Shown: positions 1 through 32,000 of the stretch, piece after piece
Layout: each line of letters begins with the position of its first letter
Numbering within the stretch: the stretch's first letter is position 1
NCBI RefSeq assembly: GCF_000018105.1
Contig: NC_009925.1
Location: forward strand, 4,710,001 to 4,742,000
Length of the DNA stretch: 32,000 nt
Source of the DNA: Acaryochloris marina MBIC11017
GTDB taxonomy: Bacteria; Cyanobacteriota; Cyanobacteriia; Thermosynechococcales; Thermosynechococcaceae
Direction: 5' to 3'
Translations under genes and position numbers: made by a program
The notes under the pieces: model-generated
What the model was told of the DNA's origin: nothing
Databases searched by the model: none
What the model saw: the letters and a program-made list of their open reading frames with translations, nothing else

Positions 1-588
1 GATAGCCTAACTCTAGCTAATGGTGAATAACCATCTTTCTATAGATGATTTGAAACGTTTTGGCGTCCAAATAACATCATCCTTCAATCCTGAATACAAC
101 AGCTCTGCAAAAATGTTTCCTGTATGTACATTTATGTACATTCCAAAATCAAAGAGGTCTTATGCATTTTTGGTGGAAGAAATTGAGTTCTAAGGTAAGT
201 TATGGCTGACTAGGCGATACATCGGACCGCTAAGCAACCGGTTATTTGAGAAGTTATTTACCCTAACTCCCATCTCAGATCACCAAAAGAGGGCAAGTCC
301 CAATTAGATGCATCCATTGTTAATGGTCTCATCCAGTGAACCTAGTTATCTTAATCTCAAAGCTTGCTGAAGACTCGCATAATATCAGGATTTTTCCTTG
401 ATAATTAGCCGATATCTGTTACGAACACAGCCATGCCTGAACCCTTTACCCTGACAGTCGCTTCTATGATCACAATAAATTCAAGTCACAAACTCAGAAA
501 AGAGATAATGCATCGTGAAAATTGAGGCTAAAGGCCAAATTCCATATCTGATGATTTCTGTTTTATATTCAACATCTGGTGCTAAAAC

Positions 589-1500
589 ATGAATAAGCAA
601 GGTAAATGGTTGAGAGAACCAAAGAATGGCCTTAACGTGGTGTTTATTCATGGGATTCACTCAAGCGATGATTGCTGGAGATCCAAAAACGGGACTTACT
701 GGCCGAATTTACTAAAAGCTGAAGGTGAATTAGATGATATAGGAATCTACTTGTTTTCCTATCAAACTGGATTCAATGCAGGTTCCTATAGTTTGGGGGA
801 CATCGTTGACTCTTTATATGAGCATATAACTAATTTTGATCAGGTCTTGGATAGCGATCGAGTTATCTTTGTGTGCCATAGTATGGGAGGTATTATCGCA
901 AGGCGATTCCTGGTTAGAGAAGAATCGAACTTAATTGATAAAGGACTAAAACGCATTGGTTTGTTTCTGGTGGCATCTCCCTCATTAGGTTCTGATTATG
1001 CCAATATGCTTGCCCTTGTATCAGAATTTTTCGGGTATACACAAGCAAAGACTTTGAAATTTTCCCAGAATAATGTCTGGCTCAATGATTTGGACAATGA
1101 TTTTATTAACCTCAAAGATGCGAATAGATTAAATATTAAGGGGCAAGAACTCATTGAAGCTTTACCCATTAAAATCATTCGTTTCTTTGGCTTCAAAAAA
1201 CAAATTGTGGAACCATTCTCAGGCGCAAGATATTTTGGCAGATCCTATAAAGTAGCTGGTTCAGATCACATCACAATCGCCAAGCCTGAGGATAAATATG
1301 CAGACCAGCATCGCTTACTGATTAATTTCATCAAGGATTTTGAAAAACCCTACAATTTATCTAAAACCCAAGCATCAGAGACACAAGACCTATCAAATCC
1401 CACAAAAAGAGATCAAGAAAATCAAATTAGATTGCAGTTCAATAATGAGATATCTGGTGGGGTAGTAAACCAAGCAGAAACTATCAATATTCAGAATTGA
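589..1500 (+). CDS. alpha/beta-hydrolase fold protein (lipase/esterase-like, SesB/PGAP1 type) with N/Q/G-rich C-terminal tail; candidate effector module of the downstream NB-ARC protein
   Basis: 303-aa ORF. It has VVFIHGIHSS near the N-terminus, the nucleophile elbow CHSMGG (GxSxG) about 70 aa later, then LVASPSLGS. It ends at TGA 1498-1500, which is in frame with ORF 1576..3543. Confidence 0.7.
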   Translation: MNKQGKWLREPKNGLNVVFIHGIHSSDDCWRSKNGTYWPNLLKAEGELDDIGIYLFSYQTGFNAGSYSLGDIVDSLYEHITNFDQVLDSDRVIFVCHSMGGIIARRFLVREESNLIDKGLKRIGLFLVASPSLGSDYANMLALVSEFFGYTQAKTLKFSQNNVWLNDLDNDFINLKDANRLNIKGQELIEALPIKIIRFFGFKKQIVEPFSGARYFGRSYKVAGSDHITIAKPEDKYADQHRLLINFIKDFEKPYNLSKTQASETQDLSNPTKRDQENQIRLQFNNEISGGVVNQAETINIQN

Positions 1501-1575
1501 CTAAAGTCGTCCGACTGGGACCGGACAGAGTTAAATCCCAATATTCATATCCCCAATAATCTTCCCCGTAGTGGT

Positions 1576-3543
1576 GTGATTGCTTTCGAGGGTCGGGAGG
1601 ATCTGCTTACTCAACTCCAAAGCCAGCTCAAGAACAATGAGCTAAGTGGTATCACTGGAGTCAGAGGCATGGGTGGAATCGGGAAAACAGAGCTTGTCCT
1701 CCAGTACGCGATCTCCTGTTTTAACCAACAACTCTATCCTGGGGGTGTTTGTTGGCTTCGGGCGAGAGATCAAGAAATTGCTACTCAAATTATCAGCTTT
1801 GCCAAGGCTAATCTGGGCATCAAACCACCCGATAAACTAGAAACTAAGGAGAAAGTGAAATTCATATGGCAACGATGGCCAGAAGGAGATAGCCTCGTTA
1901 TTGTGGATGATGTCACAGACTATGCTGCTATCGATCCCTATCTACCACCTGCCTCACAGAAATTCAAGATCCTGATTACCACACGCATCAATCTCGGTTC
2001 ATCAGTTACTCAAATAGAGATTGAAAAACTCACTGATCAGGCTGCAATTAAAGTACTAAAAGCCATTGTGGGGAAGGATCGAATAGAGTCACAGCTCACT
2101 TCTGTGAAAACTCTTTGTCAAAAAGTCGGTAATCTACCCCTAGGTTTAGAATTATTGGGACGGTTTCTAGCAAGGAAATTAGATTGGTCTGTTCAAAAGC
2201 TGATTGAAAGACTTGAATCCAAGAAATTAGAAGCGAAAGCCCTCATTGAAACAGAATCAGGAATGACAGCCCGGTTAGGGATTGCCGCTGCGCTGGAATT
2301 GAGTTGGGTAGAGCTAAACGACGCAGAACAGAAACTTGCTTGCTTATTGGGGATGTTTTCTGTCGCTCCCATCTCTTGGCATTTAGTTGAGATGAGTTTA
2401 TCTAAAAAGGATACGGATTGCCTTGAAGAACTCAGAGATGAGGGGTTAATCGACAATAGCTTGCTGAAACGAGTAGGACAAGGCACCTATCAACTCCATC
2501 AAATTATTCAGGAATTCTTTCGAATTAAGTTGAATGAGCGCACTGATAAGGGAGAATCTCTAAAAAAAACTTATTGCAAAGTAATGATTGGTTTTACAAA
2601 GGATATTAGTGACATTCCAACGATTGATGAGATTGATGAGCTGAAGAAAACTATCCCACACCTTGAAGAAATGATTAATCATTGGATTAGTTATCTAGCA
2701 GACGAAGATTTGATCTGGGCATTTGAAGGTATCGGTCGATTTTATGAAGGGCAGGGAGATTTTAGTCTGTCATTATTCTGGAGAAGAAAAGGCGTAAATC
2801 AAACTCAGAAAAAATTAAGTGCTAAGAACCCTGATTATTTACGTAGTCTCAGGCATCTAGGATTGTTTTACTTAAAACTGGGTAATGACAAGGAAGCACA
2901 ACCGCTTTTAGAGAAGGTATTTGAAGAGATAAAAGACTCTGAAGAAGAAGGTGTCTTAGGTATAAGATTACGCAACGATCTAGGAGCACTTTACTTTAGG
3001 CAGGAACGGTTTTCAAAAGCTGAATCATTCTATAATAAGGCACTTGAATTAAGTCAAAAGTCATTATTTAAAGAAAATTCTGATATAGCATCAATCCTCA
3101 ACAACCTTGCAAAAATCCATGAGAAAAAAGGTCTTTCTGAAAAAGCAAAATCTTTATATGATGAAGCTCTAAACCTAGAAGAAATTGGAGATTTTAATTT
3201 CGCACAGATCCTCGATAACTTAGGTAATCACTATAATATGAAAAAACAGTATCGAGAGGCAGAACCTTACTTTGAAAAATCTTTAAAAATAAGAAAGAGT
3301 ACCTTAGGAGAGAAACATCTTAAAGTTGCTGAGAGTCTTAGTAACACTGCTGATAACTATTTTTTTCAAGGACGTTTTCAGGAGGCGGCAAAACTTTTTA
3401 AGCAATCGGCAGCTATTTATGAGGAGTTATTTGATTGCGAATATCACAAAACAGTTGAAGTTAAAAAAAGCTTAGAAATTTGCGATCTAGCGATAAGATT
3501 TTGGTTGATTCGACTAATAATTAAATTGAGATTATGTTTTTAA
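1576..3543 (+). CDS. NB-ARC (STAND) NTPase with C-terminal TPR repeats, bacterial NLR-like protein
   Basis: FEGRE motif, then Walker A GMGGIGKT (1666-1689), Walker B LVIVDDV, ILITTR and the GLPL-type motif GNLPLGLELLG. Several TPR_12-like repeats follow (LNNLAKIHEKKGLSEKAKSLYDEAL, LDNLGNHYNMKKQYREAEPYFEKSL, LSNTADNYFFQGRFQEAAKLFKQS). The called start is GTG with no SD, and the upstream sequence is open in the same frame. Confidence 0.9.
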   Translation: MIAFEGREDLLTQLQSQLKNNELSGITGVRGMGGIGKTELVLQYAISCFNQQLYPGGVCWLRARDQEIATQIISFAKANLGIKPPDKLETKEKVKFIWQRWPEGDSLVIVDDVTDYAAIDPYLPPASQKFKILITTRINLGSSVTQIEIEKLTDQAAIKVLKAIVGKDRIESQLTSVKTLCQKVGNLPLGLELLGRFLARKLDWSVQKLIERLESKKLEAKALIETESGMTARLGIAAALELSWVELNDAEQKLACLLGMFSVAPISWHLVEMSLSKKDTDCLEELRDEGLIDNSLLKRVGQGTYQLHQIIQEFFRIKLNERTDKGESLKKTYCKVMIGFTKDISDIPTIDEIDELKKTIPHLEEMINHWISYLADEDLIWAFEGIGRFYEGQGDFSLSLFWRRKGVNQTQKKLSAKNPDYLRSLRHLGLFYLKLGNDKEAQPLLEKVFEEIKDSEEEGVLGIRLRNDLGALYFRQERFSKAESFYNKALELSQKSLFKENSDIASILNNLAKIHEKKGLSEKAKSLYDEALNLEEIGDFNFAQILDNLGNHYNMKKQYREAEPYFEKSLKIRKSTLGEKHLKVAESLSNTADNYFFQGRFQEAAKLFKQSAAIYEELFDCEYHKTVEVKKSLEICDLAIRFWLIRLIIKLRLCF

Positions 3544-3629
3544 GGTTGTGAAGAATGTCTATTTTTGTAGACTTCAAATTATGAGTAATTATCTAACATG
3601 AATAGCTAGTAAACCTGAAAGTCATTCTG

Positions 3630-4295
3630 GTGGGGGATATTCATGTGGGTAAAAAAAGCATTGAGTGGATAAAAACTAGATTCCCAGATCAGGTTATTTA
3701 TGTGTTGGGTAATCATGAGTACTACGGCAGGGCCTTTCCCAAGCACATTCAGGATCTTAAGCAATTGATCGCAGATACAAATATCCACCTTTTGGAAAAT
3801 GATTGCTTAGTCATCAATGACGTGACATTCCTGGGGTGTACTTTATGGACAAACTTTAAATTGTTTGGTGAACCCAAAATTGCGGGCTACGAGGCGACTC
3901 AGACCATGACGGACTACCGTAAAATTCGTGTGAGCCCGGACTATCGTAAGCTGCGATCCCTTGATACGGCTATCATTCACCAAAAATCCTTGAGCTGGTT
4001 GTCTGAAGAGATCAAGCAGCTCAAGACGATGCGGAGCAAAGTTGTAATTGTGACGCACCATGCCCCCAGTAAACGTTCCATTCCCCATCCCTACCAAGAG
4101 GATATGTTGAGTGCGGCCTACGCTTCACATCTGGACCCGTTTGTTGCAAACTCCCACGCAACAGTATGGGTTCATGGTCATGTCCATGAAGAATATGACT
4201 ATGCCATCGGCAATACGCGGGTGATTTGTAATCCCAGAGGTTACCCAGATGAACCTAATGAACGTTTTATCCCTGATCTTGTGATTGAAATTTGA
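3630..4295 (+). CDS. calcineurin-like metallophosphoesterase
   Basis: Motifs GDIHVG, GNHEYY, VTHHAP and GHVHE occur in canonical order. The true start is uncertain: the frame is open from 3606, and CTG 3615 would give MKVILVGDIHVG. Confidence 0.8.
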   Translation: MGDIHVGKKSIEWIKTRFPDQVIYVLGNHEYYGRAFPKHIQDLKQLIADTNIHLLENDCLVINDVTFLGCTLWTNFKLFGEPKIAGYEATQTMTDYRKIRVSPDYRKLRSLDTAIIHQKSLSWLSEEIKQLKTMRSKVVIVTHHAPSKRSIPHPYQEDMLSAAYASHLDPFVANSHATVWVHGHVHEEYDYAIGNTRVICNPRGYPDEPNERFIPDLVIEI

Positions 4296-4318
4296 CCGCC
4301 ATCAAAGGCGGTTTATAT
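4295..4318 (+). terminator. candidate Rho-independent terminator after the metallophosphoesterase
   Basis: ACCGCC (4295-4300), loop ATCAAA, GGCGGT (4307-4312), then TTATAT. It overlaps the TGA stop. The T-tract is short. Confidence 0.4.
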
Positions 4319-4357
4319 CATCCGCAGAAATTTTGCTCTTTCCGATGAAATGAACCC

Positions 4358-5056
4358 ATGGCTAATTCAGCACTGACGCTTCCCTATTTCGATCTGATTC
4401 TGAAACAACTCGACCAGGGCGACGCTATTTTTGAGCAAGCTTTTGGTCGCCATGTTCATTGGGGCTATTGGGCCAATCCAGATCAGGCTACCTATACGGC
4501 CAAGGATTATGGGGCCGCAGCAGAGCAAATGAGTGTTGAAATTTATTCTGCGGCTCAGGTACAAGACCATCAAACCATTTTGGATGTGGGGTGTGGTGTA
4601 GGGGGCACCGTAGCCAGCTTGAATGAGCGTTTTACGAACGTCAGTTTATTGGGGCTGAATCTGGATGAACGTCAGCTAGCCTATGCCCAACAAACAGTGA
4701 CTGCTCGGCCAGAAAACACCATTGAGTTTGTCCAAGGGGATGCTTGTGCGCTGCCCTTTGCCGATCAATCGGTAGATGCGGTGTTAGCGGTTGAGTGTAT
4801 TTTTCACTTTCCAGATCGCAAGCAGTTTTTGCAGGAAGCGTTGCGGGTGCTTAAACCAGGCGGTTGGTTGGCGATTTCTGATTTTGCACCGTTTGAAATG
4901 GAAGGATGGCCCGCTTTTTTATGGCAGTCAAATCCTGTCTTGCCTAGTTTCTATGGATCGTTTGATGTCACCTACACCCTTCAAAAATATCGGATTTTGT
5001 CTGGGCAGGTTGGCTTTGGGGCAATGCAGTCTAGTATTCCGTCAAAGATTTATTGA
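4358..5056 (+). CDS. class I SAM-dependent methyltransferase (Methyltransf_11-like), 3' end disrupted by IS630-family insertion
   Basis: Motif I ILDVGCGVGG, acidic loop LGLNLDE, post-I GDACALPF and LKPGGWLAISDF. The last ~8 codons (SIPSKIY*) are read from the IS terminal repeat. The original C-terminus continues at 6246..6424. Confidence 0.85.
   Translation: MANSALTLPYFDLILKQLDQGDAIFEQAFGRHVHWGYWANPDQATYTAKDYGAAAEQMSVEIYSAAQVQDHQTILDVGCGVGGTVASLNERFTNVSLLGLNLDERQLAYAQQTVTARPENTIEFVQGDACALPFADQSVDAVLAVECIFHFPDRKQFLQEALRVLKPGGWLAISDFAPFEMEGWPAFLWQSNPVLPSFYGSFDVTYTLQKYRILSGQVGFGAMQSSIPSKIY
5034..5045. repeat. IS630-family terminal inverted repeat (end next to transposase stop)
   Basis: GTATTCCGTCAA matches the reverse complement of 6232-6243 at 10 of 12 positions and is preceded by TA. 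Confidence 0.7.
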
Positions 5057-6174
5057 TGGGTAAAGTCTGTGTAATTTGACCCTGGCATCTTGCGTCGTGA
5101 ACCGCCAGTCAATCCATGTTCCCTTTTGGTTTCGGTGCTCATTCCAAGCCCTCACATGCTTTTGTAAGGTTGGAAAATCAGCAATGCGTTGATCTAAACA
5201 TTGACGAGACAGGATACTTAATTCAATCTCAGCCATATTGAGCCAGCTTCCATGCTTGGGGGTGTAGAAAAATTCGAACCGAGATAAAAGTCTCCTGGCT
5301 TCTTCAGGTTCAAAAGCTTTGTAGAGTGAGGAGGGGGAGTGAATATTGAGATTGTCTTGAACCAGCGTGAGGGTGTGGGCCTCAGGGTAAAACACATCCA
5401 CTAATTCTTTGAGTAGATGAGCATAGTCAATGGCAGTTCGTCGTTGAGTTACTTTCACATATCGCGTGCCTACTATTGGCTCACACAACATAAAGAGATT
5501 GGCTGTGCCCTTACGTTCATACTCATAGTCAACACGTTCGGGTTGACCACGTTGAGCCGCGATGGGTAGAGTGATTTCCTCAACCAATTGCTTGGTGGCT
5601 TCATCCAGACAAATCAAAGGATTCCTCAAGTCATAAGGACGCTCATAAACCGTTAAGAGCTCCTCCATTCGCCAGACAAATTCTGCATTCTGCTGTGGGG
5701 GGATGACCCAACAGGTCTTTCGCCAAGGCTGCAACTCGTTTTTTTTAGAGTTTGTCGGACACTCTCATGACTGAGGTGGTCGATGTAGCCTAATTCCACC
5801 ATCTGGTCTGCGAGTAAGCGTAATGTCCAGCGAGCATGACCAACGGGGGGTTCACTGCAGCGTAAGGCAATCAGATGAGCTTCTTGTTCTCCTTGTATTT
5901 TTCGCTTTCGACCTGCCCCAGAACGTTGATTGATAGCAGCTTCAAGGCCTTCTTCCACAAATCGCATACGCACCCGCTCAATTGTGCGTATGCTGACACC
6001 TATCGCTTCATGAATTTCTCGATCACAGCAACCACCATGAGTTTGGTTAGTATCCGCTTTCAGAAGAATGCGGGCATGATTGATTTGCCGAGCACCTCGT
6101 TTTCCCGTGAACGTGAAATTCTTGAGATACTGTTGCTCTGGCTCACTCAGAGTGACGATGTACCGTTTACCCAT
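5042..6174 (-). CDS. IS630-family transposase, HTH ORF (6174..5653) joined to DDE ORF (5734..5042) by a programmed -1 frameshift
   Basis: ORFA begins MGKRYIVTLSEPEQQYLK and has HTH regions, with AGGAG 6 nt upstream of the ATG. ORFB carries DDE_3-like motifs (CLDEATK, LVQDNLNIH, YTPKHGSWLNMAEIE). A slip on the A8 run gives TLKKNELQPWRKTCWVIPP, the typical IS630 junction. Confidence 0.85.
5739..5746 (-). other. A_AAA_AAA -1 frameshift slippery site (A8 run on minus strand)
   Basis: The minus strand reads ACT CTA AAA AAA ACG in the ORFA frame. The -1 frame continues AAC GAG TTG CAG CCT TGG into the DDE ORF. Confidence 0.65.
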
Positions 6175-6231
6175 GACGTTCTCCTAGAATGCGTCCATTT
6201 CATTCTAGAAAATATACCTGTCAGTCTTTTC

Positions 6232-6243
6232 TTGACTGAACAC
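6232..6243. repeat. IS630-family terminal inverted repeat (end upstream of transposase start)
   Basis: TTGACTGAACAC is the reverse complement of GTGTTCAGTCAA and is followed by TA 6244-6245. Confidence 0.7.
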
Positions 6244-6245
6244 TA

Positions 6246-6424
6246 GGGATGTGACTCAAAATACGCTGCCTACCTATGGATTTTTTCAGCGACTGCCCCT
6301 GGCTATTGAGATTTCACCGGATTTATTACCTGCGATCACACAGACACTACTGCTCGAAGGCACGAGTCGTTTAGGCTTACTTCGCTATATGATTTTGTCG
6401 TGGCAAAAGCCTGACAGCCGCTAA
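6246..6424 (+). pseudogene. displaced 3' remnant of the methyltransferase gene 4358..5033
   Basis: Removing 5034-6245 (IS plus one TA copy) joins ...GFGAMQS to RDVTQNTLPTYGFFQRLPLAIEISPDLLPAITQTLLLEGTSRLGLLRYMILSWQKPDSR*. That adds 59 open codons ending at TAA 6422-6424. Confidence 0.7.
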
Positions 6425-6425
6425 G

Positions 6426-7346
6426 TTATCCCTTTCTCCGAGGATCGATGGAGATAAGCTTAGAATTGATTTCGACATTCTGGGGTCGCTGAATATTCCA
6501 AGCCAAACCCAACATTTGTAAACTGCGAATTAACCACCAGCCTGGATCTACTTGATGAGAACCATGCCCTAACCGAGCTGAGTTAGGAAAGGCATGGTGA
6601 TTATTGTGCCAACATTCCCCCATAGTGAGCAATCCCAAGCCTGGGACGTTATAGCCTTGCACCCCTGCGCCATCAATATGCCAATCACGATGGCCCCATC
6701 GATGGGCAAAATAGCCCACAAGCCAGTGCCCAGTGACACAAACACTCACGCGGACGCAGATTCCCCAGGCCACCCAAGACCAACCTCCAATGATGTAGAA
6801 CACCATTCCCCAAGGCACCTGCTGTAAAAATCGAGTTTTCTCTAACCATTTGTAGAACCTGTTAGTTGCGACCCGCCTTTCATAGTGGATGGCCGGGGGG
6901 TATCGCAAATACAGATCGCAATGCAACAGCCAAAACCAGTCTTTGCAGAGGTTCTGGCGGCTGGCAAAATAATCATGACAGTGAGGGTGCCGTTGCGCCC
7001 AGTCACGCAGCTCATGCATTCGGATAATCGAAAATGGCCCCGCAAACCCCATCAAGGTGCCGCAGTAGACCATGGCTTGTTCTAACCATTGAGGACAGTC
7101 AAAACTGTTATGAATTAAGCGACGATGCATACCCACTGAATGCCCCGCACAGAGGGTGATCACGCTGGTGACGGCAAACAGTAGAAACGCATCGCCTGAA
7201 AAGGTCAGTGGTCCACCGATCAGCGCTCCTAGATACATGCTGCTGATCCAAGCTGATTTTTGAGGAGACCAGCGGACCTGGCCCAAGCAAGGATCAACTT
7301 TGAGATCGCAAGCTTGAATTCTGGCGATATCATGGGCAGTGTTCAT
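6426..7346 (-). CDS. membrane fatty-acid desaturase family protein (acyl-CoA/acyl-lipid delta-9 type, divergent)
   Basis: His boxes GHSVGMHRRLIH and WHNNHHAFPNSARLG, plus AHRWGHRDW, with hydrophobic segments between them. The second His box is atypical. Confidence 0.7.
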   Translation of the reverse strand: MNTAHDIARIQACDLKVDPCLGQVRWSPQKSAWISSMYLGALIGGPLTFSGDAFLLFAVTSVITLCAGHSVGMHRRLIHNSFDCPQWLEQAMVYCGTLMGFAGPFSIIRMHELRDWAQRHPHCHDYFASRQNLCKDWFWLLHCDLYLRYPPAIHYERRVATNRFYKWLEKTRFLQQVPWGMVFYIIGGWSWVAWGICVRVSVCVTGHWLVGYFAHRWGHRDWHIDGAGVQGYNVPGLGLLTMGECWHNNHHAFPNSARLGHGSHQVDPGWWLIRSLQMLGLAWNIQRPQNVEINSKLISIDPRRKG

Positions 7347-7494
7347 CGGGCGGCACCAAATGCTTATCCCCTTTATCTAAACCGGGCTAAGGCTGAGATT
7401 ACGGTTGGGCGAGAGGGGACTTAGGGGTGACTTGAGGTTGAGTTCGAGCCAATGGATGGACGATACAATTTGAGCAAAGCCTCTGCACGAAACA

Positions 7495-8589
7495 ATGGCA
7501 CGATCCCTGCGAGTCACCATCGACAACCTGCCGAAAGTGAAACTGGCTTTGCAACGAAACGGGTATCCCAGTCAAAAGGCCTTCGCCGCCGACATTGGCC
7601 CGTCCCTCTCCACCGTCAAGAATTTTCTGGGCGGTAAACCCATTGACTACGAAAACTTCCGCGAAATCTGCGATCAATTGGGGTTGGATTGGCAAGCGAT
7701 TGCCTACACAGAGTCCCCATCGGCACTGGATGCTCCACCTGCTGCCCTGAAAGCGTCACCGTTTATCACCGGGACACCCATTCACCATCCCCGTCATTTC
7801 TTTGGTCGAGAAAGACAGCTCAAACGCTGCTTTACCCTGCTCAAACACCATCCATTGCAGAATATGGCGATCATGGGTCCACGGCGGTCAGGTAAAACCT
7901 CGTTTCTCCGCTACCTAGAGACCATCCCCACGACTGCACCGGATCAACTGCGACCCCACCAAAAGCAGAATTGGTTGCCTCGTCCAGATCTCTACAACTG
8001 GATTTTCGTTGATTTTCAAAATGCCCGCATGTCCAGCCAGGATAAACTACTAGGCTATTTACTATCGGCCCTCAGTTTGCCAGTTCCCGATGCCCTGGAT
8101 TTAGATGGCTTTATGGATCGGGTCAGTGGTGCCGTCCATCAGCCCACCGTCATCCTGCTAGATGAGATTGGGGTGGGTTTGCAGCGATGTCCTGAGCTAG
8201 ACGATGCCTTTTGGGAAAGTCTTCGGTCTTTAGCCACAAATCAAACGGCGGGCAATTTGGCCTTTGTTATCTCTGCTCCAGAGACACCCATGGAACTGGC
8301 CCAACATAGCGGATTTAGCTCGCCCTTTTTCAATATCTTTGGCTATTCCACGACATTAGCCCCTTGGCAGCAGCAAGATACCTTAGATCTCATTGCAAGT
8401 TCACCGATTCCCTTTACGGACGCGGATCAAGCTTGGATTTGCCAGCAGAGTGGGGGCTGGCCGTTTTTGGCTCAAATTTTATGTTCTGAACGTTTGTTTG
8501 CCTTAGAAAATGACGAAACCGGGACAGCATGGCAAGTCGAAGGGTTGAAACAGATTGAACCCTATCGATATTTGTTGGATCAGAAATAA
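7495..8589 (+). CDS. HTH-domain protein fused to a STAND/AAA-like ATPase (AAA_35 / Arch_ATPase-like)
   Basis: N-terminal XRE-like HTH (QKAFAADIGPSLSTVKNFLGGKPIDYENFREICDQLGLDWQ), then FFGRERQL, Walker A GPRRSGKTSFL (GKT at 7891-7899), Walker B VILLDEIG and GGWPFLAQILC. Confidence 0.7.
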   Translation: MARSLRVTIDNLPKVKLALQRNGYPSQKAFAADIGPSLSTVKNFLGGKPIDYENFREICDQLGLDWQAIAYTESPSALDAPPAALKASPFITGTPIHHPRHFFGRERQLKRCFTLLKHHPLQNMAIMGPRRSGKTSFLRYLETIPTTAPDQLRPHQKQNWLPRPDLYNWIFVDFQNARMSSQDKLLGYLLSALSLPVPDALDLDGFMDRVSGAVHQPTVILLDEIGVGLQRCPELDDAFWESLRSLATNQTAGNLAFVISAPETPMELAQHSGFSSPFFNIFGYSTTLAPWQQQDTLDLIASSPIPFTDADQAWICQQSGGWPFLAQILCSERLFALENDETGTAWQVEGLKQIEPYRYLLDQK

Positions 8590-8591
8590 CG

Positions 8592-11405
8592 GTGTCGCGC
8601 TTACAGGGCTATACCCATGCTCCGCCCCTGCATCCCAACTTAGTTTTGGGGAGTTTGCATCTACTCTGTTGGTTCTTCTTCCATCCTTCGGCCTGGAAAC
8701 ATCACCTGCGCTCCATCAATCTGCGCCCTGATTTTTGTCTAGCGGAGATCAATTGGAGACAACCCCAGCCCTCAGCGCTCAAACGGTTGTTGATACAAGG
8801 GTATGTAATTCTGCCTCTGCTGGTTGGGGGTGTTGTTGGTCTGGGGCTATGGGGATTAAGTGTTTCTGGTGCTGATATGGCCTTTGGCATGGCAGTGGGC
8901 ATGGCTGCAAGTGTCGCTGGCAGCTTAGCTGGGGGAATGGTGGTGGGCGTCGCCGTTAGTTTGGCCAGCAGTTTTATCAGCGGGATTGTGGTGGGACTCC
9001 TATTTGGGGTCATGCTGGGAACAACCACCCTCGCCGAGCTGGGTTGGGGGTTGGGGTCAGCTGCAGCGAGTGTGGGGGTGTTGCAGAGCTTTATTCACCC
9101 GGTGTCCTTGGTGGGGATTAATGCCTCGAATGTGGCGGCTAGTGTAGCTGTGAGTTTGTCGCCTCGAAAAAGCGATCTCATTCCCGTATCGCAAAAACTA
9201 GGTGGTGCAGTGTTGGGGATTGTCCTGAGCCTCAGCGGTCTATGGGCGGTGGCCCAAGCAACAACGCAGCTTCTCCGGCCGGGTGCAATTCCACTTAACA
9301 CCGTCTCTTTTGCCCTTTTAGGGTTGGGAATGGGGTGCTTTTACGGTATTGCCCTGGGATGGCGAACGCAGCGATGGCGGATTGCAATCCCAATGTGCCT
9401 TGGTTTAGGAGCCTTCATTGGCACAGCAGTGGGACTGGGCTTAAACGTTAACAGTGCTGTGGTTCGGGGTATGGTGATTGGCGGTGGTAATGCCGCACTC
9501 TTAACCACCTTATTTGCTCTGCCCTATGTGCTGACGGAATCCATCGCTGGTCCTTGGATTGCCGCAATTGTGGGCACCATTGGCAGCGGCGGCGTGTATA
9601 TCATTTTTGCCAGTCTGATTGGTGGGCTATCCCTGCAACTGACGTTACCGATAAGCCTGGTTTGCATCGCTTTGGGATTAACGATGGCCCAGTGGCGACC
9701 TATTTTGCTATATCCCGTACAAATCTTGTGGAATCAGTGTCTGTATCGCCTCGATACCCAAAGAACGGAGCATCAATCTAGCGTCCTACGATGGCATACG
9801 GTGTTCTGGGATGAGTTTCAATATCTGCCGTTAGTCGGGCTAGATCAGCATTTAGTCCTGGCTCTGGAGAGTTGGGCACAAGAGGGACAAGCGGCCATCG
9901 ACTTTATTGATCGCACACCGCAACGATGGGCGGCTCACCAGGCTCAAGTGGAGCTGAATATTCGTAAGTTAGAGCAATGCAGAACAATCGCAGATATCTG
10001 CCAGGTTCAGAAGACGATTCTGGGTGAAGCAACGGAGGAGAGTCATCTATTCCGTATCTGTCAGCAGATCAGTTTGGATGTGGATGCCGCCCTACAGCAA
10101 AGGAGTTCCTACAATCAGCGGTTGGCTCTGAGCGCGGTCTTGGAACGATTGGATACTCAACGGCAGGTGATACGAGGGGATGCGGTCTATGTCCCGCGGC
10201 CAGCAAATAACGACTATCGCATCGCCGGATTCCGCACTATTTTTCAGGCCTGGCATCAGATCATTGCCCAACAGATTGAAACCCTCCAAACCGAGACGGA
10301 CCAGAACCAAGAAATTGACTCGCCCTACATTATCGGTATCCCTTTAACTGGGCAACAGGCGCTGTTTGTTGGTCGGACGGATATTAGCCAGCGAATTGAA
10401 CAGCTCGTGCGCGATGATCGCAGTCCGGCTTTGTTGCTGTACGGGCAGCGACGCATGGGCAAAACGTCATTGCTCAATAATTTAGGGCGTTTGCTCCCCC
10501 AGACGATTATTCCCTTATTTGTGGATTTGCAAGGGTCAGCATCACGGGCTCAGGATCACACGGGCTTTTTATATAACCTAGCCAAAGCCATGTCAGCCGC
10601 TGCAAAACAGTATCGAGGCGTTCAATTTCCCCCTTTGGAACGAAGCGATTTGGCGGTTGATCCTTTTACCCAGTTTGAAGAATGGCTAGATGAAGTAGGG
10701 GTGCTGTTGGGCAATCGGACGGCATTGCTAGCTCTAGATGAGTTTGAAGTTTTAGTGGGTGCCTTTGAGCAGGGAAGATTTGACGAATCTGCCATTTTGG
10801 GAATGCTACGTCATCTCATTCAGCATCGCCCTCAGTTTAAGGTATTGCTCTCGGGCACTCATACTCTGGAAGCATTCAAAAGTTGGGCTAGCTATTTGAT
10901 TAATCTGCAAGTGGTTCCAGTCAGCTATTTGACGGAACCAGAAGCGCTGCAGCTGATCACAAATCCCATCCCTGAATTTGAGTTGCAATACGAGCCTGAT
11001 GCGGTACAGCGGGTGATAGCACTAACCCACTGCCATCCTTTTTTGATCCAACTGCTTTGTGCTGAAATTATTGCCCTGAAAAATGAGCAGGGCATCACGA
11101 TCCGCCGATGGGCAACCTTGGCAGATGTGGAAGCAGCGGTTCCCCAAGCTTTGACCAGTGCCAGTTTCTTCTTTACCGATATTGAGCAAAATCAAGTCAG
11201 TGTAGACGAATTAGCAATTCTGAAATATATGGCAGCTCGGGGAGAAGGGAATGCTATTACCGCTAGCGACTTAAACCAATATCTAAATAAACCAGTAGAT
11301 AGCCTAATGCGTCACTTGAGACAGCAAGACCTCATTCAATCTGTAGATGGAGGGTATTGCTTTCAGGTGGAGTTGATTCGGCGGTGGTTTGCAAAGGTCT
11401 CTTAG
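8592..11405 (+). CDS. multi-pass membrane protein fused to a STAND/AAA-like ATPase paralogous to ORF 7495..8589
   Basis: GTG start 2 nt after the upstream TAA. Residues ~60-390 form many Gly/Ala/Val-rich hydrophobic segments. These are followed by a helical middle region, FVGRTDIS, Walker A GQRRMGKTSLL (10455-10469), Walker B LALDEFE, HCHPFLIQLLC and a C-terminal wHTH-like tail. Confidence 0.7.
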   Translation: MSRLQGYTHAPPLHPNLVLGSLHLLCWFFFHPSAWKHHLRSINLRPDFCLAEINWRQPQPSALKRLLIQGYVILPLLVGGVVGLGLWGLSVSGADMAFGMAVGMAASVAGSLAGGMVVGVAVSLASSFISGIVVGLLFGVMLGTTTLAELGWGLGSAAASVGVLQSFIHPVSLVGINASNVAASVAVSLSPRKSDLIPVSQKLGGAVLGIVLSLSGLWAVAQATTQLLRPGAIPLNTVSFALLGLGMGCFYGIALGWRTQRWRIAIPMCLGLGAFIGTAVGLGLNVNSAVVRGMVIGGGNAALLTTLFALPYVLTESIAGPWIAAIVGTIGSGGVYIIFASLIGGLSLQLTLPISLVCIALGLTMAQWRPILLYPVQILWNQCLYRLDTQRTEHQSSVLRWHTVFWDEFQYLPLVGLDQHLVLALESWAQEGQAAIDFIDRTPQRWAAHQAQVELNIRKLEQCRTIADICQVQKTILGEATEESHLFRICQQISLDVDAALQQRSSYNQRLALSAVLERLDTQRQVIRGDAVYVPRPANNDYRIAGFRTIFQAWHQIIAQQIETLQTETDQNQEIDSPYIIGIPLTGQQALFVGRTDISQRIEQLVRDDRSPALLLYGQRRMGKTSLLNNLGRLLPQTIIPLFVDLQGSASRAQDHTGFLYNLAKAMSAAAKQYRGVQFPPLERSDLAVDPFTQFEEWLDEVGVLLGNRTALLALDEFEVLVGAFEQGRFDESAILGMLRHLIQHRPQFKVLLSGTHTLEAFKSWASYLINLQVVPVSYLTEPEALQLITNPIPEFELQYEPDAVQRVIALTHCHPFLIQLLCAEIIALKNEQGITIRRWATLADVEAAVPQALTSASFFFTDIEQNQVSVDELAILKYMAARGEGNAITASDLNQYLNKPVDSLMRHLRQQDLIQSVDGGYCFQVELIRRWFAKVS

Positions 11406-11426
11406 ACCTAGCTAGTTCGATCTGAG

Positions 11427-13265
11427 CTAAGTCGAGGGATTAGAAGGAGGGAAATACCCTCTGGGGGTAATCATCCAATCCTGGTGAAACCGAGTGGTGG
11501 CATTGCCGATAATCACGGTGCTGAGCATATCTACGGGCAGCGTATCCAGCTCTGATAGCGTTCCCAGATGAGTGGTTTGGTCTGGACGATAGACCGATCT
11601 CACCACGGCTACGGGGGTTTGTGGATCTCGATGTTGCAAACAGATTTGCTGGGCTTTGAGTAGATGTTCGATGCGTTTTTGCGATCGCGGATTGTACAGA
11701 GCCATGACAAAATCAGCAGCAGCGGCAGCCTCTAGGCGCTTTTCAATCACGGACCAAGGGGTGAGCAAATCACTGAGGCTAATGGCGCAAAAGTCATGCA
11801 TAAGGGGCGTACCCACTTGAGAAGCAGCTGCTTGCAGAGCAGAAATTCCGGGAAAAATTTGGACGACTGGGGTCTGCCCATCCCAACCATTCTGCTGTAG
11901 TGCTTCCATCACTAAACCGGCCATGCCATAAATACCAGCATCACCCGAAGAAATCACGGCAACAGTCAGGCCCCACTGAGCTAAATCGATGGCCCGTTGG
12001 GCGCGTTGGCGTTCTTGGGTAATGGGGGACGGTTCAATGATTTGACCAGGACGAAACTGCGATCGCACCAAGTCCACATAGAGGGTATAGCCAATCACCA
12101 CATCTGCTTGGGTAATGGCCGTTTTGGATGCAGGAGTCATTTGGTCCAGGTCACCAGGTCCCGTTCCTACTAGAAGCAGTTGCCCCCTACGCCCGGTATA
12201 TTCTTGTTCAGCTTGAGCAATGGCAATGGTGACCGCTCCAGGTTGTGCCGGGTCTTTGAAGATTTGCTTGGTTGCCAGGAGGGTGAATTGCTGGGCAGCT
12301 TTAAGGGCAGCGGCTTCAGCCACGCTGGGGGTGCCCACTTCAGCCTTAACGACATCGGAAGGGGTGGGGACTGCTACGGCTTTTAAGTCTTCAGGGGAGT
12401 AGCATTTTAGAGGCCAGTTAGCCTGTTGGCAGAGATCCACTAACCCGACTTCATCGGCTTTCAGGTCTAGGGTGGCAACCCCAGCAATGGCTTCCCAAGC
12501 CAGTTGATGTTGTTCACAGACTTGTCGCAGGGCCTGTTCCATTAGCTGTCGGGAGGTGCCTCGCTCGCAGCCCATGCCAACCCAGAGAACGCGGGGATGC
12601 CATTGGACGCTGGATTGTTTTGGGGATAGGACTTTGGGGCTGATCCAAATTTGGGGCGCTTCAGTATCGCTAACGAATTGATAGGTGTGAGATGGGGGTA
12701 AATGAGCTTGCCATAGTTCGGAACCAGCGGCTTGGTGGACAGTGACAGTTTCACCTCGGGCAATGGCTCCAGCGATAGCGTTCCAATCACCAGCCCCTCG
12801 TTGCCAGCCGAAGGGGATGCCGAGGGTATCAATGCTAGGCAAGTTAGCGGCATTACTGGCCCCGGTGAGGATAGGGGTGGCCCCGATTTGTTGGGCGAGG
12901 AGTTGGGTAAGTTGATCCGCTCTCCCCAGGTGACCACTGCAGAGGCTGAGCACGAATTGGCCGGGTTCATCAAGGACGACAACGGCAGGATCTTGGGATT
13001 TGTCGGTTAGGAGGGGGGCGATTAGGCGGACGACGGCTCCGGTTGCAAGGCAACAGATCAGACCCTGATGGTCGTTCCACAAGGTTTGGAGATGGTCTTT
13101 GAGGGAGCCGCTATAGGCTTGGGTGTGAGGTAGGTGGGAGAGGGAGGCAGGGACCCAAAGGGTGGCTCCGGTTTGTTGACAGAGGGGATGGAGGGTGTGG
13201 ACGGCGTTGGGGGTGGTGGCGATGGCGGCTAAAGGCTGGAAGGTTTGAAACAAACGTTGACTCAA
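11427..13265 (-). CDS. cobJ: bifunctional CbiG (cobalt-precorrin-5A hydrolase)-like / precorrin-3B C17-methyltransferase (CobJ/CbiH) fusion
   Basis: The N-terminal two thirds are CbiG-like (VVVLDEPGQFVLSLCSGHLG, LWVGMGCERG). The C-terminal part is a tetrapyrrole methylase (LLLVGTGPGDLDQMT, VISSGDAGIYGMAG). The start is TTG. Confidence 0.85.
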   Translation of the reverse strand: MSQRLFQTFQPLAAIATTPNAVHTLHPLCQQTGATLWVPASLSHLPHTQAYSGSLKDHLQTLWNDHQGLICCLATGAVVRLIAPLLTDKSQDPAVVVLDEPGQFVLSLCSGHLGRADQLTQLLAQQIGATPILTGASNAANLPSIDTLGIPFGWQRGAGDWNAIAGAIARGETVTVHQAAGSELWQAHLPPSHTYQFVSDTEAPQIWISPKVLSPKQSSVQWHPRVLWVGMGCERGTSRQLMEQALRQVCEQHQLAWEAIAGVATLDLKADEVGLVDLCQQANWPLKCYSPEDLKAVAVPTPSDVVKAEVGTPSVAEAAALKAAQQFTLLATKQIFKDPAQPGAVTIAIAQAEQEYTGRRGQLLLVGTGPGDLDQMTPASKTAITQADVVIGYTLYVDLVRSQFRPGQIIEPSPITQERQRAQRAIDLAQWGLTVAVISSGDAGIYGMAGLVMEALQQNGWDGQTPVVQIFPGISALQAAASQVGTPLMHDFCAISLSDLLTPWSVIEKRLEAAAAADFVMALYNPRSQKRIEHLLKAQQICLQHRDPQTPVAVVRSVYRPDQTTHLGTLSELDTLPVDMLSTVIIGNATTRFHQDWMITPRGYFPPSNPST

Positions 13266-13552
13266 GTGGAATGCCTGTAGGTGGAAGTATAGGAGAAGTC
13301 TACTATGGCCAATAGAGAAAACTGTTTACTTAACGCAGTTTCAGAATGGCCGAATTGTTTTGGGATATTGGAATACATCCAAGAGGAATGCTCATTGTCA
13401 AATCTTGGGGGCTGAATATGCGGACGATAGCGTTCTGCTAATTTATCGAATTGCACCACAGCTCTGGAAACGATTTTCAACCTCTCTAAACTGGGTACTT
13501 TGGGTGGAAGGGCACGCTTGCTACTTGTCCAGTCCTAAATCGAGCCATCCCA

Positions 13553-14260
13553 ATGCTCATAGCCTTTATAAATTTCACCTTCCACTTACTCCTGGGGCTG
13601 TTTGTGATACTGATGGGTGGAGGAGCTTGCTATATCGGATTCCGAGGCTTAAAACTCACCATCTTTGCCCCCAGCTACCATCCTCGACGTAAAGGCCGAA
13701 TGATGGCTAAAGGCAAAGCCTGCGCAACCCATCCCAATGAAGTGCAAACGACACCCATCAGCCAAACCGCTTGTATCGCCTATGAATTTTTTATACTAGA
13801 GCCACGCAATAATACAAAGGAGGGTGACTCATTCGCCTTCCTACATCGTCAATCTCGGGGACGGTGGAATCTGAGTGTGCAGACATCCAGAGGGCAAGTA
13901 CAGGTCAAACCAACCGAATTAGAGCTAGATCATATTCATTTTGAAGATCGCCAAGATTTATGGAGTGAATTTACAGAATCCCGATCCGTATCTTTACTAG
14001 CCGAACAAAAAATCACATTAAAGCACAAACTAACAGGTACCCGTCGAACCCTAATTTTGAGAGAAAAGGTCATTCGCAACGGGGATGTTATTCGAGTCTT
14101 GGGTCGCCAAAAGCACAGCAATCAGTTGCCCTTACTAGAAGATGCCATTGTCACAGACAAACCCATAAGCAGAGTGATTTTAGAATCTTCTCTCGCTCTT
14201 CTGGCAGGCTTATTTGTGCTTGGGGTTGGCATTAGCCTCATTAACCATGCATTTCGTTAA
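13553..14260 (+). CDS. hypothetical membrane protein with N- and C-terminal TM helices (GIDE-domain-like pattern)
   Basis: 235-aa ORF with hydrophobic N-terminus FHLLLGLFVILMGGGACYIGF and C-terminus LALLAGLFVLGVGISLI. The segment GKACATHPNEVQTTPISQTACIAYEF resembles the GIDE family core. The family call is weak. Confidence 0.4.
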   Translation: MLIAFINFTFHLLLGLFVILMGGGACYIGFRGLKLTIFAPSYHPRRKGRMMAKGKACATHPNEVQTTPISQTACIAYEFFILEPRNNTKEGDSFAFLHRQSRGRWNLSVQTSRGQVQVKPTELELDHIHFEDRQDLWSEFTESRSVSLLAEQKITLKHKLTGTRRTLILREKVIRNGDVIRVLGRQKHSNQLPLLEDAIVTDKPISRVILESSLALLAGLFVLGVGISLINHAFR

Positions 14261-14570
14261 AGGATGGCACAATTACTCAGCCTAATTTCATCGCTAGCAG
14301 TGATAAACGAGACCTCAAGACGGACCCATTTCGAGAGTCAGAGATAGGAGTATCGCAAACAGAATTTGCCTCTATGTCCTAATCATGCGGTTTTGCCTGG
14401 GACATAATCCCAATAAGAATAGTCCATGTTTTTGGCTGACTGCATCCTTACTGTAGGCTAGCCTTGTCATGCAATCGTTATCGGGAGTTCAGGAGCAATT
14501 TAGATCACTGCGACGTAAAGGATTTCATATTAGAGATCACTTATCCCTCCAGCTATTACTCGATTCTTGA

Positions 14571-15044
14571 ATGCCCCATCGCCCCTTTCAATTGAGTCAA
14601 AGGATTGCTTCCGTTCCAGTGGCGACTAGTGTGGGCTTCTTGTTGGGACCCTTTCTGCTCGGTATTTTGATTAATCTATTTCTGAACAAACTTTTGGGGC
14701 CAGCCGTTTTGCCCTATCCCAGTGCTGAGAAAGTAGGAACTGATTATCTATCAGCCATCATTGCCAGAAATAAGAACTATATTCCTCAACACGATTCTTG
14801 CACCCACACCGCTTTAATCAACGACATTAATCAATATGGCGGGGCAAAGATTAAAGATATTTCAGTACAATCTGAGTGGCGATCTGGCAATAGTGATCAC
14901 ACCTTCGAAATCACCACCATCCGCTTTAGCTACCACCAACAGGAAGGAGCTTGGCAACCCGGTGAAATCACTGTAATGACCGCATCCAATTTGCTAGAAC
15001 CCCCGCTCCTTCCTTTTCGCAAAATCATTTGCAGTGGGAGTTAA
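14571..15044 (+). CDS. hypothetical protein with one N-terminal TM helix
   Basis: 157-aa ORF with hydrophobic stretch VGFLLGPFLLGILINLFL. No recognisable motif. Confidence 0.4.
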   Translation: MPHRPFQLSQRIASVPVATSVGFLLGPFLLGILINLFLNKLLGPAVLPYPSAEKVGTDYLSAIIARNKNYIPQHDSCTHTALINDINQYGGAKIKDISVQSEWRSGNSDHTFEITTIRFSYHQQEGAWQPGEITVMTASNLLEPPLLPFRKIICSGS

Positions 15045-15234
15045 TGCTAATCCACAGCCCCTAGTACTTCATCGCAAACGTTTATCCAGCCCCAAAACAA
15101 AGCGATAGGGAAGTCCTCCCTGGCGCTTAGATATTGAAGTTGGGCATAGGTCAAGGCCTCTAGCTAACAAATGATCCCTTTGACCGGAAACCATTACTAT
15201 TTTAAAGAGCCCAGTCATTGTTACTGATATTCCT

Positions 15235-15879
15235 ATGACTCAATCGGCCTCTTCCACCTCACCATCAACTGACTCGCAACTCACTGCAGAGCAGCATCAG
15301 CAGAAAATGCAGCGCCGCAAACAGGTGCAGGATCAGCGGGTCGCCGAGCGATCGCACGAGAAAGGCTTAGTCATTATCCATACGGGAAACGGTAAAGGCA
15401 AAACCACTGCCGCCTTGGGTATGGTCATGAGATCCCTGGGACATGGGTATAAAGTCGCCATTGTTCAGTTCATCAAAGGAGCATGGGAACCGGCTGAAAA
15501 AGCCGTCTTAGGAAACTGGCCCGATCAGCTTGTGTTTCATGCCATGGGCGAAGGATTTACCTGGGAGACTCAAGACCGCGAGCGCGACACCGCCAAAGCT
15601 CAAGCCGCCTGGGAGCAAGCCCTGGCTTATATTCAGAATCCTGACTATCGTCTAGTGCTCTTGGATGAGGTCAATATTGCCCTTAAGCATGGCTATTTGG
15701 ACGTCACCACCGTAAACGCCGGATTGCAGTCCAAGCCTGCCGACACCCACGTCATCCTCACCGGGCGAGGAGCCCCCAAAGAATTAATCGATCAGGCCGA
15801 TTTAGTCACTGAGATGACCCTGGTCAAACATCCTTTCCGTGAACAAGGCGTGAAAGCCCAACCTGGTATCGAATTTTAG
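15235..15879 (+). CDS. cobO: cob(I)yrinic acid a,c-diamide adenosyltransferase
   Basis: IIHTGNGKGKTTAALG P-loop, VQFIKG, VLLDEVN and VILTGR are typical of CobO/BtuR. Confidence 0.9.
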   Translation: MTQSASSTSPSTDSQLTAEQHQQKMQRRKQVQDQRVAERSHEKGLVIIHTGNGKGKTTAALGMVMRSLGHGYKVAIVQFIKGAWEPAEKAVLGNWPDQLVFHAMGEGFTWETQDRERDTAKAQAAWEQALAYIQNPDYRLVLLDEVNIALKHGYLDVTTVNAGLQSKPADTHVILTGRGAPKELIDQADLVTEMTLVKHPFREQGVKAQPGIEF

Positions 15880-15889
15880 GAGGATCTTA

Positions 15890-16414
15890 ATGGTACGGAC
15901 AGTGGAACGGCCCACCCAATCGGTGGAGTTCGTCAAACAACCTCGTCCCTGGCGCAGCATCATTGCCGACGTCATCTTAGTGGGATTAGTGTCTGGCCCA
16001 CTGGCCGCTCCCTTCCTAGCATCCACAGGGTTACCCATCCTGCCTCAGATCGCCAGCATCATCTACTTTATGGGCGATCATGTTTGTCCCCAACCCGAAA
16101 TGGGATTAGCATTAATGCCCCCTTATTTAATGGCTGTCTGTATGCGCTGTTTCGGCACCCTGATGGGACTAGTAACCATGCGTTATTTGTTTTCCGTCAA
16201 TCAAGGCCAAGCGCCCTATTGGCTCAATCGCTATGGTTTGCCCGGTTTGGTTCTGACCATTGGTCTCTGTTTAGTCTATCCCTTTGAACTCTATGCCCAG
16301 TCTTGGGGGTGGTGGGAATACAACAACTTTGTGGTTACACTTTTTGGTTTAGTTTCGGGGCTAGGACTAGGGGCCTACATCATGCCGCCCCTCCATCGTG
16401 CTCCTCGCACCTAA
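15890..16414 (+). CDS. DUF2085 family membrane protein
   Basis: Conserved GDHVCPQ and CMRCFG motifs with several TM segments. Confidence 0.7.
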   Translation: MVRTVERPTQSVEFVKQPRPWRSIIADVILVGLVSGPLAAPFLASTGLPILPQIASIIYFMGDHVCPQPEMGLALMPPYLMAVCMRCFGTLMGLVTMRYLFSVNQGQAPYWLNRYGLPGLVLTIGLCLVYPFELYAQSWGWWEYNNFVVTLFGLVSGLGLGAYIMPPLHRAPRT

Positions 16415-16433
16415 TCCCAACCTTCTGCTGACA

Positions 16434-17726
16434 ATGCTGCAGAAAAATCATCAGTACCCAGCACTGTTCAAGTCCATTGGCAGATGTCTGGGTGTTGTTT
16501 TATGCACCTTTCTGTTGAGTGTCTCTTGCATCACTCCAGCCCAGGCAGACCCCATTACCCTCAGCTTTCTGGTCGCTGCCTTTGAAGTCCCCGTCTGGAA
16601 ACCGCTGATCGCTGAGTTTGAAGCCCAGCACCCTGAAATTCATATTGAGGTGATTGAAGGCCCCAGCACCTCCAATATTGTCGAAGACCTCTACGTATCA
16701 GCCTTCCTATTAGGTAATGCGCCCTATGATTTGGTCTATATGGATATCACCTGGGTGGCTAAGTTCGCTGCTGCAGGGTGGTTGCAGGATCTGTCATCAC
16801 GAGTCACCCCTGAACAGGAAGCCCAGTTCTTAACCGGTGCCTGGTCAGGAGGACAATTCCAGGGCAAACTTTATCGCTACCCTGCCGTACGAGCAGATGT
16901 AGGAGCCTTGTATTATCGGCAAGATTTACTCGATCAGTATGGCTATGCTCCCCCTGATACCTTTGCGGATTTGATCCAGATCTCCCAAGATCTGCAAGCC
17001 CAAGGAACGCCTTGGGGCTTTTTATGGCCAGGTAAACAGACCGAAGGCACAACCGCCATGTTCTTAGAGGTACTGTCAGGGTTTGGCGGCTATTGGATTG
17101 ATCCAAAAACATTAGCAGTGGGATTAGATACGGAAGATGCAGTTACAGCCTTAGACTTCCTCGTCAACACCCTGAAAGAGGGGATTTCACCCCCCGGAAC
17201 GGTCAGCTATCAAGAAGAAGAAAACCGCCGTCTCTTTCAAAATGGGCAAGCCGTCTTTATGCGTAACTGGCCCTATGCCTGGTCTTTGATCAATGCTCTC
17301 ACTTCTCCAGTCCAAGGCAAAGTCGGCATTCATCCTATGGTGTCTCAACCCGAACAATTGGCAAGGGCTTGCCAAGGCGGATGGGGTTGGGGGATTGCCA
17401 CCACCAGCTCCCATCCCGAAGAAGCCTGGCAAGCCATTCAGTTTTTCTCTAGCGAAGCGGCCCAACGGCAGGTGGTCCAACAGTTTGGATATCTACCTAC
17501 CCTCAAATCTCTCTATACCGATCCAGATATCTTGGCTCAGTATCCCCACTTCGCCTTACTCCGGGAGATTCAGAAACAGACGGTTTTGCGCCCTGCCATT
17601 GCTCAATACGATCAGGCTTCAGATATCCTGCAACGGTATCTCAATGCAGCATTTACCCAACAACTCAGCCCCAAAGCAGCCATGGTCGCAGCCGCAAGAG
17701 AGACCCGTCAATTACTAGCTCACTGA
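16434..17726 (+). CDS. ABC transporter substrate-binding protein (family 1, sugar type)
   Basis: Signal peptide ending AQA|DP, and an extracellular solute-binding protein pattern (MDITWVAKFAAAGWLQDL, YRQDLL, MRNWPYAW). The ATG at 16434 is preferred over the track's GTG 16398, which overlaps the previous gene. Confidence 0.85.
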   Translation: MLQKNHQYPALFKSIGRCLGVVLCTFLLSVSCITPAQADPITLSFLVAAFEVPVWKPLIAEFEAQHPEIHIEVIEGPSTSNIVEDLYVSAFLLGNAPYDLVYMDITWVAKFAAAGWLQDLSSRVTPEQEAQFLTGAWSGGQFQGKLYRYPAVRADVGALYYRQDLLDQYGYAPPDTFADLIQISQDLQAQGTPWGFLWPGKQTEGTTAMFLEVLSGFGGYWIDPKTLAVGLDTEDAVTALDFLVNTLKEGISPPGTVSYQEEENRRLFQNGQAVFMRNWPYAWSLINALTSPVQGKVGIHPMVSQPEQLARACQGGWGWGIATTSSHPEEAWQAIQFFSSEAAQRQVVQQFGYLPTLKSLYTDPDILAQYPHFALLREIQKQTVLRPAIAQYDQASDILQRYLNAAFTQQLSPKAAMVAAARETRQLLAH

Positions 17727-17818
17727 TGTCCATGAATCTAATGAGCCGATTATGAAGATAAGGGCTGAACCGATCACTATAAACTGAGGCAAAAAAACCT
17801 ACCCTACGGACACCAATC

Positions 17819-18274
17819 GTGACTTCAGACTGTACAGCAGTAGAACAATATCTCCACGAACATATTCCAATTTCGGCAGCCATGGCTGTAACCGTCAGTG
17901 CCATACATCCTCAAGTCATCTTATCGGTTCCTCTGCAACCGAATATTAATCATCGCCAAACTGGCTTTGGTGGCAGTATCTCCACCTTAGCGATATTGTC
18001 AGCTTGGACTTTTGTCCATATTCAGCTTCAACCTTTACCAAAGCCTTACAGAATCGTCATCCAAGATAACAGCGTGGAATACCTACAGCCTGTCACCAGT
18101 GACTTTGAAGCACGATGCGCATCACCCTCACCAGAGACATGGCAACGGTTTCTCAAAATCCTGCAAAGAAAGGGCAAAAGTCGAATCCAACTAGCCGCTG
18201 AAGTCTATGCAGTGGATCAATTAGTCGGCACATTTACAGGTAACTACGTCGCTTTGGACATCCAAAAGGCTTAA
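17819..18274 (+). CDS. YiiD C-terminal-like (hotdog fold) putative thioesterase
   Basis: HIPISAAMAVTV...VPLQPNINHRQTGFGGSISTLAILSAW matches the yiiD_Cterm pattern. GTG start. Confidence 0.6.
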   Translation: MTSDCTAVEQYLHEHIPISAAMAVTVSAIHPQVILSVPLQPNINHRQTGFGGSISTLAILSAWTFVHIQLQPLPKPYRIVIQDNSVEYLQPVTSDFEARCASPSPETWQRFLKILQRKGKSRIQLAAEVYAVDQLVGTFTGNYVALDIQKA

Positions 18275-18335
18275 CGCCAAGACAGCTTTGGATATGTCAC
18301 ATTAGTGAGGTAGGTCAAGAGTCTTGGTGGCAATT

Positions 18336-18857
18336 ATGACGGGCACCCAACTCCCCACCTCTGAACAATCTAGTGAGAGTAATGACCGCAGACCGATCAG
18401 GAATAATGGCCTAGTTCATCAGCAGTTGTATGACACTGACTTTGTTGAGTGGATCGATCAAGCAGTTGAACTGCTCAAACAAAGTAGATTTAGTGAGCTG
18501 GATCTTGAAAACCTGATCGAAGAGGTAGAAAGCTTGGGACGCAGCGAAAAGAATGCCCTCAGAAGTAATTTACGCATTCTTTTATTGCACCTATTAAAGT
18601 GGCGATACCAACCCGGCAAACAGAGCGGCAGCTGGCGAGGGGGTATCAGAGAACATCGCATCCGCATTCAAGAAGCCTTTACGGATAGTCCAAGCTTGAA
18701 AAATTACTACATAGATAGCTTTGGAGAAAGCTACAGAAAAGCACGACAGCTTGCGGCCGATGAAACAGAGCTAGGTATCAGCACATTCCCCACGGAGAGC
18801 CCTTATACACCCGAGCAAGTTCTAGAGAGAGAATTTCTACCAGAAGGGCAAGATTAA
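18336..18857 (+). CDS. DUF29 domain-containing protein
   Basis: LYDTDFVEWIDQAVELLKQSRFSELDLENLIEEVESLGRSEKNALRSNLRILLLHLLKWRYQP is the classic DUF29 core. The ATG at 18336 lies 4 codons inside the TTG-initiated track ORF (18324). Confidence 0.85.
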   Translation: MTGTQLPTSEQSSESNDRRPIRNNGLVHQQLYDTDFVEWIDQAVELLKQSRFSELDLENLIEEVESLGRSEKNALRSNLRILLLHLLKWRYQPGKQSGSWRGGIREHRIRIQEAFTDSPSLKNYYIDSFGESYRKARQLAADETELGISTFPTESPYTPEQVLEREFLPEGQD

Positions 18858-19066
18858 GTGCATGAACAGCTTACCAACCTAGAACTCTAATAGCCGCCTC
18901 AACCCTGTGAGGACCATGAACGGCCAGTGAATTGAAAATTTATGTAGACACGAATTCATTCCTAGTCTATGATGATTAATCGGTGCTTGTGCAGGATACT
19001 GGGTTCCGAAAATAACCCAAGTCCTAAGGGCCGAGAAGCTAATTTATGCTTCTGTTGTTTCTACAA

Positions 19067-19095
19067 TTGACTTGCTCCTCAGATTGGCGTTAACT
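19067..19095 (+). promoter_or_regulatory. candidate sigma70-type promoter for the ribosomal protein cluster
   Basis: TTGACT (19067-19072), 17-nt spacer, TTAACT (19090-19095), about 115 nt upstream of rplC. The -10 element is weak. This is sequence resemblance only. Confidence 0.2.
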
Positions 19096-19210
19096 CTAAT
19101 GTCTTCCTGGCTTAGAGTTTCGGCAATATTGCGTCTTTTAGGCGTCCTGAGGTCAATTTTTTTGTGTTATAGGGTTCCCTATTGTGTTTAGGTAAGGGAG
19201 TCTGCTCACT

Positions 19211-19849
19211 GTGTCTGTCGGTATTCTAGGAACAAAACTGGGAATGACCCAGGTTTTTGATGAAGCGGGTCGTGCGATTCCAGTCACCGTCGTTCAGGCG
19301 GGTCCCTGTCCGGTCACCCAGATTAAAACGGCCCAAACAGATGGCTACACTGCCATTCAGATTGGCTATGGCAGCACCACCGAAAAAGCATTAACACGTC
19401 CTGAATTAGGACACCTGAAAAAATCCGGTTCTACTCCTGTGAGACATCTGCAAGAGTACCGTCTCGCTGATGTCAGCGAGTATGAGCTTGGGCAAAGTAT
19501 TTCCGCCGATCTTTTTTCTGAAGGCCAGCTGGTTGATATTTCCGGTACGAGCATTGGCCGTGGTTTTGCGGGTTATCAAAAACGCCACAATTTCCGACGA
19601 GGCCCCATGGGTCACGGTTCTAAAAACCACCGCGCACCGGGTTCAACGGGTGCAGGTACGACCCCTGGCCGCATCTATCCTGGTAAGCGAATGGCTGGGC
19701 AAATGGGGAACGTCAAAAAAACCATTCGTAAATTGACCGTTGTGCGGGTAGATGCTGAGCGCAACGTTTTGTTGATCAAGGGTTCAGTTCCCGGCAAGCC
19801 TGGTGCTTTGCTCAACATTCAGCCTGCCACCATTGTGGGCGAAAGCTAG
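19211..19849 (+). CDS. rplC: 50S ribosomal protein L3 (uL3)
   Basis: [28 protein letters not shown]; GTG start. Confidence 0.97.
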
Positions 19850-19890
19850 TTTTGTGCCGAATGCCTAAAGACGCCTAAAGAGTAAAGAAC

Positions 19891-20523
19891 ATGGTTAATT
19901 GTGTAGTAAGAAATTGGCAAGGAGAGGACGCAGGTCAAGCAGAACTTGATCTGAAAGTCGCCAACGAAGAGAATGCGGCTCATATCGTGCACCGCGCCCT
20001 CCGTCGTCAAATGAATAATGCCCGTCAGGGAACCGCCTCTAGTAAGACCCGCTCTGAAGTTCGCGGGGGTGGCCGTAAGCCCTGGCGACAAAAGGGAACC
20101 GGTCGCGCTCGTGCAGGTTCCAGCCGTTCTCCCCTTTGGCGGGGTGGTGGTGTCATCTTTGGCCCCAAGCCTCGGAGCTATTCCACCAAGATGAATCGCA
20201 AAGAGCGACGGTTAGCCTTGAGAACAGCTTTTGCGAGCCGAGCCGAAGACTTGGTTGTAGTAGAAGATTTTGGCGATAACCTCTCTCGGCCTAAGACCAA
20301 AGATTTGCTAGAAGCAATGGGGCGTTGGGGTGTAAACGCAGACTCTAAAACCCTGCTGATTTTGGCGGACAAACATGACACTATCTATCTGTCTGCCCGT
20401 AATGTAGAAAAGTTGAAGCTGATTTTAGCCAGCAACTTAAATGTCTACGATTTGCTTGCAGCAGATCAGATTGTGGCAACCCAATCTGCGATCGCAAAAA
20501 TTCAGGAGGTTTACAGTGACTAA
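19891..20523 (+). CDS. rplD: 50S ribosomal protein L4 (uL4)
   Basis: [39 protein letters not shown]. Confidence 0.97.
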
Positions 20524-20818
20524 GGTAACACCCACCAGTTTGGCCGACTTGATTCGGCGGCCCATCGTTACTGAAAAAGCCACCTTACTTCTGGAAAACA
20601 ACCAGTACGTATTTGAAGTCGATCCCAGAGCGACCAAACCTCAAATTAAAGCTGCGATTGAAGAGCTTTTCGAAGTCAAAGTGACAGGCATTTCCACCAG
20701 CAATATGCCGATCAAAAAGAAGCGCATCGGCAAGTTTATCGGTCACAAAGCCCAATACAAACGGGCTACCGTTACCCTTGCACCGGAATTCACCATTAAC
20801 CTGTTCCCAGAAGTTTAA
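20516..20818 (+). CDS. rplW: 50S ribosomal protein L23 (uL23)
   Basis: GTG 20516 is preceded by AGGAGG (20504-20509) and overlaps the rplD stop by 8 nt. Translation reads [15 protein letters not shown]...[11 protein letters not shown]. The track ORF start 20441 is too far upstream. Confidence 0.93.
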
Positions 20819-20856
20819 GTGCCTCCCTCTGACGTCTTTTTTGAAGTGATATAGCA

Positions 20857-21720
20857 ATGGGCATCCGCTATTACAGACCTTATACCGCTGGAACTCGCCA
20901 AAAGACGAGTTCTGACTTCGCCGAGATTACCCGCGATCGGCCCGAAAAATCCTTGGTCAAAGCCAAGCATCGAGCCAAAGGTCGCAACAATCGAGGAGTC
21001 ATTACCAGTCGGCGACGAGGAGGCGGTCACAAGCGTCGCTATCGGATCATCGACTTCTATCGCAATAAGCTAGGTGTCCCTGGCACCATTGCCACCGTTG
21101 AATATGATCCCAATCGCAATGCTCGCATTGCCTTGGTCAACTATAAAGACGGCGAGAAGCGCTACATCCTCCATCCCCGTAACGTTCAGGTGGGTACCAC
21201 CATCGTTGCTGGCCCTGACGCCCCCATTGAAGTGGGTAATGCGCTACCCCTAGAAAGAATTCCCCTCGGTACTGAAGTTCATAATGTTGAACTGATTCCT
21301 GGGAAAGGAGGTCAACTGGCCCGTGCTGCTGGAGCCTTGGCTCAAGTCGTCGCGAAAGAAGGAAAAATGGTCACCCTGAAGCTACCTTCTGGGGAGGTCC
21401 GGCTTTTCCAGAAAGAATGCTACGCCACCATCGGCCAAGTTGGTAACGTCGAGTCCAACAACATCACCATCGGTAAAGCCGGTCGAAATCGTTGGAAAGC
21501 CCGCCGTCCTAAGGTCAGAGGATCGGTTATGAACCCCGTGGATCACCCCCATGGTGGCGGTGAAGGACGGGCACCCATCGGTCGCAGCGGTCCTGTCACT
21601 CCTTGGGGTAAACCTACCTTGGGTTATAAGACCCGGAAGAAGAAGAAGCAGAGCAACAAGTTGATTGTCCGTCGCCGCCGCCGTTCTTCCAAGCGGAGTC
21701 GGGGTGGTCGCCAGTCTTAA
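20857..21720 (+). CDS. rplB: 50S ribosomal protein L2 (uL2)
   Basis: [40 protein letters not shown]. Confidence 0.97.
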
Positions 21721-21761
21721 TCTATCGTTTGCACTTTATTTGACGTTTCATTCACTCAACC

Positions 21762-22040
21762 ATGTCTCGTTCTCTGAAAAAAGGCCCCTTCGTTGCTGAC
21801 CATCTTTTAACCAAGGTGGAGAACCTCAACGAAAAAGGCGAAAAGCAAGTTATTAAAACCTGGTCACGGGCATCCACCATCATCCCGCAAATGATTGGTC
21901 ACACAATTGCCGTCCACAATGGTCGTCAGCACGTACCGGTTTACGTCAGTGAACAGATGGTGGGACATAAGCTGGGTGAGTTTGCCCCCACTCGCACCTT
22001 CAAAAGCCATTCCAAAGGCGACAAAAAAGCACGGATGTAG
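21762..22040 (+). CDS. rpsS: 30S ribosomal protein S19 (uS19)
   Basis: [16 protein letters not shown]...[14 protein letters not shown]. Confidence 0.97.
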
Positions 22041-22049
22041 GATAACGCG

Positions 22050-22412
22050 ATGACAACGCAACTCAAAGATATCAACGGCGCATACGCCAAAGCCAAATAT
22101 ATCCGCATGTCTCCTCGGAAAGTGCGCCGGGTTCTGGATCAAATTCGGGGCCGGAGCTACCGAGAAGCCCTGATTGTTCTCGAATTTATGCCTTACCGAG
22201 CCTGTGAGCCAGTCTTAAAGGTGTTACGTTCGGCGGTGGCCAATGCCGAAACCAATCGCGGATTGGACCCTGTAGATCTCGTAGTCAGTCATGCCTATGC
22301 AGATCAAGGTCCTCGCTTAAAGCGGTTTCGCCCTCGTGCCCAAGGACGGGCCTATCAAATTCAAAAGCCGACCTGCCATATCACCATTGCGGTGAGCGCT
22401 GAGGCTAGCTAA
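22050..22412 (+). CDS. rplV: 50S ribosomal protein L22 (uL22)
   Basis: [27 protein letters not shown]...[18 protein letters not shown]. Confidence 0.97.
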
Positions 22413-22447
22413 CCACCTTTATTGAGCCATAGACAGAGGACATTTTT

Positions 22448-23173
22448 GTGGGACAAAAGATTCATCCAACCGGTTTTAGACTAGGGATCACACAAGATCA
22501 CTGGTCGCGCTGGTTTGCCGATACCGATCGTTACCCCGAACTCCTTCAAGAGGACTTTAAAGTTCGCAATTACGTCAACAAAAATCTGAGCAATGCTGGC
22601 ATCGCTGGTGTGCGCATCGAGCGCAAGGCCGATCAGATTGACTTGGAAGTGCGAACAGCTCGCCCCGGCGTAGTCGTGGGCCGAGGCGGTAGTGGTATCG
22701 AGTCCCTCCGAGTCGGCCTTCAAAAAGAGTTGGGAGATGATCGTCCCATTCGCATCAACGTCGTCGAAGTAGCTCGCGTCGATGCCGAAGCAACCTTGAT
22801 TGCTGAATACATTGTCCAGCAGTTGGTCCGCCGAGTCTCCTTCCGTCGAGTGGTGCGTCAAGCCATTCAACGGGCGCAACGTGCTGGCGTCGAAGGCATC
22901 AAGATTCAAGTGGGTGGTCGCCTTAACGGTGCTGAAATTGCCCGGAGTGAATGGACCCGTGAAGGTAGAGTGCCTCTACATACCTTACGTGCCAACATTG
23001 ACTATTCCTACCGTACTGCCAGCACCACCTACGGCATTTTAGGTGTGAAAGTTTGGGTCTTTAAAGGTGAAGTCATCCCCGGTGCAGATGAACAGCCCAC
23101 CAACCGCGAACCTCAACAGCGACGACGTCAGCAACAGCGACGACGCCAGCAGTTTGAAGATCGTTCTGAATAA
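22448..23173 (+). CDS. rpsC: 30S ribosomal protein S3 (uS3) with Q/R-rich C-terminal extension
   Basis: [17 protein letters not shown] and S3-C domains; GTG start. Confidence 0.97.
23114..23149 (+). repeat. 18-bp tandem duplication inside the rpsC 3' end (QQRRRQ x2)
   Basis: CAACAGCGACGACGTCAG (23114-23131) is followed directly by CAACAGCGACGACGCCAG (23132-23149). The single difference is synonymous. Confidence 0.9.
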
Positions 23174-23236
23174 ATCTTTTGATTCCGTTTAGCCGGCCGC
23201 TAGACACAGCTACTCCCTTACCCCCGATTCCTGATT

Positions 23237-23656
23237 ATGTTAAGTCCCAGAAAAACGAAATTTCGTAAGCAACACCGGGGCCGTATGCGCGGTAAAGCCA
23301 CTCGAGGGAACACCCTCAGCTTCGGTGATTATGGTCTTCAAGCCCTTGAGCCTTCCTGGATCACCTCACGTCAGATTGAAGCCGGACGACGAGCCATGAC
23401 CCGCTACGTCCGTCGGGGTGGAAAGATTTGGATTCGTATCTTCCCAGACAAGCCGGTTACCATGCGTCCTGCAGAAACCCGGATGGGTTCGGGTAAAGGT
23501 GCGCCTGAATATTGGGTGGCCGTAGTCAAGCCAGGTCGGATTATGTACGAAATGAATGGCGTTCCTGAGTCAACCGCTCGGGAAGCCATGCGATTGGCAG
23601 CCTTCAAAATGCCTATCAAAACCAAGTTCGTTGCCCGTCCAAAGGAGGAATCTTAA
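23237..23656 (+). CDS. rplP: 50S ribosomal protein L16 (uL16)
   Basis: [25 protein letters not shown]. Confidence 0.97.
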
Positions 23657-23659
23657 GTC

Positions 23660-23854
23660 ATGGCATTGTCAAAAATGGCTGATTTGAAAAACCTTTCTGT
23701 GGATGAGATCGATGCCAAGGTTCAAGAGTTAAAGAAAGAACTCTTTGATCTGCGATTCCAAAAAGCAACCAAGGAAACGATTCAACCGCATCGATTCAAG
23801 CACATACGGCATGAGATTGCCCAACTCTTAACTTTAAAACAGCAGCAAAGTTAG
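23660..23854 (+). CDS. rpmC: 50S ribosomal protein L29 (uL29)
   Basis: EIDAKVQELKKELFDLRFQKAT. Confidence 0.95.
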   Translation: MALSKMADLKNLSVDEIDAKVQELKKELFDLRFQKATKETIQPHRFKHIRHEIAQLLTLKQQQS

Positions 23855-23907
23855 GTATTTAGGTTTGGGACTTTACATGTTGGATTTGGACGATTGGAGT
23901 TAAACAC

Positions 23908-24159
23908 ATGGCTATTAAGGAAAGAATTGGGGTTGTGGTCAGCGACAAAATGGACAAGACGGTGGTCGTCGCCGTGTCCAACCGCGTCCCCCATAAAAAG
24001 TATGGAAAAATCGTGGGTCAGACCCGTCGGTATAAGGCACATGACGAAGAGAATGCCTGCCATGTCGGTGACCGCGTACGCATCCGAGAATCCCGTCCCC
24101 TCAGTCGTACAAAGCGATGGGCGGTAACAGATGTTTTAGTGGCTGCTAATCGACCCTAG
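23908..24159 (+). CDS. rpsQ: 30S ribosomal protein S17 (uS17)
   Basis: [20 protein letters not shown]...YKAHDEEN. Confidence 0.96.
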
Positions 24160-24170
24160 GGACCTGAATC

Positions 24171-24539
24171 ATGATTCAACAAGAAACCACACTTAATGTT
24201 GCAGACAACAGCGGCGCTAAACGCTTGTTGTGCATCCGGGTTATCGGCGGCGGTAACCGTCGATATGGTGGCGTTGGCGATGTCATTATTGCCACGGTCA
24301 AAGATGCAACTCCCAATATGCCCGTCAAAAAGTCTGATGTGGTCAGAGCAGTGATTGTCCGTACTCGCAAATCCATTTGCCGAGAAAGTGGCATGAGTAT
24401 CCGCTTCGACGATAATGCTGCCGTTTTAATTAACCCAGATGGCAATCCCCGAGGCACCCGTGTGTTTGGCCCCGTTGCCCGTGAGCTCCGAGACAAGAGC
24501 TTCACTAAAATTGTTTCTCTCGCGCCAGAGGTGCTCTAA
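24171..24539 (+). CDS. rplN: 50S ribosomal protein L14 (uL14)
   Basis: [24 protein letters not shown]. Confidence 0.97.
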
Positions 24540-24886
24540 TGGCTAAGAAAAAGTCAACAGCTAAACGCTACAAGATGCACGTCAAAAAGGGAGACACAGT
24601 CCAAGTCATTGCTGGCAAAGATAAGGCCAAAGTGGGCGAAGTGATTGATGTCTTACCTAAACTCAGCCAAGTTGTGGTTGAAGGCGTCAACATGAAAACG
24701 AAGCATGTCAAGCCTCGCTCTGAAAGTGAATCAGGTCAGATTTCCACCGTAGAGTTTCCCATCCATAGTTCTAATGTGATGCTCTACTCCAACAAGGAAA
24801 ACGTCGCTAGCCGGGTTTGCTACACCTTTGACGATTCAGGCCGTAAGGTCAGAATGCTGAAAAAAACTGGTGAAATTATTGACTAA
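24539..24886 (+). CDS. rplX: 50S ribosomal protein L24 (uL24)
   Basis: [24 protein letters not shown]; its ATG overlaps the rplN TAA by 1 nt. Confidence 0.96.
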
Positions 24887-24936
24887 CGCTCATTTTTGCC
24901 CTGACCAAGCCCAGGGCGCTACAGGATAGAAAAGTA

Positions 24937-25482
24937 ATGACAGTCCGACTAAAAACCCTCTATCTCGATACGGCCGTTCCGAAATTACAGGAACAGTTTA
25001 AGTATAAGAATGCCCATGAGATCCCTAAAGTCACCAAGGTTTCGGTTAACCGAGGTTTAGGCGAGGCATCACAAAATGCAAAAGCCCTAGAGCGCTCTTT
25101 GGAAGAATTAGCGGTCATTACAGGTCAACGACCTGTGGTCACCCGAGCCAAGAAAGCGATTGCAGGCTTCAAAATTCGGCAAGGGATGCCCGTCGGGGTC
25201 ATGGTTACCCTCAGAGGAGAGCGGATGTATGCTTTTCTCGATCGATTGGTCAATCTGGCTTTGCCCAGAATTCGTGACTTTCGGGGAGTCAGCCCCAAAA
25301 GTTTCGACGGTCGGGGGAATTACACTTTAGGATTGCGAGAGCAACTCATCTTTCCTGAAGTGGATTATGACAGCATTGATCAAATTCGAGGGATGGATAT
25401 TTCGATTATCACGACTGCCAAAACCGATGAAGAAGGTCGTGCCCTGTTAAAAGTTTTGGGAATGCCCTTCCGTGAAAATTAA
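24937..25482 (+). CDS. rplE: 50S ribosomal protein L5 (uL5)
   Basis: [16 protein letters not shown]...[15 protein letters not shown]. Confidence 0.97.
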
Positions 25483-25517
25483 GTTGTTTCGAAGGGGGCG
25501 GTTCATAAGGAGTAATT

Positions 25518-25919
25518 ATGGCAGCTAATGACACTATTGGTGATATGCTCACGCGGATCCGCAATGCGAATCTAGCACGGCATCAAACGACACAAGTCAT
25601 GTCGACCCGAATGACCCGAAGCGTCGCTTCGGTGTTGAAGGATGAAGGCTTTATTACCAGCTTTGAAGAATCTGGTGAAGGGGTAGAACGACGCCTAGTC
25701 ATTACGCTGAAGTATCGTGGCAAAAATCGTCAACCGATCATCAACACGTTGCAACGTATCAGCAAGCCGGGGCTTCGAGTTTACTCCAATAGACGTGACT
25801 TACCGAGAGTCTTAGGCGGCATCGGCATCGCGATTATTTCCACATCCAGTGGGATTATGACCGATCGAGACGCTCGCCAAACTGGGGTTGGTGGAGAAGT
25901 CCTTTGCTATGTGTGGTAG
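25518..25919 (+). CDS. rpsH: 30S ribosomal protein S8 (uS8)
   Basis: [19 protein letters not shown]...GGEVLCYVW. Confidence 0.97.
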
Positions 25920-25957
25920 ACCCAACCCCCTTGCAGTTATTGATACGGAGTTAGACT

Positions 25958-26497
25958 ATGTCTCGCATCGGTAAGGTACCCATTCCCATTCCTGACAAAG
26001 TGAATGTCACGATTAAAGGGCAAGCCGTGACTGTGAAAGGCCCCAAGGGAGAGTTATCCAGAGAGATAACCCCAGAGGTTGCCATTGAGCAGGCTGATAA
26101 TCTGGTCACAGTAACGCGTCGGAACGAATCACGCATCGCTCGTCAGCGCCATGGTTTATCCCGGACGTTAATTGCCAATATGGTGGAAGGGGTATCCAAG
26201 GGATTCGAAAAGAAATTACAAATCCAAGGGGTGGGGTATCGAGCCCAAGTACAAGGTCGTAATTTGATCTTGAACGTGGGTTATAGCAATCCCGTCACCA
26301 TTGAGCCGCCTGAAGGCGTGCAGGTGGCAGTGGAAAGTAATACGAATGTCATTGTTAGTGGCATCAATAAAGAAGTCGTCGGCAATACTGCTGCTCGAAT
26401 CCGGGCAGTTCGTCCTCCTGAACCGTACAAAGGCAAAGGAATTCGCTACGCCGATGAGTATGTCCGCCGCAAGGTTGGTAAGGCAGGTAAGAAATAA
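25958..26497 (+). CDS. rplF: 50S ribosomal protein L6 (uL6)
   Basis: [33 protein letters not shown]. Confidence 0.97.
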
Positions 26498-26853
26498 TGA
26501 AAACCACTCGCAGAGACGCAACCCGTAGCCGACATCAGCGAGTTCGCCGCAAAGTTGTGGGAACTGCTGAACGACCTCGGTTAGCTGTATTCCGATCGAA
26601 CCAGCATATTTATGCTCAGGTGATTGATGATGCCCAGCAGCACACCTTAGCTGCAGCATCTACTGTTGAATCCGATCTCAAATCATCTTCTGGAGCAACT
26701 TGTGATGCCTCCACTGCCGTGGGCAAGCTGGTGGCTGAGCGAGCCATTGAAAAGGGAATCAAGGCCGTAGTGTTTGATCGCGGCGGTAATTTGTATCACG
26801 GGCGAGTCAAGGCGTTGGCCGATGCTGCTCGTGAAGCTGGCTTAGAATTTTAA
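26497..26853 (+). CDS. rplR: 50S ribosomal protein L18 (uL18)
   Basis: [20 protein letters not shown]...[26 protein letters not shown]; TAATG overlap with rplF. Confidence 0.96.
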
Positions 26854-26867
26854 GTAGGATATTATCC

Positions 26868-27401
26868 ATGGCAAAGGAAAATCGTCGCAAAAACAACCGG
26901 AACAAGGAAAAAGACTCCACCTGGCAAGAGCGGGTCGTCCAAATTCGACGGGTCTCGAAGGTCGTCAAAGGTGGTAAAAAACTCAGTTTTAGAGCCATTG
27001 TTGTGGTTGGCAATGAGCGAGGCCAAGTAGGCGTCGGTGTCGGTAAAGCCAGCGATGTGATTGGTGCCGTTCGCAAAGGCGTTGCCGATGGCAAGAAGCA
27101 GCTGGTTGAAGTTCCTTTGACTCGGTCCAACTCTATTCCCCATCCTATGATCGGTCGGGGCGGAGCCGCCAAAGTGATGATGCGCCCTGCAGCCCCTGGT
27201 ACGGGTGTGATTGCGGGTGGTGCGGTTCGTACCGTTTTGGAACTGGCTGGTGTTCGCAATGTGTTGGCGAAGCAGTTGGGGTCCGATAATCCTTTGAATA
27301 ATGCCCGCGCTACCCTCCATGCCCTAGCCTCCCTCCGCACCTTTTCTGAGGTGGCCGGTGAACGAGGCATTGAAGTGGAAAAACTCTATGCTGCTACTTA
27401 G
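26868..27401 (+). CDS. rpsE: 30S ribosomal protein S5 (uS5)
   Basis: [27 protein letters not shown]. Confidence 0.97.
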
Positions 27402-27460
27402 TGCTCTGATAGCCTAAGCGAATTAGTTTATTAACCCCTAGCCCCTGACTTAACAAGATC

Positions 27461-27910
27461 ATGAGACTAAACGATCCTAAACCCAAAACCGGTTCCCAAC
27501 ATCGACGTCGCCGTGTTGGCCGAGGAATCGCTGCTGGTCAAGGCGCTAGCTGTGGCTTTGGAATGCGCGGTCAAAAATCTCGTTCAGGTCGTCCGACTCG
27601 TCCTGGATTCGAGGGTGGACAAAATCCTTTATACCGGCGAGTGCCAAAGTTAAAGCATTTTACGCTGATCAATCAGAAGCAATACACTACGATTAATGTA
27701 GGTAAGCTTAATGAATTGAAAGCGAAGTCCGATGTCACCCTTGAGTCTCTGATGGCCGAAGGCATCATTACATCCAATGATGGACCTTTGAAAGTACTAG
27801 GAGATGGTGAGCTAACGGTTGCACTCAATGTGCAGGCCGCAGCCGCAACCCAGTCTGCAATCGCCAAAGTCGAAGGGGCCGGTGGTAGCTTTCAGTCTAC
27901 TGAGTCTTAA
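27461..27910 (+). CDS. rplO: 50S ribosomal protein L15 (uL15)
   Basis: [28 protein letters not shown]. Confidence 0.96.
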
Positions 27911-27952
27911 CATCTTTCATTTTTAATCGGCTTTTAGAGAGGTATCCCTGAC

Positions 27953-29260
27953 ATGGTTGTCAGCAGAGGTAAAACACCATCCGCCCAAGAAACCTTTATG
28001 CAAATGGCCCAGGCAGCTGGGCTTAGAGGTCGGGTCTTTATCACCCTGGGACTGTTGATTTTGGTCCGGTTGGGTATTCGTCTTCCGGTTCCAGGTATCA
28101 ACCGTGCTGCTTTTACATCAACCTTTGCTGGCAACCCTGTCTTTGGCTTTTTAGACTTCTTCTCTGGTGGTGGTTTTTCTGCCCTAGGGATTTTTGCTTT
28201 AGGGATTATTCCCTTTATTAATGCCTCGATCATTTTGCAGCTGTTGACCGCTGCATTGCCATCCCTGGAGCGTCTACAAAAAGATGAAGGGGAAGCGGGT
28301 CGCCGCAAAATTTCCCAAATCACTCGCTACGTGGCTTTGGGATGGGCCATTATCCAAAGTACTGGATTTGCCATCTTAATCAATAGTGCCGAGGGTGTTG
28401 TGTTCAATCCCGGCATTGTGTTTATCGTTCAGATGGTGGTGGCCTTAACGGCTGGCTCCATGTTTGTGATGTGGGTTGGTGAATTGATTACGGAGAGAGG
28501 AGTAGGAAATGGCGCTTCTTTGCTCATCTTTTTGAGTATTGTTTCGGGTCTACCTAGCACCTTAGGCAATGCGTTGCAGATTGCTGAACAAGGCGAGGTC
28601 TCTAAAGTCATCATCTTGATTTCTGTTTTCATCTTGATGATTGTCGGCATTGTGTTCGTTCAAGAAGGCACTCGCAGAATTCCTATTGTCTATGCTCGCC
28701 GCCAAGTGGGACGACGAACCTATCAGGAACAGAAGAGTTATCTGCCCCTCCGCTTAAACTCTGGTGGAGTGATGCCCATTATTTTTGCCTCGGCTATGCT
28801 GATTTTGCCCGGCACCTTGGCGGGGCTAACGAACAATGCAACTATCATTGAGTTTGCTGGATATTTAAGTCCCAATAGTTCTCTACCTTGGGTCTATGTG
28901 ATTTTCTATCTGTCGATGATTGTCTTCTTCAGCTACTTCTACGCATCTTTGGTGGTTAACCCCATTGATATGTCCCAGAACTTGAAGAAGATGGGGGCCA
29001 GTATTCCAGGGATTCGTCCTGGGCGGGCAACGACAGAATATGTTGAAAAGGTTTTGAATCGATTAACGCTGTTGGGTGCTTTCTTCTTGGGAGCCGTTGT
29101 GTTGGTTCCAGTGGCCGCCGAGAGAGTGGTTGGTGGCGGTATCTTTTCTGGTTTTGGTGCAACATCACTTCTGATTTTGGTGGGTGTTGCGATTGATACG
29201 GCTAAGCAAATTCAGACCTATGTGATTTCCCAACGGTATGAAGGGATGGTGAAACAGTAG
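27953..29260 (+). CDS. secY: preprotein translocase subunit SecY
   Basis: 435-aa multi-TM protein with ALGIIPFINASIILQLL and ITERGVGNGASLLIF. Confidence 0.97.
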   Translation: MVVSRGKTPSAQETFMQMAQAAGLRGRVFITLGLLILVRLGIRLPVPGINRAAFTSTFAGNPVFGFLDFFSGGGFSALGIFALGIIPFINASIILQLLTAALPSLERLQKDEGEAGRRKISQITRYVALGWAIIQSTGFAILINSAEGVVFNPGIVFIVQMVVALTAGSMFVMWVGELITERGVGNGASLLIFLSIVSGLPSTLGNALQIAEQGEVSKVIILISVFILMIVGIVFVQEGTRRIPIVYARRQVGRRTYQEQKSYLPLRLNSGGVMPIIFASAMLILPGTLAGLTNNATIIEFAGYLSPNSSLPWVYVIFYLSMIVFFSYFYASLVVNPIDMSQNLKKMGASIPGIRPGRATTEYVEKVLNRLTLLGAFFLGAVVLVPVAAERVVGGGIFSGFGATSLLILVGVAIDTAKQIQTYVISQRYEGMVKQ

Positions 29261-29820
29261 TGGCACGTTTAATTCTGTTTGGGCCACCTGGGGCAGGCAA
29301 AGGTACGCAAGCCGTTACCCTCGCAGCAGACTTTAGTATTCCTCATATTTCGACGGGAGATTTATTCCGAGCAGCTATTTCGGGTAAAACTCCTCTAGGA
29401 TTGAAAGTTCAATCCTACTTGGATCAAGGGCAATTGGTCCCGGATCAAGTGGTGATTGATATGGTCCAAGAGCGATTGGCCCAGTCGGATACTGCTGGTG
29501 GATGGTTATTGGATGGATTTCCCCGGACTATTCCTCAAGCCCAAACGTTGGACAAGCTTCTACAGGAGATGAACCAAAGTTGCGATCGCGTCATCAATCT
29601 CCAGGTCCCTGAACAGACTTTGGTCACCCGGATGCTAAGCCGAGGACGGAAGGATGATACGGAAGCCGTTATCCAAGATCGTCTCCAGGTCTACCATACA
29701 GAGACTGCAACCATCTTAGATTTCTATCGTGAACGCAACTGCTTAGCGGATATCGATGGCGATACGACAGTGGAAGCCGTGACCGAACGCATCAAAGCGG
29801 CTTTGGCAGATCTCACATAA
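29260..29820 (+). CDS. adk: adenylate kinase (short-lid type)
   Basis: [31 protein letters not shown]. The GTG start overlaps the secY TAG by 1 nt. Confidence 0.96.
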
Positions 29821-29902
29821 TTCTTTATACTCTCTGTGTAGAAGCTGGATAACCTATCATTCGGTAAATCGGTTCAAACTCATCCCTAGGAGGATCAACT
29901 TT

Positions 29903-30127
29903 TTGGCTAAGCAAGATGCGATTGAAATGGAAGGTACGGTCACAGAATCGTTGCCGAATGCCATGTTTCGCGTGGACCTAGATAACGGGTTTAATGTTCT
30001 AGCCCATATCTCTGGCAAGATTCGGCGGAACTATATTAAAATTTTGCCCGGTGATCGTGTCAAGGTAGAGCTGACTCCCTACGATTTGACCAAAGGGCGG
30101 ATCACCTACCGCTTGCGCAAAAAGTAA
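29903..30127 (+). CDS. infA: translation initiation factor IF-1
   Basis: [55 protein letters not shown] start, with AGGAGG (29888-29893) 9 nt upstream. Confidence 0.96.
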
Positions 30128-30164
30128 CTCAACGACCCCAGGTACATTGCTCAAGATGCATTTG

Positions 30165-30184
30165 AGTTGCGATCGCAACTTTAT
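30165..30184 (+). terminator. candidate terminator: extended HIP1 palindrome after infA
   Basis: Perfect 16-nt palindrome AGTTGCGATCGCAACT (30165-30180) followed by TTTAT. It is preceded by a second hairpin, CTCAAG-ATGCA-TTTGAG (30150-30166). Confidence 0.35.
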
Positions 30185-30192
30185 CCATTGCT

Positions 30193-30951
30193 ATGGTGTC
30201 CACTGATACCCTGAAAGCGCAGCTACAAGACGGCGTTTTATCTTCGGTTGAGTATCGTATTGTCGCTCCCCTTGATTTACTCGATGCCCCCAACTCCAAA
30301 GCTTTAGCAACCCAGGCTTGGCCAGGGCGTCATTTGACGTTTGGTTTGACCGACCTCCCCCAACCCGGGCAAGCCCTTTCGGTTCGCCTTTGCGAAGATG
30401 ACTATCCTGGCTGGATTCGTCATGAAGCTCTCACGGCCCTCGAACCGGCAGCCCAGTCCTATCAAGCATCGTCTCTCACCCGCGATCAAATCTCGGCTCG
30501 CCTGCAATATGTCATTGCCTTTATGCTGGCAGCCATGGACCAACCCAATCAGTATTTATGGGGAGGCACCCTTGGTCCTAACTTTGACTGCTCAGGGCTA
30601 ATGCAGCGTGCATTTGCCGAACAATGTATTTGGCTACCCCGCGATGCCTATCAACAGGAAGCATTTACCCAAACGTTAACGAACCCAGGATCTGAAATCC
30701 AAGACTTTACCCAGATTTTGGAAACGGGCGATTTAGTCTTCTTTGGTCCCATCGAGAAGGCCAATCATGTGGCCTTGTACCTGGGCGACGGCAAATATAT
30801 ACATAGTTCTGGTACGGATCAAGGCCGCAATGGCATCGGCATTGACTTCATTTCCCCTTCTGGAGATGCTGTCACCGAAGCTTATTATGGCCAGATCCAT
30901 GGTGCTGGTCGGATCATCGAGAGCTATCAGCCCCAAACACAATCTTTCTAA
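30193..30951 (+). CDS. NlpC/P60 (C40) family cell-wall peptidase with N-terminal SH3b-like region
   Basis: Catalytic Cys motif YLWGGTLGPNFDCSGLMQRAF and His motif NHVALYLGDGKYIHSSG. Confidence 0.85.
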   Translation: MVSTDTLKAQLQDGVLSSVEYRIVAPLDLLDAPNSKALATQAWPGRHLTFGLTDLPQPGQALSVRLCEDDYPGWIRHEALTALEPAAQSYQASSLTRDQISARLQYVIAFMLAAMDQPNQYLWGGTLGPNFDCSGLMQRAFAEQCIWLPRDAYQQEAFTQTLTNPGSEIQDFTQILETGDLVFFGPIEKANHVALYLGDGKYIHSSGTDQGRNGIGIDFISPSGDAVTEAYYGQIHGAGRIIESYQPQTQSF

Positions 30952-31065
30952 ACCTATTTCTGGCAGAAACCCAGGGTATCTGTCTAACCGTCGATATTTT
31001 TTGATAGGTCATCCCATCTATCTGGGTTCAATAAAGACATCAGCATTTAGAGGTCATGGGCTGGG

Positions 31066-32000
31066 ATGTCTCCCACTCGATATCGCATTTTAGGGCAGGT
31101 TGGACAAGGACAATTTGGTCGAGTGCTTTGTGCACGCGATCGCAACACCGGATCATTAGTAGCCCTCAAGGTACTCAATAAACGAGAACTTCCAACTCGC
31201 TTTTTTCTACGAGAGTTGCGGTTACTCGCTAGTTTGCAGCATCCCAACATTGTCTCTGTGCAGACGATTACCTATACCGCCAAAGAACGATATCTGGTGA
31301 TGGACTATTGCGAAGGCGGTACCTTACGTGAATTAATACAACATCCCGTTCATCTCAGCTTTCAGCAACGGTTGCAGATCATTATTGATGTGCTCAAAGG
31401 GTTGGAATATGCCCACCAGAACGACATCATTCACTGCGACCTCAAACCGGAAAATATCTTACTCACCTATACCAAGCAGGGGACAACCGCTAGAATCACC
31501 GATTTTGGTATTGCTCGGTTAGCCGAAGAAGCGGGATATGGAGTCTTGGGTCAAGGGGACACTGGGTCTCCCGCCTATATGGCACCCGAACGTTTTTATA
31601 GTCAACATTCCTACGCCTCGGATCTCTATGCGGTTGGCGTGATGCTGTATGAACTATTGGTGGATAAGCGTCCCTTTATCGGCCTCCCGGGCGAACTGAT
31701 GACCGCCCATCTCAATGAAGTTGCTCAAATTCCCCAGGAAGTTCCTTTTCTCCTCCGTTCAGTCTTAAAAACGGCCCTACAAAAGCTCCCTCAGAAACGC
31801 TTTAAGAGTGCGACGGAAATGCTCAAGGCCGTCTCCCTGGCTGCAGATATTTTAGCGTCGGAAGATTCCAACTACACCCTTGCACCGAGTCAACAATGGC
31901 CAGAGCACTCGTGTCATCTCAATCTTCAACAAGAGCAATATCCGAGTCCCATCCACTGTATACATATACAGGACCATCAAGTTTACCTAGGCAGCCACAA
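31066..32000 (+). CDS. Hanks-type serine/threonine protein kinase (3' partial, runs off the window)
   Basis: Not in the ORF track because no stop is reached. ATG 31066 is followed by YRILGQVGQGQFGRV (Gly loop), VALK, HCDLKPENILL, DFGIA and SPAYMAPE. I read the frame through to position 32000 and found it open. Confidence 0.9.
   Translation, partial: MSPTRYRILGQVGQGQFGRVLCARDRNTGSLVALKVLNKRELPTRFFLRELRLLASLQHPNIVSVQTITYTAKERYLVMDYCEGGTLRELIQHPVHLSFQQRLQIIIDVLKGLEYAHQNDIIHCDLKPENILLTYTKQGTTARITDFGIARLAEEAGYGVLGQGDTGSPAYMAPERFYSQHSYASDLYAVGVMLYELLVDKRPFIGLPGELMTAHLNEVAQIPQEVPFLLRSVLKTALQKLPQKRFKSATEMLKAVSLAADILASEDSNYTLAPSQQWPEHSCHLNLQQEQYPSPIHCIHIQDHQVYLGSH

What the first reader, a model, noticed from the sequence alone, without database searches (positions are those of the whole stretch)
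589..3543. A single in-frame TGA splits what reads as one hydrolase-NB-ARC-TPR (NLR-like) gene
ORFs 589..1500 and 1576..3543 are in the same frame (both coordinates are 1 mod 3). I translated the 25 codons between them (1501-1575: LKSSDWDRTELNPNIHIPNNLPRSG) and found no stop. TGA 1498-1500 is therefore the only interruption of a 2955-nt frame, which would encode about 984 aa: hydrolase, N/Q/G linker, NB-ARC, TPR. The NB-ARC ORF's called start is a GTG with no purine-rich SD. The residues just upstream (NNLPRSG) look like the linker that usually precedes the F-x-GRE motif of STAND proteins. The stop is followed by C (TGA-C), a context reported to terminate poorly in E. coli. Three readings are possible: a very recent nonsense mutation (a dying defence gene), an assembly error, or regulated readthrough. 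Readthrough would give abundant free effector and rare full-length sensor-effector from one gene.
Basis: partly seen in the sequence, partly recalled or inferred. Interest (0 to 1): 0.8.

Follow-up and report, generated by a model that had tools for sequence, protein, structure and literature searches.

The report
Conserved UGA-plus-pseudoknot junction in cyanobacterial NLR genes
The in-frame TGA between the hydrolase and the NB-ARC/TPR reading frames is not a mutation or an assembly error: it belongs to a conserved RNA signal (UGA, an 8-nt spacer, a small pseudoknot) found at about 40 effector/NLR junctions in cyanobacteria, and it most likely makes ribosomes occasionally read through the stop.

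Summary
ORF 589-1497 (alpha/beta-hydrolase), TGA 1498-1500, 25 open codons and the NB-ARC+TPR frame to 3543 form one 984-codon frame. Independent assemblies carry the same TGA, so it is not an assembly error.

Diverged homologues (hydrolase 58-78% identical) keep the TGA at the same place. Both halves are under purifying selection (dN/dS 0.10-0.29), so it is not a dying gene.

A stop-blind DNA pattern scan, a plasmid search and a covariance model gave 40 copies of the junction: TGA 37, TAG 1, TAA 1, TGT 1. Each is followed by 8 nt, a 5-bp stem (100% paired, two covarying pairs), a second stem between its loop and downstream UCCC (96% paired, covarying), and a conserved A-rich loop. This is an H-type pseudoknot.

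Synonymous sites inside the element are frozen (0-0.18 bits), against 1.4-1.9 bits at the invariant P-loop of the same genes. The heads upstream vary (hydrolase, TIR, Bell-like) and all end in an N/G/I/Q-rich tail. Most NLR frames have no usable start codon.

Best reading (about 0.55): programmed UGA readthrough gives free effector plus a rarer effector-NLR fusion. The element is not in Rfam, and I found no paper describing it. Nothing here shows translation directly.

The parts
589..1497 (+). Effector reading frame: 303-aa alpha/beta-hydrolase (Abhydrolase_6/DUF676; GxSxG-type nucleophile in VCHSMGG; SDH near the C-terminus)
   Evidence: Pfam 1.5e-09 / 3.2e-07. S98, H227 and the HSMGG block are invariant in 13 homologues. 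dN/dS is 0.14-0.29 against L118, L004 and L005.
1417..1497 (+). N/Q/G/I-rich C-terminal tail of the effector (ENQIRLQFNNEISGGVVNQAETINIQN), BASS-like in composition
   Evidence: Tail motif Q.N....GG.......I.I is conserved in stand-alone homologues. The last 25 residues before the stop in 35 copies are enriched in N, G, I, T and Q and depleted in L, P, K and A. This matches the bias reported for BASS motifs (preprint 10.1101/2020.01.06.895854). Amyloid formation was not tested.
1498..1500 (+). In-frame UGA stop, the proposed recoding site
   Evidence: TGA in 37 of 40 homologous junctions, although the stop was not part of the search pattern. The other three are TAG, TAA (decayed locus) and TGT (Cys, fused ORF).
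1501..1508 (+). 8-nt spacer CUAAAGUC (first codon CUA)
   Evidence: The spacer is 8 nt in all 40 copies. The first codon is CUA or CUG in 32 of 40.
1509..1526 (+). Stem 1 hairpin: GUCCG (1509-1513) pairs with CGGAC (1522-1526); loop ACUGGGAC
   Evidence: 100% of cells paired in 36 sequences. Pair 25/43 is UA 20, CG 15, UG 1; pair 27/41 is CG 27, UG 7, GC 2. Columns 25/43 stay linked while each shows all four gametes with most other variable sites.
1517..1539 (+). Stem 2 of the pseudoknot: loop GGGA (1517-1520) pairs with UCCC (1536-1539); loop 3 is AGAGUUAAA (1527-1535)
   Evidence: 95.8% of cells paired. Pair 35/57 is GC 27, AU 4, CG 2, GU 1. L114 has a 6-bp version, GGGAGA/UCUCCC. Loop 3 is nearly invariant.
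1501..1575 (+). 25 open codons (LKSSDWDRTELNPNIHIPNNLPRSG): the pseudoknot-encoding linker plus the conserved pre-NB-ARC linker IPNNLPRSG
   Evidence: Open in frame. IP.NLPRSG also occurs in single-ORF NLRs. Third codon positions are frozen in the pseudoknot part.
1576..1578 (+). GTG that starts the mechanical ORF; probably not the real start
   Evidence: The closest homologues have GCA or GTA here (L004, L005, L118). There is no SD. GenBank instead starts the protein at the P-loop Met (624 aa, P0001).
1597..2238 (+). NB-ARC NTPase module (F-E-GRE, then P-loop GMGGIGKTE)
   Evidence: Pfam PF00931 2.5e-17, residues 33-246 of the post-stop frame. dN/dS is 0.10-0.15.
2809..3456 (+). TPR sensor repeats
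   Evidence: TPR_12 1.3e-40 and TPR_10 5.9e-28, with TPR-family hits spanning residues 437-652.
3541..3543 (+). Final stop (TAA) of the 984-codon frame

Best explanation
One reading frame, two products. Most ribosomes terminate at UGA 1498-1500 and release a free 303-aa alpha/beta-hydrolase that ends in an N/Q/G-rich tail. When the UGA sits in the A site, the small H-type pseudoknot that begins 8 nt later (1509-1539) lies at the mRNA entrance. Together with the weak UGA-C(UA) context, it lets a near-cognate tRNA (probably Trp) occasionally win over RF2. The ribosome then continues into the linker, NB-ARC and TPR modules and makes a 984-aa all-in-one hydrolase-NLR.

Shown here:
- The stop, its frame and the open spacer.
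- The conservation of the stop.
- The nucleotide-level constraint and the covarying base pairs.
- The lack of usable start codons in most homologues.
- Purifying selection on both halves.

Inferred:
- That readthrough happens, and at what rate.
- Which amino acid is inserted.
- That the pseudoknot stimulates it.
For: 1. The TGA is conserved at the same position in diverged loci. L004, L005, L118 and L006 have hydrolases 78, 68, ~78 and 58% identical. A scan whose pattern did not include the stop gave TGA in 21 of 23 loci. Overall the count is 37 of 40, with conservation beginning exactly at the stop codon.
2. The downstream frame is always the same frame as the stop. The variable stretch between the element and F-x-GR changes length only by whole codons.
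3. In 21 of 27 CUN/AUC-type loci with a P-loop, no ATG, GTG or TTG lies between the stop and F-x-GR. In 8 loci the first one lies at or after the P-loop Gly. The window's GTG is not conserved.
4. The linker IP.NLPRSG, upstream of that GTG, is conserved in single-ORF NLRs, so it must be translated.
5. The pseudoknot: stem 1 is 100% paired and stem 2 is 95.8% paired, with 23 doubly changed cells against 6.7 in shuffles. Slid controls give 14-56% pairing. Four-gamete tests argue against simple clade structure.
6. Third-position entropy is 0-0.18 bits at TCG, NGG, CGG, NCA, TTA and AAT inside the element. This holds even where the amino acid varies (W/Q/R/G/S/K, always NNG). The value is 1.4-1.9 bits at four-fold sites of the invariant P-loop in the same loci.
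7. The geometry and context match known readthrough signals: an 8-nt spacer before an H-type pseudoknot in MoMLV, and UGA-CUA in alphaviruses (PMC13517186).
8. dN/dS is 0.14-0.29 upstream and 0.10-0.15 downstream.
9. Fused relatives exist: P0022, and L105 with TGT in place of the stop.
Against: - No expression, proteomic or ribosome-profiling data were available, so translation past the stop is not shown.
- The window's single-sequence fold is not exceptional (z = -0.86, pseudoknot not modelled).
- Many paired columns were fixed by my search pattern, so they say nothing either way. Only 3 of 9 pairs show double changes.
- Five copies have GUG directly after the stop, which would allow termination-reinitiation. 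However, four of these were found through a search biased to short ORFs, and three of the five have broken NLR frames.
- L101 has a second in-frame stop (UGA CUG UAG).
- L105 keeps the pseudoknot although its stop is a sense codon.
- The pseudoknot is small (5 + 4 bp).
- I know of no downstream-structure-stimulated readthrough in a cellular bacterial gene (my own knowledge).
Confidence: 0.55

Rival explanations
1. Two cistrons coupled by termination-reinitiation or non-canonical initiation. The ribosome terminates at UGA. The pseudoknot holds or stalls it so that it restarts at the adjacent codon (GUG, or weakly CUG). This gives a separate NLR that begins with the linker peptide.
For: The stop and the first downstream codon are always adjacent. 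Five copies have GUG there, and RefSeq starts the NLR at that GUG in A. marina S15. Bell/NLR gene pairs with gaps of 10 bp or less, or with overlaps, are common (preprint 10.1101/2020.01.06.895854).
Against: In the DNA-based samples, which did not select on this codon, the codon is CUA in 16 copies, CUG in 16, and AUC or CUC in 3, with GUG only once. CUA differs from AUG at two positions and is not a known initiator (my knowledge). Four of the five GUG cases came from a protein search that returned only short ORFs, and three of the five have broken NLR frames. A separately made NLR would carry neither effector nor tail motif, so it would have no evident link to the effector (inference).
Confidence: 0.2
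2. The conserved nucleic-acid element serves another purpose, and the in-frame layout is secondary. It could be a recombination or module-exchange site, an RNA processing or stability element, or a binding site for a protein or ligand.
For: Effector heads are exchanged just upstream of the element. The homology between L118 and L119 starts 54 nt before the TGA, while the heads are a hydrolase and a Bell-like domain. A degenerate remnant copy sits in front of the hydrolase gene in L006 (4889-4953). The pseudoknot is retained in L105, which has no stop.
Against: This does not explain why the stop is specifically UGA, why it always sits exactly 8 nt before stem 1 and in frame, why the downstream frame lacks starts, or why stem 2 covaries as an RNA pseudoknot. 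The L118/L119 homology breakpoint lies upstream of the tail motif, not in the element. The hairpin is not followed by a U-run, so it does not look like an intrinsic terminator.
Confidence: 0.12
3. Selenocysteine insertion: the UGA encodes Sec and the hairpin is a bacterial SECIS.
For: A UGA followed by a conserved hairpin, and one homologue with Cys (TGT) at the position (L105).
Against: The position lies in a linker, not a redox site. TAG and TAA variants and a UGA-CUG-UAG variant exist. The hairpin starts 8 nt after the UGA, which is closer than I recall for bacterial SECIS elements (my recollection, not tested). In the two selenium surveys I read, the cyanobacteria mentioned (Prochlorococcus, Synechococcus) carry selD (with ybbB in one survey) and are not reported as Sec-decoding; neither passage covers Acaryochloris or Nostocales (PMC1273633, PMC5029168). 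I could not scan the Acaryochloris genome for selA/selB/selC.
Confidence: 0.03
4. Recent nonsense mutation (decaying defence gene) or sequencing/assembly error.
For: A single stop in an otherwise intact frame is what a fresh mutation looks like.
Against: The same base is present in three data sets. The stop is conserved across 40 junctions in Acaryochloris, Nostoc and other cyanobacteria. Both halves show dN/dS of 0.10-0.29, with dS up to saturation.
Confidence: 0.02

Closest known systems
Gammaretrovirus (MoMLV) gag-pol readthrough signal
   Same: An in-frame stop, an 8-nt spacer, then an H-type pseudoknot whose RNA also encodes the start of the downstream domain. There are two products from one frame (PMC13517186).
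   Different: Here the stop is UGA, not UAG. The pseudoknot is about 31 nt (5 + 4 bp) against about 50 nt. The context is a bacterial ribosome with RF2 and a chromosomal or plasmid immune gene, not a virus. Function is untested.
Type II viral readthrough context (UGA-CUA / UGA-CGG; Sindbis, ONNV, PSIV) and the human UGA-CUAG genes
   Same: UGA is followed by CUA or CUG in 32 of 40 copies. L004, L005 and L118 read UGA-CUAG (PMC13517186; abstract of 10.64898/2026.07.14.738498).
   Different: Those contexts were defined on eukaryotic ribosomes. Whether CUA/CUG matters for RF2 in cyanobacteria is unknown.
Phage Q-beta coat/A1 UGA readthrough
   Same: Bacterial ribosomes read through a UGA to make a minor extended protein alongside a major short one (listed in PMC13517186).
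   Different: The Q-beta context is UGA-A, and no adjacent pseudoknot is listed. It is a phage structural gene.
Bell/BASS-NLR amyloid-signalling gene pairs (Dyrka et al., preprint 10.1101/2020.01.06.895854)
   Same: An effector (Bell, alpha/beta-hydrolase or TIR) with a roughly 25-aa N/Q/G-rich C-terminal motif lies directly upstream of, and collinear with, an NB-ARC-TPR gene in filamentous or multicellular cyanobacteria.
   Different: In the described pairs the NLR has its own start and its own copy of the motif at its N-terminus. Here there is one motif copy only, no NLR start, an in-frame UGA and a conserved RNA pseudoknot. Amyloid formation by these tails was not tested.
All-in-one hydrolase-NB-ARC-TPR proteins
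   Same: P0022 (1325 aa) has hydrolase, an N/G-rich motif, the ...GIPQNLPRSGVVQFVGR linker, NB-ARC and TPR in one ORF. In other phyla the frame of the hydrolase homologue runs on for about 400-2200 codons; what those extensions encode was not checked.
   Different: These have no stop and no pseudoknot segment. The LESPDQDRAKLNP-type insert is missing from P0022.
Bacterial SECIS / prfB (RF2) recoding sites
   Same: Recoding at UGA in bacteria. prfB also uses the weak UGA-C context (my knowledge).
   Different: No frameshift is needed here, since the frame is the same. There is no SD stimulator, the position is not typical for Sec, and non-UGA variants occur.

Membership tests
Programmed stop-codon readthrough signal with a 3' pseudoknot | In-frame stop followed by a long open frame in the same phase that encodes a functional domain | tested here: met
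   680 open codons with NB-ARC and TPR. 25 of 40 homologous junctions have a downstream frame of at least 500 codons, or one that runs off the contig with a P-loop.
Programmed stop-codon readthrough signal with a 3' pseudoknot | Stop codon identity and position conserved among diverged homologues | tested here: met
   TGA in 37 of 40, always 8 nt before stem 1. The stop was not in the search pattern.
Programmed stop-codon readthrough signal with a 3' pseudoknot | Downstream RNA structure supported by covariation, at a spacing that puts it at the mRNA entrance | tested here: met
   Stem 1 is 100% paired and stem 2 is 95.8% paired. Three pairs show double changes. Slid controls give 14-56% pairing. 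Synonymous sites are frozen. Caveats: many columns were fixed by the pattern, and the sequences are related.
Programmed stop-codon readthrough signal with a 3' pseudoknot | Downstream domain has no independent initiation site | tested here: inconclusive
   21 of 27 CUN/AUC-type loci have no ATG, GTG or TTG before F-x-GR, and in 8 the first lies at or after the P-loop. But the window itself has GTG 1576, 5 other CUN-type copies have a start before F-x-GR, and 5 copies have GUG right after the stop.
Programmed stop-codon readthrough signal with a 3' pseudoknot | Measured readthrough product that depends on the structure | not testable with these tools
   Needs a reporter assay, Western blot, mass spectrometry or ribosome profiling.
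Bacterial selenoprotein gene (UGA + SECIS) | Sec machinery (selA, selB, tRNA-Sec) in the genome | not tested
   Only 32 kb of the genome was available, and it has no tRNA gene. The surveys I read mention only Prochlorococcus and Synechococcus among cyanobacteria, with selD (and ybbB in one) rather than Sec decoding.
Bacterial selenoprotein gene (UGA + SECIS) | UGA strictly required; Cys in homologues at a catalytic or redox position | tested here: not met
   TAG, TAA and UGA-CUG-UAG variants exist. There is one TGT homologue. The position lies in an inter-domain linker.
NLR-like STAND NTPase (NB-ARC + TPR) | NB-ARC module with a P-loop, followed by repeat sensor domains | tested here: met
   PF00931 2.5e-17; GMGGIGKTE; TPR_12 1.3e-40.
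Alpha/beta-hydrolase effector (DUF676/Abhydrolase_6) | Alpha/beta-hydrolase profile match with a GxSxG nucleophile and a conserved His | tested here: met
   Pfam hits are above the curated cut-offs. HSMGG, S98 and H227 are invariant in 13 homologues. Activity and substrate are unknown. There is no close solved structure by sequence.
BASS amyloid-signalling effector/NLR pair | Effector with a C-terminal N/Q/G-rich motif of about 25 aa, next to a collinear NLR | tested here: met
   Tail composition against the published bias; the adjacency. Met by composition only; the tails were not scored against BASS profiles.
BASS amyloid-signalling effector/NLR pair | A matching copy of the motif at the N-terminus of the separately encoded NLR | tested here: not met
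   After the stop, the frame goes through the 25-codon linker straight into F-x-GR and the P-loop. There is no second motif. Canonical NLRs with their own N-terminal motif look different (P0243, P0255, P0282).
Any Rfam family | Match to a curated covariance model | tested here: not met
   Only two chance-level hits at E 1.8 and 8.8 in window 1300-1800.

The most novel reading that the evidence does not exclude
The UGA-pseudoknot junction is a single-gene form of amyloid (BASS-type) immune signalling. Termination gives abundant free effector carrying the prion-like tail. Rare readthrough gives an NLR carrying the same effector and the same tail. When the NLR oligomerises on sensing an invader, it seeds the tail fold and recruits and activates the free effector pool. 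The motif exists once, so it never has to co-evolve in two genes, and effector heads can be swapped by recombination just upstream of it. Readthrough frequency, perhaps tunable by RF2 level, stress or a ligand for the pseudoknot, would set the sensor-to-effector ratio. This would be the first structure-stimulated programmed readthrough signal known in a cellular bacterial gene family.
Probability: 0.3. Interest if true: 0.95.

Novelty: new variant of a known kind. Interest (0 to 1): 0.86.

Why it matters
If readthrough is confirmed, it would show three things.

1. Bacteria use a retrovirus-like signal (stop, spacer, pseudoknot) in their own genes. To my knowledge this is not established.
2. 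Many cyanobacterial 'effector + NLR' gene pairs are annotated wrongly. RefSeq starts the NLR at the P-loop Met, at arbitrary internal codons, or right after the stop.
3. The stoichiometry between an immune sensor and its effector can be hard-wired in one reading frame.

It also gives the amyloid-signalling field a natural system in which the sensor-side and effector-side motifs are the same sequence. The element is short, sharply defined and easy to test with reporters. It can be searched for with a covariance model across genomes.

Tried and rejected
- **Rfam:** a scan of 1300-1800 at E up to 10 gave nothing relevant.
- **Single-sequence folding:** the window element has z = -0.86 and the MFE is a different nested fold. 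The case therefore rests on comparative data, not thermodynamics.
- **Outer helix:** RNAalifold proposed a helix pairing UGACU with AGUYA. It has no double changes and is broken in the GUG and TGT variants, so I did not adopt it.
- **Overlapping NUGA start (AUGA/UUGA/CUGA):** that frame hits a stop within five codons in L004 (TTG ACT AGA GTC GCC TGA; sequence), so I rejected it.
- **SD in the spacer:** GGAG occurs only in the CUG-GAG variants and is not conserved.
- **Intrinsic terminator:** there is no U-run after the hairpin.
- **Genome-contig scan with the hydrolase alignment:** it returned no Acaryochloris locus, and no copy of the element outside cyanobacteria among the loci searched with the model. 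It did show that in other phyla the hydrolase frame runs on for about 400-2200 codons.
- **Third protein search (linker + NB-ARC N-terminus profile):** it returned only proteins of 128 aa or less. It was useless for counting sense-codon variants and biased towards broken genes, but it did reveal the stop-GUG variants.
- **Viral-contig scan:** 0 hits.
- **PADLOC:** only weak generic hits.
- **PDB by sequence:** no informative relative of the hydrolase.
- **Selenocysteine:** considered and judged unlikely (see rivals).
- **Literature searches:** none found a description of this junction.


Full report
**1. The observation**

The window is from the Acaryochloris marina MBIC11017 chromosome. P0001 and P0121 are 100% identical NCBI proteins of that strain on a 6,503,724-bp contig.

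Translating 589-3543 gives 985 codons with a single internal stop, TGA at 1498-1500. It is followed by LKSSDWDRTELNPNIHIPNNLPRSG and by the GTG at 1576 that opens the mechanical ORF.

The first 303 residues match Abhydrolase_6/DUF676. The frame after the stop matches NB-ARC (2.5e-17) and TPR_12/TPR_10. The base after the stop is C, and no SD precedes GTG 1576.

**2. Not an error, not a fresh mutation**

A second complete assembly (AP026075.1, locus L001) is 100% identical over 589-3543. It lacks the IS630 copy that the window carries at 5035-6242. A Logan assembly of run DRR374621 (L002/L003) has the same junction.

More telling, loci with hydrolases only 78%, 68% and 58% identical (L004, L005, L006) have TGA at the same codon. 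So does the pMB04 plasmid of Acaryochloris sp. 'Moss Beach' (L118). In each case the same few codons follow.

Between these loci, dN/dS is 0.14-0.29 for the hydrolase and 0.10-0.15 for the first 420 codons after the stop. Synonymous divergence runs from 0.4 to saturation. Both halves are maintained by selection, with the stop in place.

**3. The stop belongs to a conserved element**

I scanned metagenome contigs with a 34-nt pattern taken from the region after the stop. The stop itself was left out of the pattern. The scan gave 23 loci. The codon 7 nt upstream of the match is TGA in 21, TAG in 1 and TGT in 1.

A blastn search of plasmids added six records from cultured strains: A. marina S15 (two plasmids), Acaryochloris 'Moss Beach', Nostoc sp. 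UHCC 0870, Nostoc sp. C057 and Nostocales HT-58-2. RefSeq or GenBank annotates all of them as two genes.

A profile search of the linker found four more diverged loci. A covariance model built from 36 copies found four further good copies and one degenerate remnant in the flanks of loci already held. It found none in the non-cyanobacterial hydrolase loci and only one in the window.

In all there are 40 copies. The stop is TGA in 37, TAG in 1, TAA in 1 (a decayed locus) and TGT in 1. The next codon is CUA in 16, CUG in 16, GUG in 5, AUC in 2 and CUC in 1. Sequence conservation begins exactly at the stop; the 12 nt before it are not conserved, apart from a preference for U at -1 (28 of 36).

**4. 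Anatomy of the element (window coordinates)**

| Part | Coordinates | Sequence |
|---|---|---|
| Stop | 1498-1500 | UGA |
| Spacer (8 nt) | 1501-1508 | CUAAAGUC |
| Stem 1, 5' arm | 1509-1513 | GUCCG |
| Loop 1 | 1514-1516 | ACU |
| Stem 2, 5' arm | 1517-1520 | GGGA |
| Junction nucleotide | 1521 | C |
| Stem 1, 3' arm | 1522-1526 | CGGAC |
| Loop 3 | 1527-1535 | AGAGUUAAA |
| Stem 2, 3' arm | 1536-1539 | UCCC |

This is an H-type pseudoknot. On 36 distinct copies:
- Stem 1 is paired in 100% of cells. One pair is UA 20, CG 15, UG 1. Another is CG 27, UG 7, GC 2.
- Stem 2 is paired in 95.8% of cells. One pair is GC 27, AU 4, CG 2, GU 1.
- The whole structure has 23 doubly changed cells against 6.7 ± 3.2 in shuffles.
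- Sliding the 3' partners by 1-3 columns drops pairing to 14-56%.

L114 has a 3-nt insertion in the loop and a 6-bp stem 2, GGGAGA/UCUCCC.

The two covarying columns of stem 1 are almost perfectly linked ([[20,1],[0,15]]). Each of them nevertheless shows all four allele combinations with most other variable sites. Simple clade structure therefore does not explain the linkage.

Caveats: many columns were fixed by my pattern and cannot vary. The sequences are related. The window's own fold is not thermodynamically exceptional (z = -0.86, with no pseudoknot modelled). RNAalifold also proposes an outer helix that pairs the stop codon with AGUYA in loop 3. It has no double changes and is broken in the GUG and TGT variants.

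**5. The constraint is on nucleotides, not on the peptide**

In the 14 codons after the stop, third-position entropy is 0-0.18 bits at TCG (Ser), NGG, CGG (Arg), NCA, TTA/TCA and AAT/CAT. At the NGG codon the amino acid varies freely (W, Q, R, G, S, K), yet the final G, which is a stem 2 base, is invariant.

In the same loci the invariant P-loop GMGGxGKTELA shows 1.4-1.9 bits at its four-fold sites. The third positions that do vary inside the element are the wobble-tolerant stem positions and the loop positions. No Rfam family matches the region.

**6. What sits on each side**

Upstream of the stop there are different heads:
- the window's alpha/beta-hydrolase family, and a second hydrolase subfamily;
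- a TIR domain (L097);
- most often, a helical domain of about 140 aa with a hydrophobic N-terminal helix (MEPLTAGAIATLAFTKAFEKT...). It has no Pfam match and resembles the published description of Bell domains.

All but one of the complete copies end, within a few residues of the stop, in a tail rich in N, G, I, T and Q and poor in L, P, K and A. This is the compositional bias reported for bacterial amyloid signalling (BASS) motifs.

Downstream there is an NB-ARC or another P-loop STAND NTPase. In 25 of 40 copies this frame is at least 500 codons long, or runs off the contig with an intact P-loop.

L118 and L119 share 88% identity from 54 nt upstream of the TGA through the NLR. Upstream of that point they carry unrelated heads, a hydrolase and a Bell-like domain. 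So the tail, the UGA, the pseudoknot and the NLR travel together, and heads are exchanged in front of them.

The one sense-codon copy (L105, TGT) is a fused hydrolase-NTPase, and it has no N/Q/G tail.

**7. How the NLR half gets translated**

The stretch between the pseudoknot and F-x-GR varies in sequence and length, but always by whole codons and always in the frame of the stop. Its IP.NLPRSG motif is also present in single-ORF NLRs (P0022, P0244, P0246). It is therefore coding sequence, and translation must enter from upstream of GTG 1576.

Among the 27 CUN/AUC-type loci with a P-loop, 21 have no ATG, GTG or TTG between the stop and F-x-GR. In 8 the first such codon lies at or after the P-loop Gly: L004, L005, L095, L097, L110, L118, L119 and L122. 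The window's GTG is replaced by GCA or GTA in its closest relatives. GenBank resorts to the P-loop Met for the MBIC11017 protein (624 aa).

The simplest way to translate this frame is through the stop. The layout matches known readthrough signals: an 8-nt spacer before an H-type pseudoknot in MoMLV, and UGA-CUA in alphaviruses (PMC13517186).

**8. Rivals**

- **Termination-reinitiation** is the serious rival, because five copies have GUG directly after the stop. But four of those were found through a protein search that returned only short ORFs. Three of the five have broken NLR frames, and one more runs off its contig. In the DNA-based samples, which did not select on this codon, GUG occurs once against 35 CUN/AUC. 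CUA is not a plausible initiator.
- **A DNA- or RNA-level role unrelated to decoding** (module exchange, processing) fits the mosaic structure. It does not explain the specific, phased UGA or the missing starts.
- **Selenocysteine** is unlikely. The position is in a linker, TAG, TAA and double-stop variants exist, and the surveys I read do not report Sec decoding in the cyanobacteria they mention. I could not check the genome for sel genes.
- **Mutation or assembly error** is excluded (section 2).

**9. Comparison with what is known**

The proteins are ordinary: an alpha/beta-hydrolase effector and an NB-ARC-TPR NLR-like STAND. The locus resembles the Bell/BASS-NLR gene pairs of Dyrka et al., which also include hydrolase and TIR effectors.

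It fails one defining feature of that system: the NLR has no start of its own and no second copy of the motif. It is equally close to the all-in-one architecture (P0022), from which it differs by the stop and the pseudoknot-encoding insert.

The recoding signal resembles the gammaretroviral one, but it is smaller, uses UGA and sits in bacterial cellular genes. Neither the BASS papers nor the STAND/conflict-system paper mentions stop codons, readthrough or recoding. My other searches found no description either.

**10. Verdict**

The real finding is larger than the window: a conserved UGA + spacer + pseudoknot junction shared by at least 40 effector/NLR loci in Acaryochloris, Nostoc and other cyanobacteria.

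- Shown: the conservation, the phase, the nucleotide-level constraint, the covariation, the lack of starts, and purifying selection.
- Inferred: that ribosomes read through, how often, and that the two products cooperate.

The amyloid-seeding idea in the novel case is a hypothesis built on tail composition and on the L118/L119 and L105 observations.

My confidence in readthrough as the mechanism is about 0.55. My confidence that this is a functional, selected junction element of some kind is above 0.9.

Noticed in passing
window 5035-6242: An IS630-family element (two overlapping transposase ORFs, 5042-5734 and 5653-6174, minus strand) is inserted in the methyltransferase gene that starts at 4358. 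The gene is 232 aa here but 284 aa in AP026075.1 and in the Logan assembly, which lack the insertion. The two chromosomes are otherwise 99.98% identical across the region.
   Followed up: partly
L101 4642-4706 (minus strand): This copy reads UGA CUG UAG, a second in-frame stop two codons after the first. The NB-ARC frame stays open for about 537 more codons. It could be a very recent inactivation or a double readthrough.
   Followed up: partly
L105 2430-2494 (minus strand): This is the only copy with a sense codon (TGT, Cys) in place of the stop. It is a fused hydrolase-NTPase that keeps both pseudoknot stems (GCCCG/CGGGC and AGGA/UCCU) but has no N/Q/G-rich tail before the junction.
   Followed up: partly
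alignment A4 columns 33 and 39 (window 1515 and 1521): Two unpaired pseudoknot positions covary as A/A or C/C ([[21,0],[1,9]]). In the peptide this reads E..E or D..D. It could be a tertiary RNA contact or a peptide effect; it is unexplained.
   Followed up: no
L006 4889-4953: A degenerate remnant of the element (40 bits), preceded by a ...GGQNFVGGTHYHGNPP tail fragment and a TGA, lies about 50 nt upstream of the start of the hydrolase gene. It looks like a scar of module exchange. The NACHT-type NTPase downstream of the L006 junction is split over three frames.
   Followed up: partly
L118 (Acaryochloris 'Moss Beach' pMB04) 2083-5145 and 5580-6041: Two junction-bearing systems stand in tandem: hydrolase-UGA-NLR, then Bell-like-UGA-(NLR). 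The 30 nt before each TGA are identical. Between the window and L118, dS is 0.46 for the hydrolase but 1.77 for the NB-ARC part, which suggests a mosaic history.
   Followed up: partly
window 7495-8589 and 8592-11405: A second STAND-type pair lies close by: a 364-aa AAA_16 protein, followed 2 nt later, in a different frame, by a 937-aa nSTAND1/AAA_22 protein that starts with GTG. There is no copy of the pseudoknot element here.
   Followed up: no
alignment A4 column 12 (window 1497): The base just before the stop is U in 28 of 36 copies and never G, although the codon and amino acid there vary. It may be part of the termination context.
   Followed up: no
L115/L116 and L114: In these stop-GUG variants the NB-ARC frame is cut by a stop about 20 residues after the P-loop; in L115/L116 it replaces the conserved Tyr of EADYPGGICWL. 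The frame stays open for hundreds of codons afterwards in L115/L116, as in L101. I did not examine whether this is decay or something else.
   Followed up: no

Follow-up and report, generated by a model that had tools for sequence, protein, structure and literature searches.

We found that an alpha/beta hydrolase effector and an NB-ARC/TPR receptor-like protein are encoded in one frame on the Acaryochloris marina MBIC11017 chromosome, separated by a single conserved UGA codon, and that this stop is followed at a fixed short distance by a structured RNA. We favor, with a probability of roughly 0.6, programmed readthrough of this UGA, such that positions 589-3543 (+ strand) would be translated as a single unit within a cyanobacterial conflict system of the NLR type. 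A little less firmly, we lean towards a recoding device widespread among cyanobacteria, in which a minimal pseudoknot 8 nt past the UGA would program readthrough and a single gene would yield both an effector and a rare effector-NLR fusion. No description of this device turned up in Rfam or in the literature that was searched. Positions refer to the window, the whole 32,000-nucleotide stretch of DNA that was analyzed.

Anatomy and setting of the locus

The hydrolase ORF and the NB-ARC and TPR regions follow each other in the same frame, with the TGA at 1498-1500 between them. The protein-coding features and their downstream neighbors are:

589-1500 (+): short-product ORF, an alpha/beta (serine) hydrolase effector of 303 aa, from Pfam and homologues, ending at the conserved TGA.
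637-654 (+): VVFIHG motif of the hydrolase, read from the translation.
874-891 (+): nucleophile elbow C-H-S-M-G-G with predicted catalytic Ser98; C96, H97, S98, M99, G100 and G101 are invariant in 50 homologues.
1435-1497 (+): C-terminal N/Q/G-rich motif QFNNEISGGVVNQAETINIQN, amyloid-signalling-type, behind a disordered linker from about 1405.
1501-3543 (+): proposed readthrough extension of 680 codons, comprising leader, NB-ARC and TPR array (Pfam NB-ARC, TPR_12, TPR_10).
About 1597-2238 (+): NB-ARC domain (Pfam 2.5e-17, 63.4 bits versus a cut-off of 23.5, in the translation of 1501-3540).
1666-1689 (+): P-loop GMGGIGKT (Walker A), read off the translation.
About 2809-3456 (+): TPR array (Pfam TPR_12 1.3e-40, TPR_10 5.9e-28).
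3606-4295 (+): 5'-truncated metallophosphoesterase remnant outside the module, lacking motif I and without co-occurrence.
4294-4313 (+): GC-rich hairpin 3' of the remnant, a possible terminator (-12 kcal/mol, z = -3.3).

The hydrolase scores above the Pfam cut-offs for Abhydrolase_6 (1.5e-9, 39.2 bits, cut-off 26.3) and DUF676 (3.2e-7, 30.5 bits, cut-off 20.3) and just under those for PGAP1 (22.8, cut-off 24.3) and LCAT. DUF676, PGAP1 and Abhydrolase_6 are all listed among the profiles for N-terminal domains of fungal NLRs (PMC9815663), and the DUF676 and Abhydrolase_6 matches support assignment of the hydrolase as a SesB-like NLR effector. Residues D226-H227 are invariant or near-invariant among homologues and, judged by this conservation, are candidate catalytic residues together with S98. 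A fold search returned generic alpha/beta hydrolases, with phospholipase PlaB as the best local match; the substrate would be a lipid or ester. The nearest homologues (78% and 68% identity) are 303-305 aa long and stop at the identical place. In the AlphaFold model the hydrolase core is confident until about residue 268, and residues 273-303 have pLDDT values below 50.

Every upstream ORF at the junctions described below terminates in the same N/Q/G-rich motif class, for which amyloid formation is predicted, and canonical two-gene relatives carry this class at their NLR N-termini as well. In the canonical relative L018 the motif is present twice, at the C-terminus of a Bell protein and at the NLR N-terminus, whereas the junction loci have one copy, before the stop. 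Canonical NLR N-termini run from the motif straight into K-LTPTK, without the 9-aa segment that the stem encodes. At the present locus, neither a second motif copy nor a start was found between the stop and the NOD, and only readthrough could bring the motif to the NLR; the earliest in-frame start after the TGA is a non-conserved GTG at 1576.

As judged from its translation, the product of 1501-3543 fits a bacterial NLR-like STAND protein, having an NB-ARC with Walker A and Walker B (LVIVDD) and C-terminal TPR repeats. In 40 of the 58 junction loci, the stretch from the stop to the FxGR motif, which is conserved and marks the beginning of the NOD, contains no ATG, GTG or TTG, and the 58 share no conserved start position downstream of the stop. 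The linker, lacking a start codon in most loci, nonetheless evolves as coding sequence: its codons 14-28 have a third-position excess (391/416/692) as does the NOD itself (826/512/1711), and the ten structure-forming codons are without one (223/102/180).

A preliminary description had read this region as an AT-rich, horizontally acquired NLR-like conflict module with a SesB-type alpha/beta hydrolase, NB-ARC and TPR architecture. The Pfam matches bear out this architecture, and every sequence feature it reported is present where it was placed. GC content is 0.37-0.39 across 1-3543, compared to 0.449 in the phosphoesterase and 0.499 across 6175-32000, confirming that the NLR locus sits in a low-GC island, and the locus has a truncated gene and an element of the IS630 type next to it; this combination is compatible with horizontal acquisition and supports that part of the description. 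Both the C-terminal amyloid-signalling-type motif and the proposed recoding element had been overlooked. The description had also drawn attention to a phosphoesterase downstream on the same strand and to a terminator-like hairpin. The Metallophos ORF (Pfam) is indeed present, with a GTG start at 3630, 86 nt past the NLR stop, but it does not hold up as a partner. Its residue 6 aligns to residue 26 of homologues of about 250 aa, leaving the first ~25 residues gone and, with them, the MKIQVLSDLHxEF segment (metal-binding motif I, DxH), which was not found anywhere else in the window. The proposed neighborhood survey for co-occurrence with the hydrolase-NB-ARC gene found a phosphoesterase homologue at 0 of 130 related loci (0.93 Mb in total), and we rejected the phosphoesterase as a module partner because of this absence and the missing motif I. 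The hairpin folds, but its U-tract is weak and a consensus terminator scan did not list it.

A conserved stop followed by a structured RNA

The features of the junction are:

1498-1500 (+): conserved in-frame UGA, followed by CUA; proposed readthrough site, from conservation across loci.
1501-1508 (+): 8-nt spacer CUAAAGUC from the stop to stem 1, invariant in length in a gapless alignment of 48 distinct junctions.
1509-1526 (+): stem 1, pairing GUCCG (1509-1513) with CGGAC (1522-1526) around the 8-nt loop ACUGGGAC (1514-1521), from covariation, RNAalifold and a covariance model.
1516-1540 (+): proposed stem 2 of an H-type pseudoknot, pairing UGGGA (1516-1520) in the loop with the downstream C-tract UCCCA (1536-1540) across an A-rich connector (1527-1535).

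More than 55 effector/NB-ARC junctions from diverse cyanobacteria share this stop, the 8-nt spacer, a 5-bp stem and an 8-nt loop rich in G. The in-frame stop and its flanks are kept even though the hydrolases are just 68-78% identical, and the identical junction type lies behind unrelated effectors, including a TIR protein (L005) and, in most other loci, Bell-like proteins of 125-160 aa. A metagenome scan with a pattern in which the stem bases were unconstrained gave 43 matches, all 43 of them effector-ORF/TGA/NB-ARC junctions. Outside this pattern selection, the junction stops comprised 13 TGA, 2 TAG (L020b and L052) and no TAA, plus one TGG; the 13 TGA compare with 5 of 18 among the long ORFs of the window (binomial 3e-6, relatedness ignored), and the relatedness of many junction sequences means that such statistics overstate independence. 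The TGG (Trp) belongs to a Trichodesmium homologue that keeps the element and thus encodes one hydrolase-motif-NLR ORF; all-in-one hydrolase-NLR proteins are known in other loci as well (P0022 and L029). Leu triplets predominate immediately 3' of the stop (CUA, CUG or CUC, with CUA as frequent as CUG), and AAG is found there once. In most loci a C follows the stop directly; among E. coli termination contexts, UGA-C is the weakest.

Covariation backs a structured RNA 3' of the stop. Stem 1 is paired in 98.8% of alignment cells, with compensatory changes in three of its five pairs, and its covariation score of 0.371 (versus 0.180 in shuffles) was reached by 0 of 500 shuffles. Column pair 25-40 reads UA 27, CG 14 and GC 4, and column pair 27-38 reads CG 23, GC 13, UG 9 and UA 3; shifting the partner by one column lowers pairing from 85% to 54% or less. 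RNAalifold independently predicts the stem, and the window element scores 62.8 bits (E = 1.4e-14) against the covariance model.

Pairing of the loop with the downstream tract gives modest to moderate support for a candidate H-type pseudoknot. Column pair 32-54 reads GC 35, GU 5, AU 3 and CG 2, and compensations run through synonymous Pro codons (AGGA/UCCU, CGGA/UCCG and AGGC/GCCU). The flexible-register helix score was 4.07 versus 3.84 for permuted loops and downstream tracts, with 16 of 2000 permutations reaching it; nearly all sequences can form a helix of 4-5 bp, and G-rich loops pair with Pro-coding C-tracts even when permuted. Folded alone, the window element showed no stability beyond that of shuffles (z = -0.86), and its predicted minimum-energy fold is a different one. 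No Rfam family matched the element in a search up to E = 10 that included SECIS models.

Readthrough and the alternatives to it

Under programmed readthrough, most ribosomes would stop at UGA 1498-1500 and release the 303-aa serine hydrolase with its motif-ending disordered tail. RNA structure from 8 nt past the stop would let some ribosomes decode the UGA, probably as Trp, and continue into NB-ARC and TPR, giving a rare hydrolase-motif-NLR isoform; by occasional readthrough, one gene would thus supply the effector free as well as fused to its sensor. On oligomerization of the TPR/NOD sensor, the clustered motifs of the long isoform may nucleate a cross-beta fold, which may in turn recruit and activate the abundant short isoform. 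Sensor and effector would share a single, necessarily identical, copy of the motif. If this is correct, identical templating motifs in the two partners are guaranteed and the sensor:effector ratio is fixed, and the effectors so recoded are amyloid-motif-tagged hydrolases, TIR proteins or pore-forming Bell proteins acting in death or defence.

The preliminary description implicitly treated the locus as a gene broken by a nonsense mutation, with a TGA in need of repair. A single in-frame TGA, an NLR start that gene callers place at the P-loop Met and another damaged gene in the same island would fit such a pseudogene. However, more than 55 loci across many cyanobacterial genera have the stop at this very codon, protein divergence of 40-60% excludes recent copies of one dead element, and the downstream NLR ORFs in related loci are intact (600-1200 codons) and under coding constraint. 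That diverged loci keep a co-varying RNA structure along with the TGA indicates that this stop is not damage, and we regard a pseudogene as very improbable. Scarcely credible is selenocysteine insertion under the control of a SECIS-like hairpin: the UGA does have a stem-loop close behind it, whose loop contains G residues, but TAG replaces TGA in two loci, the sole sense variant is TGG rather than a Cys codon, the residue falls in a disordered interdomain linker in the AlphaFold model, and the SECIS models gave no match.

Two further explanations leave the stop as a genuine end of translation. The structure might hold the ribosome after the UGA for reinitiation at or near the next codon, producing an NLR without effector or motif. 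The stop directly precedes ATG in L005 and GTG in L006, which makes termination-reinitiation possible in those two lineages; the effector and NLR ORFs always abut, and RefSeq annotates separate CDSs. We nonetheless consider reinitiation unlikely, since none of the usual next codons is a bacterial start codon, a conserved downstream start is absent, the NLR would be deprived of the motif that canonical relatives carry at its N-terminus, and the TGG variant is a fusion. Alternatively, the genes could be independent, with the hairpin acting in mRNA processing, stability or regulation, or as a recombination hotspot for swapping effector cassettes, and the NLR starting at scattered non-canonical or internal codons. 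Differing effector domains upstream of near-identical junctions, as in two loci on plasmid pMB04, and the weak single-sequence fold speak for this reading, but it leaves unexplained why the ORFs are strictly in frame, why the spacing to the stop is fixed at 8 nt, why TGA and a following Leu codon are favored, and why a start-less linker evolves like coding sequence, and we judge it quite unlikely.

Comparison with known systems

Among the closest parallels are the Bell/BASS-NLR pairs, amyloid-signalling genes of multicellular bacteria with Bell, alpha/beta hydrolase and TIR2 among their effectors (Dyrka et al., 2020, bioRxiv 10.1101/2020.01.06.895854); L018 is a canonical pair of this kind. 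Both have adjacent effector and NB-ARC/TPR genes, occur in cyanobacteria and place a short, beta-prone, N/Q/G-rich motif of about 20-25 aa at the end of the effector. The known pairs, however, have two motif copies and a start of the NLR's own, whereas the present loci have one copy, no NLR start, an in-frame stop and a conserved RNA structure. That study makes no mention of stop codons or readthrough, and its motif-pair search would miss single-motif loci. Fungal SesB-type NLRs and SesB/het-eN clusters likewise tie a hydrolase of the DUF676/PGAP1/Abhydrolase_6 kind to a NOD and repeat receptor, either all-in-one or via an amyloid motif; here the linkage would be a recoded stop in a bacterial NB-ARC/TPR locus, and the likeness to SesB rests on Pfam profiles.

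In the E. coli antiphage system Bab/Agp, an amyloid motif common to an adjacent sensor and pore-forming effector can drive abortive infection (bioRxiv 10.1101/2024.11.07.622273). That system has two genes, two motif copies, a sensor that is not NB-ARC/TPR and no recoding. Avs/bNACHT STAND NTPases share an N-terminal effector and C-terminal repeats with the present locus, but the suggested Avs-type or other known antiphage family membership was not upheld: PADLOC gave no Avs or NLR model match, only weak matches to candidate or unnamed models (hydrolase, DUF626_VIII, 1.6e-8; NLR, a generic TPR model; phosphoesterase, PDC-S10, 6.8e-8). A defence role of this family is putative.

A parallel in recoding geometry is the gammaretroviral MuLV gag-pol signal, where the stop, an 8-nt spacer and an H-type pseudoknot follow in the order proposed here and readthrough keeps a short product and its C-terminally extended long form at a fixed ratio. 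The MuLV stop is UAG, its pseudoknot is much larger, and the decoding machinery is eukaryotic (ribosomes and release factors); here the stop is UGA, the proposed pseudoknot is minimal (stems of 5 bp and 4-5 bp), and the gene is a cellular one from a bacterium. MuLV readthrough is about 5%, and coliphage Q-beta A1 extends its protein through a UGA that leaks at a few percent on bacterial ribosomes (2019 recoding review). Q-beta A1 is, unlike the present loci, a phage gene. We know of no stimulatory downstream pseudoknot of this kind described for it, nor, to our knowledge, has structured-RNA-stimulated readthrough been established so far in bacterial cellular genes. The same review represents bacterial translation systems only by Q-beta A1 and B. 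subtilis SacB. If programmed readthrough is correct, bacterial cellular genes would have, in the junctions described here, their first family of programmed readthrough stimulated by structured RNA.

A hydrolase and an NLR in one reading frame

The hydrolase and NLR ORFs share one frame and are separated by a single TGA at 1498-1500, translation across which reads ...NNEISGGVVNQAETINIQN*LKSSDWDRTELNPNIHIPNNLPRSGVIAFEGRED... (the asterisk marks the TGA). The locus comprises the following features:

589-1500, + strand: alpha/beta hydrolase ORF, 303 aa, with Pfam Abhydrolase_6 and DUF676 above cut-offs and PGAP1 and LCAT just below
1576-3543, from a GTG: NB-ARC + TPR_12/TPR_10 ORF (Pfam)
3606-4295: 5'-truncated metallophosphoesterase ORF, with ~25 N-terminal residues missing, including motif I (SDLH)
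4294-4313: hairpin 3' of the phosphoesterase ORF

The preliminary description of a hydrolase followed by NB-ARC and TPR domains in an AT-rich locus was correct, since the ORF domains, common frame and AT-richness are all present as described: Pfam confirmed the domain order, and GC content is 0.37-0.39 in the hydrolase/NLR region versus 0.50 in the remainder of the window. Two Acaryochloris chromosomes, 6.50 and 6.42 Mb in size, encode identical proteins. A PDB sequence search with the hydrolase returned nothing useful. A fold search with its model returned only generic alpha/beta hydrolases, giving no basis for naming a substrate. AlphaFold assigns hydrolase residues 273-303 a pLDDT below 50, leaving the tail with its N/Q/G-rich stretch disordered. 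The TPR-coding part of the NLR (2701-3543) is markedly more AT-rich than the NB-ARC part (GC 0.337 versus 0.423) and the protein terminates in an unusual hydrophobic stretch, ...AIRFWLIRLIIKLRLCF; these features may mark a recombined or decaying sensor end.

Distribution and RNA structure of the junction

The hydrolase homologues nearest to the window protein share 78% and 68% identity with it and are 303-305 aa long. In their contigs, too, a TGA closes the hydrolase ORF, the same leader and NB-ARC continue in its frame, and no ATG, GTG or TTG occurs between the stop and the P-loop Met. An identical junction follows other effectors at related loci, namely a 140-aa helical protein (L003), a TIR protein (L005) and a 138-aa protein (L006). 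Short, Bell-like effectors matched no Pfam family, and a PDB sequence search with one of them found nothing useful. Using the NB-ARC N-terminal region as a query unbiased with respect to the junction, and walking upstream from the P-loop in one genome per species, we recovered this arrangement from Leptolyngbyaceae, Rhizonema, Myxacorys, Phormidesmis, Synechococcales and other cyanobacteria. All 43 matches from a metagenome DNA scan, whose pattern fixed only non-stem bases (TGAC, loop GG, ARAG) and left the stem free, were effector-ORF/TGA/NB-ARC junctions. Many junctions are related, so these counts are not independent events.

Further copies lie on annotated Acaryochloris plasmids, where RefSeq gives separate CDSs with the NLR start at an internal codon. 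Plasmid pMB04 of Acaryochloris sp. 'Moss Beach' (L133) carries two junction loci (2710-3672 and 6207-6680), one hydrolase-type and one Bell-type, adjoined by a HigA antitoxin gene. The two loci barely differ in terminal motif (...ISGGEV[Y/F]QGENITINKTT) or junction RNA, which suggests effector cassette swapping.

Forty-eight distinct junctions, 34 of them taken from the scan pattern that fixes TGAC, loop GG and ARAG and leaves the stem free, align gapless over 60 nt. Each comprises the stop, an 8-nt spacer (usually CUR-RAG-UC), a 5-bp stem, an 8-nt loop with a central GG(G), an A-rich tract (AAAG...) and a C-rich tract. In this first stem (1509-1513/1522-1526 in the window), 98.8% of cells are paired across the 48 junctions, with substitutions at pair 25-40 (UA 27, CG 14, GC 4) and pair 27-38 (CG 23, GC 13, UG 9, UA 3), and RNAalifold independently predicts the same stem. 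The residues coded by the stem arms change radically (S-S...R-T, S-P...R-A, S-A...P-P), indicating selection on RNA rather than peptide.

Pairing of the loop G-run with the downstream C-tract (UGGGA 1516-1520/UCCCA 1536-1540 in the window) would make the element an H-type pseudoknot, a proposal with moderate support. Column pair 32-54 of this proposed second stem is GC in 35 junctions, GU in 5, AU in 3 and CG in 2, and compensations (AGGA/UCCU, CGGA/UCCG, AGGC/GCCU) occur via synonymous Pro codons; its flexible-register helix score was reached in 16 of 2000 permuted loop/tract trials. For both stems together the covariation score is 0.371 versus 0.180 when shuffled, a value reached by none of 500 shuffles, and sliding partners by one column reduces the 85% pairing to at most 54%. 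In a search with a stem 1 covariance model, the window has exactly one match (1486-1545, 62.8 bits), and 35 loci of Actinobacteria, Chloroflexi and other non-cyanobacterial groups have none. Rfam gave no match to the whole window at gathering threshold, and relaxing the limit to E = 10 for 1300-1800 gave none either. Folded by itself, the window element gives no significant result and prefers a different fold, and the structural evidence therefore rests on covariation. Judged from these alignments, the conserved stop and stem 1 almost certainly constitute a real, selected feature.

Candidate readthrough and competing explanations

We favor stop-codon readthrough as the mechanism at the junction, with a probability of roughly 0.6 on comparative grounds. 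In 40 of 58 junction loci the interval from the stop to the conserved FxGR opening the NOD, the NB-ARC module, contains no canonical start, and in the remainder the start position is not conserved. Linker codons 14-28 show a third-position excess (differences by codon position 391/416/692, with 37% of differing codon pairs synonymous) like that at the NOD start (826/512/1711), and the ten structure-forming codons are without third-position bias (223/102/180). Junction stops outside pattern selection comprise 13 TGA, 2 TAG and no TAA, and TGA ends 5 of 18 long ORFs in the window, where it is otherwise an ordinary stop.

Termination followed by reinitiation would suit the two loci with ATG or GTG directly after the stop, but it is at odds with the majority, in which that codon is Leu (CUA, CUG, one CUC; AAG also occurs once), and we consider it unlikely. 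Slightly less probable still is an element for mRNA processing or recombination, which would leave the frame, spacing and TGA bias unexplained. Four further readings were rejected: pseudogenisation by the conservation of the stop and junction; selenocysteine insertion because TAG and TGG variants exist and no SECIS model in Rfam matches; a -1 frameshift because there is no slippery heptamer and the ORFs are already in frame; and a promoter at the stop (-35-like TTGACT) because no -10 box lies 17 nt downstream.

If readthrough occurs, the residue inserted at UGA is probably Trp; Trp is the expected outcome of near-cognate UGA decoding, the readthrough-prone tRNAs being those given in a recoding review. 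Trichodesmium sp. MAG_R03 (L033 575-634) keeps the element, with stem GUCGG/CUGAC, and has TGG at the stop position, producing a natural single ORF of hydrolase-motif-W-NLR. A search for more sense-codon fusions with a 46-aa leader profile returned only 12 short fragments. Natural all-in-one hydrolase-NLR proteins (P0022, L029 and L033) indicate that such a fusion is viable.

The two TAG variants share one source, a long-read MAG. At one (L020 4785-4943), a 37-aa ORF containing little beyond the N/Q/G motif precedes the TAG, after which come the element and an NB-ARC ORF; readthrough would recreate a canonical motif-NLR protein. At the other (L052 3460-4015), a Bell-like ORF runs to 3963 in a frame other than that of the TAG and element at 3968; this mismatch may reflect an indel error, given the long-read contig, or a decaying locus.

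An N/Q/G-rich, beta-prone and putatively amyloid-forming stretch closes every upstream ORF. Such motifs are the hallmark of bacterial amyloid signalling sequences (BASS), where a Bell, hydrolase or TIR effector carries the motif C-terminally and the adjacent NLR repeats it at the N-terminus (Dyrka 2020, bioRxiv 10.1101/2020.01.06.895854). In contrast to the junction type, L018 3253-6310 (Egbenema sp.) is a canonical two-gene pair with a 175-nt intergenic gap: its Bell-like protein ends ...NQTNYGGTNYQVKTGVDNTNFF... and its NLR starts MNDQTNYGGTNYQVNTGENNTNVFY..., both carrying NYGGTNYQV.TG..NTN.F. Junction-type L030 has this same motif once only, upstream of the TGA. In canonical NLR fragments K-LTPTK...FVGRE follows immediately on the motif, without the 9-residue LESSxxERT segment found after the stop in junction loci such as L097, and this segment thus seems to exist to encode the stem. 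A junction-locus NLR would gain its templating motif solely via readthrough, the predicted products being an abundant effector-motif protein and a rare effector-motif-NLR with one common motif copy.

Genomic neighborhood and relation to known systems

A functional module of three genes including the phosphoesterase, as initially proposed, finds no support, given the missing motif I and the lack of a homologue in any of 130 related loci (tblastn, 0.93 Mb). Phosphoesterase homologues are ~250 aa long and begin MKIQVLSDLHxEF, that is, motif I with metal ligands. An exhaustive HMMER search aligned residue 6 of the window translation to homologue residue 26, and the window ORF begins at the motif II region (LVGDIH) immediately after an in-frame stop; the missing 5' portion was not found anywhere in the window. 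Phosphoesterase GC content (0.449) lies between those of the AT-rich island and the remaining window. Since the remnant adjoins the island, truncation probably occurred on the island's arrival, perhaps through its insertion into the phosphoesterase gene itself. Another Acaryochloris genome (L131) carries this copy with the same truncation. The hairpin described as terminator-like is indeed stable (-12 kcal/mol, z = -3.3), but its U-tract is weak; co-transcription of the ORFs is possible.

Roughly 1.5 kb separate the NLR stop from an IS630-like transposase, which lies downstream, past the phosphoesterase remnant and a methyltransferase gene, and is split into two overlapping ORFs (5042-6174, - strand; HTH_32 5653-6174, DDE_3 5042-5734), representing either a frameshifted copy or one needing programmed frameshifting. 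Adjacent genes at 7495-8589 and 8592-11405 (+ strand) have AAA_16/nSTAND1-type NTPase matches and no PADLOC family, and may form another conflict locus of STAND type, a few kb away from the NLR locus. Housekeeping context includes a fused CbiG/tetrapyrrole methylase gene (11427-13265, - strand) and SecY (27953-29260, + strand); the window has no tRNA or tmRNA genes.

PADLOC assigned none of the three proteins to a known defence family, and matches to NCBIfam were limited to partial, generic TPR or SARP-like ones; a defence role for the locus is putative. Dozens of cyanobacterial 'tetratricopeptide repeat protein' genes are annotated with starts inside the P-loop region, and searches for amyloid-signalling motif pairs would overlook the whole junction class. 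Neither Dyrka 2020 nor Kaur 2020 contains the term stop codon or readthrough, and other full-text literature searching found nothing relevant to these systems. Viral and eukaryotic examples of programmed stop-codon readthrough are well known, but for bacterial cellular genes it is almost undocumented, the only bacterial entries in the recoding review being Q-beta and SacB. If the readthrough reading is true, the junctions would form a multi-genus family of candidate readthrough signals with covariation support, each element (~45 nt) being small enough for direct reporter testing. An NLR-like module with a SesB-type hydrolase is of a kind already described (Dyrka 2020; fungal SesB-like NLRs), and the window locus differs from the described BASS and SesB systems by its junction signal. 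Readthrough would make it a third NLR architecture besides all-in-one proteins and two-gene amyloid pairs, and would explain the continued matching of sensor and effector motifs.

Follow-up and report, generated by a model that had tools for sequence, protein, structure and literature searches.

Genes AM1_4686 (ORF1, the A partner) and AM1_4687 (ORF2, the B partner) of Acaryochloris marina MBIC11017 encode two paralogous STAND-type NTPases that are co-inherited in hundreds of bacteria, mostly filamentous. The pair looks more like a membrane-to-gene signaling module than like an anti-phage suicide device. Judged from the sequences, there is about an even chance that the two proteins constitute a self-contained signaling unit, in which B would act as the sensor and control A by hetero-oligomerization. 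No paper describing this pair was found in the literature.

Organization of the locus

The window, i.e., the whole stretch of 32,000 nucleotides that was analyzed, carries both genes on the plus strand. A recheck of the sequence bore out the ORF coordinates, lengths, start codons and 2-nt junction of the initial annotation. The product of ORF2 has 937 aa in RefSeq (WP_041660089.1), in agreement with the ORF call; an older GenBank entry (ABW29659.1) has 919 aa. The features are as follows:

7495..8589, plus strand: ORF1 (AM1_4686, A), 364 aa; XRE-like HTH, linker, STAND-type NTPase
7495..7710, plus strand: XRE-like helix-turn-helix, ORF1 residues 1-72 (AF2 model, Pfam hits of homologues, tblastn)
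7798..7821, plus strand: STAND "hhGRE" motif FFGRERQL of ORF1 (profile alignment, motif position check)
7876..7902, plus strand: Walker A GPRRSGKTS of ORF1; R131, K134, T135 and S136 invariant in the family alignment
8152..8172, plus strand: Walker B ILLDEIG of ORF1; D223 and E224 invariant in the family alignment
8452..8484, plus strand: GxP motif GGWPFLAQILC in the helical domain of ORF1 (profile alignment, model, position check)
8590..8591, plus strand: 2-nt spacer (cg) between the TAA of ORF1 (8587-8589) and the GTG of ORF2 (8592)
8592..11405, plus strand: ORF2 (AM1_4687, B), 937 aa; N-terminal segment, ~10 TM helices, helical domain, NBD-HD-WHD
8592..8771, plus strand: conserved N-terminal segment, ORF2 residues 1-60, with an invariant HPSAW motif at 8682-8696
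8772..9701, plus strand: Gly/Ala/Leu-rich membrane domain, ORF2 residues 61-370, ~ten TM helices
9702..10316, plus strand: conserved cytoplasmic helical domain, ORF2 residues 371-575, with motifs WRPILLYP, FWDExQ and QRWAAQ.AQ.EL
10317..11402, plus strand: STAND NTPase module, ORF2 residues 576-937, a complete NBD-HD-WHD
10365-10388, plus strand: FVGRTDIS motif of ORF2 (motif position check)
10443-10469, plus strand: Walker A GQRRMGKTS of ORF2 (motif position check)
10728-10748, plus strand: Walker B LALDEFE of ORF2 (motif position check)
11028-11060, plus strand: GxP motif HCHPFLIQLLC of ORF2 (motif position check)
11355-11390, plus strand: segment YCFQVELIRRWF in the winged helix of ORF2, which runs to the C-terminus (motif position check)

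In the spacer region, terminator and promoter signals do not exceed chance, which makes co-transcription and translational coupling of the two genes likely. Upstream of the pair lie the IS and the second STAND gene that had been described as its neighbors: the IS (DDE_3 + HTH_32) occupies 5042-6174 on the minus strand and an NB-ARC/TPR gene 1576-3543, a few kb away. However, a fatty-acid desaturase gene separates both from the pair, and the association is incidental, since these neighbors are not kept even in the nearest Acaryochloris relative. The statement that the pair lies in a HIP1-free part of the window holds to the letter, since each of the 7 GCGATCGC sites is located beyond position 11680, but this is weak evidence because only ~4 sites are expected there and the pair does not stand out from the window in GC content (0.50-0.53).

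Domain architecture

Residues 1-70 of ORF1 give a confident model of four to five helices (AF2, pLDDT ~86), with helices at 9-21, 27-33, 38-45 and 52-62. The Pfam search of ORF1 itself does not detect the HTH; close homologues have precomputed HTH_3/HTH_31 matches (PF01381/PF12844) and XRE names, and HTH_3 matches occur on remoter A-type proteins too. As a tblastn query, residues 1-95 retrieve cyanobacterial loci only, and this HTH is confined to the cyanobacterial members of the family. The NTPase of ORF1 comprises the NBD and the helical domain and lacks a winged-helix domain, because the protein terminates 34 residues past the GxP motif. ORF1 remains below the Pfam nSTAND1 threshold (19.7 bits) and does not reach nSTAND2, for which its 27-30% identical relatives score 82-92 bits.

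In ORF2, residues 71-372 contain 15.9% Gly, 15.9% Leu and just 13 charged residues, forming about ten hydrophobic segments. In the AlphaFold model, ten long helices span residues 61-389 and the helical domain comes after them at 398-572; the distribution of positive charges fits an N-in/C-in topology. The membrane domain includes a conserved AGPW..GSGG motif (9546-9593), 15 GxxxG motifs and 30 small-xxx-small-xxx-small motifs, a composition equally compatible with a channel or pore. Its length is 300-350 aa in 66 of 74 members, and among close relatives its conservation equals that of the ATPase. The combined TM and helical module is hardly ever found outside fusions with this NTPase; its 423 representatives are nearly all ~900-960 aa long. 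The helical domain has no match in Pfam or the PDB. The NTPase is matched by Pfam nSTAND1 (PF20703) over residues 588-918 at 29.7 bits (cut-off 27.1) and also by AAA_22.

Homology of the two NTPase modules

The ORF1 and ORF2 families are aligned by hhalign with a probability of 98.7% (E 3e-16, 289 columns, 26% identity); pairwise BLASTP of the two proteins aligns the Walker A region only (30% over 97 aa, E 6e-5). All six motif pairs that the initial annotation had matched between the proteins fall in aligned columns of the profile-profile alignment. Rather than belonging to unrelated families, the modules are paralogues within a single STAND-type family, as had been proposed, and on this hhalign, Foldseek, Pfam searches and the tree agree. 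Foldseek matches of both modules include ORC/Cdc6 and SSO1545, along with NLRs and MalT; the Pfam ATPase_2 matches are weak in both proteins. Walker A and B are intact in ORF1 and ORF2 and invariant across both family alignments. A tree of 91 pairs recovers A and B as reciprocally monophyletic groups, and the duplication that separated them is therefore ancient.

Conservation and genomic context of the pair

A lies upstream of B on one strand in 90 of the 92 loci holding both modules, with tight spacing (often 2-20 nt or overlapping), and thus forms with it a conserved two-gene unit. The survey of the ORF2 family covers its 80 best loci, ~75 of which have enough upstream DNA to be judged. An A gene is present at most ~3 kb upstream in 66 of these (64 on the same strand, 2 divergent). 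The other nine lack a nearby A, and seven of these belong to Thioploca, Thiomargarita, Marithrix or Halobeggiatoa; B can therefore exist without an adjacent A. Downstream of close ORF1 homologues an ORF2-family gene comes next at every locus with sufficient downstream sequence, three exceptions apart. The distance matrices of A and B are correlated (r=0.956, 0 of 999 Mantel permutations as high), to which the shared species phylogeny also contributes. The pair occurs in cyanobacteria, Chloroflexota, Beggiatoaceae and a single Polyangia genome, and one MAG (DAOUMU01) contains three paralogous pairs. That A and B are independent genes, adjacent by chance or through a recent local duplication and without functional coupling, is extremely improbable: the weak pairwise BLASTP similarity and the solitary B genes would agree with it, but it is contradicted by order and strand kept over four phyla, by the tight spacing and pairing and by a reciprocal monophyly that makes the duplication ancient.

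The pair is surrounded by housekeeping and metabolic genes. Synteny is stable within Nostoc and within Ardenticatenaceae-type Chloroflexota, where the pair is divergent from a TadE/TadG-like pseudopilin operon. The context is thus close to the fixed housekeeping setting considered at the outset, but the pair is not universal. Both proteins are under purifying selection (dN/dS 0.07 for ORF1, 0.16 for ORF2), the conservation analysis reveals no hypervariable part, and ORF1 is still ~60% identical between Acaryochloris and Nostocales. No copy of the pair turns up in 72,556 plasmids or in 50,697 phages. In line with the view that it corresponds to no named defense system, PADLOC gives no significant match, the only one being a 40-residue P-loop (E 8.6e-4).

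Outputs, receptors and alternative functions

On a constant NTPase, the N-termini of A are swapped by lineage (HTH, SARP/BTAD, Pkinase, Pkinase + GerE, the kinase-like TCAD9): cyanobacteria have the XRE-type HTH, Chloroflexota a SARP/BTAD activator or a Ser/Thr kinase. Judged by these domain assignments, the variable N-termini are signaling outputs, neither sensors nor toxins. In a remoter A/B clade (27-32% identity) B is reversed, with the NTPase followed by one TM helix and an extracytoplasmic domain (WD40, Reg_prop, Laminin_G_3/GH43_C2, 3-keto-disaccharide-hydrolase, GH25 or RskA_C). By its domain order, this layout is that of a transmembrane receptor with a cytoplasmic regulator.

These outputs bear on the NTP-gated membrane permeabilization in abortive infection suggested by the initial annotation, which fits the data poorly and which we regard as unlikely. 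An invader would trigger the A/B hetero-oligomer to open a Gly-zipper-rich pore in B, depolarizing and killing the cell or filament segment, with the HTH, SARP or kinase of A serving as regulator or co-effector. Many immune systems are built on STAND NTPases, and NLR resistosomes are among the top Foldseek matches. The Gly-rich TM domain with its many GxxxG and small-xxx-small motifs would be in keeping with a pore, but it is a constitutive ten-helix integral domain, unlike the insertable, amphipathic bundles of ZAR1 or HeLo. The variable domains of A are transcription factor or kinase outputs and not nucleases, TIR domains or proteases, although TCAD9, a domain named from conflict systems, occurs on one variant. 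No invader-sensing module is evident, TPR, WD40 and LRR repeats being found in neither ORF1 nor ORF2. The several paralogous pairs in one MAG and the IS and NB-ARC/TPR gene a few kb upstream could be taken in favor of a role in conflict; the metabolic surroundings with stable synteny, the missing plasmid and phage copies, the PADLOC result, the identity between Acaryochloris and Nostocales and the low dN/dS without a hypervariable part all speak against it. The host range of the pair matches that reported for NTP-dependent conflict systems (PMC7159879), which Kaur et al. attribute to multicellular or filamentous bacteria (PMC7159879, PMC8195603), and a counter-invader role has been predicted for a different STAND + STAND operon (Kaur et al., 2021).

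In the signaling module that we propose instead, B would be anchored in the membrane by ~ten TM helices, with its N-terminal segment, helical domain and NBD-HD-WHD in the cytoplasm, and would do both the sensing and the switching. Its TM and juxtamembrane part might perceive a cue from the membrane or envelope that induces nucleotide exchange and oligomerization. A would be a truncated paralogous STAND (NBD and HD, without winged helix or sensor) bearing the output domain and co-assembling with B via the homologous NTPase modules. This assembly would in turn switch the DNA binding or kinase activity of A, through membrane sequestration or through release/activation, in analogy to MalT, a STAND transcription factor restrained by the membrane-associated MalK. 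Paralogy, adjacency and co-inheritance suggest physical contact between A and B, and hetero-oligomerization, also proposed in the initial annotation, can reasonably be inferred; a signal running from B to A, the nature of the cue and target genes for A are likewise presumed. Counted against this reading are the lack of a recognizable ligand-binding fold in the TM domain of ORF2, a search for an inverted repeat upstream of ORF1 that found none, and the occurrence of HTH domains on regulators of defense operons too.

Alternatively, a transporter-like or remodeling B could be powered by an AAA+-type A/B ring in a membrane process such as envelope, septal-junction or filament biology, with A using its DNA-binding domain only to regulate its own operon. 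A ten-TM domain of constant length tied to an NTPase, the near restriction to filamentous lineages and the adjoining pseudopilin operon in Chloroflexota are compatible with such a machine. So are weak, non-significant profile hits (E 0.4-0.8) that link the TM region with aquaporin and formate/nitrite channels; no transporter family is matched significantly. STAND NTPases, however, are reportedly switches rather than motors (Leipe et al., 2004, cited in PMC8195603), kinase or SARP swapping on A is hard to reconcile with autoregulation alone, and the remoter B proteins, with a single TM helix and extracytoplasmic binding domains, are receptor-like and not transporter-like. We therefore consider this alternative quite improbable.

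Comparison with known systems

The MNS clade of STAND NTPases (Leipe et al., 2004) is said to comprise the Npun2340/2341 family and SSO1545/Arch_ATPase. It shares with the pair SSO1545 (2fna) and PABY2304 (2qen) among the top Foldseek matches, as well as the weak ATPase_2 matches. The Npun2340/2341 family is named after two consecutively numbered genes of Nostoc punctiforme, one strain of which carries the pair; the literature passages available attach neither a function nor a TM architecture to it. ORF2 only just passes the gathering score of nSTAND1, and nSTAND1 proteins in the literature have EAD, TIR or peptidase N-termini and lectin or repeat C-termini, in contrast to its ten-TM N-terminus.

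Plant sensor/helper NLR pairs and NAIP-NLRC4 also consist of two paralogous STAND proteins, often genetically linked, that split sensing from output and co-assemble. They are, however, immune receptors of eukaryotes that sense through LRRs and have cell death as their output; only the STAND fold is common to them and the A/B pair, for which the comparison yields no evidence of an immune role.

MalT and the SARP-type AfsR, like A, join a DNA-binding domain to a STAND NTPase, and these regulators control transcription through the nucleotide state and oligomerization of the NTPase. A membrane-transporter subunit restrains MalT, and the MalT-MalK structure (8bob) is among the Foldseek matches of both modules. 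Chloroflexota A, with its BTAD and NTPase, resembles AfsR over the N-terminal two-thirds of the latter. MalT and AfsR each unite these parts with a WHD and C-terminal sensor repeats in one polypeptide, whereas A has neither WHD nor sensor and is paired with a paralogous, membrane-embedded STAND.

The two-gene "nSTAND2" STAND + STAND operon (Kaur, Iyer, Burroughs and Aravind, 2021, eLife 10:e70394, Fig. 6C), for which a hetero-multimeric ring is predicted, likewise has two adjacent genes, each with an MNS-like STAND NTPase core, and a constant NTPase fused to variable domains. In that operon one STAND has eroded NTP-binding motifs, whereas both Walker motifs are intact in the A/B pair. As variable modules, the operon carries HEPN RNase or GT4, the pair HTH, SARP or kinase on A and ten TM helices on B. 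The nSTAND2 operon is mobile, with mainly proteobacteria among its listed hosts; the pair is chromosomal and vertically stable in cyanobacteria, Chloroflexota and Beggiatoaceae.

Gene organization

The pair is real, conserved and uncharacterized, and constitutes a new architectural variant among STAND NTPases. It consists of two chromosomal genes of Acaryochloris marina MBIC11017 on the forward strand:

7495-8589, + strand: ORF1 (AM1_4686; ABW29658.1, WP_012164957.1), ATG start, 364 aa
8592-11405, + strand: ORF2 (AM1_4687; WP_041660089.1), GTG start, 937 aa

The original GenBank call of ORF2 (ABW29659.1) comprises 919 aa rather than 937 aa. The junction reads TAA-cg-GTG, and a scan for consensus promoters and terminators between and inside both genes yields no site above shuffled expectation, so that the sequence makes co-transcription and translational coupling likely. 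Inverted repeats that could act as an operator were sought upstream of ORF1, and none was found. Below, A and B denote the families of ORF1 and ORF2, and L-numbers are loci fetched from other genomes, mostly bearing A and/or B genes.

The NTPase modules

Pairwise BLASTP aligns the two proteins only in the neighborhood of Walker A (30% identity, 97 residues, E 6e-5). When family alignments of 25 members (ORF1) and 23 members (ORF2) are compared profile to profile, by contrast, ORF1 residues ~88-341 pair with ORF2 residues ~576-832 over 289 columns (98.7% probability, E 3e-16). Each of the motif pairs listed in the initial annotation falls in aligned columns of this comparison, and its structural reading of two paralogous ATPases proves right.

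STAND NTPases, as reportedly defined by Leipe and co-workers in 2004, carry Walker A and B, an hhGR[ED] motif, a GxP motif, a winged-helix domain after the helical domain, and C-terminal sensor repeats. Walker A (GxxxxGK[ST]) reads GPRRSGKTS in ORF1 and GQRRMGKTS in ORF2, Walker B (hhhhD[DE]) reads ILLDEIG and LALDEFE, and these residues are invariant in the alignments of both families. The hhGR[ED] motif before Walker A (FFGRE in ORF1, FVGRT in ORF2) and the GxP motif of the helical domain (GGWP in ORF1, HCHP in ORF2, where the family consensus is GHP) also occupy aligned columns. ORF2 has a complete NBD-HD-WHD arrangement, with helices and a beta-hairpin at 891-936 in the AF2 model and a Foldseek alignment to NLR/ORC NBD-HD-WHD modules. 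ORF1 ends 34 residues past the GxP motif and therefore has no winged helix. C-terminal sensor repeats (TPR, WD40, LRR) are found in neither protein; remoter B-type relatives have WD40, Reg_prop or lectin domains. Foldseek searches of the PDB with both AlphaFold models (mean pLDDT 80 for ORF2, 67 for ORF1) return plant NLRs, ORC/Cdc6, the archaeal ATPases SSO1545 and PABY2304, RuvB and MalT.

Family-level searches of both proteins with Pfam, NCBIfam and PADLOC give only generic or marginal AAA/STAND matches. Pfam nSTAND1 (PF20703) is a marginal pass for ORF2 (29.7 bits against a gathering threshold of 27.1) and remains below it for ORF1 (19.7 bits); AAA_22 passes in ORF2 too, and ORF1 lies under every gathering score. 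Neither protein matches nSTAND2 (PF20702, gathering threshold 24 bits) at E<=0.01. A-type proteins of a remoter clade score 82-92 bits against nSTAND2, with or without HTH_3, and ORF1 is therefore a divergent relative rather than a detectable member.

In this remoter clade (27-32% identity; tandem pairs in L136-L163, e.g. L151 5986-9475 and L160 5983-9994), the two genes overlap or lie 10-20 nt apart. B begins with the NTPase, continues with one TM helix and ends in an extracytoplasmic domain, which can be WD40, Reg_prop, Laminin_G_3 plus GH43_C2 (ConA-like lectin), 3-keto-disaccharide hydrolase, GH25 (lysozyme) or RskA_C. The layout is that of a receptor plus a regulator, and the clade resembles a set of STAND receptors spanning the membrane.

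The membrane and helical domains of ORF2

Upstream of its NTPase, ORF2 comprises three parts:

Residues 1-60: conserved N-terminal segment with an invariant HPSAW motif
Residues 61-370: membrane domain of about ten long hydrophobic helices
Residues 371-575: conserved all-helical domain with motifs WRPILLYP, FWDExQ and QRWAAQ

The membrane domain contains 16% Gly, 13 charged residues in ~300 and 15 GxxxG motifs, and the distribution of positive charge is compatible with an N-in/C-in topology. Pfam finds nothing in residues 1-575, and residues 371-575 match neither Pfam nor the PDB. An ORF2-family profile yields nothing significant among PDB sequences (only the RFC P-loop and aquaporin/FNT, at E 0.15-0.8), and Foldseek matches of the full model are confined to the NTPase part, with none to the TM or helical domains. 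A search of 1.84 billion representative proteins with residues 1-575 gives 423 matches, almost all of 900-960 aa; the N-terminal module is thus essentially always fused to this NTPase. Among close Acaryochloris relatives, the TM region is as conserved as the ATPase. Two Nostocales/Oscillatoriales examples (813-827 aa) suggested that its length varies widely, an idea that was dropped as the region spans 300-350 aa in 66 of the 74 members with the landmark motifs. A membrane domain so rich in glycine zippers favors the abortive-infection pore proposed in the initial annotation, in which the pair would permeabilize the membrane.

N-terminal domains of the A family

ORF1 residues 1-72 are confidently modeled as a four-to-five-helix bundle. 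Pfam detects nothing, and hence no HTH domain, in residues 1-102 of this protein; close homologs have HTH_3/HTH_31 matches or XRE names. Across the family, the NTPase is constant and the N-terminus depends on the lineage.

Domains attached to the A NTPase in different lineages and loci
Cyanobacteria: XRE-like HTH
Ardenticatenaceae-type Chloroflexota: BTAD/SARP
L010: N-terminal Ser/Thr protein kinase
L030: N-terminal Ser/Thr protein kinase and C-terminal GerE HTH
L002: TCAD9 kinase-like domain
Other Anaerolineae and Parabeggiatoa: another HTH-like segment

The XRE-like HTH of ORF1 and the BTAD/SARP and GerE domains of Chloroflexota homologs each join DNA binding to a STAND NTPase in one chain. 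Such A proteins may bind specific DNA sequences and control transcription in an NTP-dependent manner, like MalT or AfsR. The variable N-termini are signaling outputs rather than toxins; the TCAD9 variant is a point in favor of the pore.

More than one pair can occur in a genome. The MAG DAOUMU01 (Anaerolineae W92_265; L006, L010, L055) contains multiple paralogous A/B pairs in which the A N-terminus differs from pair to pair (HTH-like, Ser/Thr kinase), and L047 has one pair at 1394-5880 and a second at 10844-13867, ~5 kb downstream. In L132, 11 tandem copies of a 28-nt unit (7050-7356, 97% matches) lie directly 3' of a solo ORF1-like gene with two HTH repeats.

Pairing across genomes

Scanning GTDB (one genome per species) with the ORF2 alignment retrieves 448 relatives. 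The best 80 of them belong to Chloroflexota (Anaerolineae, Ardenticatenaceae, Promineifilaceae, Leptofilum), cyanobacteria (Acaryochloris, Nostoc, Alkalinema), Beggiatoaceae (Parabeggiatoa, Thioploca, Thiomargarita, Marithrix, Halobeggiatoa) and one Polyangia genome, a host range common to predicted conflict systems and in that respect congenial to the pore model. In 64 of the ~75 assessable loci among the best 80 of 448, an ORF1 homolog (48-61% identity) lies directly upstream of B on the same strand, and in two further loci it is divergent from B. Starting from ORF1 homologs, an ORF2-family gene comes next in Anabaena PCC 7108, Coleofasciculus and some 40 assessable metagenome contigs, with three exceptions. 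Where fetched loci hold both modules, A is upstream of B on one strand in 90 of 92. The adjacency and co-occurrence raised in the initial annotation are therefore borne out.

The distance matrices of A and B correlate closely (r=0.956, reached by 0 of 999 permutations), shared species history contributing to r. A neighbor-joining tree built from 91 modules of each family shows A and B to be reciprocally monophyletic, which makes their duplication ancient. A reading as independent genes ranks below a functional pair.

Nine of the assessable B loci have no adjacent A, seven of them in the group of Thioploca, Thiomargarita, Marithrix and Halobeggiatoa (L045, L049, L052, L058, L062, L072, L073), with no A within the fetched flanks; in this clade, A has been either lost or relocated. 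In Parabeggiatoa (L024, L026), B has an A gene nearby. The spacer between A and B measures ~280-340 nt in Nostoc spp., against 2 nt in the window. In Anabaena sp. PCC 7108 (L081), a 95-aa GIY-YIG ORF lies between the two genes (7405-7692) and is perhaps a homing-endonuclease-type insertion. A contig labeled as an Actinomycetota MAG (L083, GCA_050262755.1) carries ChlL/ChlN-type genes (Fer4_NifH, DUF5331, Oxidored_nitro) adjoining a cyanobacterial-type pair, and is probably a mis-binned cyanobacterial contig.

Genomic context, mobility and selection

The neighbors of the pair are housekeeping genes that depend on the lineage, and synteny is stable inside lineages. Acaryochloris has a desaturase and CbiG/CobJ beside the pair; Nostoc, where synteny is conserved, has aldehyde dehydrogenase, TPP enzyme, aldolase, aminotransferase and RNase T2; and NadA, AmiC, Dxr and ChlL/ChlN, among others, are found elsewhere. 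In Ardenticatenaceae, Promineifilaceae and Leptofilum, the pair (with SARP/BTAD-type A) is always divergent from an upstream five-gene block that includes TadE-like and TadG-like pseudopilins and a BNR-like protein (L003, L004, L016, L023, L031, L033-L040, L051, L054, L060, L061, L065, L074, L077, L078). This block could be the regulated target of the pair or merely lineage synteny.

tblastn of ORF2 finds no match in 50,697 phage records, and one remote ATPase-only match in 72,556 plasmids. The latter (NZ_MH220285.1 of Acinetobacter ursingii, 199641-200525, 26.5% identity to the NTPase module) falls under a gene annotated as N-6 DNA methylase, and may represent a STAND NTPase fused to or beside a methylase. 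In PADLOC-DB v2, ORF1 has no significant match and ORF2 only PDC-S27 (E 8.6e-4, 40 residues around the P-loop); as anticipated, nothing meaningful is found for either protein. Comparison with a 90%-identical Acaryochloris MAG gives dN/dS of 0.07 for ORF1 and 0.16 for ORF2 (TM 0.18, helical domain 0.30, ATPase 0.12).

The part of the window that contains the pair is free of HIP1 sites, as noted initially, all seven lying inside 11427-32000, but this is weak evidence. Together with the adjacent IS, it suggested recent horizontal acquisition. That idea is rejected because the GC content of the two genes does not depart from that of the window or of the genome, and orthologs of the pair exist across Acaryochloris.

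A low-GC block at 1-4300 (0.36-0.41 vs ~0.49 elsewhere) encodes an alpha/beta hydrolase, an NB-ARC plus TPR STAND protein (1576-3543; best NCBIfam similarity FxSxx_TPR/AfsR-like) and a metallophosphoesterase, and probably represents an island gained by horizontal transfer, with no relation to the pair. On the minus strand at 5042-6174, an IS630-type transposase occupies two ORFs that overlap, HTH_32/HTH_29 (5653-6174) and DDE_3 (5042-5734); the split could reflect a programmed frameshift or a decayed copy. The region 11427-32000 is core housekeeping: a CbiG/CobJ fusion, CobO adenosyltransferase, a solute-binding protein, a ribosomal-protein cluster (L3, L2 and others), SecY, adenylate kinase and an NlpC/P60 peptidase.

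Proposed function

The best-supported reading is that the pair would form a two-protein STAND signaling module. Homology, domain architectures, conserved pairing, the exchange of output domains and purifying selection are shown by the analysis. B would be a membrane-embedded switch or sensor and A a truncated paralog bearing the output domain, the two being coupled through NTP-dependent hetero-oligomerization. We infer that A and B interact physically, and likewise the direction of signaling, the cue and the targets. Permeabilization of the membrane in abortive infection is possible but not the best-supported function, as the pair shows no invader sensor, toxin-type domains, mobility, defense-island context or diversifying evolution. 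Should the pair prove to act in cell death, filamentous bacteria would have in it a conserved suicide module that is passed on vertically. A membrane-machine reading also ranks below the signaling module.

More tentatively, and in our view less likely than not, the pairs might represent an unrecognized class of transmembrane signaling, a "two-STAND system", in which a membrane STAND receptor and a WHD-less output STAND form an NTP-gated hetero-oligomer that relays an envelope or membrane cue directly to transcription or protein phosphorylation. Such a system, assembled from NLR-type switches, would be the counterpart of a two-component system, with an enrichment among multicellular bacteria and with the remoter lectin and propeller pairs as receptor-type relatives. 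In a conserved pair of this make-up, NLR-type NTPases would act as a split, membrane-coupled signaling device, one paralog being an integral membrane protein and the other carrying interchangeable transcription or kinase outputs, a bacterial counterpart of eukaryotic paired or helper NLRs.

The B family comprises at least 423 clusters (50% identity) and the A family over 1,400 (90% identity), and many model-adjacent filamentous cyanobacteria have them (Nostoc, Anabaena, Calothrix, Fischerella, Microcoleus). Searches with the locus tags AM1_4686/AM1_4687 and the accessions find no paper among those searchable, in which the A/B family is entirely uncharacterized. Nostoc/Anabaena genetics would therefore be direct and informative, and so large a family in genetically tractable cyanobacteria could define a new type of membrane-to-gene signaling.

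Comparison with known systems

In bacteria, STAND/NLR switches are known in single-chain form, both as transcription factors (MalT, AfsR) and as immune sensors (Avs, bNACHT). A resembles STAND transcription regulators of the MalT, AfsR or GutR type in combining a DNA-binding domain with a STAND NTPase, and the likeness of the pair to paired NLRs is conceptual. Within the MNS clade, the Npun2340/2341 family (Leipe et al., 2004, as described in a citing paper) may be the same as the present one. On STAND pairs, the literature search surfaced only papers of the Aravind group, whose subject is a different pair. Closest among published systems is the two-gene STAND + STAND operon (nSTAND2), for which a hetero-multimeric ring and a counter-invader role were predicted (Kaur et al., 2021). 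Both consist of two adjacent STAND genes and share a common logic, but they are different systems. In the operon, one STAND has eroded NTP-binding motifs, whereas both Walker motifs of the present pair are intact and invariant. The operon carries HEPN or GT4 effectors, neither of which is found here. Its listed hosts are mainly proteobacterial and it is mobile, in contrast to the phage-free, almost plasmid-free and, within lineages, syntenically stable pair described here.
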